64,000 nt of DNA from Camelus dromedarius. Lineage: Eukaryota. A program made the position numbers and the translations under genes. Of this stretch, positions 1 through 64,000 are shown one piece after another (position 1 is the first letter of the stretch; every line of letters starts with the position of its first letter). The notes below the pieces were generated by a model. It made no database searches. It was given only the letters and a program-made list of their open reading frames with translations, and was not told where the DNA came from. The DNA lies in contig NC_087436.1 of assembly GCF_036321535.1 (NCBI RefSeq), forward strand, positions 40,178,001-40,242,000. Reading direction: 5' to 3'.

Positions 1-2480
1 ACACACTGACCACATTGCTCCCCTCTAGGCCTGGGCCCCATGTTGAGAGGCCTCTCCTGATCCTGCAGTTTCTCTAATGAGTAAAGAGAGCCCATTGTGA
101 ACCTCCAGCGCCACCAGTGTCATGGATCACTTCTTGCGAGCCCTCACTCCAGTCTCACTCCACGGGGATTGCAGAGGAATCTGTAGGGTTTGAACACTGG
201 GAATTGGACTGTGATGGAGAAGTGGGAGAAGTTTTTAACAACCAGCACTTGGATCTTGACAGAATAAGTTCCTACCTACAGCACCCAAATCGTAGTCCCA
301 ACCAGTGGTTTTGTTCACTACAGAGCCAAGTCAATGGCATTTTCTGAACAAGGAACAGGGCAGGGTATAGGTCTGCTTCATTTGGGTCATCAAACAAAGT
401 GCCTTGTCAACCCTGGCCTGGACTGAACAGAAATGCTGTCAACAACAGCTGGAAGCTGCATCGCCCAACAGTGCTCCAGCAGAATGGAGCAGACAGAGCT
501 GATCACTCACAGAGCAGAGTAACTGGCACTGTTCAGCCATGGAGCCAGCGGAGTGGGTCAGCTTGATTCAAGACCCCAAAGAACTATCTGAGGTGCAGAG
601 TGTTCCACTGCTCCATCCAGGCAGGGTAGCTAATTCATAACCACATCCACTGCTGAGTGTAGCTCCCAGCCCTGCCTAGCCTGGACGCCTGGCCAGGATA
701 CCTGGAAACCTGTGTAGCCCAGCAACACTTGAGCAGAGAGTCCTGCAAGCAGAGCTGATAGACTTCACACCAGAGCCAGTGGCCATGTTTGGGCAGGGCA
801 CTGGGGGCATGGGCTAGCTTGAGTCATGGTCACACACAAAGAGCCTTGCCAGGCTTGGAGCTAGTTCTTCCATGCAAAGGCAGAGAAACATATTCATAAT
901 CCCTCCCATTCCTGAACACAGCCTTCAACTTACCCAGCCAGAGAGTCTAAGCAGAGCACATGGACAGCTGTGTAGTGCATCCAGCAGCCCCTTCACAGCG
1001 GCACTTGCACAGAGAGCATGGCCTATGGCTTTCCCCATGTGCACAGTAAAACCGGTGGCCTTATTTAGCCAGGGAATTTAGTGCACAGTGTTACCTGCTT
1101 CAGGTCTCCAAACAGTGAGCCACGCAGGCCTTGGGCCCTGTCCTACTGCCCTGCCAGGCCGGGGAAGCTAATTTAGGCTCATATGCTCCTGAGTATAGTG
1201 CCCAGTTCTGAGTGTCTACTAGGCCTGACTAGAGAACCAAGGCAACAACAGAGCCCACCCTACAGTCCTGCCTGGGCAGGGAAGCAAGCCGGCAGTTCTA
1301 GCCAACTGCTCTCATCCAGCAGCACTCTGATCTGAGCTTAGGCAGTGGTATCATCCAAAATTAGGCCCTAAGTGCATGCTGCACCAATCCAAGGGCGACA
1401 CTAACTAACGTCCAAAAACCGAAAGCTGATTGATGAAGAACTGTCTGCCAAAGCAAATATTTAACATCTGAGAGAGAAGACCACTTACTCAAATGTGCAG
1501 ATAGCAATGTAAGGAATCAAAGATCACAGAAAATCAGGTAAACATGACACGAAAGAAAACTAATAAAGCTCTAATAACTCTGAAAAATGTAAATCTATAC
1601 ACTTCCAGACAAAGATTTCAGAATTACCTTCACAATGAAGTTTAGTAAACTACAAGAACTCATAGGCAACAAAACGAAATTAGGAAAACGAAGCCAATGC
1701 AGGAACAAAATGAGAAGCTCAACAACAAAAACAAAAGACAAAAGAAAAAAATTCCAGACCTCAAACATACAGGGACTGAACTAAAGAATTCAATAGAGAG
1801 TTTCAAAAGCAGACACAACCGTGCAGAAGAAAGAATCAGTGATCGAGAAGATAGCATTTGAAATTATTCAGTCAGAGAAATAAAGAAAAATAAAACCATG
1901 AAAAGCCTACAGAACTTATGGAACACAATGAAAAGAAACAATATCTGCATGATAGGAATTCCAGAAGAAGAGAAAGAGACAGAAAATGTATTTAAAGCCA
2001 TCCTAGATGAAAACTTCCAAACCTGTGGAGCCAAATGGACATCCAGATCCAAGAGGACCAAAAAATTCCCCAAAGAGGTTGAACCTGAATAGGGCTACAC
2101 CAGGGCACATTGTAATTAACTTGTCAAAAGTCAGTCAAAGAAAGAATTTTGAAAGCAGCAAGGGAACAAAGGAAGTTACATACAAGGGAACTCTCATAAA
2201 ACCTTAGGTGGATTTGTCAACAAAAATATTTCAGACCAAGAAAGAATGAGATGATATATTCAAAATATTAAAAGAAAAACATGCCCAAATAGATTTCTAA
2301 AGCCAGCAAAACTGTTCTTCACAAATAAAAGAGGGATAAGATTTTCCCAAACAAATAAAAGATGAGGCAGTCCATGACCACTAAGGGGGGCTCTTTAAAT
2401 GGAAGTGAAAGGATGCTATTAACATTGTGAAAACAGAAAGGGACAGCATAAAACTCACTGATAATGGTAAATACATAAAG
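1..2480 (+). mobile_element. Old LINE-1 5' part: GC-richer 5'UTR (about 1-1480) and decayed ORF1; ORF2 absent
   Basis: ORF1p remnants LWNTMKRNNICMIGIPEEEKETENVFKAILDENF (1898-2092) and TPGHIVINLSK...VTYKG; many stops and frameshifts; sequence becomes unique and AT-rich after about 2480. Confidence 0.85.
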
Positions 2481-3829
2481 TTAGATTCCATAATATGGGA
2501 ATAAGTAGTGCTTAATTCAATTATAATAGATTATACAGATATCTGTATATAATTTAATGTTTATTAAACAGTATATTAGATAAATGATAGTTTTTGAACT
2601 TTAACACTAATTTTATAAGTATTTCTATAGCTGTGAAAGATTAAAATTATTTCAAATAGAAATCACAATATGTTTAATTTCTTATTCTTCCATATATCAG
2701 AGATTGGAGGTAAAAAAATGATTAGTATTTTTTGGAATATTTGTCAAATCAGAAAAACTAAAGTAGTTTTAAGTTTTTTTCATGCTATTTTTCTATCCAC
2801 AATACATAAAATACCTTATTGTAGTCCACAAATTTAGTAGCATTATCTTAAAATTGGGTTACTTTAAAATTTCCTTAACATTTAAAGAAGGCTAAGGATT
2901 GCAGGGGAAAATATTGCAACTTCTCATTAAGTGTGTTTCAACTAAAATACTTGAACACGAAATGCTTCCTCAAGTATAGCATTAAGGCAATTGCTCTGTG
3001 AGACCCAGAAATCAATAGAATTGTGAAAAACATTTTAAGTGCAGCATTATAAAAAATATCATACTTTGCTGGATGAACCATGAGACTTCCTGCAATTTTT
3101 TAAACTGTCAACAAAATTGTTTTTAGAGTGAAAATGTTTCAACACATGTTTTGACACTTTTTTAAACAATTACAGATATGCAAACTCTAAATGCTACTGC
3201 AGTTAAATAAATAAATTCAAATATTACAACTAGTTTGAACTACTATTTAATAGAGCTTTCATTATCTATGCAGGAACCCCTTATTTTTTGCATGTATGTC
3301 ACTTCTAGTTATAGTTATAAAAACACCATGCTGAAATAATTTTCTCACATTTTGTGATAATGATGTATTACTTTTCTTTCCTAAAGCATTTACATTCTGA
3401 ACAACATTCTTTATGGCTTTCTATAAGGTGCCAATAATGTTAGTCTTTTGGCACCCTACTGCTTTCATTTAGCACCCTACTTCCACTCAGTATTTGCTTT
3501 GTCTTACAAGTTTGGGCAATAAAAATTTGCTACTGAATTTTTTTCTAGCTGCTAATATACATCGAGGAAGGTTTCACCTTCCATCTCTGTCCTTCATTGA
3601 TGCCTGGCAGCAACATCTACAAAGAACTATCTTTAACCTTTCACTTATCTTACTTGTTTTTCCTTTTTTTTCCATTTTCTCCTTCTTTCCCAGCTTTTCC
3701 CCCTCTCAAAATGCCTCAAAAATACAGCTTTAGGTATCCAACTTGTAAAATCATTTTCAGACTTTAATCAGTCTAGTTAAGAAGAAAAAAATAACCAATA
3801 ATAATAAGAGCAAGTGTAGCAGGCTGCTA

Positions 3830-4305
3830 CCTAAGTTATTGTCAGTTAACTTCTCAGTGTTCATACCTTTATGCAGCCCCCACCACATTCATTCTAGTTG
3901 ATTCTAGTCTGTTTTAATAGTAGAATAAAGTAGAAGCTACGTTGGACTAGTTTTGCATCCAGCCCTTGAGAGTGTTGGAAACTTCTGCTTTTTTTTTTTT
4001 TTAAAGCAATATTCTATCTAGGAATGCTCTCTCTTGGAGTCCTGAGCCACCTGAGATGAAGTCCAGGCTTCTCTCAGGAGAAAGAAAAAGCCATGTGGAA
4101 AGGTCCTGGAGAATGAGACACCATATATATATAGAGTCCAGAAAAAGAAGCACTAAGGCGCCAGACGTTCAGCACCACCTGCCATCCAAGTCACTATATT
4201 ACTGTGTGTGAGGAAATTCAAGAGCGACCGGTAAAGGAACTGCTCCACTAAGACCCGGCTAGCCTATAGAACCATGAGATATAAGAGCAACAGATAATTG
4301 CAACA
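3830..4305 (+). mobile_element. MaLR (MLT1-type) LTR, decayed
   Basis: MLT1-like motifs (cagcccttgagagtgttggaaacttctgc; gctctctcttggagtcctgagccac) and LTR 3' end gcaacagataattgcaaca. Confidence 0.6.
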
Positions 4306-5030
4306 GCATTTGATACTTGAAGCAGATTACGGACATAACAAATATCTTAAATTTGTGGCTTTGACTTTGTATGCAGTCAGTGAGCAGAACCAGAAGAACC
4401 TCAAAATGACAGTGAAGCCTTGAAAAACAATTAGCAAATAGTTACTGGAGTCTGGAGCAAAGAGGACTCCAGATATGCATTGAAACAAAAATAGCAAAGC
4501 TATAACCTGTACTAACAGCATATGTAGAAAGGGAACCCAAGTGCTTTGTGGACTGAGCTAAGGAGATTCCTGGCAGGTGACTGAAAGCGTCAACTGGCTT
4601 CTTTTAGCTGCCTGTTACAGCGAAGTAAGGTAATCTTAAAAAAAAAAAAAAAAAAAAAGAATGCACAGCTTTAGACAGTCTCCAAAGGAAACAAAAGGGC
4701 TTGTTTAGTTTCTAAGGTAAAACTGTTTCTTAGTCAGAGCTGCCTCCCTAGAAAACAAGAATCCCCAAGAAGGAAATGGCTTCTGGAAAAAGATCAAATC
4801 CAGGGCTCTGATAGTAAGCATAGCCTCAGGGTAAAGTTCAGCTAAAGGATGCAGCTATATTTTATTGAGACCTCAGAAAGATTTAAGAGTACCTGGTATA
4901 TGCTTGCAGCTAGACACAAAGACCTCTGAGAATATTAAGGCTGGGCCTTGTACCAACTAAGTAACTGGGGTTTAAAATTCTTCAGGAACATATCCCATAG
5001 CACCCTGACGCATAGCCCAAGGTAAACCAC
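4306..5030 (+). mobile_element. MaLR internal sequence (MLT1-int-like) contiguous with the upstream LTR
   Basis: Begins right after the LTR end with ...taacaaatatcttaaatttgtggctttgactttg, resembling the start of MLT1-int. Confidence 0.5.
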
Positions 5031-5588
5031 AGGTATGCTAATACAGTATTCTGTACTCTCATGTTTATCTATTAATTACTTGGAATAAGTAAAATAGAGA
5101 TTTTATTAAGCTGTTAGGTTAATATGATGTAAATAATCTTAAAATATCAATTATTAATTTGAGTTTTTTCTTTTTTTTTTTCTATTTAAAGTTAATCCAG
5201 GGTCCAGTAAAAGATAATGATGTAGGAGGATCCAAAACTCACCTCCCCGCATGGACACACCAAATCTATAGCTACAAGTAAAACAATTTCCTCTGAAATA
5301 AAGTCAAAAACTGAGTGGCTCCTACATACTAAACAAACAAGAAAAAAAATCCACACAAAGTGGGTAGGAAAGGATGAGACACAGTATCACCAGAATCCTC
5401 ATGCCTACATGGCAACCTGCAATTCGGAGGAATCTCACAACCCTGAATTTCTCCCTGAGGAGGGAATGTTTGAACCCCAAATCTGGCACCCCAACTTTTA
5501 AGACCTACACCTAAGAGATGAGCCCCTAAAACATCTAGCTGTGAAAGCTAACAGGGCTTGCCTTCCACAGAACACACAGGGCTATAGC

Positions 5589-6108
5589 TGTCGCAGGGAA
5601 GAACAAATCTGATTCTATATTAGATCTGTTCCTTTGGGTCTAACCCTGTGCTCTGTTTCCTGTGCTTAGTCATGCTGGTTCTGCACCTTTTATAAAAGAA
5701 TGTGGCCTAGAGCCTGAAATATACAGGACAGCTCATTCTCAAGGCTCTGACCTTTAAGGGTATAACAGTTTTCTGTCCATATAGAGATTAAAAAGTTGCA
5801 GAGTAGAAAATAACATTTGTCTTGTTGGAAGTTTACAGGGACACGAGGACCCGACATATATGGACAGCTGCAAGAACCAAGGATTCTGACACTAAGAAAT
5901 ATGCACCAACCAACCACACTCCTTCCCCTTTTAGTATAAAAAGAACCTCAGTTCTGACTTAGGAAAGATGGTTCTCCAGGATGTTAGTCTGCCATCTTCT
6001 CAGTCTGCCAGCTTTATGAATAAAGTCGTTATTCCTTGTCTCAACACTTTGTCTCCCAATTTACTGGCCTATCATGTGGCGAGCAGACTGAGTTTGGACT
6101 CTGTAACA
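5589..6108 (+). mobile_element. Solo ERV LTR, 520 bp (class I type; MER41-like by recall), inserted in the L1 5'UTR
   Basis: TG...CA termini, TATAAAA at 5935, AATAAA at 6019-6024, 4-bp TSD tagc (5585-5588) / tagt (6109-6112). Confidence 0.85.
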
Positions 6109-8129
6109 TAGTGAACTGAGAAACAGATCTAAAGGGCTTGTGTACATAAACTCACACACCCCAGGGCCCAGCACAGAGGCAGGCAACTGAAACACACCCA
6201 GACTTTCTGTGAAAGAGGCTTATTTGCTTGTATTAAAACACCAGACTCAGGGGCAAGCGTCAAATTTCATACACACGTAGGCGCCTACTGAAATACCCTC
6301 CAACGATGGAGGCTGCAGGTCACCATTTTTTCTGTCTCCATCTGTCTCACTCCAGCTCACTAGTATCTCCTGGAAGACGCTTGCACACTCATCTAGCTCT
6401 CTAATTTTTGCAACTACTGCCCAGGAGATACTTCTATGTTGCCTGGCTCAGCGGCCACTGGGGCTTATGTTCATGGGTCCCACGGGATTGTAACAAACGA
6501 AGAAAGAGCTCTTAACTGACTACCACATCCAGGGCATGGAAGATAGACTGGGAGCCTCAGTCTGTTTCCTGTGAAAGAGGCTTATTAGTTTATCTTCGTA
6601 ACTGAGACCTGAGAGGGTAGGCTTTTAATCAGACACGCATCTTCAGGCTGACCTTCCACAGACCTCAGAAGGATGCTGTCTTTGCACACTTCCTCTGCTG
6701 TGCTCCAGGGCATCAGTATCTCCCAAAGAGGAGCCTGTACTCATGTCTAGTACCAAGATTTTTAAGTTTGGTGCCCTGGTTTTTGTGACTTTCATCTAGG
6801 GGATGTTCCCTGGTTTCATGGACCTGATGCCCAGTAGTGCTTATGTTCATGAGTTGAACTAGTTGGTAGAAAGAAGAAACAGTTCTTAACTGCCTATCAC
6901 CCAAGGGCTCAGTGCAGAGGGAACAAATAGAAAAACACATCTCTCAGTCTTCGCCTGAAAGCAGTATATTTGCATACTTTGAAAGCTGCCGCATGAGGGT
7001 CTGGCTTTCAATCAGCCTGAATCTAGGTGGTGACTCAGATCTACCCTTTGGGATAGCTGATAGGTCTTGTTACAGCCTCAACTAATGGGAACCTCTAAAA
7101 ATAAAATAAGCTGCTTGGAAAAATCGCAAAATTTGAGAGTCAACCAAAAGCTATGACACTTGAACGGTACGTTTCATCTATACAAGACCACTCCTTCAGA
7201 AGGCAGAGGTTCTTGTTTTATCTAATGCTTAGAAACAAACACAGAGTCCAGGGACATAAAGAAACAAAGGAGTATGTTCCAAAGGAAAGAACAATATAAA
7301 ACCTCAGAAAAATACCCTAATGAAACGGAGACAGGTGACTAACATGAAAGACTGCAAAAATAATGATCATAAAGATGCTCACTGAACTCAGAAGAAAATG
7401 TATGAACAAACTTAAGAATTTGAACAAAAAGATAGGAAATATAACAGAGTATCAAACAGAAGTCACAGAGATGAAGAAGACATTACACTGAACAATACAC
7501 TAAAAGGATTCAACAGCACACTAGGTAAATAAAAGAAAGGATGAGCAAACTCAAAGAAAATGCACTGGAATTCACATAAAGCAGAAAAAAAAAAGAAAAA
7601 GAGAAGAGAAAGAGTGAAGATAGCTTAAGGGACGTAGGAACAGCCATCAGATGGACTAACATTTGCATTTTAGGTGTCCCAGAAGAAAATAAAGGGACAG
7701 AAAACTCATTCAAAGTAATAATGGCTAAAAAAATTCCATAAGCAGAGGAAAGAAAGACATCTAGATTCAGGAAGCCCAGATATTCCTAAAAAGATAAGCC
7801 CAAAGAGACCCACAACAAGATATGTTGTAAATAAAGCTTCAAAACTTAAAAACAAGGAAAATCAAGAGAAGCACAAGAGAAAAAAAAAAAAGAAAAACAG
7901 GAGAAAAACAACTTGCTACATAAAAGGGAACTCACATAAGATTATGAGATCTTCCGCAGAAACTTTGGAGGTCAGAGGGAGTAGCACAATATATTCAAAA
8001 TGAACCGCCAACCAGTAATACTCTCCTGAACAAAGTTGTCACCGAGAGTAGGAAAGTAAGAGGTTTTTAGACAAAGAGCTAATGGGCTTCTTACAAAAAA
8101 TGTTAAAGGGATTTGTTTGTTGTTATTTA

Positions 8130-8340
8130 TTAAAATATTTTTATTGTATAGTTAGTTGATTTAATATATTATACTAGTTTCAGATGTACAACATAGAGTA
8201 TAATCTATAAAAAACTATTTAAAGTTATTACAAAATAATGAGTACATTTCCCTGTGCAGTCCTTGTTACTTATGTATTTTATGCATAGTAGTTTGTGTCT
8301 AATAATCCCATCCCCCTATCTTGCCCTCCATCCTTCTTCT
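8130..8340 (-). mobile_element. Short LINE-1 3'-end fragment in antisense inside the larger L1
   Basis: ttttattgtatagttagttgattt...gtttcagatgtacaacatag, same L1 terminus type as 54105-54435 and 57355-57535. Confidence 0.8.
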
Positions 8341-11300
8341 CATACAAAAAAAATCAATAAGGAAACATTGGACATAAATGGCACATTCCCAGATAGACTA
8401 AACAGACATATACAGAAAATTCCATCCCAAATCAACATAATACATATTCTTCTCACACCAAAGCCACAAAAAATATCTTAACAAATTTAAGATTGTAATT
8501 ATATCAACCATCTTTTCTAAACACAATGGTATGAAACTAGAAATTAATTTCAAGAAGAAAACTGAAAATTCACATATAAATAGAGATTAAACAACTTGCT
8601 AGTGATTATAATAGGTCAATAAAAATCAAGAGTGAAATAAAAATGACTTGAGAAAAATGAAAATGGAAATACAGCATATCAAAACTTATGGGATGTAGCA
8701 AAAGCAGTTATTAAAAAGGAAGTTCATAGTGATAAGTGTCTATATTAAGTAACAACAAAGAACTCAAATAAGTACCTAAACTTATATCTCAGGAATTAGA
8801 AAAATAAAAATTTAACCAAAAGTTAGTAAAAGAAGAAAATAACACAGTCAGTGCAGAAATGAATAGAGGCAAAAAGCTAGAAAATATTAGTGAAATAAAG
8901 AGTTATTTTTGTGAAAAAATAAACAAAATCAGCAAACCACTCACTAGACTTGCCAAGAAAAAAAAAGAATTCAAATAAATAAAATTAGAGATGAAAGAAA
9001 AGATGTTACAACTGATACTACAGAATTACAATCATGAGACACTCTTATAAAACAATTATACAGCAAAAAATTGGACAACCTTGAAGAAACAGATACACTC
9101 CTAGAAACATAAAACCTATGAAAACATTAAGAAATAGAAAATCTGAACACAACTGTTTACCAGGTAAGGAGACTGAATCAGTAATAAAAAAATCTCCCAT
9201 CAATAAAAGACTAGGACCAGAAGCCTTCAGTGGTGAATTCTACCAAACATTAAAAAAAAAAAATACCAATGCTATTCAAATTATTTCAAAAAATTAAAGA
9301 CAAGGTAACTCATCGTAACTCATTTTAGCAGTCCAGCATTACCCTGATGCCAAAACCAGACAAGGATGACACAAGAAAAGAAAATGATAGGCCCAAATCC
9401 TTGATGAATACAGATGCAAAATCAACAAGATATTAGCAACCCAAATTCAAATGTATTAAAGGGATCATACGCTATGATCAAGTGGAATTTATTTCAGTGA
9501 TGCAAGGATGATTCATTATCTGCAAAATCAATGTGATACACGATATTAACAAAATGAAAAAAAATCCTATCACCTCAATAAATGCAAAAAAAGCATCTGA
9601 CAAAATTCAACATCCATTTGTGATTAAAACTCTTAAAGTGAGTGTAGAGAAAACTATCTTAACATAATAAAGGACATATATGATAACTTCACAGCTAACT
9701 TCATACTCAATGGTGGAAATCTGAAAGCTTTTCCCCTAGGGTCAGGGACAAGACAAGGATGGCCACTCTCACAATGTTTATTCAACACAGTATTAGAAGT
9801 CCCAGCAACACCAATGAGACCAAAAGAAAAATTGAAAACAATCAAACAGGAAAAGATATAAAACTACGACTATTCTTAGATGACATGGTATTATATATGC
9901 AGAAAACTCTAAAGATTCCACCAAGAAAGCTATTAGAACTAATACACAAATTCAATAAAGATTCAGGATACAAATCAATATACAGGGATCCTGTTAATAT
10001 ACAAGTAACAGAAAGAGAAATTAAGAAAAAAATCTTATTTACAATTGCATCAAAAAGAATAAAATAATGTAGCTAAGGAGGTAAAAGACCTGTGCTCTGA
10101 AAACTGTAAGACACTGATAAAAGAAACTAAATAAGACAAAAATAAATGGAAATATATTCTTTGCTCATAAATTGGAAGAATTAGTATTGTTAACATGTCC
10201 ACACTATTCAAAACAATCTACAGGTTTAATGCAATCCCTATCAAAATTCCAAAGTCATTTTTCACAAATTATAACAAACAATCCTAAAAGCTGTATAAAA
10301 CCACAGAAGACCTGAATAGGCAGGGTAATCTGGAGAAAGAAGAACAAAGCTGAAGATACCATGCTTCTTGATTTATAACTACAAAACAAAGTTATAGTAA
10401 TGAAAATAGTATGATACTGGCATAAAAACAGACACACTTATCATGTGAACAGAATCAAGTATCCAGAAGAAAACCCAAACAAATATGGACAATTTAAAAT
10501 AAAGAACCCAAGCATGTACAATGGGGAAATGATAGTCTCTTTAGTAAATAGTGCTAGAAAACTAGAAAGCCACATGCAGAATGGTAAATCTGTACTACTC
10601 TCTTACACTATATATAAAAATCAATTCTAACTGGATTAAAACTTAAACATAAGACATAAAGTAAAACTGCTTGCTGGAAGAAAACCTAGGTTTCTTGACA
10701 CTGGTCTTAGCAATGATTTTTTTTTTTCATTTTAAATCAAAAGCAGAGATAACAAAATAAAATAATGGGACTGTAACTGAATATAAAGTTTCTGCACAGC
10801 AAAGAAATCCAGCAAGAAAACTAAGAGACAACATACAGGATAAGAGAAAACATTTGCAAATCATATATCTGATAAGGAGCTAATATTTAAAATATATTAG
10901 GAACTAATAAAACTCAATACCAAAAAAAATCAATCAATGCAATTAAAAATGAGCAGAAGTTCTGAGTATGCACATTTTTGTATTGAAGACATACAAGATG
11001 AGCAACAGGTATATGAAAATGTCCTCATTATTACTAATAATCAAGGAAATGCAAATCAAAACCAGTGTGCAATATCACCTGTTAGAACTGTTATCAAAAA
11101 GGCAACAAGCATCAAGTGTTGGCAAGGATGTTGTGAAAAGGGAACCTTTAGATACCGTTAGTGGGAACGTAAATTGGTTGAGACCCTAAGGAAAACAGTA
11201 TGGAAGTTCCTCAAAATTTTAAAATTAGACTTACCTTATGATGCAACAACTCCATGTCTTTGTATTTATCCAAAGGAAATGAAAACACTAACTAAAAAGA

Positions 11301-11950
11301 ACACCAACTATGGGCATCACAGCATTGTTTACAATAGTCAAGATAAGGAAACAAACCTAATGTCCATTGATAAACAAACAGATAAAGAAATAAGGTAATA
11401 CATAAAATGGAATATTATTCAGCCATTAAAAATAATGAAATCTTGCCACACGTGACTAATGGATAATTCTTGAAGGAATTAAATTAAGTGAAATAAGTCA
11501 GACAGACGAAGTAAATACAGTATGACCTTGTTTATATGTAGAATCTAAAAAAAACCAATAAAACAAACAATAAACAAAGACTAAACTCATAGATACAGAG
11601 ACAGATTGGTGATTGTCAGAGGTGGGGGATGGGCAAAATGGGGAAAGGTGGAAAAATCTCTAGCTTCCAGTTATAAAATAAGTCATGAAGATGTAAGATA
11701 TATCATGATTAATATAGTCAGTATTGTAATGTATATTGGAAAGTTGCTAAGACAGTAGATCTTAAAAGTTTTCATTGCAGGAATGAAAAAATTATAACTG
11801 TTGGGAGATGGATGTTAACTGGACTTATTGTGGTGATCATTTCACCATGTATACAAATATCAAATAATTAAGTTTTACATCTAAAACTAACATAATGTAA
11901 TATGTGAATTATATCCCCATAACAATCCATTGTCTAACTTGTTAATTTCT

Positions 11951-13589
11951 ATTTATTTTTTTTGAGTTATAGTCATTTTACAATGTGTCAAATTCCAGTG
12001 TAGAGCATAATTTTTCAGTTATACATGAACATACATACATTCATTGTCACATTATTTTTTTTTTTTTTTGCTGTGATCTACCACAAGATCTTGTATATAT
12101 TTCCCTGTGCTATACAGTATAATCTTGTTTATTCTATATGTGCCTGACAGTATCTACAAATTTTGAAATCCCAATCTGTCCCTTCCCACCCACCGCCCCC
12201 TTGGCAACCACAAGTTTGTATTCTGTGTCTATGAGTCTGTTTCTGTTTTGTATTTATGTTCTTTTTTCTTTTTTAAATTCCACATATGAGTGATCCCATA
12301 TGGTATTTTTCTTTCTCTTTCTGGCTTACTTCACTTAGAATGACATTCTCCAGGAACATCCATGTTGCTGCAAATGGCGTTATGTTGTCATTTTTATGGC
12401 TGAATAGTATTCCACTGTACAAATGTACCACATCTTCTTTATCCAGTCATCTGTTGATGGACATTTAGGCTGTCTCCATGTCTTGGCTATTGTAAATAGT
12501 GCTGCTATGAACACTGGGGTGCAGGTGTCTTTTTGAAGTAGGATTCCTTCTGGATATATGCCCAGGAGCAGGATGACTGGGTCCTGTGGTAAGTCTATTT
12601 CTAGTCTTTTGAGGAATCTCCATACTGTTTTCCACAGTGGCTGCACCAAACTGCATTCCCACCAGCAGTGTAGGAGGGTTCCCCTTTCTCCACAGCCTCC
12701 CCAGCATTTGTCATTTGTGGACTTTTGAATGATGGCCATTCTGGCTGGTGTGAGGTGATAACCTCATTGTAGTTTTGATTTGCATTTCTCTGATAGTTAG
12801 CGATATAGAGCATTTTTTTCTTGTGCCTATTGATCATTTGTATGTCTTCCTTGGAGAATTGCTTGTTTAGGTCTTCTGCACATTTTTGGATTGGGTTGTT
12901 TGTTTCTTTCTTATTAAGTCATATGAGCTGCTTATATTTTCTGGAGATCAAGCCTTTGTCGGTTTCATCATTTGCAAAAATTTTTTCCCATTCCATAGGT
13001 TGCTGTTTTGTTTTACTTATGGTTTCCTTTCCTATGCAGAAGCTTGTAAATTTAGTTAGGTCCCATTTGTCTGTTCTTGCTTTTATTTCTATTGTTTGGG
13101 TAGACTGCCCTAGGAGAACATTTTTGAGATGTATGTCAGATAATGTTTTGCCTATGTTTTCTTCTGGGAGGTTTATTGTATCTTGTCTTATGTTTAAGTC
13201 TTTGATCCATATTGAGTTTATTTTTGTGTATGGTGTAAGGGAGTGTTCTAGCTTCATTAATTTACATGCTTCTGTCCAGTTTTCCCAACACCATTTGCTG
13301 AAGAGATTGTCTTTATTCCATTGTATATTCTTGCCTCCTTTGTCAAAGTTTAGTTGACCAAAAGTTTGTGAGTTCATTTCTGGGCTCTCTATTCTGTTCC
13401 ATTGGTCTATATGTCTGTTTTTTATACCAATACCATGCTGTCTTGATTACTGTAGCTCTATAATATTGTCTGAAGTCTGGGAGAGTTATTCCTCCAACCT
13501 CTTTCTTTTTCTTCAGTAATGCTTTGGCAATTCTAGGTCTTCTGTGATTCCATATATATTTTATTATGATCTGTTCTAGTTATGTGAAA
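11951..13589 (-). mobile_element. Younger 5'-truncated LINE-1 (ORF2 C-terminus plus 3'UTR) with perfect TSD
   Basis: taacttgttaatttct at 11935-11950 and 13590-13605; poly(T) at the left end; minus-strand ORFs 12919-13377 and 12380-12739 match the ORF2p C-terminal region ([18 protein letters not shown]). Confidence 0.95.
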
Positions 13590-13799
13590 TAACTTGTTAA
13601 TTTCTTGCTAACTACTTTGATAGTTCCCAGTAATAGAAAGTTAAAGCTATAGATTTTAGATTTAAGTAATGTTTGGAAACTGGAAATGTATCAGACAAAA
13701 ACAATAATGTGTTAAATGTTCAACTGAGAAATGCAAATATTAGTATAGGAGATTGGGGAGATATGTTAACAATAGTTATAAAGAAGTTAGCATTTCAGA

Positions 13800-16070
13800 A
13801 ATATCAATGGACTAAGAACTGGATCTTTGAAATGATAAACCAAATTGATAAACCCCGAGCCAGACTCATCAGGAAAATAGGGGCCAAGACAAAACAATCT
13901 AAATTTAAAAAGAAGTTAATATCAATACTATAGAAATACAAAGGATCCTAAGAGATTACTGTGAACAATTATATGACAATGAAATGGACAGAGAAAAATG
14001 GACAAATTCCTAGAAATGTACAATCTCCCAAGACTGAACCAGGAGGAACTTGAAAATATAAACAGACTAATTGCCATTAATGAAATTACCAGTAGTTTAA
14101 AAAACTACCAACAAACAACTGTCCAGGACCAGATGGCTTCATAGGTGAATTCTACCAACTATTTAGAGAAGAGTTAACAACTAGGTTTCTCAAAGTATCC
14201 CAAAAAATTGCAGAAGGAGTGTTTTCAAACTCATTCTATAAGACCAGCATTACCGTGATATCAAAACCAGACAAAGATATCACTAAAAAGAAAATCAGAA
14301 GCCAATATTACTAATGAAATTGATGTAAAAAGCCTCCACAAAATATTAGAAAACTGAATTTAACAATACATTGAAAGGATCACACACCATCAAGTGGGGT
14401 TTATTCCAGGAACACAAGAATGTTTTAGTATCCACATATCAATTTGATACACCACATTAATAAATTAAAGAATAAAAACCATAGTATTACACCAATAGAT
14501 GCAGAAAAAGCTTTTAACAAAAATCAACATCCATTTATGATAAAAACTTTTCAGAAAGTGTGCATAAAGGAAACATACCTTAACATAATAAAGGCCATAT
14601 ATGACAAACCCCACAGCTAACATCATGTTCAATGATGAGAAGCTGAAAATGTTTCCTCTAAGAACAAGGATGCCCACTCCCACCACTTTTATTCAACGTA
14701 GTATGAACGTTGTAGGCACAGCAATCAGATAAGAAAAATAAAAGGAATCCAAACTAGAAAAGAAGTAAAACTGTTACTGTTGGCAGATGTTAACTAGACT
14801 TACTGTGATGATCATTTCATCATATATACAAATATCAACTCATTAAGCTGTACATCTGAAACTAGTGTAATTTCATGTGTCTGGGTATTTATCCAAAGAA
14901 AATAAAACTGCTAATTAGAAAATATCTATTCACCCCTGTGTTCATTGCAGCATTATTTATGGTAGCCAAGGTTTAACCTAAGTGTCCATCAACAGATAAA
15001 TGGAGAAAGAAGATGAGGTATAGATATATAGAATGGAATATTACTCAGCCATAAGAATAAGTGAATTCTTGCCATTTGTGACAACCTGGATGGATCTAGA
15101 GTGAAAAAACTCAAAGAGAAAGACAAATACTGTTCGACTTTACTCCTATGTGGAGTCTAAAAAACAAATGAATAAATATAAGACATAAGTAGAGTTATAG
15201 ATACAGAACACAAATAGGTGTTTTCCAGTGGGGAGGGAAGAAATAGATCAGGGAGGTTAAGAAGTACAAACTTCTGGTTGCAAAATAAATCAGTCTTATG
15301 AAGTGCATAGTGTGGGGAATGTAGTCACCAACTATGTAATATCTTTTTATGGTGACATATCATAACTAGACTTATTATAGTGATCAGTTGGAAATGTATA
15401 GAAATATCAAATTACTATGTTGTATAACAGGAACTAATATAGCACTGTAGGTCCATTATACTTGAAAAACACACACACAAACTCTTAGAAGAAAAATTGG
15501 TGGTCACAGCAGTGAGAGGGGTGGAGAGTGCAGTCCAGTTCATCACTCAGATTAATCTAAAAGCCCCATGTGGACAAAACATTCCTCACTTCTTCCTGTA
15601 GTATCTCTTACTCTCTTTATCAGTACATCATAGGAAGGTTTTCTGTTTAGCAGTGGTAGGAAAATAGACTTCTACTCTTAAGACTGAATCTACCTTAGCA
15701 GCTTGGATTCTGTATCGTTTCTAAGAGGGTGAGGGAATTGGATAAAGGCAGTTTAAAAAGCTACAAAATTCCAACTATAAGATAATTAAGTACTAGGGAT
15801 GTAATGTACAACATGATAAACATAATTAACACTGCTCTATGTTATATATTAAAGTTGCTACTAGAAAATCCTAAGAATTCTTATCACAAGAGAAAACTTT
15901 TTCTATTTCTTTAATTCTGTATCTATATGAGATAACGGATATTCACTAAACTTATTTGATACTCACTTAATCACTTCATGACGTATATAAATCAAATCAT
16001 TTTGCTGTATACTTTACTTATATACAGTTCTGGTTATCAATTATATCTCATTAAAACTGAAAGAAAATAC
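13800..16070 (+). mobile_element. Composite of rearranged LINE-1 pieces: ORF2 (13800-14789), short 3'UTR piece, second ORF2-end/3'UTR (about 14880-16070) carrying a non-L1 insert
   Basis: ORF2 RT-region sequence (ccaggaccagatggcttcataggtgaattctacc; gatgcagaaaaagctttt) followed by L1MA9-like 3'UTR blocks. Confidence 0.85.
15540..15723 (+). repeat. Diverged direct copy of 17984-18164
   Basis: Shared colinear blocks ttaatctaaaagcccca, cttcttcctgtagta, atcataggaaggttttct, actcttaagactg, agcttggattct. Confidence 0.95.
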
Positions 16071-16239
16071 AAAGTTAGCATTTGAGTTCAATCTTAAATA
16101 ACGCATGGCCTAGAGCGGAAATAATCCAACTGGAGTATGATAACCTGTCAGACACTTTGTTGGATCTGGGATTTCAGAAGTGAGATCTATAGACAAGATT
16201 ACTAACTACATTATCTATTTAGTCTAGTGTGGGACATAT

Positions 16240-17640
16240 AGATAATGAGTAAACAAAGAACTTTTCTTTAGGAAAATACAAAGACTCCTTTCACAAGAAA
16301 GTGATCAGTTTAGCTGAATTATACATGCTGATGCCACCCTGAGGTGGGAGGGAGCCTGGTCAGGTTTCAGAGGAAAGAAGAGCTAGCCTGGCTGCTTCGT
16401 GGTGAGTGAGAGAGAGGGAGACTCGGCCAGGTTCTGAAGCTCACTGTAAGGGAAGGCAAAGACTTAGGACTTCTATACAGTGTGATGGGAAGCCAGAGAG
16501 TGGGGAATGAGATGATCTAACTTTCCATAAGAAGTTCTAGTATGTGGATAGAGAATTCTGTGGGGTTGCAAACATGAAGGCTGGTGAACTTGTTGAGAGG
16601 GTATTGGGTAAATGATTTTAGTGTAGACTAAAGAAATAATAGGATGAAAAGGTATTAATATCTTCACAGGATATTTGAGTTTGAACTGAAAGAATTCACT
16701 AATGGGTGGAGAAGTTAGTGGTGATTATATTTTTGGATAGAGAATCTGTATGGTTTGTGAGGACAAATGAATTCTCGAGTTTATCTTTAAACTTGCTGAG
16801 ATCAGGATGCCTGTTATACATACATCTATGTGGAGATAGATATAAAACAGGCAGTTAAGTCAACTATGTAGATACAGAGGGGTGGGTGTAGCTCAGCAGT
16901 AGAATGTGTGCTAAGCATACACGAAGTCTTGGGTTTAATCCCCAGTACTTCCAGTTAAAAAACAACAACAACAACAACACTCAAAAAATAATAACCAACC
17001 AAACAAAAACAGATACAAATGGGAAATGATCAGAAGCTAGCTTCTATGCCTTATTTCATTTTGTCTTCGTAACAAACTTTTGAACGTGATATTATCAAAT
17101 ATACTAGATAGGAAATGGACATTAGGAATATTAAGTAATTGTTAAAAGTCCTGTAGCTTAAAAAGGTAAAATGTAAATTTGGATTCCAGTTTCTATGGCT
17201 TTAAAAGCTATTGTTTTCCCATTGCTTTGAGTGGGTAGTGCAGGGTGTGGCTGGAGGAAACTCCTATGGAAACATCAAAACAAATGAATAAATAATAAAT
17301 ATAAAAAACAGTTAACTAAAAGCCATGATATAGTCATTTGCATTTGAGGAATATGTTCAGTATGGTTAGAACATACAGGTGCTAAGAGAAAATAAATCTT
17401 TGTAAGAGGCAGGTAAGGAACAGATTACAATAGCCATGCTGAGTACTTTTTTCACCTCTGTGAAGTTTCCAAATTATTTAAATCAGGAAAAAAAGACATA
17501 GCTCAATTGGTGTTTTAAAAATATTACTCTGGCATTTTGTGGGAGGAATGACTAGAAGGATCTTAGACTGGAAACAGGAATTTTTCTGTTAGGAAGAGTG
17601 AGCATTTGATTTGCACCAGTATCGATGGGAAGGGATAGGC
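16240..17640 (-). mobile_element. L2 remnants (about 16240-16860 and 17330-17640) with a MIR piece near 17040-17230
   Basis: Purine-rich antisense L2-like motifs (gagcctggtcaggtttcagaggaaagaagagctagcctggctg; gtgatgggaagcca); very diverged. Confidence 0.55.
16879..17010 (+). mobile_element. tRNA-derived SINE (Vic-1-like, camelid)
   Basis: A box tagctcagcagtag, B-box-like gggtttaatcccc, (CAA)n/A-rich tail, TSD agatacaga / agatacaaa (16870-16878, 17011-17019). Confidence 0.85.
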
Positions 17641-18599
17641 ATACATATGTTTGTTAGATCATTCAGAAGTTAAAAATGTTCTATTCTTTCCAATGACTGC
17701 ATTCCCAAAATGAAAAAGAATTATAAGCCAACATAATATAATTTTCTAGATGGAGGCACAAGATTAATGGTGAGGAATTTAAATGGAATAAATATACAGG
17801 CAAGGAGTTAATTTGAAGGTAAATTAATGAAAACAATTCAGTCATACTGGCTCACAATAAAATATTTTTACCCTTAGGAGAGCTAAGAATACCTTCTCAA
17901 GATAGCCAATTAAGTATTTAGTTCATTTAAATTAGTTAATTATGTGGTAAAGAAAACATCTATCTTAAGAGTAAATATTGTAGTCATCACTCAGGTTAAT
18001 CTAAAAGCCCCACATGGGCAAAACATTATTCTCTTCTTCCTGTAGTAGCTCTTGCTCTCTTCATCAGTGTATCATAGGAAGGTTTTCTAGGTTCAGCAGT
18101 GGAAGGAAATAGACTTTCACTCTTAAGACTGCTATCCTGGAGCTTGGATTCTTTATCATTTCCAAAGTGGTCTCTGCTTTTCTAATTTCATCGGGAATTT
18201 TTTTCTTCATTTTGATATGGATGAGAAGCCTTTAATCTGTGTCTTGGTATTACTGACATTATGCAAATACAACATGATATGGTGAGACAATAGAACGCCA
18301 CAGAAATCAACTATAATAACTCATCTTGCAGAGGGGTTGTTATGTATCACAAGTGTAGTTCTATGAAATTTCCAAAGGAGCTATATGGACCAACACAGAA
18401 ATTCCTGCAACATTAAGTGCACATATTCATTCAAATATTTAAGATGTGATCTATAGTCCTGAGAGATTTAAAATTATCTTTCAAGGTAAATGCCAAAGAG
18501 GAAATGCTGTGTTTGAAATGGTGGAAAGAAGAGACGCCTGTTTTGACATCTGGTTAAACCAATAAAAGATTGAAGTTACTATCCTTACAAATTTAACTA

Positions 18600-18970
18600 T
18601 TTAACATTGGGACAATTGATAAGATTTGAATATGGAAGATAGATTAGATATAGTATTGTATCAAAGTTAAATTTTGCTTCATTTCATAATACAATGAAGT
18701 AAGGGAGAATCTTTTTTGAGAGGAAAAACACTGAAATATTTACACATAAAGGGGGTAAATTGGGCATTAGGGCTTCAACATATGAATTTGGATCCAGGAG
18801 GACACAATTCAGTCAATAGCAGAATCTTGGTACAATAATTTTTTCCATTTATTTTTAAAAAATCTGATACATTTGATATATTTGAATTTTTATTAACTTT
18901 AAAAGTGTGGTTATATATATAATGTAAAATTTACCATTTAAAACATTATTAAGTGTACAGTAAAAATGCA
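18600..18970. mobile_element. Cluster of small old fragments: L1ME-like 3' piece (+), MaLR LTR 5' end (-), L1 3' end (-)
   Basis: gatatagtattgtatcaaagttaaattt; gcttcaacatatgaatttg...gacacaattcagtcaatagca; taaaatttaccattt...aagtgtacagt. Confidence 0.5.
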
Positions 18971-18976
18971 ATGGTG

Positions 18977-19108
18977 GGGAGGATATATATAGCTTAAGTG
19001 GCAGGGCACATTCTTGGCATGCACAAGGTCCTGAGTTCAATCCCCAGTACCTCCTCTAAAGATAAATAAATAAACCTAATTACCCCCCCAAATAAAAAAA
19101 AAACAACT
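18977..19108 (+). mobile_element. tRNA-derived SINE (Vic-1-like)
   Basis: ggggaggata...tagcttaagtggcag...ggtcctgagttcaatccccagtacc, then aaacctaattacc and an A-rich tail shared with the copy at 32008. Confidence 0.85.
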
Positions 19109-19109
19109 A

Positions 19110-21860
19110 AAAATGTAACAAATGTAGGAGCACTTCAATATATAACAAAATGTTAACAGAAATAAAGGGAGAAAGTGACAGAACACAATAATAGCCAGGG
19201 ACTTTAACACCCTATGTACATCAATGGACAGATCACCTGGCCAGAAAATCAGTAAGGAAACACAAGCATTAAATGTGTACTGCACCAGATAGACTTAATT
19301 GATATTTATAGAGCATTCCATCTGACAGCAGCAAAATACATAATCTTTTCAAGTGTTCATGGAACATTCTCCAGCATAGACCACATGCTGGGCCACAAAG
19401 CAAGCCTTAGCCTTAGTAAATTTAAGAAAATAGAAATCATATCAAGTATCTTTTCCGACCACAGTGCTCTGAGATTTGAAATCAACTACAGAAAAAAAAA
19501 ACAAAACTGCCAAAAACACAAACGTGAAGGCTAAACAATATGCTACTAAACAACCAATGGCTCAGTGAAGAAATCAAAGAAGAAAAAAATACCTAGAGAC
19601 AAATCAAAATGAAAACAATGGTCCAAAACCTATGGAATGCAGCAAAAACAGTTCTAAGAGGGAAGTTTATAGCAATACAAGCTTACCTCAGGGAAACAAG
19701 AAAAATCTCAAATAAACAACCTAACATTTCCCTAGCTGCTTTACGTATAAGAACAAACAAAACCCAAGGTTAGTATAAATAAAGAAATCATAAAGATTAG
19801 AGCAGAAGTAAAGGAAATAGAGACTAAAAAATTTTAAAGATCAATGAAACTCGAGCTGGTTATTTGAAAAAACCAAAATGGATAAACCTCTAGCCAGATT
19901 CATCAAGAGAAAAAGGGTGAGGGTCCAAATAAATAAAAATCACAAATGAAAATTTACAACGGACATCACAGATATACAAAGAATTTTAAGAGGCTACTAT
20001 GGGCAACTATATGGCAATAAAATGGACACCCAGAAGAAATCAACAAATTCTTAGAAAGGTATGATGTCCCAAGACTGAACCAGGAAGAAATAGAAAATGA
20101 ACTAACAGAACTAAAATTGAGTAAGTAATTTAAAAACTCCCCAACAGAAGTCCAGGACTAGATGGCTTCACAGGTGAATTCTACCACATATTTGGAGAAG
20201 AGTTAATACCTATCCTTCTGAAACTTTCCTAAAAATTACAGAGGAAGGAGCACTTCCAAACTCATTCTATGAGGACACCATCACCCTGATACCAAAACTA
20301 AATAAAGAGATCACAAAAAGAGAAAATTACAATATCACTTATGAATGTAGATGTAAAAATCCTCAGCAGACTACAAGCAAACTGACTCCAACAATACATT
20401 AAAAGGATCATAGACCATGATCAAGTGAGATTTATCCCAGGGATGTGAGGATTTGTCAGTATCCACAAATAAATCAGTGTGATATATCATATTAACAGAT
20501 TGAGGATTAAAAACCATATGATCATCAATAGATGCAGAAAAAGCTTTTGATAAAATTCAACATCCATGTAGCTAAAAACTCTCCAGAAAGTGGACATAGG
20601 GGGAACATACCTCAACATAATAAAGGCCATATATGACAAACTCATGGATAACATCATACTTAATGGGGAAAAGCTGAAAGCATCTCCTCTAAGATCAGGA
20701 ACAAGACAAAGGATGGCCACTCTCCCCACTTTTATTCAACATAGTTTGGTAAGTCCTAGCCATAGCAATCAGAATAAAAAGAAATAAAAGCAATCCAAAT
20801 TGAGAATGAAGAAGTAAAACTGTCACTGTTTGCAGATGACATGATACTATACATAGAAAACCCTAAAGATGCTACCAGAAAACTACTAGAGTTCATCAGT
20901 GAATTTGGTTAAGTTGCAGGATACAAAATTAATATAAAGAAATCTGTTATATTTCTCTACACTAACCATAAACCACCAGAAATACAACTTAAGGAAACAA
21001 CCCCATTTACCACTGCATCAAAATAAAATACCTAGGAATAAACCTACTAAGGAGGCAAAAGACCTGTACTTGAAAACTGTTGGACACTGATGAAAGAAAC
21101 TGAAGATGACACAAACAGATGGAAAGATATACTGTGATCCTGGATTGGAAGAATCAATATTGTTAAAATGGCCATACTACCCAAGGAAATATACAGATTC
21201 AATGCAATCCCTGTAAAACTACTAATGGCATTTTTTCACAGAACTGGAACAAAATTTTTTTTTAATTTTAAAATTTATATGCAGACAGAAGACCCTGAAT
21301 AGTCAAAACAATCTTGACAAAGAAGAATGGGGCTAGAAGAATCAGGTATCCTGACTTTGGACTATACTACAAAGCTTCATTAATCAAAACAATATGGTAC
21401 TGGCACAAAAACAGACACACAGATCAGTGATACAGGATAGAATGTCCAGAAATAAACCCACACACTTATAGTCAATTAATCTGTGACAAAAGAGGCAAGA
21501 ATATACAATGGAGAAAAGGCTACCTCTTCAATAAGTGGTGCTGGGAAAACTGGAAAGCTAGATGTAGAAGAATGAAATTAGAAAATTCTCTATCATATAC
21601 AGAAAAACAGCCCAAAAAAACAAAAACAAAAAAACTCAAAATGAATTTAAGACCAAAATGTAAGACTGGTTAGTCTAAAACTCCCAGAGGAAAACATAGG
21701 CAGAACACTCTTTGACATAAATTGTTGCAATAAATTTTTTTGGATTTGTCTCCTAGAGTAATGGAAGTAAAAGCAAATATAAACAAACCAGTTTAAACCT
21801 CATTAAACTTAAAAGCTTTTGTATGGCAAAGGAAACAAACAAAATGAAAAGACAATATAC
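19110..21860 (+). mobile_element. LINE-1 ORF2 fragment (late endonuclease through RT), truncated at both ends
   Basis: GDFNT-like gggactttaacacc, catagaccacatg, RT motif tttgcagatgacatg near 20830; multiple frameshifts. Confidence 0.92.
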
Positions 21861-24079
21861 AGACAACTACATTCTTGTTATCCAAAAAGCAATTACTTGA
21901 ATATAATTTGAAAAGACCTAATGATTTTTCTACATAGTTGTACATTTTATGGTAAATAAAATACTACTTTTTATTTATCAATTTATTTAATAATTTAAAT
22001 TATGCTTTACTTTTTCATGAGTTGTCATTCTGCCATTTAATTACAAAATGAGTAGTAAACATCACAGATATGAGCAAAAGCTATACTAATAGATGTGCTT
22101 ATATTTTAAGTAATGTAGATGCTATGCATTAAAAAGACTATATTCAATATTCTGTATCATAATAAACTGCTTCATTTCTCATCATACAATATTTCAACAA
22201 AGTTATTCTTTTTATCACACAAAAAGGAAGCCATGTTGAAATATGGCTGTTGGGTGGGTGGTCATTTAGGTACCCTTAGTAAGGACTTCATTTTATCATG
22301 TAGTTTTCAAAATTCATATTCACGCCTTATAAAGTTATTTATCATGTGTGCAACTGTAGAAATGGGTTAGTATAAGAAGATCAAAGTAATATTATCTGAA
22401 ATATTCAAATATACGAGTTTAAAGTTTTTCATTTGCCTTACATATCTGCCAACATCACCACTTATTTATGTGCCCAAATACTGAAATGCTAAATTTATAT
22501 GTACTAGTTGCAGAAGTTTTAATGTTGGTGGTAGTTTATTGAAGAATTGTATTAAGTTGTTAGAGAAACTTCTTTTGTTCAACAACTAGAGATTTCAAGT
22601 CAACTAAACCAAAACATAATTTAAAAAAAATGAAATCAGAGCACACTAAAACCCACAGTAGATTCAAATTCTTAAAGGATATAACAGCATAAATTTCCTA
22701 ATGTGACATCAACACTACAGTACTACCTCATGTCAATGAAAAATAGAGAAGTTTTAGCAGAGCATAGAGAAAATAAATGAGAAAAGAGACAAATGGAAGG
22801 AAAAACTGCAAGAAAATAATACATACAAGACATTCATTTTTGAAGCAGAGCTAAAATAATTTTTATTAAAAATGATATAAAAATTATCCTATCATTTATA
22901 TGACCTTTAGTGTTCTTTAAAAAGCTTGCAAGAGAAAAAAATTAAAAAGAATTTTTATAATGAATGTTTTTATATTATATTATAATATTATATATATTAT
23001 AATGAATGTTTCTTTAAGGAAAATGTATTTGCTATGATTGAAATTCCTATTTTTTTTTTTCTGCTTCCCTAATTTTCTTCTTGGTGACTGCTATTAATTC
23101 AGTTTTAGTTTGAAGCTGAAACTATCAAATGACTATGGTAACACAAATTACTAAAAAAAGCATTTACTGAAATTTTATTGGATTGCATTTTTTAAACAAA
23201 GTATATTCCTCTGTCTGAAAATATTTAATGGAAATAGGAGGGTTAGAAAAGTGGTCATTGTATATGCCAAATATGTGATTTTCTGGCTTTATGGAGCATT
23301 AAACTACCTTATATAAGAGTCATTAAACAGTAAGGTATTACTGTTGAAAATTCATTGAATGTTTTCAAATTTAATGTACAGTTAATAAAATAAGAATTTA
23401 TAAAAATTTTCTATTAAAATAGAAAAGCTATATTGACTCAAATATTCTATTTGAAATTAAAGAATATTTCATGTTATTATAAAGTTTATATTTTATGAAG
23501 AGACAAATGCCATAGGGGAAGAATGGACAGTTATGAGTTTGAATATTGATTTTATCATTTAGTAGCCAGTTAACTTTAGATTTTGCCTAATCATTCTGTA
23601 TATTATGGTTGGTTTGTTTTCATTTGGGTCCTGACTTACTTCACAGATTTTGGGTTAATACTAATGGTATAATTAATCTCCCCAAAACACCTAGTAATGT
23701 CTGACACCTTTAGTTAATATTTACATTTTTGTATTCACAGAAGCTCTTCTTACCCTCTACAGTCCTACTCATTTCATTGACTGATGCTGTCTATACTTTT
23801 GATTTAAAAAAAACTGATGGTAAGTCAGACATTTAGGAAATAATTACAGCATTTTGTGTGGACAGGATAATGGTAAAAGACTGGAAAATCTTATAAAATC
23901 TATGAAAGATTATATACTTGTATTGATTAGTAGGTTGATTTACTCTGAGTAAACTGAAATAAACCAAAACTGAAAACTATAAATATGTTATTAATAAGGC
24001 TCAGCTAGAATTTCTAGTAATAAACCCATGTTTAAATAAAAAGCCTTGTCCCCTACATCAAACAATGGCCAAAGAGGTC

Positions 24080-26040
24080 AGAGGAATTATATTAGGAAGA
24101 TGCCTAGTAGCAAGCCCTGGACCCTCGTTCCCCAACAAACACACAATTTCAGTAACAATTCATGAACACATTCCCTTTGTGAGAAGTCAGAAATGAATTC
24201 AAAGTCTCTTACACCCCAGGAGAACACAAAGACAGACTCACTGAACAAGTAGGGAGATTCAAGATACCTGCTGACTAAAGACTGCCTCTAGTACAGTGCC
24301 ATGTGATCAGGAAGAGACTCTATACCTCTCAGCTTCATTCAAGAAGAGAAGGCTTTGCTTATGCATCTAGCACCCCAACTTCTCCAAGGGAGATACACAG
24401 AAGTCTGGCTTCTGTCTTGGCCTTCTTGAAAGTCTAATGTTCCAGCACAAGATAGCTGCCCAGGGGAGTACAGAAATGGTGACTTGGGCTGGCAGACATC
24501 ATTGTTCCCACTCCCTGCCCAGCACAGAGTGAACAGGCAAAAATGACACGCTCAGCTTCCTCCCTGGAGAGGGAAAGAGTTTATCTGTGCATCAGTATTG
24601 AAACTTCTCTGGGGCTGCCCAGAGAACTAAATTTTCTCTTACCACCTTTGAAGCTCATTCAAGTTCAGCACTGAGACAAGGAGAGGTGCCAGTCTATGAA
24701 GACTACAAGAAGTGACTGCTTTGTCCAATGCACAAACATCAAAAAGAGAGTCAAGAAAAATAAAGAATCAGGCAAAGATATCCCAAAGGAACAAGATAAA
24801 TTTTGAGAAACTGACTCTAATGAAACAGAGTTATATGATTTACCTAATAGAGAATTTTAAAATGACTCTTGTAAAGATGCTCACCTAAGTCAAGAGAACA
24901 ATCTATGTACAAAGTGAAAATTCCACAAAGAGACAGAAAATATTAAAAAAAAAAATACTAAACAAATCATGGTAACTGAAAATTTGATTATAAATTTTAA
25001 AATAATATTAGATCAAACAGAACAAAGGATCAGTGAACTCAAAGTCAAATCAGGAGAAATAATTCAATCAGGAAAGAAAAATGATTTTTTAAAAATGTGA
25101 ATATATTTTATGGGACTTAAGGGATATCTTAAGTGAAATAATATATGAATTATAGGAATTTGAGAAGGAGAGGAAAGGACCAGAAAGCTTATTCCAAAAA
25201 AATGGCTGAAAACTTCCCAAATCTGGGTATGGAAATTAACATATAGATACAAATAGCTAGCTGAAATGTAATCAAATAATAAAAACCCAAAGAAATTATC
25301 AAGTCAAAGACAGAGAATTTTGTAAACAAAAAGAGGACAGCAACTTGTCACATACAAGGGGATCTCCATAACATCATGGAAATAATTTTTAGCAGAAATT
25401 TTGCAAGCCAAAAGTGAATGGGTGATATATTCAAAGGCTGAAAGGAAAAGAATGCCAACCAAAAATACAGTATCTAGCAAAACTGTCCTTCCAAAATAAA
25501 GGAGTGATAAAGACTTTCCCATACAAACAAAAACTGAAGGAGTTCATAACCACTAGACCAGCCCAATACAAAATATTACAGAATATTACATTACTGAAAT
25601 GGTGGTGGGTAGATAACTTAATCCTAGTATAAAAGTATTAAAAATAACTATAACTAAAATGTTAAAGATACACAACATAAATAGATGTTAATTGTGACAA
25701 CACCTAAAATGTGGATAGATGAGACATTAACAGAGTTTTTGTATGGAATTGAACTTAAGTTTGTTATCAGCTTAAAATAAATGAAATATCCTATAACAAC
25801 AATGTAAGTCCCAAGGTAACCATACACACATAAAATAGCTACAGAAGTTACACAAAAGAAAAAGAAAAGAATCAAAGCATATCAATAGCAAAAAAAAAAA
25901 AAAAAGGAAAAGAACCCCCCTCCAAAAAAAAAGAACTAAAAAAATCATGAGAAAAAAACAAGGTGACAATAAATTTTTTCTATAAATTATTACTTTAGAT
26001 GAAAATATAGACTATATACCCCACTGAAAAGACATAGTGA
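24080..26040 (+). mobile_element. Older LINE-1 5'UTR, ORF1 and inter-ORF region, cut off at the start of ORF2
   Basis: ORF1 remnants (aatggctgaaaacttcccaaatctggg; catacaaggggatctccataac) and ORF2-start-like ccactgaaaagacatag before the next element. Confidence 0.8.
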
Positions 26041-29000
26041 GGGTAATCAAGATGTGGAATAAGAGGGTGTGGAACTCACCTCCCCCGACAAACACATCAA
26101 AAATAATCTACATGTGGAACAATCCTCACTGGAAACTAATGAAGCTGGCAGAAAGACTCCTGTATGACCGAGACGGTAAAAAAGATACACACATAATTGG
26201 GTAGGAAGGGAAGAAAAGTGATCAGGTCAGACCTATGCTCCTGGGAGGGGACTCAGAGGAAAATGAAGATTGAACTGGCAGACACTTACCCAGGGGAGTT
26301 AGTGGATTAAGCCATAGACTGGGCATCCCAGTTCTGGGGTCCTACATGGAGGAGACAAGCCCCTTGGCTAGTTGAAGAAATTATGGGACAGACAGAAAGA
26401 CTGAAGAAGCTTGGATTCTACTCATGAGGAACTATACATGCAGAGAAATCATATGGGCCCTGCCTCATGTGCAGAGTGGTGCTAGAGCAAGATGGGAGTA
26501 GTGAAAGCTGGGGACAGTGATCAGCTATGAGACACAAAGGGATATATTGTTCCTTAAACATTTCAGAGAGGTGTGCTCTAGAGGCTGACAGGTTTCCATG
26601 ACTACCTCACAGTATGCCTCAGCCTAGTACACCCAACTCAAACCAAGAAAATGCTCCAGTCCTACTCAGATCATACCATACAGTATGGCACTGGACATGT
26701 GACGGCCAGGACCAGCTCGACTATGGGCTGCATTTGAGCAGAGCTGAAGACACCTACACAAGCAGTGCATCAGACCTCTGAATGCATACAGGCTCTTCTT
26801 GCTTCAGCACTCCCCTCTACTGAGGCAAAGATCCTGGTACAGGGAGAGGAAAAATCCTACACTTAAAGGAAACAGAGCTAGCCCAAGTCCAATGCTCAGT
26901 GCTCTGTTAGCAACTTGGGATCAGATCCTATCCCTGAGGAGGTAATGACAGTCACTAACCAGAGACATAGTCCCACTTCACACCATTGCCAGTTTCTAAC
27001 CACTCCACCTCCAACCCCACCCACTACCAAGGTGAGAGTTGCCAGCACATCCTGAGCAAAGACTTAACTGGCATCTGTACCAAATCCAGCCCTTCCACCA
27101 AAAGCACTGGGCAGTCTGCATAGGGATGCACTCACCTTGAAGGGGATGAAAACCCCTTCAAGACCATAATAAGTAACCATTTCACATAAATTCATAAAGG
27201 CAGAGAAAGTTAAGATGAAAAGGCAAAGTAACTACTCTCAATTGAAAGAGCAAGAAAAAAAAAACCCTGAAAAACTATGAAACAGAAATAAATAATTACC
27301 AATAAAGAACTCAAAATGTGGTAATAAAAATGTTAACTGAATTAGTAAAAAGAATTGATCTAAACACTGAATATTTTTCAAAGAACCAGGAAATATAAAT
27401 AAACCATAAAAACAATTTCATAGCTGAAACACACTAGAAGGAATGAAAAGGAGATTAAGTGATACAGCAGAACACATAAGTGGTTTGAAAGACAGAATAA
27501 CAGAAATCAACCAATCAGAACAGGAGAAAGAAAATGAAATTTACAAAATGAAAGCAATCTAAGAGATCTTTAGAACAACATTAGGCATTATAACATTCAC
27601 AATATAGAGGTTCCAGAAGAAGAAGAGGGACAGGATCATAAATGTAGTTGAAGAAATTATGCATGAAAACATCCCAATGCAGAAGAAGGAAACATATCCA
27701 AGCACAGAAAGAATAGAGGGTCCCAAACAAGATGACCCCAAAGAGATCCACACACCAAGGTATCTCATGATTAAAATGGCAAAAGATAAAGAGAGAATTC
27801 TAAAGGCAGCAAGAGAAAAACAAAGAACCACATACAAGGCAATCCCCATAAGGCTATCATCTCTGCAGAAATTTTGCAAGCCTGAAGAGAGTGACACGAT
27901 ATATTCAAAGTCCCAAAGAAAGGGAAAAACTTAGAACTTAGGATACTCCACCCAGCAACATTATTATTTAGAACAGAGAGTGAAAAAATTTCTCAGGCAA
28001 GCAAAAACTAAAAGAATTTATCAATACTAAACCTACTCTAAAAGAAATGTTGAAGGGTTTCTCTAAATGGAAAAGTAGTAAGAATCTATAGGAAAAGAAA
28101 AATCCCAATTAAAAAGGCAAATATATAGTAAGAATTGAAGATATGTAGATTAAAAGAATAAAAGCAACTCTAACTACAGTAAACAGTTAAGAGATGAGCA
28201 TGAAAGATGTAAAATATGAAGACAAAACCCCAAAACGTGCGGGAAGGTAGTAAAGAATGTAGATATCTTACGATGTATTTGAGCTTAAATTACTACTAGT
28301 TTTAAACATTATGGGTCAACATACATGAATCCATTGAACCACAAATCAAAAACCTATAGCTATACAAAAAACAAAATGAAAGAATCACAAGTGTACTACT
28401 AAGGAGATCATCAAACCTAAAGGGAAGAAAAAAAGAAAGAAATGAAAAGGGAAAACTGAAAACAAGTAATAAAAATGGCAATTACTTTCAATGTCAGTGG
28501 ACTAAATGCTCTGATCAGAAGACATAGGGTGACTAAATGGATTAAAAAAATCCAAGACCCTTCAATATACTGCCTGCAGAAGACTCACCTCAGAGCTAGA
28601 CCCACAGAGACTGAAAGTGAGGGGATGGATAGATACCTCCTGCAAATGAAAATGACAAGAAAGTGGGGAGAGCAATACTCCTACCAGACAAAATAGACTG
28701 TAAAGTGAAAACTACAACAAGAGACAAAAAAAGGCATTATATAATGATAAAAGAATCAATACAAGGAGAGGATATATTACATTCATTAACATATACAAAT
28801 CCAATACAGAAGCACCTAAATATATGAAGCAAATACTAACAGACGTATAAGGAGGACTTGACAATAATACAGTAACAGTAGACTTGAATGCCCCACTGAT
28901 ATAAATGGACAGATTATCCAGACATAAAATCAGTAAGGTGACAGTGGTCCTAAATGATACAATAGACCAGTTGGATTTAATAAGTATCTAGAGGACATTG

Positions 29001-32000
29001 TACCCCAAAACAGAAGAATACACATTTTTCAAGTGCACATGGAATGTTCTACAGGATGGATCACATGCTAGGCCATAAAACAAATCTCAACAAATTTAAA
29101 AGGACAGATATTATAGCAAGCATTTTTTTTTTCTGACCACAACAATATGAAACTAGATTTCAACTATAGAACTCTAAGAAAAAATGAGAAAAGATCAAAT
29201 ACTTGAAGACTAAACAACATACTTTTGAAAACTCAATGTATGAGTATAGAAATCATATTTGAAATAAGAAAATACCTGTAGATAAATTAAAGTGAAAACA
29301 CAGCATTCTAAAGTCTAAGGGATGCAGCCCAGAAGTGGCTCTAAGATGAAAGTTCATAGCGATACAGGCCTTCCTCAGAAAACAAGAAAAATCTCAAACA
29401 ACCTAACTTACCTTCTAAAATAATTAGAAAAAGAACAAAGCCCAAAGTCAGCAGAATAAAGAGAATAACAAAGATCAGAAAAGAAATAGGGAAAAAAAAT
29501 TAGAAAAGAAATAAAACCAAGAGCATGTTTTTGAAAAGATTAACAAAATTGATAAGCCTTTAGCCAGACATATCAGAAGAAAAGAGAGAAGACTCAAAAA
29601 CAAAAACAAAATAAGGCATAAGAGGAGAAATAACAACTGATACCACAGAAATACAAATAAATCATAAGAGAAAACTATGAACAATTACATGCCAACAAAT
29701 TAGACAACCTAGAAGAAATGGACAGATTTCTAGAAACATACAACCTGCCAAGACTGAATCAAGAAGGGACAATTTGAACAGACCAATCACTAGTAGTGAA
29801 ATTGAATATGTAATTTAAAAACTCCCAGCACACAAAAGTCCAGGACTAGATGGCTTCACAGGGGAATACTACCAAATATATAAAGAAAAATGAATATCTA
29901 TTCTTGTAAAACAATTTCAAAAAAATTGAAGCAGATAGAAACATCTCCAGTTCCTACCAGGAGACCACTGTTATCCTGATGCCAAAACCAGACAAAGATA
30001 CTACAAAAAAGAAAATTATAAATATAGGAGAAAAAATTCTCAACAAAATACTAGTAAACTGCATCCAACAATATATTAAAAAGTTCATACACTATCAAGT
30101 TGGATTTATTCCAGGGTCATAAGGATGGCTCACCATTCATAAATCAATTTGTACGATACACCACATTAACAAAAGGAAGAATAAAAATCACACAACCATC
30201 TCAACAGATGCAGAAAAACATTTGACAAAATTTATCATCCATTCATGATAGAAACTCTAATCAAAGTGAGTCTAGAGGGAACTTAACTCTATATAATAAA
30301 AACCATTTATGACAAATTCACAGCCAACATCATACACATTTTTAAAAAGCTGAAAGCCTTTCCTTTAAGTTCAGGAACAAGACAAAGATGCCCACTCTCA
30401 CCACTTCAATTTAACATAGTATTGGAAGTCCTAGCCATAGTAATCAGACAAGAAAAATAAAAGGCATTCACATTGGAAGGGAACAGGTAAAACTGCCACT
30501 ATTTGCAGATGACTTACTTTAATAGAAAACTCTAAAGTCTCCACCCCAAAACTATTAGAACTATTAAGTGAATTCAGAAATTTGCAAGATAGAAGATTAA
30601 GATAGTGAAATCTGCTGCATTTCCATATACTAATAATGAAATATCCAAAAGAGAAAGTAAAAAGTCATGAATAAAATCACATAAAGAATACCTAGGAATA
30701 AACTTAATGTAGGAGGTGAGAGATCTATACTCTAAAACTGTAAAACACTGATGAAATAAATTGAAGATGATACAAAGAAATGGAAAGAAATCCTATGCTT
30801 TTTGATGAGAAGAATTAATACTGTAAAATGGCCATACTCCCCAAGGCAATCTACAAATTTAATGCAATCTCTATCAAAACACCCATGATGGTTTTCATAG
30901 AGCTAGTATAAATAATCCTAAAACTCTTATGGACTCACAAAAGACGAACAATTGCAAAAGCAATCTTGAGAAAAAAGATAAAGCTGAAAGTATTATCCTT
31001 CTGACTTCAGACTATACTCTACTACAAAGTTACATTAATCGAAGCAGAATGGGGCTGGCACAAAGACAGACACACAGAACAATGGAACAGAATAGATAGT
31101 TCAGAAATAAACCCATGCACTTATGGTCATTTAATCTATTAACAGAAGAAACAAGAATATTCAATGGAGAAAAGACAGTCTTGTCAACAAGTGTTTCTGG
31201 GAAAACTGGACAGCTACAATGTAAAACAATGAAATTAGAACATTTCCTAACAGTATATACAAAAGTAAATTAAAAATGAATTAAAGACCTGAATGTAAGA
31301 CCTAAAATCATAAAACTACTGGAAGAGAAATAAGGCAGAACACCGCAACATAAATCAAAGCAGTATCTTTTTGGATTTGCCTCTTAAGGAAAAAGAAATA
31401 AGTGCAAAATTAAATACATGGGACCTAATTAAACTTAAAATCTTCTGCACAGCAGAAGGAAAGGAATCAATGACAAAACCAAAAGACTACCTACAGAATG
31501 AAAGAAAATATTTGCAAATGATTTGACTGATGAGGGGTTAATATTCAAAATATATAAACAGCTCATATTACTCAATATCAAAAAATAAACAACCCAATCA
31601 AAAATGAGTAGCAGATCTGAATGCATATTTTTCCAAAGAAAACATACAGATGACTAACAGAGACATGAAAACATGCTCAACATTGATAATTATTATAGAT
31701 AGGCAATTCAAAACAACAAGATATTACCTCATATCTGTCAGAATGGCTATCATCAACAAGTCTACAGATAACAAATGTTGGAGAGGATGTGGAGAAAAGG
31801 AAACCCTTGTACATTGTTGGTGGGAGTGTACATTGGTGCAGCCACAATGGAAAACAGTATGGAGGTTTCTCAAAATACTAAAAATAGAGTTGTCATATGA
31901 TCCAGTGATCCCACTCCTGGGCATATATCCAGACAAAACTTTAATTTGAAAACATATATGCTTCCAATGCTCATAGCAGCACTATTTACAACAGCCAAGA

Positions 32001-32705
32001 CATGAAAGGAGAGGGGATGGATATAGCTCAGTGGTAGAGTGCATGCTTAGCATGCACAGGGTCATGGGTTTGATCCTTAGTAACTGTTAAATAAAAATTA
32101 ATAATAAATAAACAAACCTAATTACCTCTCTCCTCCCCTCAAGAAAAACAAAATCAAAATAAATTTAAAAAATTAAAAATAAATTAAAAAAAAAGACATG
32201 GGAGCAAGTTAAATGTCCATCAAGAGATGAATGGATAAAGAAGATGTGATATGTTTATATACACTGATATACTACTCAACCACAGAAAAGAATGAAATTT
32301 TGCCATTCGCAACAACATGGATGGACTTGGAAGTATTATGCTTATGAAATAAATCAGACAGAGAAAGATAAATACTGTATGATATCACTTATATGTGAAA
32401 TCTAAAAAAAATAAGACAAACTTGTAAATACAGTAAAAATGAAACAGACTTCAGACCTATGGAGAACAAACAAGTGGTTACCAGTAGGGAGAGGGAAGTG
32501 GGGAGGGTCAAGATAGGGTTAGGAAATTAAGAACTACGAAATGCCAAGTATAAAATATATGTTACAAGGATATCATGTACAGCACAAGGAATAAAGCCAA
32601 TATTTTATAAGAACTGTAACAGGAGTGTAACCTTTAAAATTTGTCAATCACTATTTTGTACACCTGAAACATAATATTGTAAATCAACTATACCTAAATA
32701 TAAAA
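26040..32705 (+). mobile_element. Full-length (about 6.6 kb) non-functional LINE-1
   Basis: 5'UTR, ORF1 (TPRYLMIKMAKDKERILKAAREKQRTTYKAIPIRLS), ORF2 start (ITFNVSGLNALIRRHRV...IYCLQKTH) through the Cys-rich C-terminus (31650-31949), and 3'UTR ending aaatcaactatacct. Confidence 0.95.
32008..32192 (+). mobile_element. tRNA-derived SINE (Vic-1-like) nested in the L1 3' region
   Basis: atagctcagtggtagagtgcatgcttagcatgcac...gggtttgatcc; A-rich tail; TSD core aagacatg (31997-32004, 32193-32200). Confidence 0.9.
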
Positions 32706-32957
32706 TAGTGTATTATGTATATAATTATGAAACCTACATTATGAGATAGTTGCTATTATTTATTTTTTCCTGATAAGCAAAGTGAAATTTAGTGGGTAAT
32801 TGACTGCAATTGTAGTCATACAATTACTAATCATAGTAATAGAATTGAAACCAAGGTTTTGCTAATGCCAATGACAGATTATGATTTTGTCTTTTTTCTA
32901 GTTCACATCAATGACTTCAAGCAGATGGCTTTATTCATCTTGCTTTTTTAGACGTAC

Positions 32958-33098
32958 CTTTCTTGTTTATTAAGAAGAGAGCTTATTCTTTGTTTAATAT
33001 TCAGCACTCTATGGGTGCTCTTTGGTAGCATGGTAGCAGATGGAAATCCTGAGTCATTCCTCCTGGTATATTGAAGATCATCAAGATACCACTGAAGG
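32958..33098 (-). CDS. Candidate internal coding exon (phase 2-2, 141 nt) of the putative minus-strand gene
   Basis: Pyrimidine tract plus cttaac...tttaaag acceptor, AAG|gtacgt donor, open frame LQWYLDDLQYTRRNDSGFPSATMLPKSTHRVLNIKQRISSLLNKQE. No homology recognised. Confidence 0.35.
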
Positions 33099-33469
33099 CT
33101 TTAAACAGTTAAGTGAAAGAAATTGGGAAGATAACAGAAGATGGAGCATTATATGTAGAAAATGTAATTTTTAATAAATGCCAAATAATAGGCTTCACTG
33201 GTATGAGAAAAAATTATGACTAGAATATTCACCTGATGAAAATGCTTAAAGACAGATGTGCATGATCCTTAAGGCTGGACTTTTAAATAGAGTTGTGGGG
33301 AGTTCATTAATGCAGGTTATTTGGCACAGTCTTAATTTGAACAGTCTTAAATGAAAATAATTTTTTTTGTAGTGGTAGTGGCCAGGTTGGGTTGGTCTTT
33401 TTTAGCAGCTACATGTGAGGAATGGATCCAATGTAACATAAACACAAATTTTGTTCATTGGTTAATATC

Positions 33470-33550
33470 ATGTCCTAATAACAGTGCCTACCGCATGGTA
33501 GATGCTTAATATTTATTTGTTAAATGAGTGAATCAATGAATAATGGATGG
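33470..33550 (+). mobile_element. L2 3' terminus
   Basis: aacagtgcct...atggtagatgcttaatatttatttgttaaatgagtgaatcaatgaat, typical L2 tail. Confidence 0.7.
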
Positions 33551-34269
33551 CTAAACTAATGTATATTGCCAAAAGCATGGTAGTAATACCAAAATATCAC
33601 ACTCATTTCTTTTAAGTAATACATTACCTGAATCTTCACAAAATTTATTAAAGAGCAATGTAAATAAAAATTAATCATTATATTCATAGGCCAATTAGAA
33701 ACACTTATGAATGTTGAATTTTGTTTTCATAGTAGATAAAAACTTCTGTAGGCATTGCTAGAAATACCAGGTTAGGATAAGGGTAAAATATAAAAACTGT
33801 AAGACTTGTGAAGTTAAGTAACTTAAATTTCATAAGTATAAATATACCTACACATACATACTTCTTTGACTTATTTATATTAAGTCATGTTTTTACATAG
33901 TACAAATATTCAATTGTTTTAATTTCACTTAAATAAATTATAGCTCATATTTATAGACAAAATTATCATAATATTTAATACATCCTCAATTATTGTTTCT
34001 ATCCTATTTATATTATTTTGGATTTGTATCAAAAGTATATCTCATTTTTAAGTAAAATTTCACAAGTTTATGTACACTATTTGACTTTTATATGAAATGT
34101 CTATAATTGTGCTTTTACATATTAAGCATAAATTTTAGAACAAAGTACTTTTTTGTAATTCATAATTTAATCTAAACTATTCTCTAAAATTTTAAAATAA
34201 AATCACTCTCCTTATGAAACTTTTTATATAAAAATCTGGGATAATATCAGTACTCAAATTTTAAAACAT

Positions 34270-37210
34270 TATGGTAAAAAATACCCTGAATACCCAAACC
34301 AATTCTAAGGAAGAACAAAACTGGAGGCATCATGTTTCATGACCTCAAACTATATTACAAAGCTGTAGTAATCAAAACAGTATGATATTGGTATTAAAAA
34401 CAGATCTATGGAACTGAATAGGAAGCCTAGAAATAAACCCATGCACATATGGTCAACTAATTTATAATAAAGGGGCCAAAAATATACATTAGGTAACTAA
34501 TAGTCTAATAGATGGTGTTGGGAAAACTGGACAGCCACATGTAAAAGAATGAAACTGGACCACTGTTACATTATACACAGAAATTAACTCAAGATAAATT
34601 AGAGTCTTGGTGATGATTTTTAAAAATATGATACCAAGAGCAAAGGTAGCAATAACAAAAATAAACAGTTGGGACTACACCTCACTAAAAAGCTTATGCA
34701 CAGCAAAAGAAAGCATTCACAAAATGAAGTCAACATACTGAATGGGAGAAAGTATTTGCAAGTCATGTATCTGATAAGGGGTTAATATCCAAAATATATA
34801 AAGAACTCATACAAGTCAGTAGCAAAAAACAAAACAAAACAAAACAAAAAAAACCCCAAAGTCCCCAAAAGATCTGATTAAAATATTGGCAGAGGACCTG
34901 AACAGACATTTTTCTAAAGAAAACATACAGATGGCCAACAGGTACATGAATCATTCTCTGACATAAATCTTAGCAATGTTCTCCTAGGGATGTCTACCCA
35001 GGCAATAGAAATAAAAGCAAAAATAAACAGATGGGACCTAATTAAACTTATACACATTTGCACAGCAAAGGAAATCATAAGTAAAACAAAATGACAACCT
35101 ATGGGATGGGAGAAAATATTTGCAAATGATGCAACTAACAAAGGCTTAATTTCTAGAATATATAAACAGCTCATACAATTTATTAACAAAAAAAACCAAC
35201 CCAATCCAAAAATGGGCAGAAGACTGAAGCAGGTTCTCCAGTGAAGACATACAAATGGCCAATAGGCAGATGAAAAAAATCTCAATGTCACTAATTATCA
35301 GAGAAATGAAAATCAAAATTACAATGAGGTATCACCTCACATTAGTCAGAATGGCCATCATTCAAAAGTCCACAAATGATAAATGCTGGATAGGGTGTAG
35401 AGAAAAGGGAACCCTCCTACACTGCTGGTGGGAATGTAGTTTAGTGCAGCCATTATAGAAAACAGTATAGAGATTCCTCAAAAAACTGAAAATAGACTTA
35501 TTATATGATCCAGCAATCCCACATATACCTGGAGGGAAGTCTAATTTGAAAAGATACATGCATGCCAGTGTTCATAGTAGCACTGTATACAATAGCCAAA
35601 ACATGGAAGCAACCTAAATGGCCATGGACAGATACTGGATAAAGAAGCTGTGGTATATTTATAGAATGGAATACTACTCAGCCACAAAAAGAATAAGAAA
35701 ATTCCATTTGCAGCAACATAGATAGGCCTGGAGATCGTCATTTTAAGTGAAGTAAGCCAAAAAAGAAAGAAAAAGACCATATGGTATCACTCATATGTGT
35801 AATCTATAAAAAGAAAAAAGAGGCCACTATGAACTCATCTACATAACATAAACAGACTCACAGACATAGTAAACAATCTTATGGTTACTAGGGGAAAGGG
35901 GGTAGGAAGGGATAAATTTTGGAATTTGAGATTTGCAAATGTTAACCACTATATATAAAAATAGATAAAAATCAAATTTCTTCTGTATAGCACAGGGAAC
36001 TATATTCAATATCTTGTAATAACCTTTAATGAGAAAGAATATGAAAAGTCAATATATGTATGTATATGCATGACTAGGACCTTATGATATACACCAGAAA
36101 TTGACACTGACTATACTTCAATTAAAAAAAAGAGGCTCAGCCACATTAATCATTAGACAAATGCAAATCAAAACTACAATGAAATATCACCTCACACCGG
36201 CTAGGGTGACTATTATCAAAAAAAAAGAAATGACAAGTTTTGACAAGGATGTTGTGAGAGGGAACCCCTATGCACTGTTAATGTGAGTGTAAATTGGTAC
36301 AGCCCCTATAGAAAACAGTGCGGAAGTTTCTCAGAAAATTAAAGAACTACCATATGACCCAGCAATTTTATTTCTTGGTATTTATCCAAAGCAAATGAAG
36401 ACAATAACTCAAAAATATAATTGCCCCATATTTACTGATCCATTATTTATAATAGCCAAGATATGAAAACAACAGACATGCCCTCAATGGATAAGGAAGT
36501 TGTGATTATATATATTATCACAGCAGACTGTCTTTGATTCTAAGAGCTCTACCACGATAGATGGTGTTGGCATTTCTACAGAGGGAAAACAGTCACTTGG
36601 TGTAGGCATGTGCAGAGATGGACATACACAACTTTAATGACACAGCTGGAAGTGATTCTCATACATATATACACACACATATACACACATATACACACAA
36701 ATATATTTTATTTATTATTCAGTCTAAAAAAAAGGAAATCTTGCCATTTGTGACAACATGAATGGACCTTGAGGGCATTATGCTAAGTCAAGTAAGTTAA
36801 ACAGAGAAAGACAAATACCATATGATCTCACTTATATGTGGAATCTAAAACCAATACAAAACAAACAAACAAAAGCCTCAAAAAACCCCAGAACACCCAT
36901 GCTCATAGATATAGAGAAGAGATTAATGTTTGGATGTTTGCCAGAAGTTGGGAGACAGGGGCGGTGGATGAGAAGGATAAAGGTGGTGTACAGAATCGTG
37001 ACTACAGGTAATAATACTGTATTGCATATTTGAAAGTCGCTAAGAGAAAGGATTTAAAAGTTCTCATAACAAAAAAAAATTTGTAACCATGTATGGTGAC
37101 AGATGTTAACTAGACTTATTTTGGTGATCATTTTGTAAAATGTACAAATATTTAATCATTGTGTAGTACATCTGAAACAAATACACCATGTCAGCAATAC
37201 CTCAGTAAAA
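34270..37210 (+). mobile_element. Older LINE-1 3' part (ORF2 end and L1MA9-like 3'UTR), split by a younger L1
   Basis: ORF2 sequence stops at gtacatgaa (about 34949) and resumes at aaaagaggctca (about 36127); ends with ggtgatcattttg...tacctcagtaaaa. Confidence 0.88.
34950..36130 (+). mobile_element. Younger 5'-truncated LINE-1 nested in the same orientation
   Basis: ORF 35255-35458 ([35 protein letters not shown]), near-identical in type to 11951-13589 and 47525-48970; ends gactatacttcaattaaaaaaaa. Confidence 0.92.
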
Positions 37211-37984
37211 ACTGATAAAAGCAAATAAATCCAACTGAATGATAAATGATACTTTCTATAATTATAACAGAAAGGTATTTAAAAAGAAAGATGACAAAAT
37301 AAAATCTTAAAATAACAAGCTTAGAAATAACAGTCTTAAAGTCAATTAAAGATCTTGGAAATTATATTTAAGCACAAACACTATTGTATATAATTACCAC
37401 TAATATTAAAACTTACCAGAATAATTCAATATAAATAAATTATACACTACTGTTAACTTTAAGTAATATATAATAATAGTATTGGCTTATATGATCTATA
37501 AACAAGTATAAGACAGGACATTCAGATTACCTAACCTCTTCATGAAAAACACACAAATCTTATTTTAAAAATTAAAATATACAATCTGATAAAAAGGGAA
37601 AGACATACAGCTCTTTTTAAAATTTAAACCTCAATTATCCAATTAGTTTGATTTCTCTAAAGATTCCAATGCATAGTGTGTACTTGGATTCTAACAGAAA
37701 AATGATTCTGAGCTAGTAGTTTCTGGAGAAGTTTTTCTGTTTCTGTATCATTCACCCGGGCACATTTAAAATATTAATAGAATTTTTTGGTGTGAATCAG
37801 GGTGGCATTCATCTCTTTTTTATGTTAAAATTGGGTTAGCCTTATTAGTGTGGATACTGATAAGATAGATCATTTATTTTATCTTATTACTGTAGTATAA
37901 GATCATTTAAAGTATATACCTAGAGTTAGAAAAATATTTTACTTTCATTAAGTGAGAAGTAAGTCTTTTATCAACGGTAAACTC

Positions 37985-38275
37985 ATAGACCAGTTATGTT
38001 TGCCCAAAATTTAGCCCTTTAAAAGAAACATTTTTTATGCTTACCAATTCTGTGTTTCAGAGATTTGGAGAGGGGATGAATGATGAGGATGACTGTTTCC
38101 TCCATGAAGTCTGGAGCCTCCCATAGGAAGAATCAAAGCCTGGAGTTGACTTGAATGCTGGGAGCTAGAATTATCTGGAAGCTTTTTCAGCTCCATTCTG
38201 GCTCCAGGAGTAGGATGACTTGAGTTTGCTGACATGAGCACATGCCCTTCTCCTGTGGCTTGGCTGGTGTTTTGC
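37985..38275 (-). mobile_element. MaLR (MLT1-type) LTR 3' half
   Basis: Reverse complement reads ccagataattctagctcccagcattcaagtc...ggctccagacttcatggag...ccaaatctctgaaacacagaattggtaagcataaaaaatg...ctaaattttggg...ataactgg. Confidence 0.7.
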
Positions 38276-41200
38276 TTTCTAAACAGCTGAAAAAAAAAAA
38301 AAAAAAGTTACAAACCGTGTTATCATAACACTTAGGCTGAATTTGCTTAAAAATTAATTTAACTCATTAATGAGCATACCAGCAGGATGATAACCTACAT
38401 CCCCAATAAGACATTTTCTAAAGTCTCCCTAGCTCAAGAAGTTAGAATCTAACTAAAGTTGAGATTCCGCGTTTTGATTAATATGAACTATAAACACTAT
38501 ATAACAAATGGTGGTTCTAAAGGATACATGCTCATTAGTAATATAATATTCTAAGATTTCCTTTTTGGCTGCATTATGAATTATGTAACAGCACAATTTT
38601 TCTGTGCAAAATTATCAGTAGAGATGCAAACAATTTAATTATAAATGGAAATTTGGAATGCAACCATTTTTCATTTATAGCTGCTAATCTATAGAGGTAA
38701 ATGGCTATCAGTCAAGAACACAGGTTTATACATATATCTTGATTACTTAGGTTTGAGGACTTTATTTTTCTTTTCACATAACCAACACCAGATTTCATAA
38801 TCAAAATAGGTAGATTCTTTTGTAGTTTCACTGATTTTGCCATATGAAAAAAAATTTTTTTCTGCTGTGATATTTTCATGTGATACTAAGTCTCTAATGT
38901 CTATATCAGTTGCTTATAATTTCTAATTTATTTAAAAATTTATTGTTTGTTTCAGCTGTGAAATTGTACAGTGTAAATTTGTAACTTTTTTGGAGTCAGT
39001 CAGAACCAAAATAGATTTACTGTCTAAGATCAATTTCTATTTGTAGAATTTAATGCTAATGGTAGTATTATATAAAGTAGCTTTTTAAGGATTGCATAGT
39101 TTTAATTAAATATTCTCTTTACTTTTCCAAAAATCTATGGATTTGTTTTTCTTCTCTTTCAGTTTTGAATATCAACATAGGTTAAAGGGATAAACTAAAC
39201 ACACTGAATTACAGTGTAACAATGTGGCAGAGTAAAAGCCATTCAGTGTTAGCATGTAATCTAGGATGAAGAATTCTGTATTCCAAAGAACCATTAGATC
39301 TACATTGCAGGTTCTTCATTGAAATGACTCAGTTGTTTTTCTAAACAGAAAGTTATGAGACTCTTCACTGCATACAATAACGAGGGAAAATCTATTTAGT
39401 GATGGGTAAGGCGTATGTTGTCAGTATCACATATATTTCTGGGGTACATGTCCACATTTCTTCTTTATCATGATTTACTAGGAAATAGACCATCTTAAAT
39501 ATAACTTCACTTTTAAAACTGTTAGACTGACAATTTTCATTTTAAAAATTTCCTTTCTGTCAAGACAACATTTAACCCAGAAAGCTGAGTTCTTTAAGCA
39601 AATAAAAATCACTAAGTGAACTTGGAAATGACCATATCATGTACATAAAATACTGTGTTTCTCCCCTCAAGGGATATTTCAGTGAGAAAATAAATTCTAT
39701 TATTAAGAACCCCAAACACAATTATCTATGGCTTGAGTTTTACAGAACAGAATATATCCATTGGAGGATAAAACCATCAATGTGTACAACTGTAAATTAT
39801 ATATAACATGTAATCTTCATACTTCTGACAACCAAGATGAGATGAAGTAATTTTAAGGCCATTCTCCTATCCTTTTTTGCTTAATTAATAAAGAGTAAGG
39901 TTGCTTATTATTTCTCTTCTAAAATAATAGCAGGATAGAATACTTTCCCAGAAAACTTCTGCATTTCGTAGATATTTTGGAATATGGATAAAGTAACTTT
40001 GAGGAAGGAAATGGCAATTCAAGAATTACATGGTGTAAAATATAGATAGCTTATTATGGTTACTTGTCATCTCAATATTTACAAAAACTATCTCAGTATA
40101 TTTTACATAGTATGTAAAAATCAATACAAAAGATAAACATTGTTAAAGGATTTATCCACAAATTTGAAACCTCATTTGGGTCGTCATCATCATGGTATCT
40201 GTTACGCTAAAAGCTTTCTTATCTGCATTATTATTTTACAGTATTTTACACCCTCAAATCTGCTCTTAAATGTTCTCTAGGCGATAATTCACTGTGTACA
40301 GCTGACTTCAAATACAGGATTTATTCCCTTGCATGAGTTACAAAAATAAAAGACAGACAAATACCTTTTTAGCCGAATTCCAGAACACAAGGCAGAAAAT
40401 AAAATATATCTACAATCCCTATAGTTTCTTGTAGATCTATGAAGATCTGTTTCAGAAGATTTATACATACAATGGGTCATAGAGGCCATTCATCTTTTTA
40501 TTTGACAGATGTAAAGAACATAGATAGCCTAGGGAAATATGATTTATTTTCAGTATCATATAGCTAAAGAAATTCTTGTTATTCCCAGGGGATGCTCTCT
40601 CCACTACACTGTTACTCCACCTCCCACTCAAGAGTTAAAACAGCAGCAGCCAGTGATCCCAAGTGCTTAGGTGTACACTCTATCTACGCTTCATTTTTTT
40701 ATAATAATGCATGATGTTTTGCACCACTTAATATATAATATTGATAACCATCTATAGTTATATTCGTAATTTATATACATAGTCAGAAGTTTAATAAGAG
40801 GCTATCAAATGAATACCTTACAATTTAATGATTCAAAGAATGCTTACATAATGTAAAGGTTTTCGTATACTGAAGACCATTACTGTATTAGCCTCTAATG
40901 TTATAAAGAAAATTTACTAGTCCAGAGATTTAAAGAGTAAATTGCATATACAGAACAAAAAAATGAATATTTGAAAAATTCATTCTCTAAAGTGTATAGT
41001 TTGTAACACTTCTTATTACCTTAGTTCATTCACTGTTTATTCTTTTAATAGCAAATATATAATGTACATTTTGAAATGGAAAGAACACAGGGTACAAAAT
41101 AATGAAATTCTTACAATTACATTTTATGATTATGATCTTTGTTTCAACTATAATTTAACATTTTAACTATATCCACCTCTTTTCATTTCTAAAAGATGTC

Positions 41201-41610
41201 CTTAATTTTTTATTACTAAAATTTACTAAAGTGTTTTTTCATTGCAATTTAAAATAGCTGGCTATAAATTTTAATATAATTTCTCAGTGACAAACTTGGA
41301 GTATATAAAAATTATCAAATTAGTTAGCTCACACATCACACCTTGCTTCCACTGAGGATACTCAGTATTCTCTTTGGTCTGTTTAGAAGATTTCCACAAT
41401 TTTTCTTTTATTGTATTTGAATCATTACTTCCTTTATTACTTTTATGTAGCTTCAGTAAATAATGCGTAAGAATTCTCCCTGGTGTTACAGTTTAGACAT
41501 TTGTTCTTCCTACATGGTGTCCCTGTTGGGAGTATGGAGACCTGACTTTTTAAAAGCATATGCATGATCTCATTATTTCTTCAACTACATTTTCAAAATG
41601 TATTCCTGTT

Positions 41611-41658
41611 CATTATACTGTAGCACCAAACCATCATTATACTGTAGCACCAAACCAT
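41611..41658. repeat. Perfect 24-bp tandem duplication
   Basis: cattatactgtagcaccaaaccat twice (41611-41634, 41635-41658). Confidence 0.97.
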
Positions 41659-41886
41659 CTATGAAGAATAGACTTTGGATAATCAAATTTTAAAAACCAT
41701 GGAATATAAGAAAAAAGAAATCCTGCAACATGGTCCTCTTGTAGCTTCTAAATATTAAAGCCAAACATCATTTAGTCATGCGTCCACACACATGGGCACA
41801 CATACATATGCACACATGTGTCTTATATTGAAAATGTTGTTGCTCTTTTTAACTGAAAAAAGATTCTCTTGCAATTAACATTCTGT

Positions 41887-42448
41887 TGTGGCAGACTCTG
41901 AGATGGACTCCAGTGAGCTCAACCTTCTGGCATTCAAGCTCTTGTATATTCCCTTCCCCTGATGTGGGGTAACTTGCTTCTTAAGATAGACTATGGCAAA
42001 GGGGCCACTTCTGTGATTAGGCTGAAGGAGATTTATAACTTCCATCTAGCAAGTTCTCTTTATACTCTTTCCCTTGCTGGTTTGATGAAGCAAGTTGCCA
42101 TGCCAGTGAGGCCCATGTGGCAAGGAACTAAAGGTGGCCACTTGTCAACAGCCAGCTGGGTTTTGAAAAAAAATGATATCCTCAGTCCAACAGCCCAAAA
42201 TCAAGTGAATCCTGGCCAACCACCATGTAAGTGAGTTTGGAATTGAACCCTTCACCAATCAGGCCTTCAGATGAGACCCAAGGCCTGGTGATACCTTGAC
42301 TGAGCTTCATGAGAGACCCTGAACCCAAGGACAAAGCTAAGCTATATCCAGATTCCTGACACACAAATACTGTGAAATTATAACTGCGTATCATGTTAAG
42401 CCCTTAAGTGTGTTATGGTTTTTTCACATAGCACACATAACAAATACA
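41887..42448 (+). mobile_element. Complete solo MaLR LTR (MLT1E/F-like)
   Basis: tgtggcagactctgagatgg...gaggcccatgtggcaaggaact...agattcctgacacacaaatactgtga...ataacaaataca; TG...CA ends. Confidence 0.85.
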
Positions 42449-45400
42449 CTTGTTTCACACTAGAGTTTTGGAAGGAAATCCATCAGTTTTATCCACTGTT
42501 TATCATGTCCACGCTAGCTTTTTGGTGTTTAGTCATTTTAAAATGAATCATCTCTTTTTAAGTTGTAAAACAGGGAAGTAATCACTATCATTATATTGGA
42601 AAAATCATGTGTATAATTTATTAATGTGGTTGGGTCCCTATTAAGAGAAATTTGATGAACAGGTTTCATTCCCATACTGTAAAATTCTTAAAACTTCGAT
42701 TACAAAGAGCATATAATTTACGGGTATTAAAAGAAAATATACTTTCCTGGAGCTGAACAGATTCAGGCTTAATTTAATGGAGAGGGAGAAATAAATACTT
42801 GGAGTGCAGCCTGTCATAGTACTTTTCACAGTTGAGGTATACCTTTATGATACTGAATCTTGCTAGGAATGCCAGTCACCAAGTGTATGATGGCTTGTAG
42901 AGAGCTTTATTATTCAGTGATATTAAGAAACATGGATGTTCTTATCAAAGTCCAGCAGTTTTGCAGAAATTGAATATACTATTAATCAAAAATGCTGAAT
43001 CATTGATTTCTTTCACATTCTTGCTAATCCATTATGTTCAGTCTTGGATCTCCTATCTTAATTTAGTCTGTGTATGATAAATTTAATGCTCCACTTGAAA
43101 ATATATGGAATTTTAATAGATGGTGTTTCACAATTGGTTGATTCACTAAGTGGTTTAAAAATGCACGTACACCAGAACACGAATGCTGGACAATATATAA
43201 AAGTGCTCAGCTTTATCACTGAGAAAATTCTACTTTTAAGATGGGAAAATCTGGCTCAGGGAAAAATTCAACTTCTTTAAAACTGTTTATGTTATACAAA
43301 AGAAATTATCCTCCAAAAGGAGAAAAGTCTCAAAGGTAAAAATGTGCATGCCTAGTACAAGGTATCTCAATGGAAATGGACAAGGGGAACTGGCTGGCAG
43401 CCATCTGAATGACCCTTAATGGTATGCAGTCAAAACAAGTATGCGTCAGATCAAGGGATTTGCATGTGTTATTTATTATATAGGGAATTATTTAATCACA
43501 TTATCTGGTAGTTATTCATTCCATATTTAATCACAGTGGACTTACACCACCCCAAAAGCTATTATATATGTTGGCTTATATTCTGGTCTCAAAAACCTCA
43601 CCATCTGGAGGGAGAAATGTTAAAGATTTGCACGAGCTACTAGGCATTTTTAGATTATGAGCACATAATTTATGGTGGGGATTCCCTCATTTTTCTTGCT
43701 AAGTAGCTTTTTAAGCAGATCAGACTAATTGTGTGAGGGGGTATAGGTATGAATAAAAATATTAAATATTCTTGATGTTTACCATAAAAGAACAAAATGA
43801 ATAATCGAACTCCAATAAAGGGGAATAAGAAATTCAAATGAGGTTTAAGAAATGGAAATATTATAGTAAAAACAAATTCAGAAAAGTTGGCCATCATTTT
43901 GGTAAGAAGAATTAAACTTCAAATGGGACAGAAATATTGTAACATTTTATTCCTTAAACTTACTAGTCAGGGAGAGATTTAATTATAATGTTGCCAACTC
44001 TCACTGTTCTCGTTAATGAGATCTCTGAATTTTCGATACAGAAAGACAAAGACAGGTCCTCATCCTGACTTTCACAGAGAAAATAAAATGGAAGATGAAG
44101 GTGCAAAGTTGATGTCTGTCTTTGGGACCTTACTCTCGTTGCATTTCCCACCACGTCCCTTGCATTCTCATCCTAGTCCTTGTTCCTGTGCTCCATCTTC
44201 TGTTTCCTGACGTTCCCACCTGGTTGGAAGGAGTCACCACAGAGTCCTCCACAACATCTGACCTACCAAGGTTTATTTATCCCCATAACACATTTTTTTC
44301 CTTCTAAAAATTATTCTATTCATTGCTTCAAGTTCAGGTCTGCTTTTTCTTTCAAATAATTTTTCTTCAACTGAGAAATAAAACCCACATGAACTCCTGA
44401 ATTCACAAGTACCTCTATGCATAAGTCATTCTTTGCCTCCCAAGTTTTGAACATAGCCTTTTGATGAAATTGTGTACCACGTTTGTAGTTTAGTATTAAG
44501 AAATGACCATAGATGATAGTTATATGTACTGTAGGAAGAGAAAAATGTGTAACAGTAGACCAATGGAGAACAATATATTGGTACAGAAAAAGTGACATGA
44601 CATATTTTAAATTCATCTATTTGACCACACCTTGATTTGGCTCAGTGATTAATAAACAAACAAAAAACGGGTTGTCTATAAGCTTAAAAAAGGATTATCA
44701 TCTATGAATCAATTGCATTCGTTACAGAAAAAATAATTACAAGTTACCAAATTCACAAAGTAATTTGATCAGAGTATTAATTGTTGACAATAAAGTTGTT
44801 ATCTACAAAAGAGATAAATTTTCAAATGATCAATTTCGATCTTTTATATGCTAAATGTTAATTTATAAAGTTTACTTTAAATATCATAAGAGTAAGGTAA
44901 AGCACACATTTGCTAATATATATTTTCAGATATATGTGTATATTTTCAGATATATATATATAAAAGACAATTGAATAGAAACCTGGAAAATAGAATAGAG
45001 GGTAAAAATTTATATGAGATGACTATGAAGCCTTTTTATAATCTGTAATGTCTAGTATTGCAAACTCCCTTTCAAGCAGTTTTCTGTGCACTCGAGTACA
45101 CACATCAAATATTAGTGAAAATTTTTTATAGATTAAAAAATCTAAATTTAGTTAGCTTAATGCCAACTAACTAGTTCAACTGAATTTTCTACTTAGTTCC
45201 CTTGTTTTGACATTCTAGTAAACATTTGCTTTTAATTCTATTACTGTGAAGAAGAAAATGGGGGATGAAGAAAAAATGATTCACATCCATTATATTTTCA
45301 AAAAATACTTTAAAAAATTTTTTTATAGCTTCAGAAGCTCTTCTTGACTTTTAATAACATCACTTTTCTTGCTCATTTTTGATATTTCATGCATTTTTTT

Positions 45401-47199
45401 CTTGTCCCTATTGTCTTCTTGAATCCCTTCTGAGGAGTAAAAGTGTTTCCCAAATAAAAGAGGCTTTTCAGAACAGGCTGACAGATGGTTTTTAAAAAGG
45501 CTTCCTCAAGTATGTTGGGTAAATTAATGAAGGTCAATATTCTTCCTAAGAGGCCAAAAGCTTTTTAGACCTTTAGGAATACTTCAGTTCCTAAAACTAT
45601 CTTGGAATATTTTCAGGTTTGTATAATTACTTTCACAGTGGTGTTCTTATTCATATTACTCTCTTACTGCCTGTAGACCCAGCTGAGAGTATTGCTCCTG
45701 AATGAGACATCTTGTCTCCTCTACAGAAAATCATACTCAACAATTTAGCAACAGCCTAGGGATTTTGTAGAATTTAAAGAAAATAATTTATTTTCCTCTA
45801 CTGGTTAGTGAGATGAGAGGTGAGAAAGAGCAGCTAGAAGTTTTGAGGAAAAGCCCTCCCATTTTGTTTCTGAGAGATGGAAAATCACTTTCTATGAGGA
45901 ATTCAGGAAGCCCTAGAACAGTTGCTTTAGAAGTTCTGTCATCAAAATCACATTTTCCCATTGACTTATTTTGTACCCTTCCTGCAAATTCATATGCAAG
46001 GATGAGACTGTTGTTCTGTTCATAATTACTTAATTTACAGCAGTGATAGTCAAATGATCCCGAACATAGTGAGTTATACTTATCTTTTAGTTATCCCATC
46101 TAGGACAAAGAAGAAGAAACTAGTCCGTGGTCATAACACCACAAAATGCATGCACACGCACACACACCAAGGAATGAGAAACTGGTGAGGAAATTAGTCA
46201 TGCTTCACTAAATTTTCCATTTTTTTTAGTACACTCAATAGTGACACATTGGATTTTCAATAATTAAGTATGTGTTAAATATTGAAGCGTATCATAACAC
46301 ACTCCAATAAATTTTATACTAGATATTATACCTATGGCTTACCCATTCCTAAAACAAATTGATTGAGGTTCTTGTTCTTGAAATTGCCACTGAATACACT
46401 TGATATAATTTTGTTTCTGTCTTTCTGAGACTAAGACCTTCCAGATAGAGAAGACAGAACATTAAAAAGAGGAATGAATTTGGGGAACAATTTCCTTCAC
46501 TTTTTCCTGTGATATTTCTAAGTTTTAGTCCCCAATAGATGTCATATCAGGTGCTTAGCCATAATTGGTGTCCAATATTTTATAAATGAGTTGATTATTT
46601 ATAATGGGAGGGAAAATGCATTTTCTCAATGATAGGGTGCTCATAATTTTGTTAGCTACCTGAAACTTTGGTTAGCAATGATATATTTAGAAATACTTAA
46701 ATTTGGCAGGGAAAAAACAATATTACTCATTATTTATCTTTAAAAAATTGATTAAGCATTGCCTGATTGTCAGGCTAGTTATCATTAGAAAAAGTTACCC
46801 TATGGGAGGCAAAATTATCTTTAAATATCTTAAAATCTCAAATTTTTATTATTTATCTCGATAAAATGTTTGTTTTAGCTGTAGTTACAAGATCAAGACT
46901 CAAAAAGTAGATTCAGGAGACCAAATAGTATGAGCAAATAGACAACTTGCAGTATCTTTGGCATTGCCTTGTTTTCTGATATTTTTCTATTTTGATCTTG
47001 GCCTCTCAAGCAGATAAGCTTTTTAAATATTTCTAGTATTTTTAAAGTAATGCTTGATAATTTGAACTTATTTTTAGACAGAGATGCACTTCTCTTAATT
47101 CATTTAAAACAAAAATTTGGAACATTCTCTCAAAAAGGCTATATGCTAGACACTAAATTACCTTCTAATTAATGCTCATTTTAATGCTAGTTTCTACAT

Positions 47200-47404
47200 G
47201 AAGGGTCAACAAACTACAGCCCAGTTTTATTTTTAAGTAAAATTTTCTGGCAGCACAGCTACGTTCGCTTAATTAAATATTGCCTACGACTGATTTCCGG
47301 CTAAAAACAGCAGATTTGAGTGGTTGCCATAGCAACTGTGCACCCCCTCCCCCCCAAAGCTGAGCCTATTACCTGGCTCTTTACATACAATTTGTCAGCC
47401 CTTG
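47200..47404 (+). mobile_element. MER58A-like non-autonomous hAT-Charlie DNA transposon
   Basis: Decayed inverted ends agggtcaacaaact / aatttgtcagcccttg; internal cagcagatttgagtggttgc and ctggctctttaca match the MER58A layout. Confidence 0.8.
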
Positions 47405-47524
47405 TTTTATACCATTAATTTGACAATGCTAAAGTCAGATTTAACTACGTATTTGATTAAACTTATTATATTGTCAAAAAAGAGGGGTAAATTTTAATAT
47501 ACTTGTTTATATTTAAACAACAGT

Positions 47525-48970
47525 ATAGAGAGCCCAGAAATAAACCCACAAACTTTTGGTCAAGTAATCTTTGACAAAGGACAAAGGACAAAGGAGGCAA
47601 GAACATGCAATGGAGTAAAGACAGTCTTCAGCAAATGGTGTTGAGATAACTGAACAGCAACATGTAAATCAATGAAGTTAGAACACTCCCTCACACCATA
47701 CCCAAAAATGAACTCAAAGTGGCTCAAAGACTTAAACATAAGGCAAGACACTAAAAACCTCTTAGAAGAAAACATAGGCAAAGCATTATCTGACATAAAT
47801 CTTAGCAATGTTCTCCTATGGCAGTCTACCCAGGCAATAGAAGTAAAAGCAAAAATAAACAAATGGGACCTAATTAAACCTATAAGCTTTTGTACAGCAA
47901 AGGAAACCACAAGCAAAACAAAAAGACAACCTACAGAGAAGGAGAAAGTATTTGCAAAAGAGGAGACAGATAAGGGCCTAATTTCCAGGATATATAAACA
48001 GCTCATACAACTTAATAACAAAAACCAAACAACCCAATCCAAAAATGAGCAGAAGACCTAAACAAGCATTTCTCCAGATGTACAAATGGCCGATTGGCAC
48101 ATGAAAAAAATGCTCAATATTGCTAATTATCAGAGAAATGCAAATCAAAACTACAATGAGACATCACCTCACACCAGTCAGAATGGCCATTATTCAAAAG
48201 TCCAGAAACAATAAATGCTGTAAAGGCTGTGGAGAAAAAGGAGCCCTTCTACACTGTTGGACTGTTGCTGGGAATATAGTTTGGTGTAGCCGTTACGGAA
48301 AATAGTAAGGAAATCCCTCAAAAGACTAAAAATAGACTTACCATATGATCCAACAATCCCACTCCTGGGCATGTATCCAGAGGAACCTTAACTCAAAAAG
48401 ATACATGCACTCCAATGTTCATAGCAGCCCTATTTACAATAGCCAAGACATGGAGACACACCAAATGTCCATTGACAGATGACTGGATAAAGAAGTTGTG
48501 GTATATTTATACAATGTAATACTACTCAGCCATAAAAGATAATAAAATAATGCCATTTGCAGCAACTTGGATGGATCTGGAGAATGTCACTCTAAGTGAT
48601 GTAAGTTAGAAGGAGAAAGAAAAATGCCATATGATATCACTTATACTTGGAATCTAAAAAAAAAAAAAAAAAGGCAATTTACAAAACTGAAACAGATTCA
48701 CAGACATAGAAAGCAAGCTTATGGCTACCGGAGCAGGAGTGGGTGGGAAGGGGTAAATTGGGTGTTTGAGATTTGCAGATATTAACTAGTATATATAAAA
48801 TAAACAAGTTTACACGTTATAGCACAAGGAACTATATTCAATATCTTGTAGTAACTTATGGTGAAAAAGAATATGAAAATGAATATATGTATGTTCACAT
48901 ATGAGTGAAGCATTATGCTGTACACCAGAAACTTACATTATAAACAGACTATACTTCAATTTTAAAAATA
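47525..48970 (+). mobile_element. Younger 5'-truncated LINE-1 (ORF2 C-terminus plus 3'UTR)
   Basis: ORF 47672-48061 (MKLEHSLTPYPKMNSKWLKDLNIR...KINKWDLIK); 3' end gactatacttcaattttaaaaa. Confidence 0.93.
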
Positions 48971-49639
48971 TACCAAAAATTCCAATAGCATCTATGCCTA
49001 AATAAAACTAATGCAAAACTATACTTTATAGCACCACCTTTCTCAGTTAACTAGAGAGAAAACTATGAATTATCTTAGATTAAATGACTTTCAAATAACT
49101 AACAACTGTGTACATACAAATTAAACATTTATTTAAGCAATCTAATTACAAGTGTTACCCAGATGTCTTATTGATTTGACCAACACATTTAATTGTATGT
49201 TTCTTTAGCTTTTGCTGCCTAGAGCAATTGCAAAAATCTTTAAAAGGAATTTGCTAATCATAAATGTCCAGAATAACATTTCCTGAATAGATAGATGCTG
49301 ATCTTATGCAAATACATGACTCATTCCAGGTTCAACTAGGAACATGTATATACTTTATCTCAAAGAACATTTAAATTAGTTAATATAGTCAACACCCCAT
49401 AACTCAAGTTAGTGAGACATTAGGCTTACAGGTGAGGTTATTATTAATTTTATATCCCATTTCTACTAAAAAGCCACTATTTTCTGCTCATTTGAACTAG
49501 TTAAAAGTAACAATCATGACCCCACAAAGACCAAACTGGCAGAGTGCTGTTTTTTAGCACATAAGTAGCTTTTTTTTTTTTTTTTTAAAGTATCTGTCTT
49601 TGAAGATTATTTCACACAAAGTCTAAGTCTCAATCTTAC

Positions 49640-49739
49640 CCACAGAGCGTCTGCACAATGCCATGTATATAAATTAAATGCTGTGGTAACAAAAAGATGG
49701 TGGAGAGAAATATGCAAATAAGTGATTTGATGATCATGC
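49640..49739 (-). CDS. Candidate coding exon 2 (phase 1-2, 100 nt), signal-peptide or signal-anchor-like
   Basis: Acceptor ttttcatttcag, donor TGG|gtaaga; in frame with exon 1 it gives MAG-MIIKSLICIFLSTIFLLPQHLIYIHGIVQTLCG. Confidence 0.5.
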
Positions 49740-50679
49740 CTGAAATGAAAACGATTCTGTAAAATAAATGTCAGCATGAGTGTTGATTTTGCAGACTTCT
49801 GAAGTACTTTATCTGTTTTACCAAAACTCTCATTTAAAAATTTTTATGTGATGTAAATGTTTTCTCATTATTGCTAAATTAGAAGATGATCTTAACAGAA
49901 CTGAAATTGTTCAATTTCCTTCAATTTAGTTCATTACCTTTATATGGAGACACTGTCACTCTCCCTGTTGCACACAGTTGCTTATCAATCTGTAAAGTCA
50001 TTTAAACAACCTACTTACTGACTTGATGTATCAACACTTTGAATAACATTATTTTGGATGCACACCATATTATGTCAGGGACCCCAAGTATCAGTGAAGG
50101 AAGACGCATAAAGAAAAAATGTCATTTTGCAAGAAAAATTAAGTGGATTGGCAAAGAAAGACAAAAGTATGCAATTTATTTTAAAATACCTTTGATATTA
50201 TGTAGATTATGTATTTTTTTTCTAGATGACAAAAAAGTTTTGGTCAAAATGGTTTTTGAATCACTCGATTCTGAACTCTTATCTAAAATGTTCTTTATGG
50301 GGCTAGGAAAATGGCAATCGTTCACAATCTGTATTAAACAAATCTGTAAATGATCACATTTGTAAAAGAAATTCAGATAATCTTCCTAAAAAGAAATTCA
50401 GAAATTTCTATCTATAATGACAGTGTCAATGTTTCATTCTCAGTTCCTTTGAATTCCTAAAATACCTTTAGCTATTTCAGATATAAAATGGTCTATGGAT
50501 CTATAAATTCAAAAAAAAAAAATAAAGGAACATTATTTCAACTCTGGCAAGAAATTATTTTTTCTAAGGCCTAGTATTGTCAAATAGTAAAATCACTATT
50601 CTGCTGCTATTCTGATAATATGTCTGTTGACTGAATAAAATTCAGATTATCAATCAGTAGCCCAGTGCTAATCACTGCA

Positions 50680-52500
50680 TAGCCATTCTACTGGGTTGCT
50701 GGAGGTGGAGATCACTGTGCATTGAGGGGTAAGAGAGTCGTAAAGAAACCAAAGTTGATCAATTGTGGAATAAGTTTCGCTGTAACAGAAAACTGAGGCT
50801 ATGATTGTGAGGGTCAACGTAGGGATGAGAATATCCTAAGTACACGGATTGCTTATAAGGTGGAAGAAGTTAGTGGTGCTAGTTTAACCCATAAGATATT
50901 AAAATTTTCACTTCCATTATAGAGTTAGGAGGTGATAAACAAGAGGAAGAGCTCCAGGACATAGATTTTTTTCAGTTACTGAAAAAAGAATCAGAAAATT
51001 AGTGAGTGGGAATACAAATATATTTGTAGGCTTAATGGCAGGGAGTTGGATACTATTTTCTCTGTCAAGAGACTGAGTTTTCCTGCTGCTAGAGGAGAAT
51101 TTGTAGGGTTCAATGCCTAGAGAAATTGGGAAACTATTTAAATAGCTATTGTGAAGACTGTGAGTGAAATAGATGATTATCCTGCAAGATTGAAGGCACA
51201 ACTGAGGATGAATCCTCTGAATTCATACTGGCAAAAACCTTTAAAGTTTTATGACTTTAGATTGCCAAACAACATACGTTTAGAGTTTCCCATGACTAGA
51301 GATTTGCCAGGTGGGTTCAAAGGAAGGGCAACACTAAGTGAGAGTGAGGTTCTTGTTAAGAGTGTGCTTCAAATGATACACCACTTTACCTAGACTGGAA
51401 AGCTAAGACATACATAACCCAGAATTGTATGGACAGCAGCAACAAACAGAAACAAAAGAAACAAAAAACGTACAGGCGTCACAGATTGGAGTTCTCAAAG
51501 TTAAGGAAGAGATGTAGTAGGGGGAACTGAATGAGATAAAGTATGGAACTATGAGATGTTTGGACTTAACATTTCAAAAACCTAGGATGTTATTATTAAA
51601 AAGAACAGAAAGTAGACATAAGTTTGTTTTCTATGTCTGTGAGTCTGTTTCTGTTTTGTAAATAAGTTCATTTGTCTTTTTTTTTTTTACCCCCCTGATT
51701 CCATATAAGGGGGAAAGTGGGTGGTAAGGGATAAAATGGGAGTTCGAGATTTGCAGATACTACTATATAAAAAATAGATGAACAAGTTTATACTGTGTAG
51801 CATAGGGAACGATATTCAATATCTTATAGTAACCTATAATGAAAAAGAATATGAAAATGAATATATGTATGTATACGTATGACTGAATTAGTATGCTGTA
51901 CGCCAGATTGACACAACATTGTAAACTGACTATATTTAAAAAAAAAAATAAAAGAGCAGAAAATATCACTGGGAACAGACATTCAGGGAGAAACAGTGGA
52001 TGTAACTTTATCAAGTAACTGAGGCTGGGTGATGTTCAATATTCCAAGCAGATTTGAAATCAGCAAGGCTGATGGCAAATATGCAAGAGAGGAAAACATA
52101 AGCGAAGTTCCAAAATCAACACAACTTGAGTAAGTTTGCTTGAAAACAGAAGAGATGACCTTCCTTTCAACGGGGCCCAGCTATTTTACAGAGGGTGGAG
52201 AGGAGAGGTCTAGAGCAACATGACAGCTAGCAGGGCTCAGCCCCACCCTCCGGAGAGGGCAGCAGTGGAAAGAGCATAGGAGATCTCAGTCACAGCAGGG
52301 AGCTGAGAACAGTTAGGAGTGAGTTTCCAAGGTTTCAGAGCATGCAGTGAAATTATTTGGGTGTGTATGAGAGAGGATTTGGGTGACACAAAAGGAATTA
52401 TAGGCTGAAATAAGGATGGAAATGTGGAAGGTGATGACAAATTGAGATTCTAATGGAGCGATCAGAGTTCAGGCAGATAGAAATGGAGTTAGAGAACCAT
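50680..52500 (-). mobile_element. Highly decayed L2-like internal sequence (interrupted by the L1 at 51615-51950)
   Basis: Purine-rich plus strand; reverse complement near 52050-52076 gccatcagccttgctgatttcaaatc resembles the endonuclease ILGDFN motif. Confidence 0.4.
51615..51950 (+). mobile_element. Short LINE-1 3' insertion with 5' inversion
   Basis: Antisense 3'UTR block (about 51616-51706), then sense 3'UTR and poly(A); TSD aaagaacagaaagta (51600-51614) / aaagagcagaaaata (51951-51965). Confidence 0.9.
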
Positions 52501-52586
52501 CAACACCCAGCCTCAGTTACTTGATAAAGTTACAGCCACTGCTTCTCCCTAAATGTCTGTTCCCAATGATACTTGCTGATCTTTTA
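51949..52586. repeat. Inverted repeat, arms about 86 bp, spacer about 466 bp
   Basis: 51965-52034 matches the reverse complement of 52501-52570 at 65 of 70 positions; weaker match extends 16 bp outward. Confidence 0.95.
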
Positions 52587-52987
52587 AGGGACAGGATTGA
52601 GGATCAGGTCTCAGACATGTCCCTGCACCACTGACAACCTGAATTCTCTCCGAACTGTATCAAACCCAAGGATACCACCAGACATATTTGGAATAACATC
52701 CACCAGCTGCAACTTTATGGTCTCAAGGTCCTCCTTGTAACTATCATTTTGGATGCCAACCAATCCTAACTTAACAGAACCCTGACTTCTTGCTAGCTCC
52801 AATTGTAATTCTTGACAAACAACTTATGTAACTAACCATGGCCTTGAAGTTTTTGCCTTTATAAGCTTTCTCCATTTTGTAGTGCAGGGGAACACAATTC
52901 ACGCGCTCCTTGAATCTGTGTCTCCGGGCTCCAGTCCTAATAAACACCAAATAAATACTTCTTTGTTTCTGAAATTTTGGTTAACCA
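52583..52987 (+). mobile_element. Probable solo ERV LTR (about 400 bp)
   Basis: tataagc near 52860, aataaa near 52939 and 52950, end ttttggttaac; termini degenerate and no clear TSD. Confidence 0.55.
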
Positions 52988-53157
52988 AGGGGACATATAA
53001 CCAGAGACAACCCCATCACAGATAATCAATACAGATACCAGGAAAATAAAGTCTGATAGTTTAACTGGCCAGAACTTTTTTTTTTTTTTTAAAACAGTAT
53101 TTGTCAAGGCAGTACCCTAAATGGATTAGAGCCCAAGAGGATGTTTAAAGGACTCAC

Positions 53158-53164
53158 CAGCCAT
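53158..53164 (-). CDS. Candidate first coding exon end (ATG GCT G), 5'UTR extending to about 53268
   Basis: Reverse complement aaggtcATGGCTG|GTGAGT: G at -3 and +4 (strong Kozak context) and a consensus donor at 53157-53152. Confidence 0.5.
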
Positions 53165-53264
53165 GACCTTGATGGGCTGTGCCTTTGGTAGTGATGGAGA
53201 TTCCAGTCCACTTGGAAGGACAGTGGTCCGGGTTCGCGGCTTGTTCGAGGTGTGGGATGCAGCC

Positions 53265-53345
53265 CTCATTAGAGGTTCAGCGTTGACTGCTGCTTATATT
53301 CAGGCTCGCAGGATGAGGGCCCTTGTTTGTCCATATGACATTTCT
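53265..53345 (-). promoter_or_regulatory. Candidate TATA-type core promoter
   Basis: aTATAAGc (53298-53293); forkhead-like tgtttgt (53324-53330); E-box CATATG (53332-53337) inside the near-palindrome tgtccatatgaca; local CpG cluster 53229-53308 in otherwise CpG-poor DNA. Confidence 0.5.
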
Positions 53346-54104
53346 CCTTTATCTGCATACCTATTTCATTCTTTCCTCACTGTAAATTGACTAATTTCAG
53401 TGTGCCCAAAGCTTCTGTTCAGCCAAATTTTTATTTGTATGTAGTTAGTATGACTTTTTTGGCCTCTTTTCCTCGAACCTATATACACTTCAGTTCTCAC
53501 TGCTAATTGGCACCTTCTTCCCGCATTTCTTTGTTTCGAGACTGCTAGGCCTAGCTCCTTTTCCCCTTGCTAAGCTACAAAAGTATCCGGCAGTCCATGG
53601 TGACCCTTAGGTCAGATCTATTCAAGTGAATTGTGTACCAAGCATTGCTTTCTATCACAGCAAAGCCTGAAAGCAGGGAAGGTTTCATGGCAGACATTCA
53701 GATCAAAGGTAAGAGAATTCATGTTTTAAAATATATTGATCTTGTACCATATAAACTGAGAATTTACCTTTCTTTTTTCCTTGTACAAATACAAAAATAG
53801 TTCTAGGCCAAGAAGACACCAAGGCTTTCAAAAGCTTTAATTATACAGACCTTTTTCTGAGAACAATGTGGTAAATTGAGAAATAAAAAAATGCATTTTA
53901 TTGGGCTCCCAGTAGAGGTGGGTAAGGTAATTTGTTTTTCAGAAGTTGTCTGTCCACCTGATTATTTTGGTGGAGCATTAACCCAAATCCAAGGTTGACT
54001 AAAATTTGAAGTTCTCACATTATTGGGCAACAGAAAAGCCATATTCCAGATCTTTTTCAGAGAATACATTCTTAACATTACTTAAACCCTGAACTTGTTG
54101 GAAA

Positions 54105-54435
54105 CTTATTTTAAAAAAAATTATTGAAGTGTAGTTGATTTATAATGTTAGTTTCAGATGTATAGCAAAGTGATTCAGTAATGCATATGTATACATTTAT
54201 CTTTTTATCAGATTATTTTCCACTTAATTTTATTACAAGAAATTGAATATAGTTCCCTGTGCTATATAGTAGGTTCTTGTTTGTCTGTTTTACATATAGT
54301 AACATGTCTTGTTAATCCCCAACCCCTAATTTATCCCTCCCCACCCTTTCCCCTTTGGTAACCATAATTGCTTTTCTATGTCCATGAGTCTGTTTTCAGT
54401 TTATAAATAGAATTTGTATCCTTTTTTAGATTATT
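54105..54435 (-). mobile_element. LINE-1 3'-end fragment
   Basis: ttattgaagtgtagttgattt...gttccctgtgctatatagtagg...cccctttggtaaccataa...ttttttagatt. Confidence 0.88.
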
Positions 54436-57354
54436 TTTGAGAGCTATTGTCTAAAAATTTTGCTGCTTGTTTCTTTAAATAATCTACTATGTATCTGTTA
54501 ACATAAGGAAGACTGTAGAGAACTGTATACCTGGACTGCATCTGGCTGTTTCCATACAAATACATTTAGTGACATGTATTTTATTATGTTAATAACTTTC
54601 TATAAAGTGTGCTGAGAAAAAAACCTAGATTAAAAAACTTCCTGTAATAAGGATGTTACTGAAAAAATTATTCAGTTCACTGCACAGAGTGTACCCAACG
54701 AAAATACAAGACAGACATTCCACTATCATATTTTTAAAATTGTATGTACACTGAAAATTAGGTAACAGATGCTGCAGAAAATAAAGCAGCATATTCAGAA
54801 TTTAAAATGACTTTGTTTTCTAAGAACCAAATACATAAAAGAAAAATAAGAGTGTGAGTATCTATAGCCTGAAAAAGTTCATCTTCAGCTCCCTTAGCGA
54901 CTGAGCGCCATCCTTTCCATGGACACCACATAGGTGTGTCTGCCAGAGAAATCTCCTAACGGTTCACCAGTTTTCCATTTTTTACCATCAATTTAGAGGA
55001 CAATCTTGGAATGTTTTACAATGGTTATAACTTAGACAAAAGAAAATTGTAATGACAGCTGTGAGGGTCTGGGAAGGTGAAGAGGGGGTCAGGAGAAGAG
55101 TGGGTGGAGTCACTACAAAATGGGAGAAATGCAATCTGTGGTACGTATAAAATAGGGTTTGAATTATATGCTATTTGAAGATGAAGTGAAAACCTATAAG
55201 GCAATCAAAACTATTAGTGTAATTATTTGAAGGTTTAAAGAAAGGTGGAGAGTAAAATGTAGCCATATTCTATATATCCAAGTTTAAAAGCACTGTATTT
55301 TAAACAAGGCAGTAAATTTTATAGAGCTAAAAAATTGCCAACAGTGCTCGCCACTGGGGTGTAGGTTGGTGGGTGGTGAGGATGGACAATGATTCTCATT
55401 ATGTAGTATTTGCTTTTTATGATATGAGAATGTGTTGCTTTGATCATTCCTGTGAGGATAAAAAAAGATCGGAAAGAGAGTTACATGGGTCTAAGTGCTC
55501 TTTTTTTAATATAAGGATAATCTTTGAGAGATATCCAGTGAGGCTCAGTGTAGTTATAGTACCTGCTCAACCCCTCAACATGTCACATTTACCTAAGAGA
55601 AATCTGCCCTTGATCTTCAAGAGCAAATCCAGCCTACCATTGACTGTAGATAATACACAGCTATATAACTGCAGTATATAAACGTGGGCCATGTTTTGTG
55701 TATGTACAAAATCAATTTTATTTTGAAAATTTATAAATTGTATCCAATAACATTGAAATATATAAACATATTAATAACTATTGAATATAAATGTTCAATA
55801 AATATTATAGACTTTCAGCTAAAACTCTTTAAAAATGCACATTCTAAACAAAATTAGGGTCACAATAATTTCATTCTATTTGATTTTTTTTCCCACTTCT
55901 AAGATCTATTTCTATTGTTGAGACCCATAGCCTCACAAAACCATGCTAAATTAATCTGATGAAAAGGAAACCAAGTTCAATGTAGCTGAGGGGAAAAAAA
56001 AAAGCCGGTATTAGTAAACATACCTAGAAATAGAAAGACTTCTTAGCCTAGCTGATGAAGGCAAAGAGACTGCTTCTCAGCCATTAAATAGATTTGTGCG
56101 TTTCATACCTAACCTCACCAAGACCGTCTCGTTAAACAAGTATCACTTCTGCATTATTACCATTGGCCATTTCGAGGCTCAGGGAAAAACTCTTCCTTCA
56201 GCAATGGTTATTTAAAAAACCACACACGTTTCATATTTGATTAACTGGTTGCTTAATTGATAGATTTGTTTTTCTACTTCAAAAGCTTGTGCATTATGGA
56301 GCACCCCAAACAGAGAGGGAAGGCCTGCTAGGTTTTGCCAGCTTATTGGAGGTGTACTATAGCTCTCTCCATGTGAGAGAACTTAGTGATCAACACAAAA
56401 AAGAGTGTCCAACCTAAATACTTAGAACTGAGTCAACTGAAATGGATTTGTAATGGCTGAATAGATTGCAGCTGTATGTCAGTGAAATAATAGTATTTCC
56501 TTCAGTAAGGCACTAGAACCCTGCTCACATTTTCTCTCCACGTTGCACTAGAATCCTCTAGGTTGCAGACTAGTGTAGCTCAAAAGGTAAAAAGTAACTT
56601 CATCTGACATTTATAAGGGATTCTGTGGTTGACTTTGCTCTAAATTGGGCATGAAATAAATGTATTACTGCAAAAGCCGGGAAACAAAATCTATTATGAA
56701 CCTGCAATGAATCTTGAAACAGCAAATCATTTTCTATGATGCAGTATTTTTTCTGCTGTTTTGCTTCATTCATTTTTAAAGCTTCGAGAAAAGCAGTTAC
56801 GTTATCCTTTCTCTTTGCTTTCATTACTTATGAATTCAGTATTAACTTGCTTCATCACCATTTGGTTTCGTTTTTAAAGGACTAAGAATTTTAAGGCATT
56901 TAAAGACTTTGACTTGTTGACAGTGTTATATATTGTCTCTTCAACTATCTTTCACAGATTTCTCTAGTGTGGTTTGATATTCTTAATATCTTAAAATGCA
57001 CAATTTATAATAGAATTCCTTGATGATTACAAGATGATGGGTCAACTATTTACAACCATCATAATAAAAAATAACAAACACAAGCAAATTTCCAGAGCTT
57101 TTAATCTTATGGTTCCTAAATTCCTTTTTGTCTTAGTGGTGTGGTTACTTGTTAAAAAGCTGCAGGTCAGTTTATTTGGTTGTCAATTAGGTGAGTTTAT
57201 GTAAATTCAGTGTATATTTTCAGTTTATTTTTTATTGATGAAAAATCAGATTAGAGATCAATGTATAAAATACATCTCCAAAAAATGAGTTAAAAGTATT
57301 TTCAAAGTTAATGGCATTGTTTGTGATTATGTCAGATGGTCAAATGGTACTGAT

Positions 57355-57535
57355 TTTTTTTGAAGTATAGTTGACATACAATTTTGTGTTAGTGTCTGGT
57401 GTACAACATATTATACATATACATTATATCAGTTATACATATATATTCTTTTTCATGTTCTCTATGTTTTTACAAGATACTGACTATTGTTTCCTGTGCT
57501 GAACAGTACGACTTTGTTGTTTTTCTATTTTATCA
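57355..57535 (-). mobile_element. LINE-1 3'-end fragment
   Basis: tttttgaagtatagttgacatacaat...ctggtgtacaacata...; flanked by a degenerate TSD starting tcaaatg. Confidence 0.85.
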
Positions 57536-59240
57536 AATGACCTAAATTTTAAAATCAGATCCATTGTACTCCTAGGAGTACAGGAGTTTCTGCACTAAAA
57601 ATATTATTTGGGTACTCATGGAAAAGTCTTTCTTTGGAAATAGATCAGAGGGTCACTGAAACCTACAAAACTTTATGTCACTGGAGCATTAACTAAATCA
57701 CAATCAAAATAATAATGCAGTAAAGTTTCTAGTAAATAAAGGGTATCCTAGTAGATATAGAATTTACTTTATAAAATAAAGTGTGAAGAGAGTTTGATAG
57801 ATAAAGATGTGAAGCGGGACTGGAGCTCAGCGGGGAAAAGAAGAGCAGAAAACCGCCTCCAGAAAAGGCAGGTGGAGCAGCAGTGGTTTCTTTCACACAC
57901 AGAAAGAGCTGTGAAGTAAGCACTTCCAGGGCAGAGGAGAAAGTCAAACTGACCCAGGGAGATCTTTGGGGATGTCACCATGCCTCACAATACTGTTCCA
58001 GCTGGACTGACTGCCTTCAGCTGTCTGAGGGAAACCTGCTTTCAGCTGCTAATTCTTTGTCGTTAAAAATTAGCGTCAGCGTGCTGAGAGAATAAATATG
58101 TTTGCATGCTATTTCTGAATTAGGATATCATTCATGTGCTGTAAATTGCGTTTATTATTTATCTTTTTGTTTATGGAGCTCTGCATTGCTGAAAAACAGA
58201 CTGTATTTGTAAGGGATAATGCTGCATTCTCTCCTTTATTTAATATAAAAAAGTATGTGAATTTCCAACAATTCTCAAATTGATGATAGAGTCACACTTA
58301 TGTTCCCACAAGAGCACTCAAGAGTAATAATGCCCTTACATTAATTTTAAGAAAAAATTGCCTGATCATTACCTGATCAGTATTTTAAAACCTCTTTAAT
58401 AAAAGCTTATGAGGTAATTCCATAAAATATATACCAGTTGTTTTAGTATTTTTAGATTCTCTGTGAAATATCTTCATGCTGTTACAATCAAGATTCTAGG
58501 GTTAAAATTCCATATTGTAGAGAAATAGTGATCTTCTCGAAATTTTATTTATTAATGGAATTTATTTCCATATTCTAAAATTATACTATGAGTTAGAGAT
58601 GGAAATGAATAAAAGATATACTGGGCATTCAAGATTGAAAACAAAAAATTCATGCAAACACTATAAGGAAGCTTTTGCATTTCATAATATCTCAAAGTAT
58701 ACTTCAAGACCTTGAGAAATACTAGAGATAAAACACATTTCAGAATGAAAAAACTGATCAACTACTTAAGTTATGAGAGACTAAATATTTGTATGCAATT
58801 AAGTTTCAAAATAATTTAAAAATTAGAATCAAGGGAGCATAAACTCATAACCATAGTTATTTTAACACTTCTCTTTTAATAACTGGTAGAACAAGTAAAT
58901 AATCTTAAGGATATAGAATATTTTAAAAAATACTATTAACCGACTTGATTTAATTGATATTTATGGGACACTATACCTAATAGTGACAGAAAACACATTT
59001 AGTTTAAGTACACAAAGAACTTTCATCAAAAGAAACCATATACTGAGCCATAAAATAAATCTCAATAAATTTCAAACCGTACTGAAATATAGGACTGAAA
59101 TCATACAGAATATGTTCTCTGCCCACAGCAGTGTTTCATTCATCTGTATTTAAAAGGTGTATAGAAAATCCCTAAGTGTTTGGAAATTATACTGTAAGAA
59201 TTTTAATTAACACAGGAATCTAATTTTAAAAAATCACAAA

Positions 59241-59495
59241 ATCCTCCAACATGTTAGCATATGACGCTACCAAGCCCATAAAAATTGCGGCCTCATGGCC
59301 GCCTCTCTTGCTCCCTCCCTCGTCTTGGGAGACGGCCCACACTCAGTCTGTGGACAATGTATTTACTTTTACTTTAACCTGAGCACCAACCTCTACACCT
59401 CACAGACTTTCTCTCGCCTTCTGAAAACAGCCTACCCTCTGTGTAGCATGTATCTCTCTAAATAAATCTACTTTTACTCAGCAGAAAAAAAAAAA
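59241..59495 (+). mobile_element. Polyadenylated LTR fragment (retrocopy-like)
   Basis: LTR-like sequence (cccataaaa...ctctctaAATAAAtctacttttactc) ending in poly(A); flanked by aaaaaatcacaaa / aaaaaaacacaaa. Confidence 0.7.
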
Positions 59496-59613
59496 CACAA
59501 AGTAAATTTTAAAAATTTTTGAACTAAATGAAAATGAAATCACAATAAATGAATATTTGTGTCTATGGCTTAATCATAGGAAAACTTAAAACTTTATAAG
59601 TTTAGATAAGATG

Positions 59614-60108
59614 ACTGCAATAGTTTCTTGTGGCTACTGTAACAAATTCCCACAAACTTGGTCACTTAAAACAACACACATATACTCTCTTACAGTTCTG
59701 GAGGTCAGAAATCCAAAATCAGTTCCACTGGCCAGAAGTCAGGATGCCGGCTGGGCTGCAGGGAAGGAGGCTTTAGGGAAGAATTCATCTCTTCACTCTT
59801 TCCAGTGACTAGAGCTGTTATTACATGCACCCCTTGCTCCCTGCCTGTTCCTCTAAAACCAGGAGCCTAACATCTCGCCTCAGTCAGCACATTGCCTCTC
59901 ACCTCCATAGGCGGGGCCTCTGCCTCCCTCTTATAAGGACGCTTGTGATTACATCAATTGAACTCACCTGGATGATCTAGGCTACTCTTCCCATATTAAA
60001 GTCCTTAACTCCATCACATGTTTACAGTTCTTTCTGCCATATAAGATAACATATGCACAAGATCCAAGAGATAGTAATACCTAGATGTCTCGAGGACCAT
60101 TCAGCACA
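59614..60108 (-). mobile_element. Solo MaLR LTR (MLT1C/D-like)
   Basis: ggctactgtaacaaattcccacaaacttgg...acagttctggaggtcagaaatcc...cttataaggacgcttgtgattacat. Confidence 0.88.
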
Positions 60109-60554
60109 GGAGGCAAAAGGGATTAAAATTAATGATCTAAGATTCCATTAGAAAAAAAGAAACAAGAACAAAAATTAGTATGGCAAATTAAAAGCAAAAT
60201 GAAGTAAAGTCATAATGAAGATAAGAACAGAGATGAGTAATATAAAAGCAGTCAAACAAAAGAATTAAGACAAACCTTGTTCCTTTAGTAATAGAATTAC
60301 TAAACCCTGAAAAATTCACAAAGACAATTAGAAAAAAACAATTTGTGAATGTCAGGGATGAAAACAAGGATATCATCATAGATCCTTCAAATGTAGAAAA
60401 AAAGGATATTAAGAGTATATTATAAGCAAATTTTTTTCAATTAATTTGACCACATAGAGAAATCATGTGCATTTGTATGTTTTAGTTATTTTGGAATGTG
60501 TGTTTGATTTTGGCTGTTTTTAATTTAAAAAGATCTATTGTAGAAGAAATAGAG

Positions 60555-61126
60555 AATAAAGTGAGAAAAAGAAGTTCAGAGGTATTAACGTCTGGTATCT
60601 GAAGACCACCAGGAGCCCGCCTGTAGCTTAAAAAATTGAGAGCAGCTGCTCACACACCACAGGGGCCATGAGTCATCTCAACAAAAGGGTGTCAGGTGCG
60701 GCACTATAGGGTTTGGGTTTGTGCTGGGTGGTTTGGGCAAGGTTCAAAGAAGCAAGGGTTTCCTCTAGAGTAGATGGCGTCAGAAAGTTCGGGTAATTCC
60801 ATGATTGAGCTTCTTGATCACCGAGGAGACAGGTGAAACAAAGTGAGGCTAATGTAATGGGTAAAGAAGTGTTGTTTACCACGGGCAACTAAGAGAGGAG
60901 GATGCTTGGTCACTTTCTGGTTTGCGCAGTGTTCTTGTTTTTGTCTGAGGTCAGACATGATTACTGAGTGATTTGTTTTTGTTCTGCTCCAACACATTCA
61001 TGGAACTGCACATTTAATGGTGGTCTGTGGGAGTCTCCATCTTAAGAAGGGAACATCACAGTGTAGCTGTTAGCACCAGGCCAGATACCAGCTGACAGCT
61101 ATCAGGGCTGCCTTTGTCTTTCTCCA
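60555..61126 (-). mobile_element. ERVL-type solo LTR (MER76/MER54-group-like)
   Basis: Reverse complement starts tggagaaagacaaaggcagccctgatagctg...ctggcctggtgct and contains acaaaaacaaga. Confidence 0.6.
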
Positions 61127-61129
61127 AGG

Positions 61130-61345
61130 CCTGAAATGGCTAGAAGTAATAAAGGAATTCTGTGAAAACTAGAGAAATATTCAGGTTGAAGTGGCTTGGA
61201 CCACTGAATCTACACATGGACAATAACTGCCTGGACACATGGCCTGGATGCACAGCAGATTTTGAGCGAGTGTGAGTTATACATTTCCCGCATGAACCCA
61301 CTGACATTTGGAGGTTATTTGTTACCATAGCATAGTCTATCATGA
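61130..61345 (+). mobile_element. MaLR LTR 3' fragment
   Basis: ccactgacatttggaggttatttgttaccatagcatagtcta. Confidence 0.55.
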
Positions 61346-62559
61346 TTTTATATTAAACAAACTAAGTTTTTAGAACAGAATTAAATCTGCCATTAAATTA
61401 CAGGATTTTTTAAAAGTATATTATCTGTGCACTCATGTTTTTTAGGAGGCATTTGGAAAATTGATTAAAATAGTTAGACATCAGAAATGCTTAGAAATGT
61501 ATTATCTATCTATAATGATTTGAAAGAGCCATGAAACTTAAGCTCTTATCGTCACTCACTGATCTCAGAATGTACCTTTTTCAAAATGTTGGTGCAGAGA
61601 GACCTCGGTCTGCCTGCAATGATGCAGATTACTAGTACGATTTTAATAAAATGGGGTAAAGGGATTTAAATAAAATTCAGAATAATAGTTTACCATTTTT
61701 TTTTTTACCTAGGTTTGTCCCAAATGTTGAATACAAAGCAAGTAACCTTTCATATTATTTCTAGCATATGTTTCCCTGAACTTGTAAAGATAAATATTTG
61801 GGACATTTACCTGAATCTATACGTTCACAGAACACCATGAAAAGGTTAGTAAGTTTGCATTATTTCCTTTCCAGATGAAATTATTATGCAGGACCATCCA
61901 GATACAAAGACTGCATTTCAGTGATGTCACTCTCTTAGGCAAATAGAAAAGTAGCTATTTCTGTATTCTGCCAATATTAGCCATTGTGCCTTGAAATCTC
62001 TCCTGTTTCTATAAGTGCAGGAGCTTCTCTTCTATTCAATGATCACTGTCACTAGGATTCAAAATTTATGATATGCTTTATTCCAAAATTTTCAGCAATC
62101 TTTTAATTTTATAGGGAATGATAGTATTTCAAATCGAAAAGATGCATAGTTTGGGAATATATTCAGAGAAAGGATTGCTGACTGTCACTGACAAGTCCTT
62201 GCCAGATAACATTACTGAATTTTCCACTCAGGTCAGCTTTCAGTCTAGCAGCCTTGAAAATGATGAATTCAAGACATATAGAGTAAATCCATTTATGAGT
62301 TATGAAACTTAACGTGTGAGACTAACTTGGACCTCATCTTCCTGCTAATTCTGAACAGGTGACATTACAAGTGTTTAATATACTTTGTGTTTTTCATTAG
62401 TGTGTTCTTAATATATTCATAATTTATACTACTAAACATAATATCCATGTGGGTTGTACTCCTTGAATCTGCAAGATTAAAATACCTTCTCCCATTATTC
62501 AGATCTACCTGGAAGCCAAATTAAAATCATAAATTTTCTGGCTGAATATACTTCCTTGC

Positions 62560-63010
62560 ATCAGCCAAAAGTGACAGAAAGTCCAAATTAGCATTGTTTT
62601 AAAGAAAAAAAAAATCTCTCTCATGTTAAATCAAGGCAGTGGCTCCAGGGCTGGAATGATGCCCCCTGTTTCAGAAGATGGGCTTCTTTGACCTGGTTGT
62701 TGTAGTGTTCCCCTTACTTAGTATGCTCTTGGTTTAAAACTGCTGTTTCTGCTCATGCTATCATATTCACATTCCAACCAAGAAGCAGAAAGAAAGAGAA
62801 GTGACGGGCATGCTACTTCCATTTAACTATTTTTTTTCTGAAGGTTGCACATACATTTAATTTTCATTCCATTGGCTAGAACTTAGTCACATGACTGTTA
62901 CTACTTGCCAGGGTGCTAGAAAATAAAAACTACATTCTGAGAGGCCATGTGTCCAGATATATTTTGAAGGAGATAATGTTTTTAGGGGATAATCAGCATA
63001 GCCTCAGAAC
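62560..63010 (-). mobile_element. Old MaLR LTR (MLT1J-like)
   Basis: cacattccaacc...ccattggctagaacttagtcacatgac...ggccatgtgtccag. Confidence 0.65.
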
Positions 63011-63239
63011 AAGGATTTCATCATTAAAGTATTTTAAGAATTATAGTCAAGTTGCCTAACGTCTGCAATAGGAAACATAGTACTCAGCCTCGGTTAGATT
63101 GGAATACACTGGATCCTCGGTCAAGATTGCCTCTATCCTAGAGATTGCTCAGATGGGCACTGCCAACATGCAACTCTACTCAAAGGTTCTATAGATAACC
63201 AACCTCCCTTTGGATCACTATATTCTTAGTATACACTTT

Positions 63240-63760
63240 TTCCCCCTTTTTCCCAGATTTATTGAGATATAATTAACATACAGCACTGTGTAAGTTTAAG
63301 GTATACAATGTGATTATTAATACCGAATATGTTGTGAAATATTTACCCAAATAAGGTTAGTTAACACATACTTTATCTCACATAATTACTATTATGTTGT
63401 TTTTGCTCTTATGGTGAGAACATTAAACCTCTGCTTTCTAGCAACTTCTGGGTATGTATCTGAAGATGATGAAATCACTGTTTTGAAGAGATATCTGCAC
63501 CCCCATGTTCTCTGCAGCATTATCCACAACAGCCAAGATATGGAAACAACCTAAATGTCCACTGACAGATGAATGGATAAAGAAAAGGAGAGCTATATAC
63601 ATGAGTGTTATTCAGCTATTAAAAAGCATGAAATTCTTCCATTTGCACCAACATGGATAGACTTTGAGGGCATTATGCTAATTGAAATATGTCAGACAGA
63701 GAACAACAAATACTGTTTAATCTCACTTATATGTAGAATGTAAAAATACCAGACTCATAT
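63240..63760 (-). mobile_element. LINE-1 3' insertion with an internal inversion
   Basis: Antisense terminus (tttattgagatataattaacatac..., to about 63447) joined at acttct to sense ORF2-end/3'UTR (ctgggtatgtatctg...ctcacttatatgtagaat). Confidence 0.85.
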
Positions 63761-64000
63761 ACTAGGGTTTTCATTGCTGTTTGGTTTTGGTTTTTAAATA
63801 TAATGCATTAACCACCAATGTTAGACTCACAAGATATGTATTTCATAATGAAGATTTTGGAATTTCACAAACTCTGGCATGTTGAACCAAAACTTAACTT
63901 CAAGACTTGATATTAATATTTTATTCACAGAACTCTTTGCCATTCTTTTATTTTTAATTTTAAGGATACTTTTATATACTTTCCTATTTTCACCTGTATT

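Follow-up and report, generated by a model that had tools for sequence, protein, structure and literature searches.

A candidate first exon of a tissue-restricted spliced noncoding RNA in the NDST3-TRAM1L1 gene desert of Camelus dromedarius

The closest described counterparts of the locus considered here are the long intergenic noncoding RNAs (lincRNAs) of mammalian gene deserts, among which we take LINC01378 and similar human lincRNAs to lie in the TRAM1L1-NDST3 interval. The camel locus is like these in its intergenic placement between TRAM1L1 and NDST3, its short first exon, its repeat-derived candidate exons, its restricted expression and its possession of short open reading frames (ORFs) only, but differs from them in having an ATG in a strong context that is in frame with a hydrophobic exon. 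A second comparison is offered by the genes of small secreted proteins, which have a tiny first coding exon followed by a second exon specifying the signal peptide. The camel locus shares with them a TATA box, a short coding exon 1 and a hydrophobic exon 2, but unlike them presents no mature domain, homolog or long ORF that we could find. The third comparison comes from yeast, where T-rich non-genic DNA is prone to encode hydrophobic segments, according to Vakirlis et al. 2020 (PMC7005711). The candidate exon 2 of the camel locus is similarly hydrophobic and lacks homologs, with a T content of 38%; however, that study concerns yeast, and at the camel locus translation, a fitness effect and a noncoding ancestral state would all be putative. 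We favor, with a rough probability of 0.6, the reading that this is exon 1 of a spliced long noncoding RNA (lncRNA) with tissue-restricted expression, transcribed from the minus strand within the NDST3-TRAM1L1 desert, for which we infer the start site, strand, splicing and noncoding status from the evidence given below.

Genomic setting

The window, i.e., the whole 64,000-nt stretch of DNA analyzed, corresponds to C1:40178001-40242000, C1 being the contig NC_087436.1. The synuclein, kappa-casein, NDST and TRAM families place C1 as the human-4-like chromosome; its assignment as the counterpart of human 3q/21 was rejected, as the GAP43, cholinesterase and osteocrin families match other contigs. 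A family search located NDST-family exons on C1 at 39.60-39.67 Mb (minus strand) and 41.87-41.98 Mb (plus strand), and a TRAM-family single-exon ORF at 40.415 Mb on the plus strand, which is a letter-for-letter match to the recorded Camelus TRAM1L1 protein. On the human gene order, we take the first NDST locus to be NDST3 and the second to be NDST4, and these positions together with that order put our locus in the NDST3-TRAM1L1 gene desert. The preliminary description of the locus had allowed that it might belong to a known gene; neither flanking gene bears this out, for TRAM1L1 is on the opposite strand at a distance of 184 kb, and the first coding exon of NDST3 that we located, although on the same strand as the locus, is ~562 kb downstream.

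At TRAM1L1 itself (C1 ~40.4146 Mb), an upstream ATG is followed by a long C run and the long ORF begins at a later ATG, giving 327 aa. The camel records of this protein measure 327, 359 (“low quality”) or 360 aa, and these length differences are probably due to homopolymer error or a variant.

By eye, we recognized no coding exon in the ORF listing of the window and its 200-kb flank, and the ORFs of at least 85 residues in those 200 kb resemble L1 pieces or noise. Repeats make up at least 38% of the window by self-comparison, and an Rfam scan of the window returned 0 matches. The locus thus overlaps no coding gene, in keeping with a lincRNA. The human NDST3-TRAM1L1 interval is likewise described as intergenic in PMC4076321. 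Among the paper listings and abstracts searched for the locus or its kind, none dealt with this camel locus.

The strand shared with NDST3 raises the possibility that the locus is a far-upstream alternative NDST3 promoter with a 5' untranslated exon, in which case its ATG would be an upstream ORF. No coding gene was recognized in the 150 kb downstream that we examined, but the transcript would have to span the ~562 kb to the first coding exon, and the orientation of L1 elements and the strand skew both flip ~60 kb downstream of the locus, near C1:40.17 Mb, a pattern that gives no hint of a single continuous unit on the minus strand. We consider such a promoter highly improbable. The flip, just below window position 1, is an observation in its own right: across the 150 kb on the lower-coordinate side of the window, 18 L1 blocks are sense on the minus strand versus 3, and from the window start upward 10 are sense on the plus strand versus 2. 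Together with the accompanying T/A skew, it may indicate that transcription units converge here or that the direction of replication changes.

Promoter, first exon and RNA evidence

The preliminary description proposed that a spliced gene begins here on the minus strand, and all the motifs that it named are found where it placed them. The elements of the proposed start, in window coordinates, are as follows.

53293-53298, minus strand: TATA-like box with the non-consensus variant TATAAG and a putative promoter function
53158-53270, minus strand: probable first exon of ~110 nt, 56% GC and CpG-retaining, with a predicted start and words present in RNA runs
53267-53269, minus strand: upstream in-frame ATG in a weak context, at the predicted cap
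53164-53172, minus strand: NR5A/ESRR-type motif that shares bases with the Kozak context
53162-53164, minus strand: ATG in a strong context (G at -3, G at +4), 7 nt ahead of the donor
53152-53157, minus strand: splice donor GTGAGT, directly after 53158, leaving 7 coding nt and phase 1

The start site near 53270 is placed by the usual distance from a TATA box. The donor ranks 9th among the 3579 minus-strand GTs, this and the ranks given below (acceptors, n=3609) being computed with splice-site matrices. The upstream ATG at 53269, which the preliminary description lacks, would if used add 35 polar residues ahead of the second ATG. Under the reading that we favor, a TATA-type RNA polymerase II promoter would fire in camel reproductive tissue, testis being our guess, to give a first exon running from ~53270 to the donor at 53158, with the first intron beginning at 53157.

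The exon-1 region is single copy, matching itself alone, and a search of 53110-53900 against the genome, with E allowed up to 10, returned nothing besides the query itself, although a very old repeat could escape at this limit. An LTR-derived promoter was accordingly set aside, the promoter region having no other genomic copies at that limit. What distinguishes this region from its surroundings is its CpG content: there are 6 CpG per 150 nt at exon 1, a level reached by 0.12% of the window tiles, and the observed/expected ratio is 0.50 versus 0.15 across the window. In the 264 kb scanned, it is one of only three such spots outside the repeats detected by self-comparison. This retention would fit low germ-line methylation. 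The two other non-repeat spots, both downstream of the window (C1:40083851-40084050 and C1:40111451-40111700, with counts of 6 and as many as 11 CpG per 150 nt, respectively), may represent young repeats or additional promoters.

The run search used 53150-53300 as its query, sampled as 11 words against a word index, and listed 24 runs. Exon-1 words occur in 18 of these, the remaining six being raw-read and unindexed; these six, along with two runs at a share of 0.18, were given no weight as evidence. Ten runs from five studies hold a share of 0.55-0.64 (nine at 0.64 and one at 0.55, i.e., 6-7 of the 11 words). Four of the ten, from two studies, are recorded as RNA-Seq and labeled reproductive system, and six are guessed to be RNA. 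Six further runs of unstated kind, presumably DNA, have a share of 1.00. An exon spanning 53268-53158 holds 81 of the 121 possible words and hence predicts 7.4 of 11, against the 7 seen in nine runs, although a sister species differing at one or two positions of the sequence could also produce this share. The six guessed-RNA runs hold only 484-984 million letters each, versus a genome of 2.3 billion bases, so that plain genomic DNA would rarely cover one locus six times. As is typical of lincRNAs, the locus thus appears to be transcribed, as judged by the word index. The earlier idea of a tissue-restricted transcript start thereby gains independent support from reproductive-system RNA runs as regards the transcript, while the start site itself is a prediction.

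A different explanation is that there is no discrete spliced start at all: the RNA words would reflect enhancer-like or pervasive transcription or a piece of a longer minus-strand RNA, with the motifs arising by chance. Indeed, a TATA box followed by an ATG in good context and an equally strong donor occurs three times in the 64 kb (two on the minus strand including the locus and one on the plus strand), and the module is by itself not beyond chance. The T-over-A skew of the minus strand and the L1 bias also persist upstream of the proposed start (skew 0.033 upstream versus 0.061 downstream; L1 blocks upstream 3 versus 1 by orientation); as neither changes there, they do not mark it. Upstream of the TATA box lies a GATA-type motif (53354-53349), and the NR5A-type motif shows no enrichment across the window (2 occurrences versus 2.3 expected). 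The two motifs are only a lead toward gonadal factors, and they would suit an enhancer equally. Against this explanation stands the equal word share in nine runs from five studies, in agreement with the exon bounds, and inspection by eye found exon 1 to lack the preceding pyrimidine tract that an internal exon of a longer RNA would need. We consider it unlikely that the locus lacks a discrete spliced start.

Candidate downstream exons and coding potential

Returning to the spliced lncRNA that we favor, its first exon would be joined to downstream AT-rich or repeat-derived exons, of which two candidates stand out.

49640-49739, minus strand: candidate second exon of 100 nt, 38% T, single copy, with the acceptor ending at 49740 and the donor GTAAGA
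38045-38286, minus strand: old dispersed repeat with an acceptor and a donor; a possible later noncoding exon

The 100-nt segment 49739-49640 is the most likely next exon. Its splice sites are good without being outstanding (acceptor rank 49 of 3609, donor rank 62 of 3579), and a TAA directly follows the donor should the intron be kept. As the preliminary description held, it is open in phase 1, and its translation is exactly the peptide given there; a second open frame, absent from that account, is also present. The peptide has a Lys followed by a hydrophobic run of 13 residues, with a best 11-residue Kyte-Doolittle mean of 2.86. Three Ser/Thr lie within this run, and by eye a Gly could fit the -3/-1 rule of signal peptides. 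In the intervening first intron, an 86-nt inverted duplicate with 91% identity (51949-52034 and 52501-52586) flanks an LTR-like piece.

How far such a frame exceeds chance can be gauged in several ways. Eight candidate exons, four per strand, have sites as strong as those of exon 2, which is the sole one open in phase 1, though the thresholds are exon 2's own scores, a choice that favors it. When exon 2 was shuffled 20,000 times, 17% of the resulting sequences were open, of which 3% were equally hydrophobic; among 2527 natural open 30-codon frames nearby, 5.3% are as hydrophobic as exon 2. Openness and hydrophobicity combined give a chance of ~0.5-1% for one candidate exon, a signal that becomes mild once the many scanned windows and the after-the-fact criterion are considered.

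Beyond exon 2, the frame closes quickly. In all ten continuations tried (nine hand-picked downstream exon candidates and the read-through into the intron), it ends at 36-69 residues, leaving a mature part of 7-40 residues after the hydrophobic run. In seven of the nine spliced continuations, >55 nt of the appended sequence follow the stop, and the message would probably be open to nonsense-mediated decay. The longest, through 44528-44389, reaches 69 residues with its stop just 37 nt from the exon end. The same candidate exon (44389-44528, minus strand) also stays open in phase 1 when joined directly to exon 1, and it has no Pfam hit. From the 42 minus-strand rows of candidate exons, 23 were scanned against Pfam along with three further frames; none of these 26 frames exceeded the cut-off, and two gave faint hits far below it.

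The repeat at 38045-38286, presumably an MLT1-type LTR, has three other genomic copies at 72-82% identity. We rejected it as a coding exon: its 81-codon frame found no match among 36 candidates of 143-2000 aa, a search of little weight, and had no Pfam hit. The lack of such matches together with the three copies points to an old repeat. A long T run ahead of it makes a good acceptor, and 38003-38286 as a whole resembles a ready-made exon of a noncoding RNA. Elsewhere, a perfect 24-nt tandem duplication of 2.1 copies is found at 41610-41659.

Database comparisons yielded no relative of the peptide. When the 32 residues of the hydrophobic peptide were compared by phmmer with 1,835,955,588 representatives, two hits emerged, both dropped as tandem-repeat artifacts whose weak scores were summed without a matched stretch; the comparison that the preliminary description called for thus ends without a real match in 1.84 billion proteins. 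In simulations at this library size, recovery was 20/20 for exact copies, 19/20 at 85%, 7/20 at 70% and 2/20 at 60% identity. Named camel proteins such as TRAM1L1 are in the parent collection, so an annotated camelid protein containing exon 2 should appear, whereas at 7/20 recovery a diverged ortholog at 70% identity could go undetected. The Atlas search for the exon-2 peptide gave no usable match (recognition score 1303 versus a mark of 2300). The unspliced exon-1 ORF has no record in the protein collection. The exon-1 frame including the upstream ATG found nothing at E up to 10 among 33 candidates of 80-2000 aa, and the second exon-2 frame had no candidate among proteins of 71-2000 aa, both comparisons carrying slight weight. 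ORFs shorter than 70 codons are often passed over by annotation pipelines.

These results bear on the original proposal of a secreted or membrane protein gene, which in its most developed form would be a real, lineage-restricted small protein gene of the reproductive tract, with exons 1 and 2 specifying a signal peptide or anchor and a short mature part following. It has in its favor the strong-context ATG, the nearest strong candidate exon being both in frame and hydrophobic at the above chance level, the Lys, hydrophobic run and possible cleavage-site Gly, the RNA runs that hold exon 1, and the continuation whose stop falls near the exon end. Set against these are the missing protein record and usable Atlas match, the Ser/Thr residues within the hydrophobic run and the very short mature part. 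We regard this gene as quite unlikely, and the original proposal fares poorly: the peptide has no protein record, its frame is closed by 69 residues, no Pfam domain rises above the cut-off in the nearby candidate exons scanned, and neither a mature domain nor a homolog was found. The lack of a known relative and the early closure of the frame make a noncoding RNA likelier than a new secreted protein gene. In the lncRNA that we prefer, the ATG may still be read, as many lncRNA ATGs are, giving a hydrophobic peptide of 36-69 residues that bears no sign of selection and would probably be incidental.

Implications

The locus is most fittingly classed with the common lincRNAs, whether as a new one or simply as one without a name. 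As a lincRNA start, it would be one of thousands, with its value chiefly for camel annotation. A more consequential version, which we hold to be decidedly doubtful, is that noncoding DNA of the NDST3-TRAM1L1 desert has given rise to a gene restricted to camelids or ungulates, which would have a TATA promoter of its own, active in the reproductive tract, and specify a secreted or membrane micropeptide of 40-70 residues that is absent from current camel protein records. If the junction and its translation are real, the locus would be a compact, testable, young gene for a secreted or membrane micropeptide in camel reproduction and, if true, would illustrate in a mammal how genes can be born by the hydrophobic-first route.
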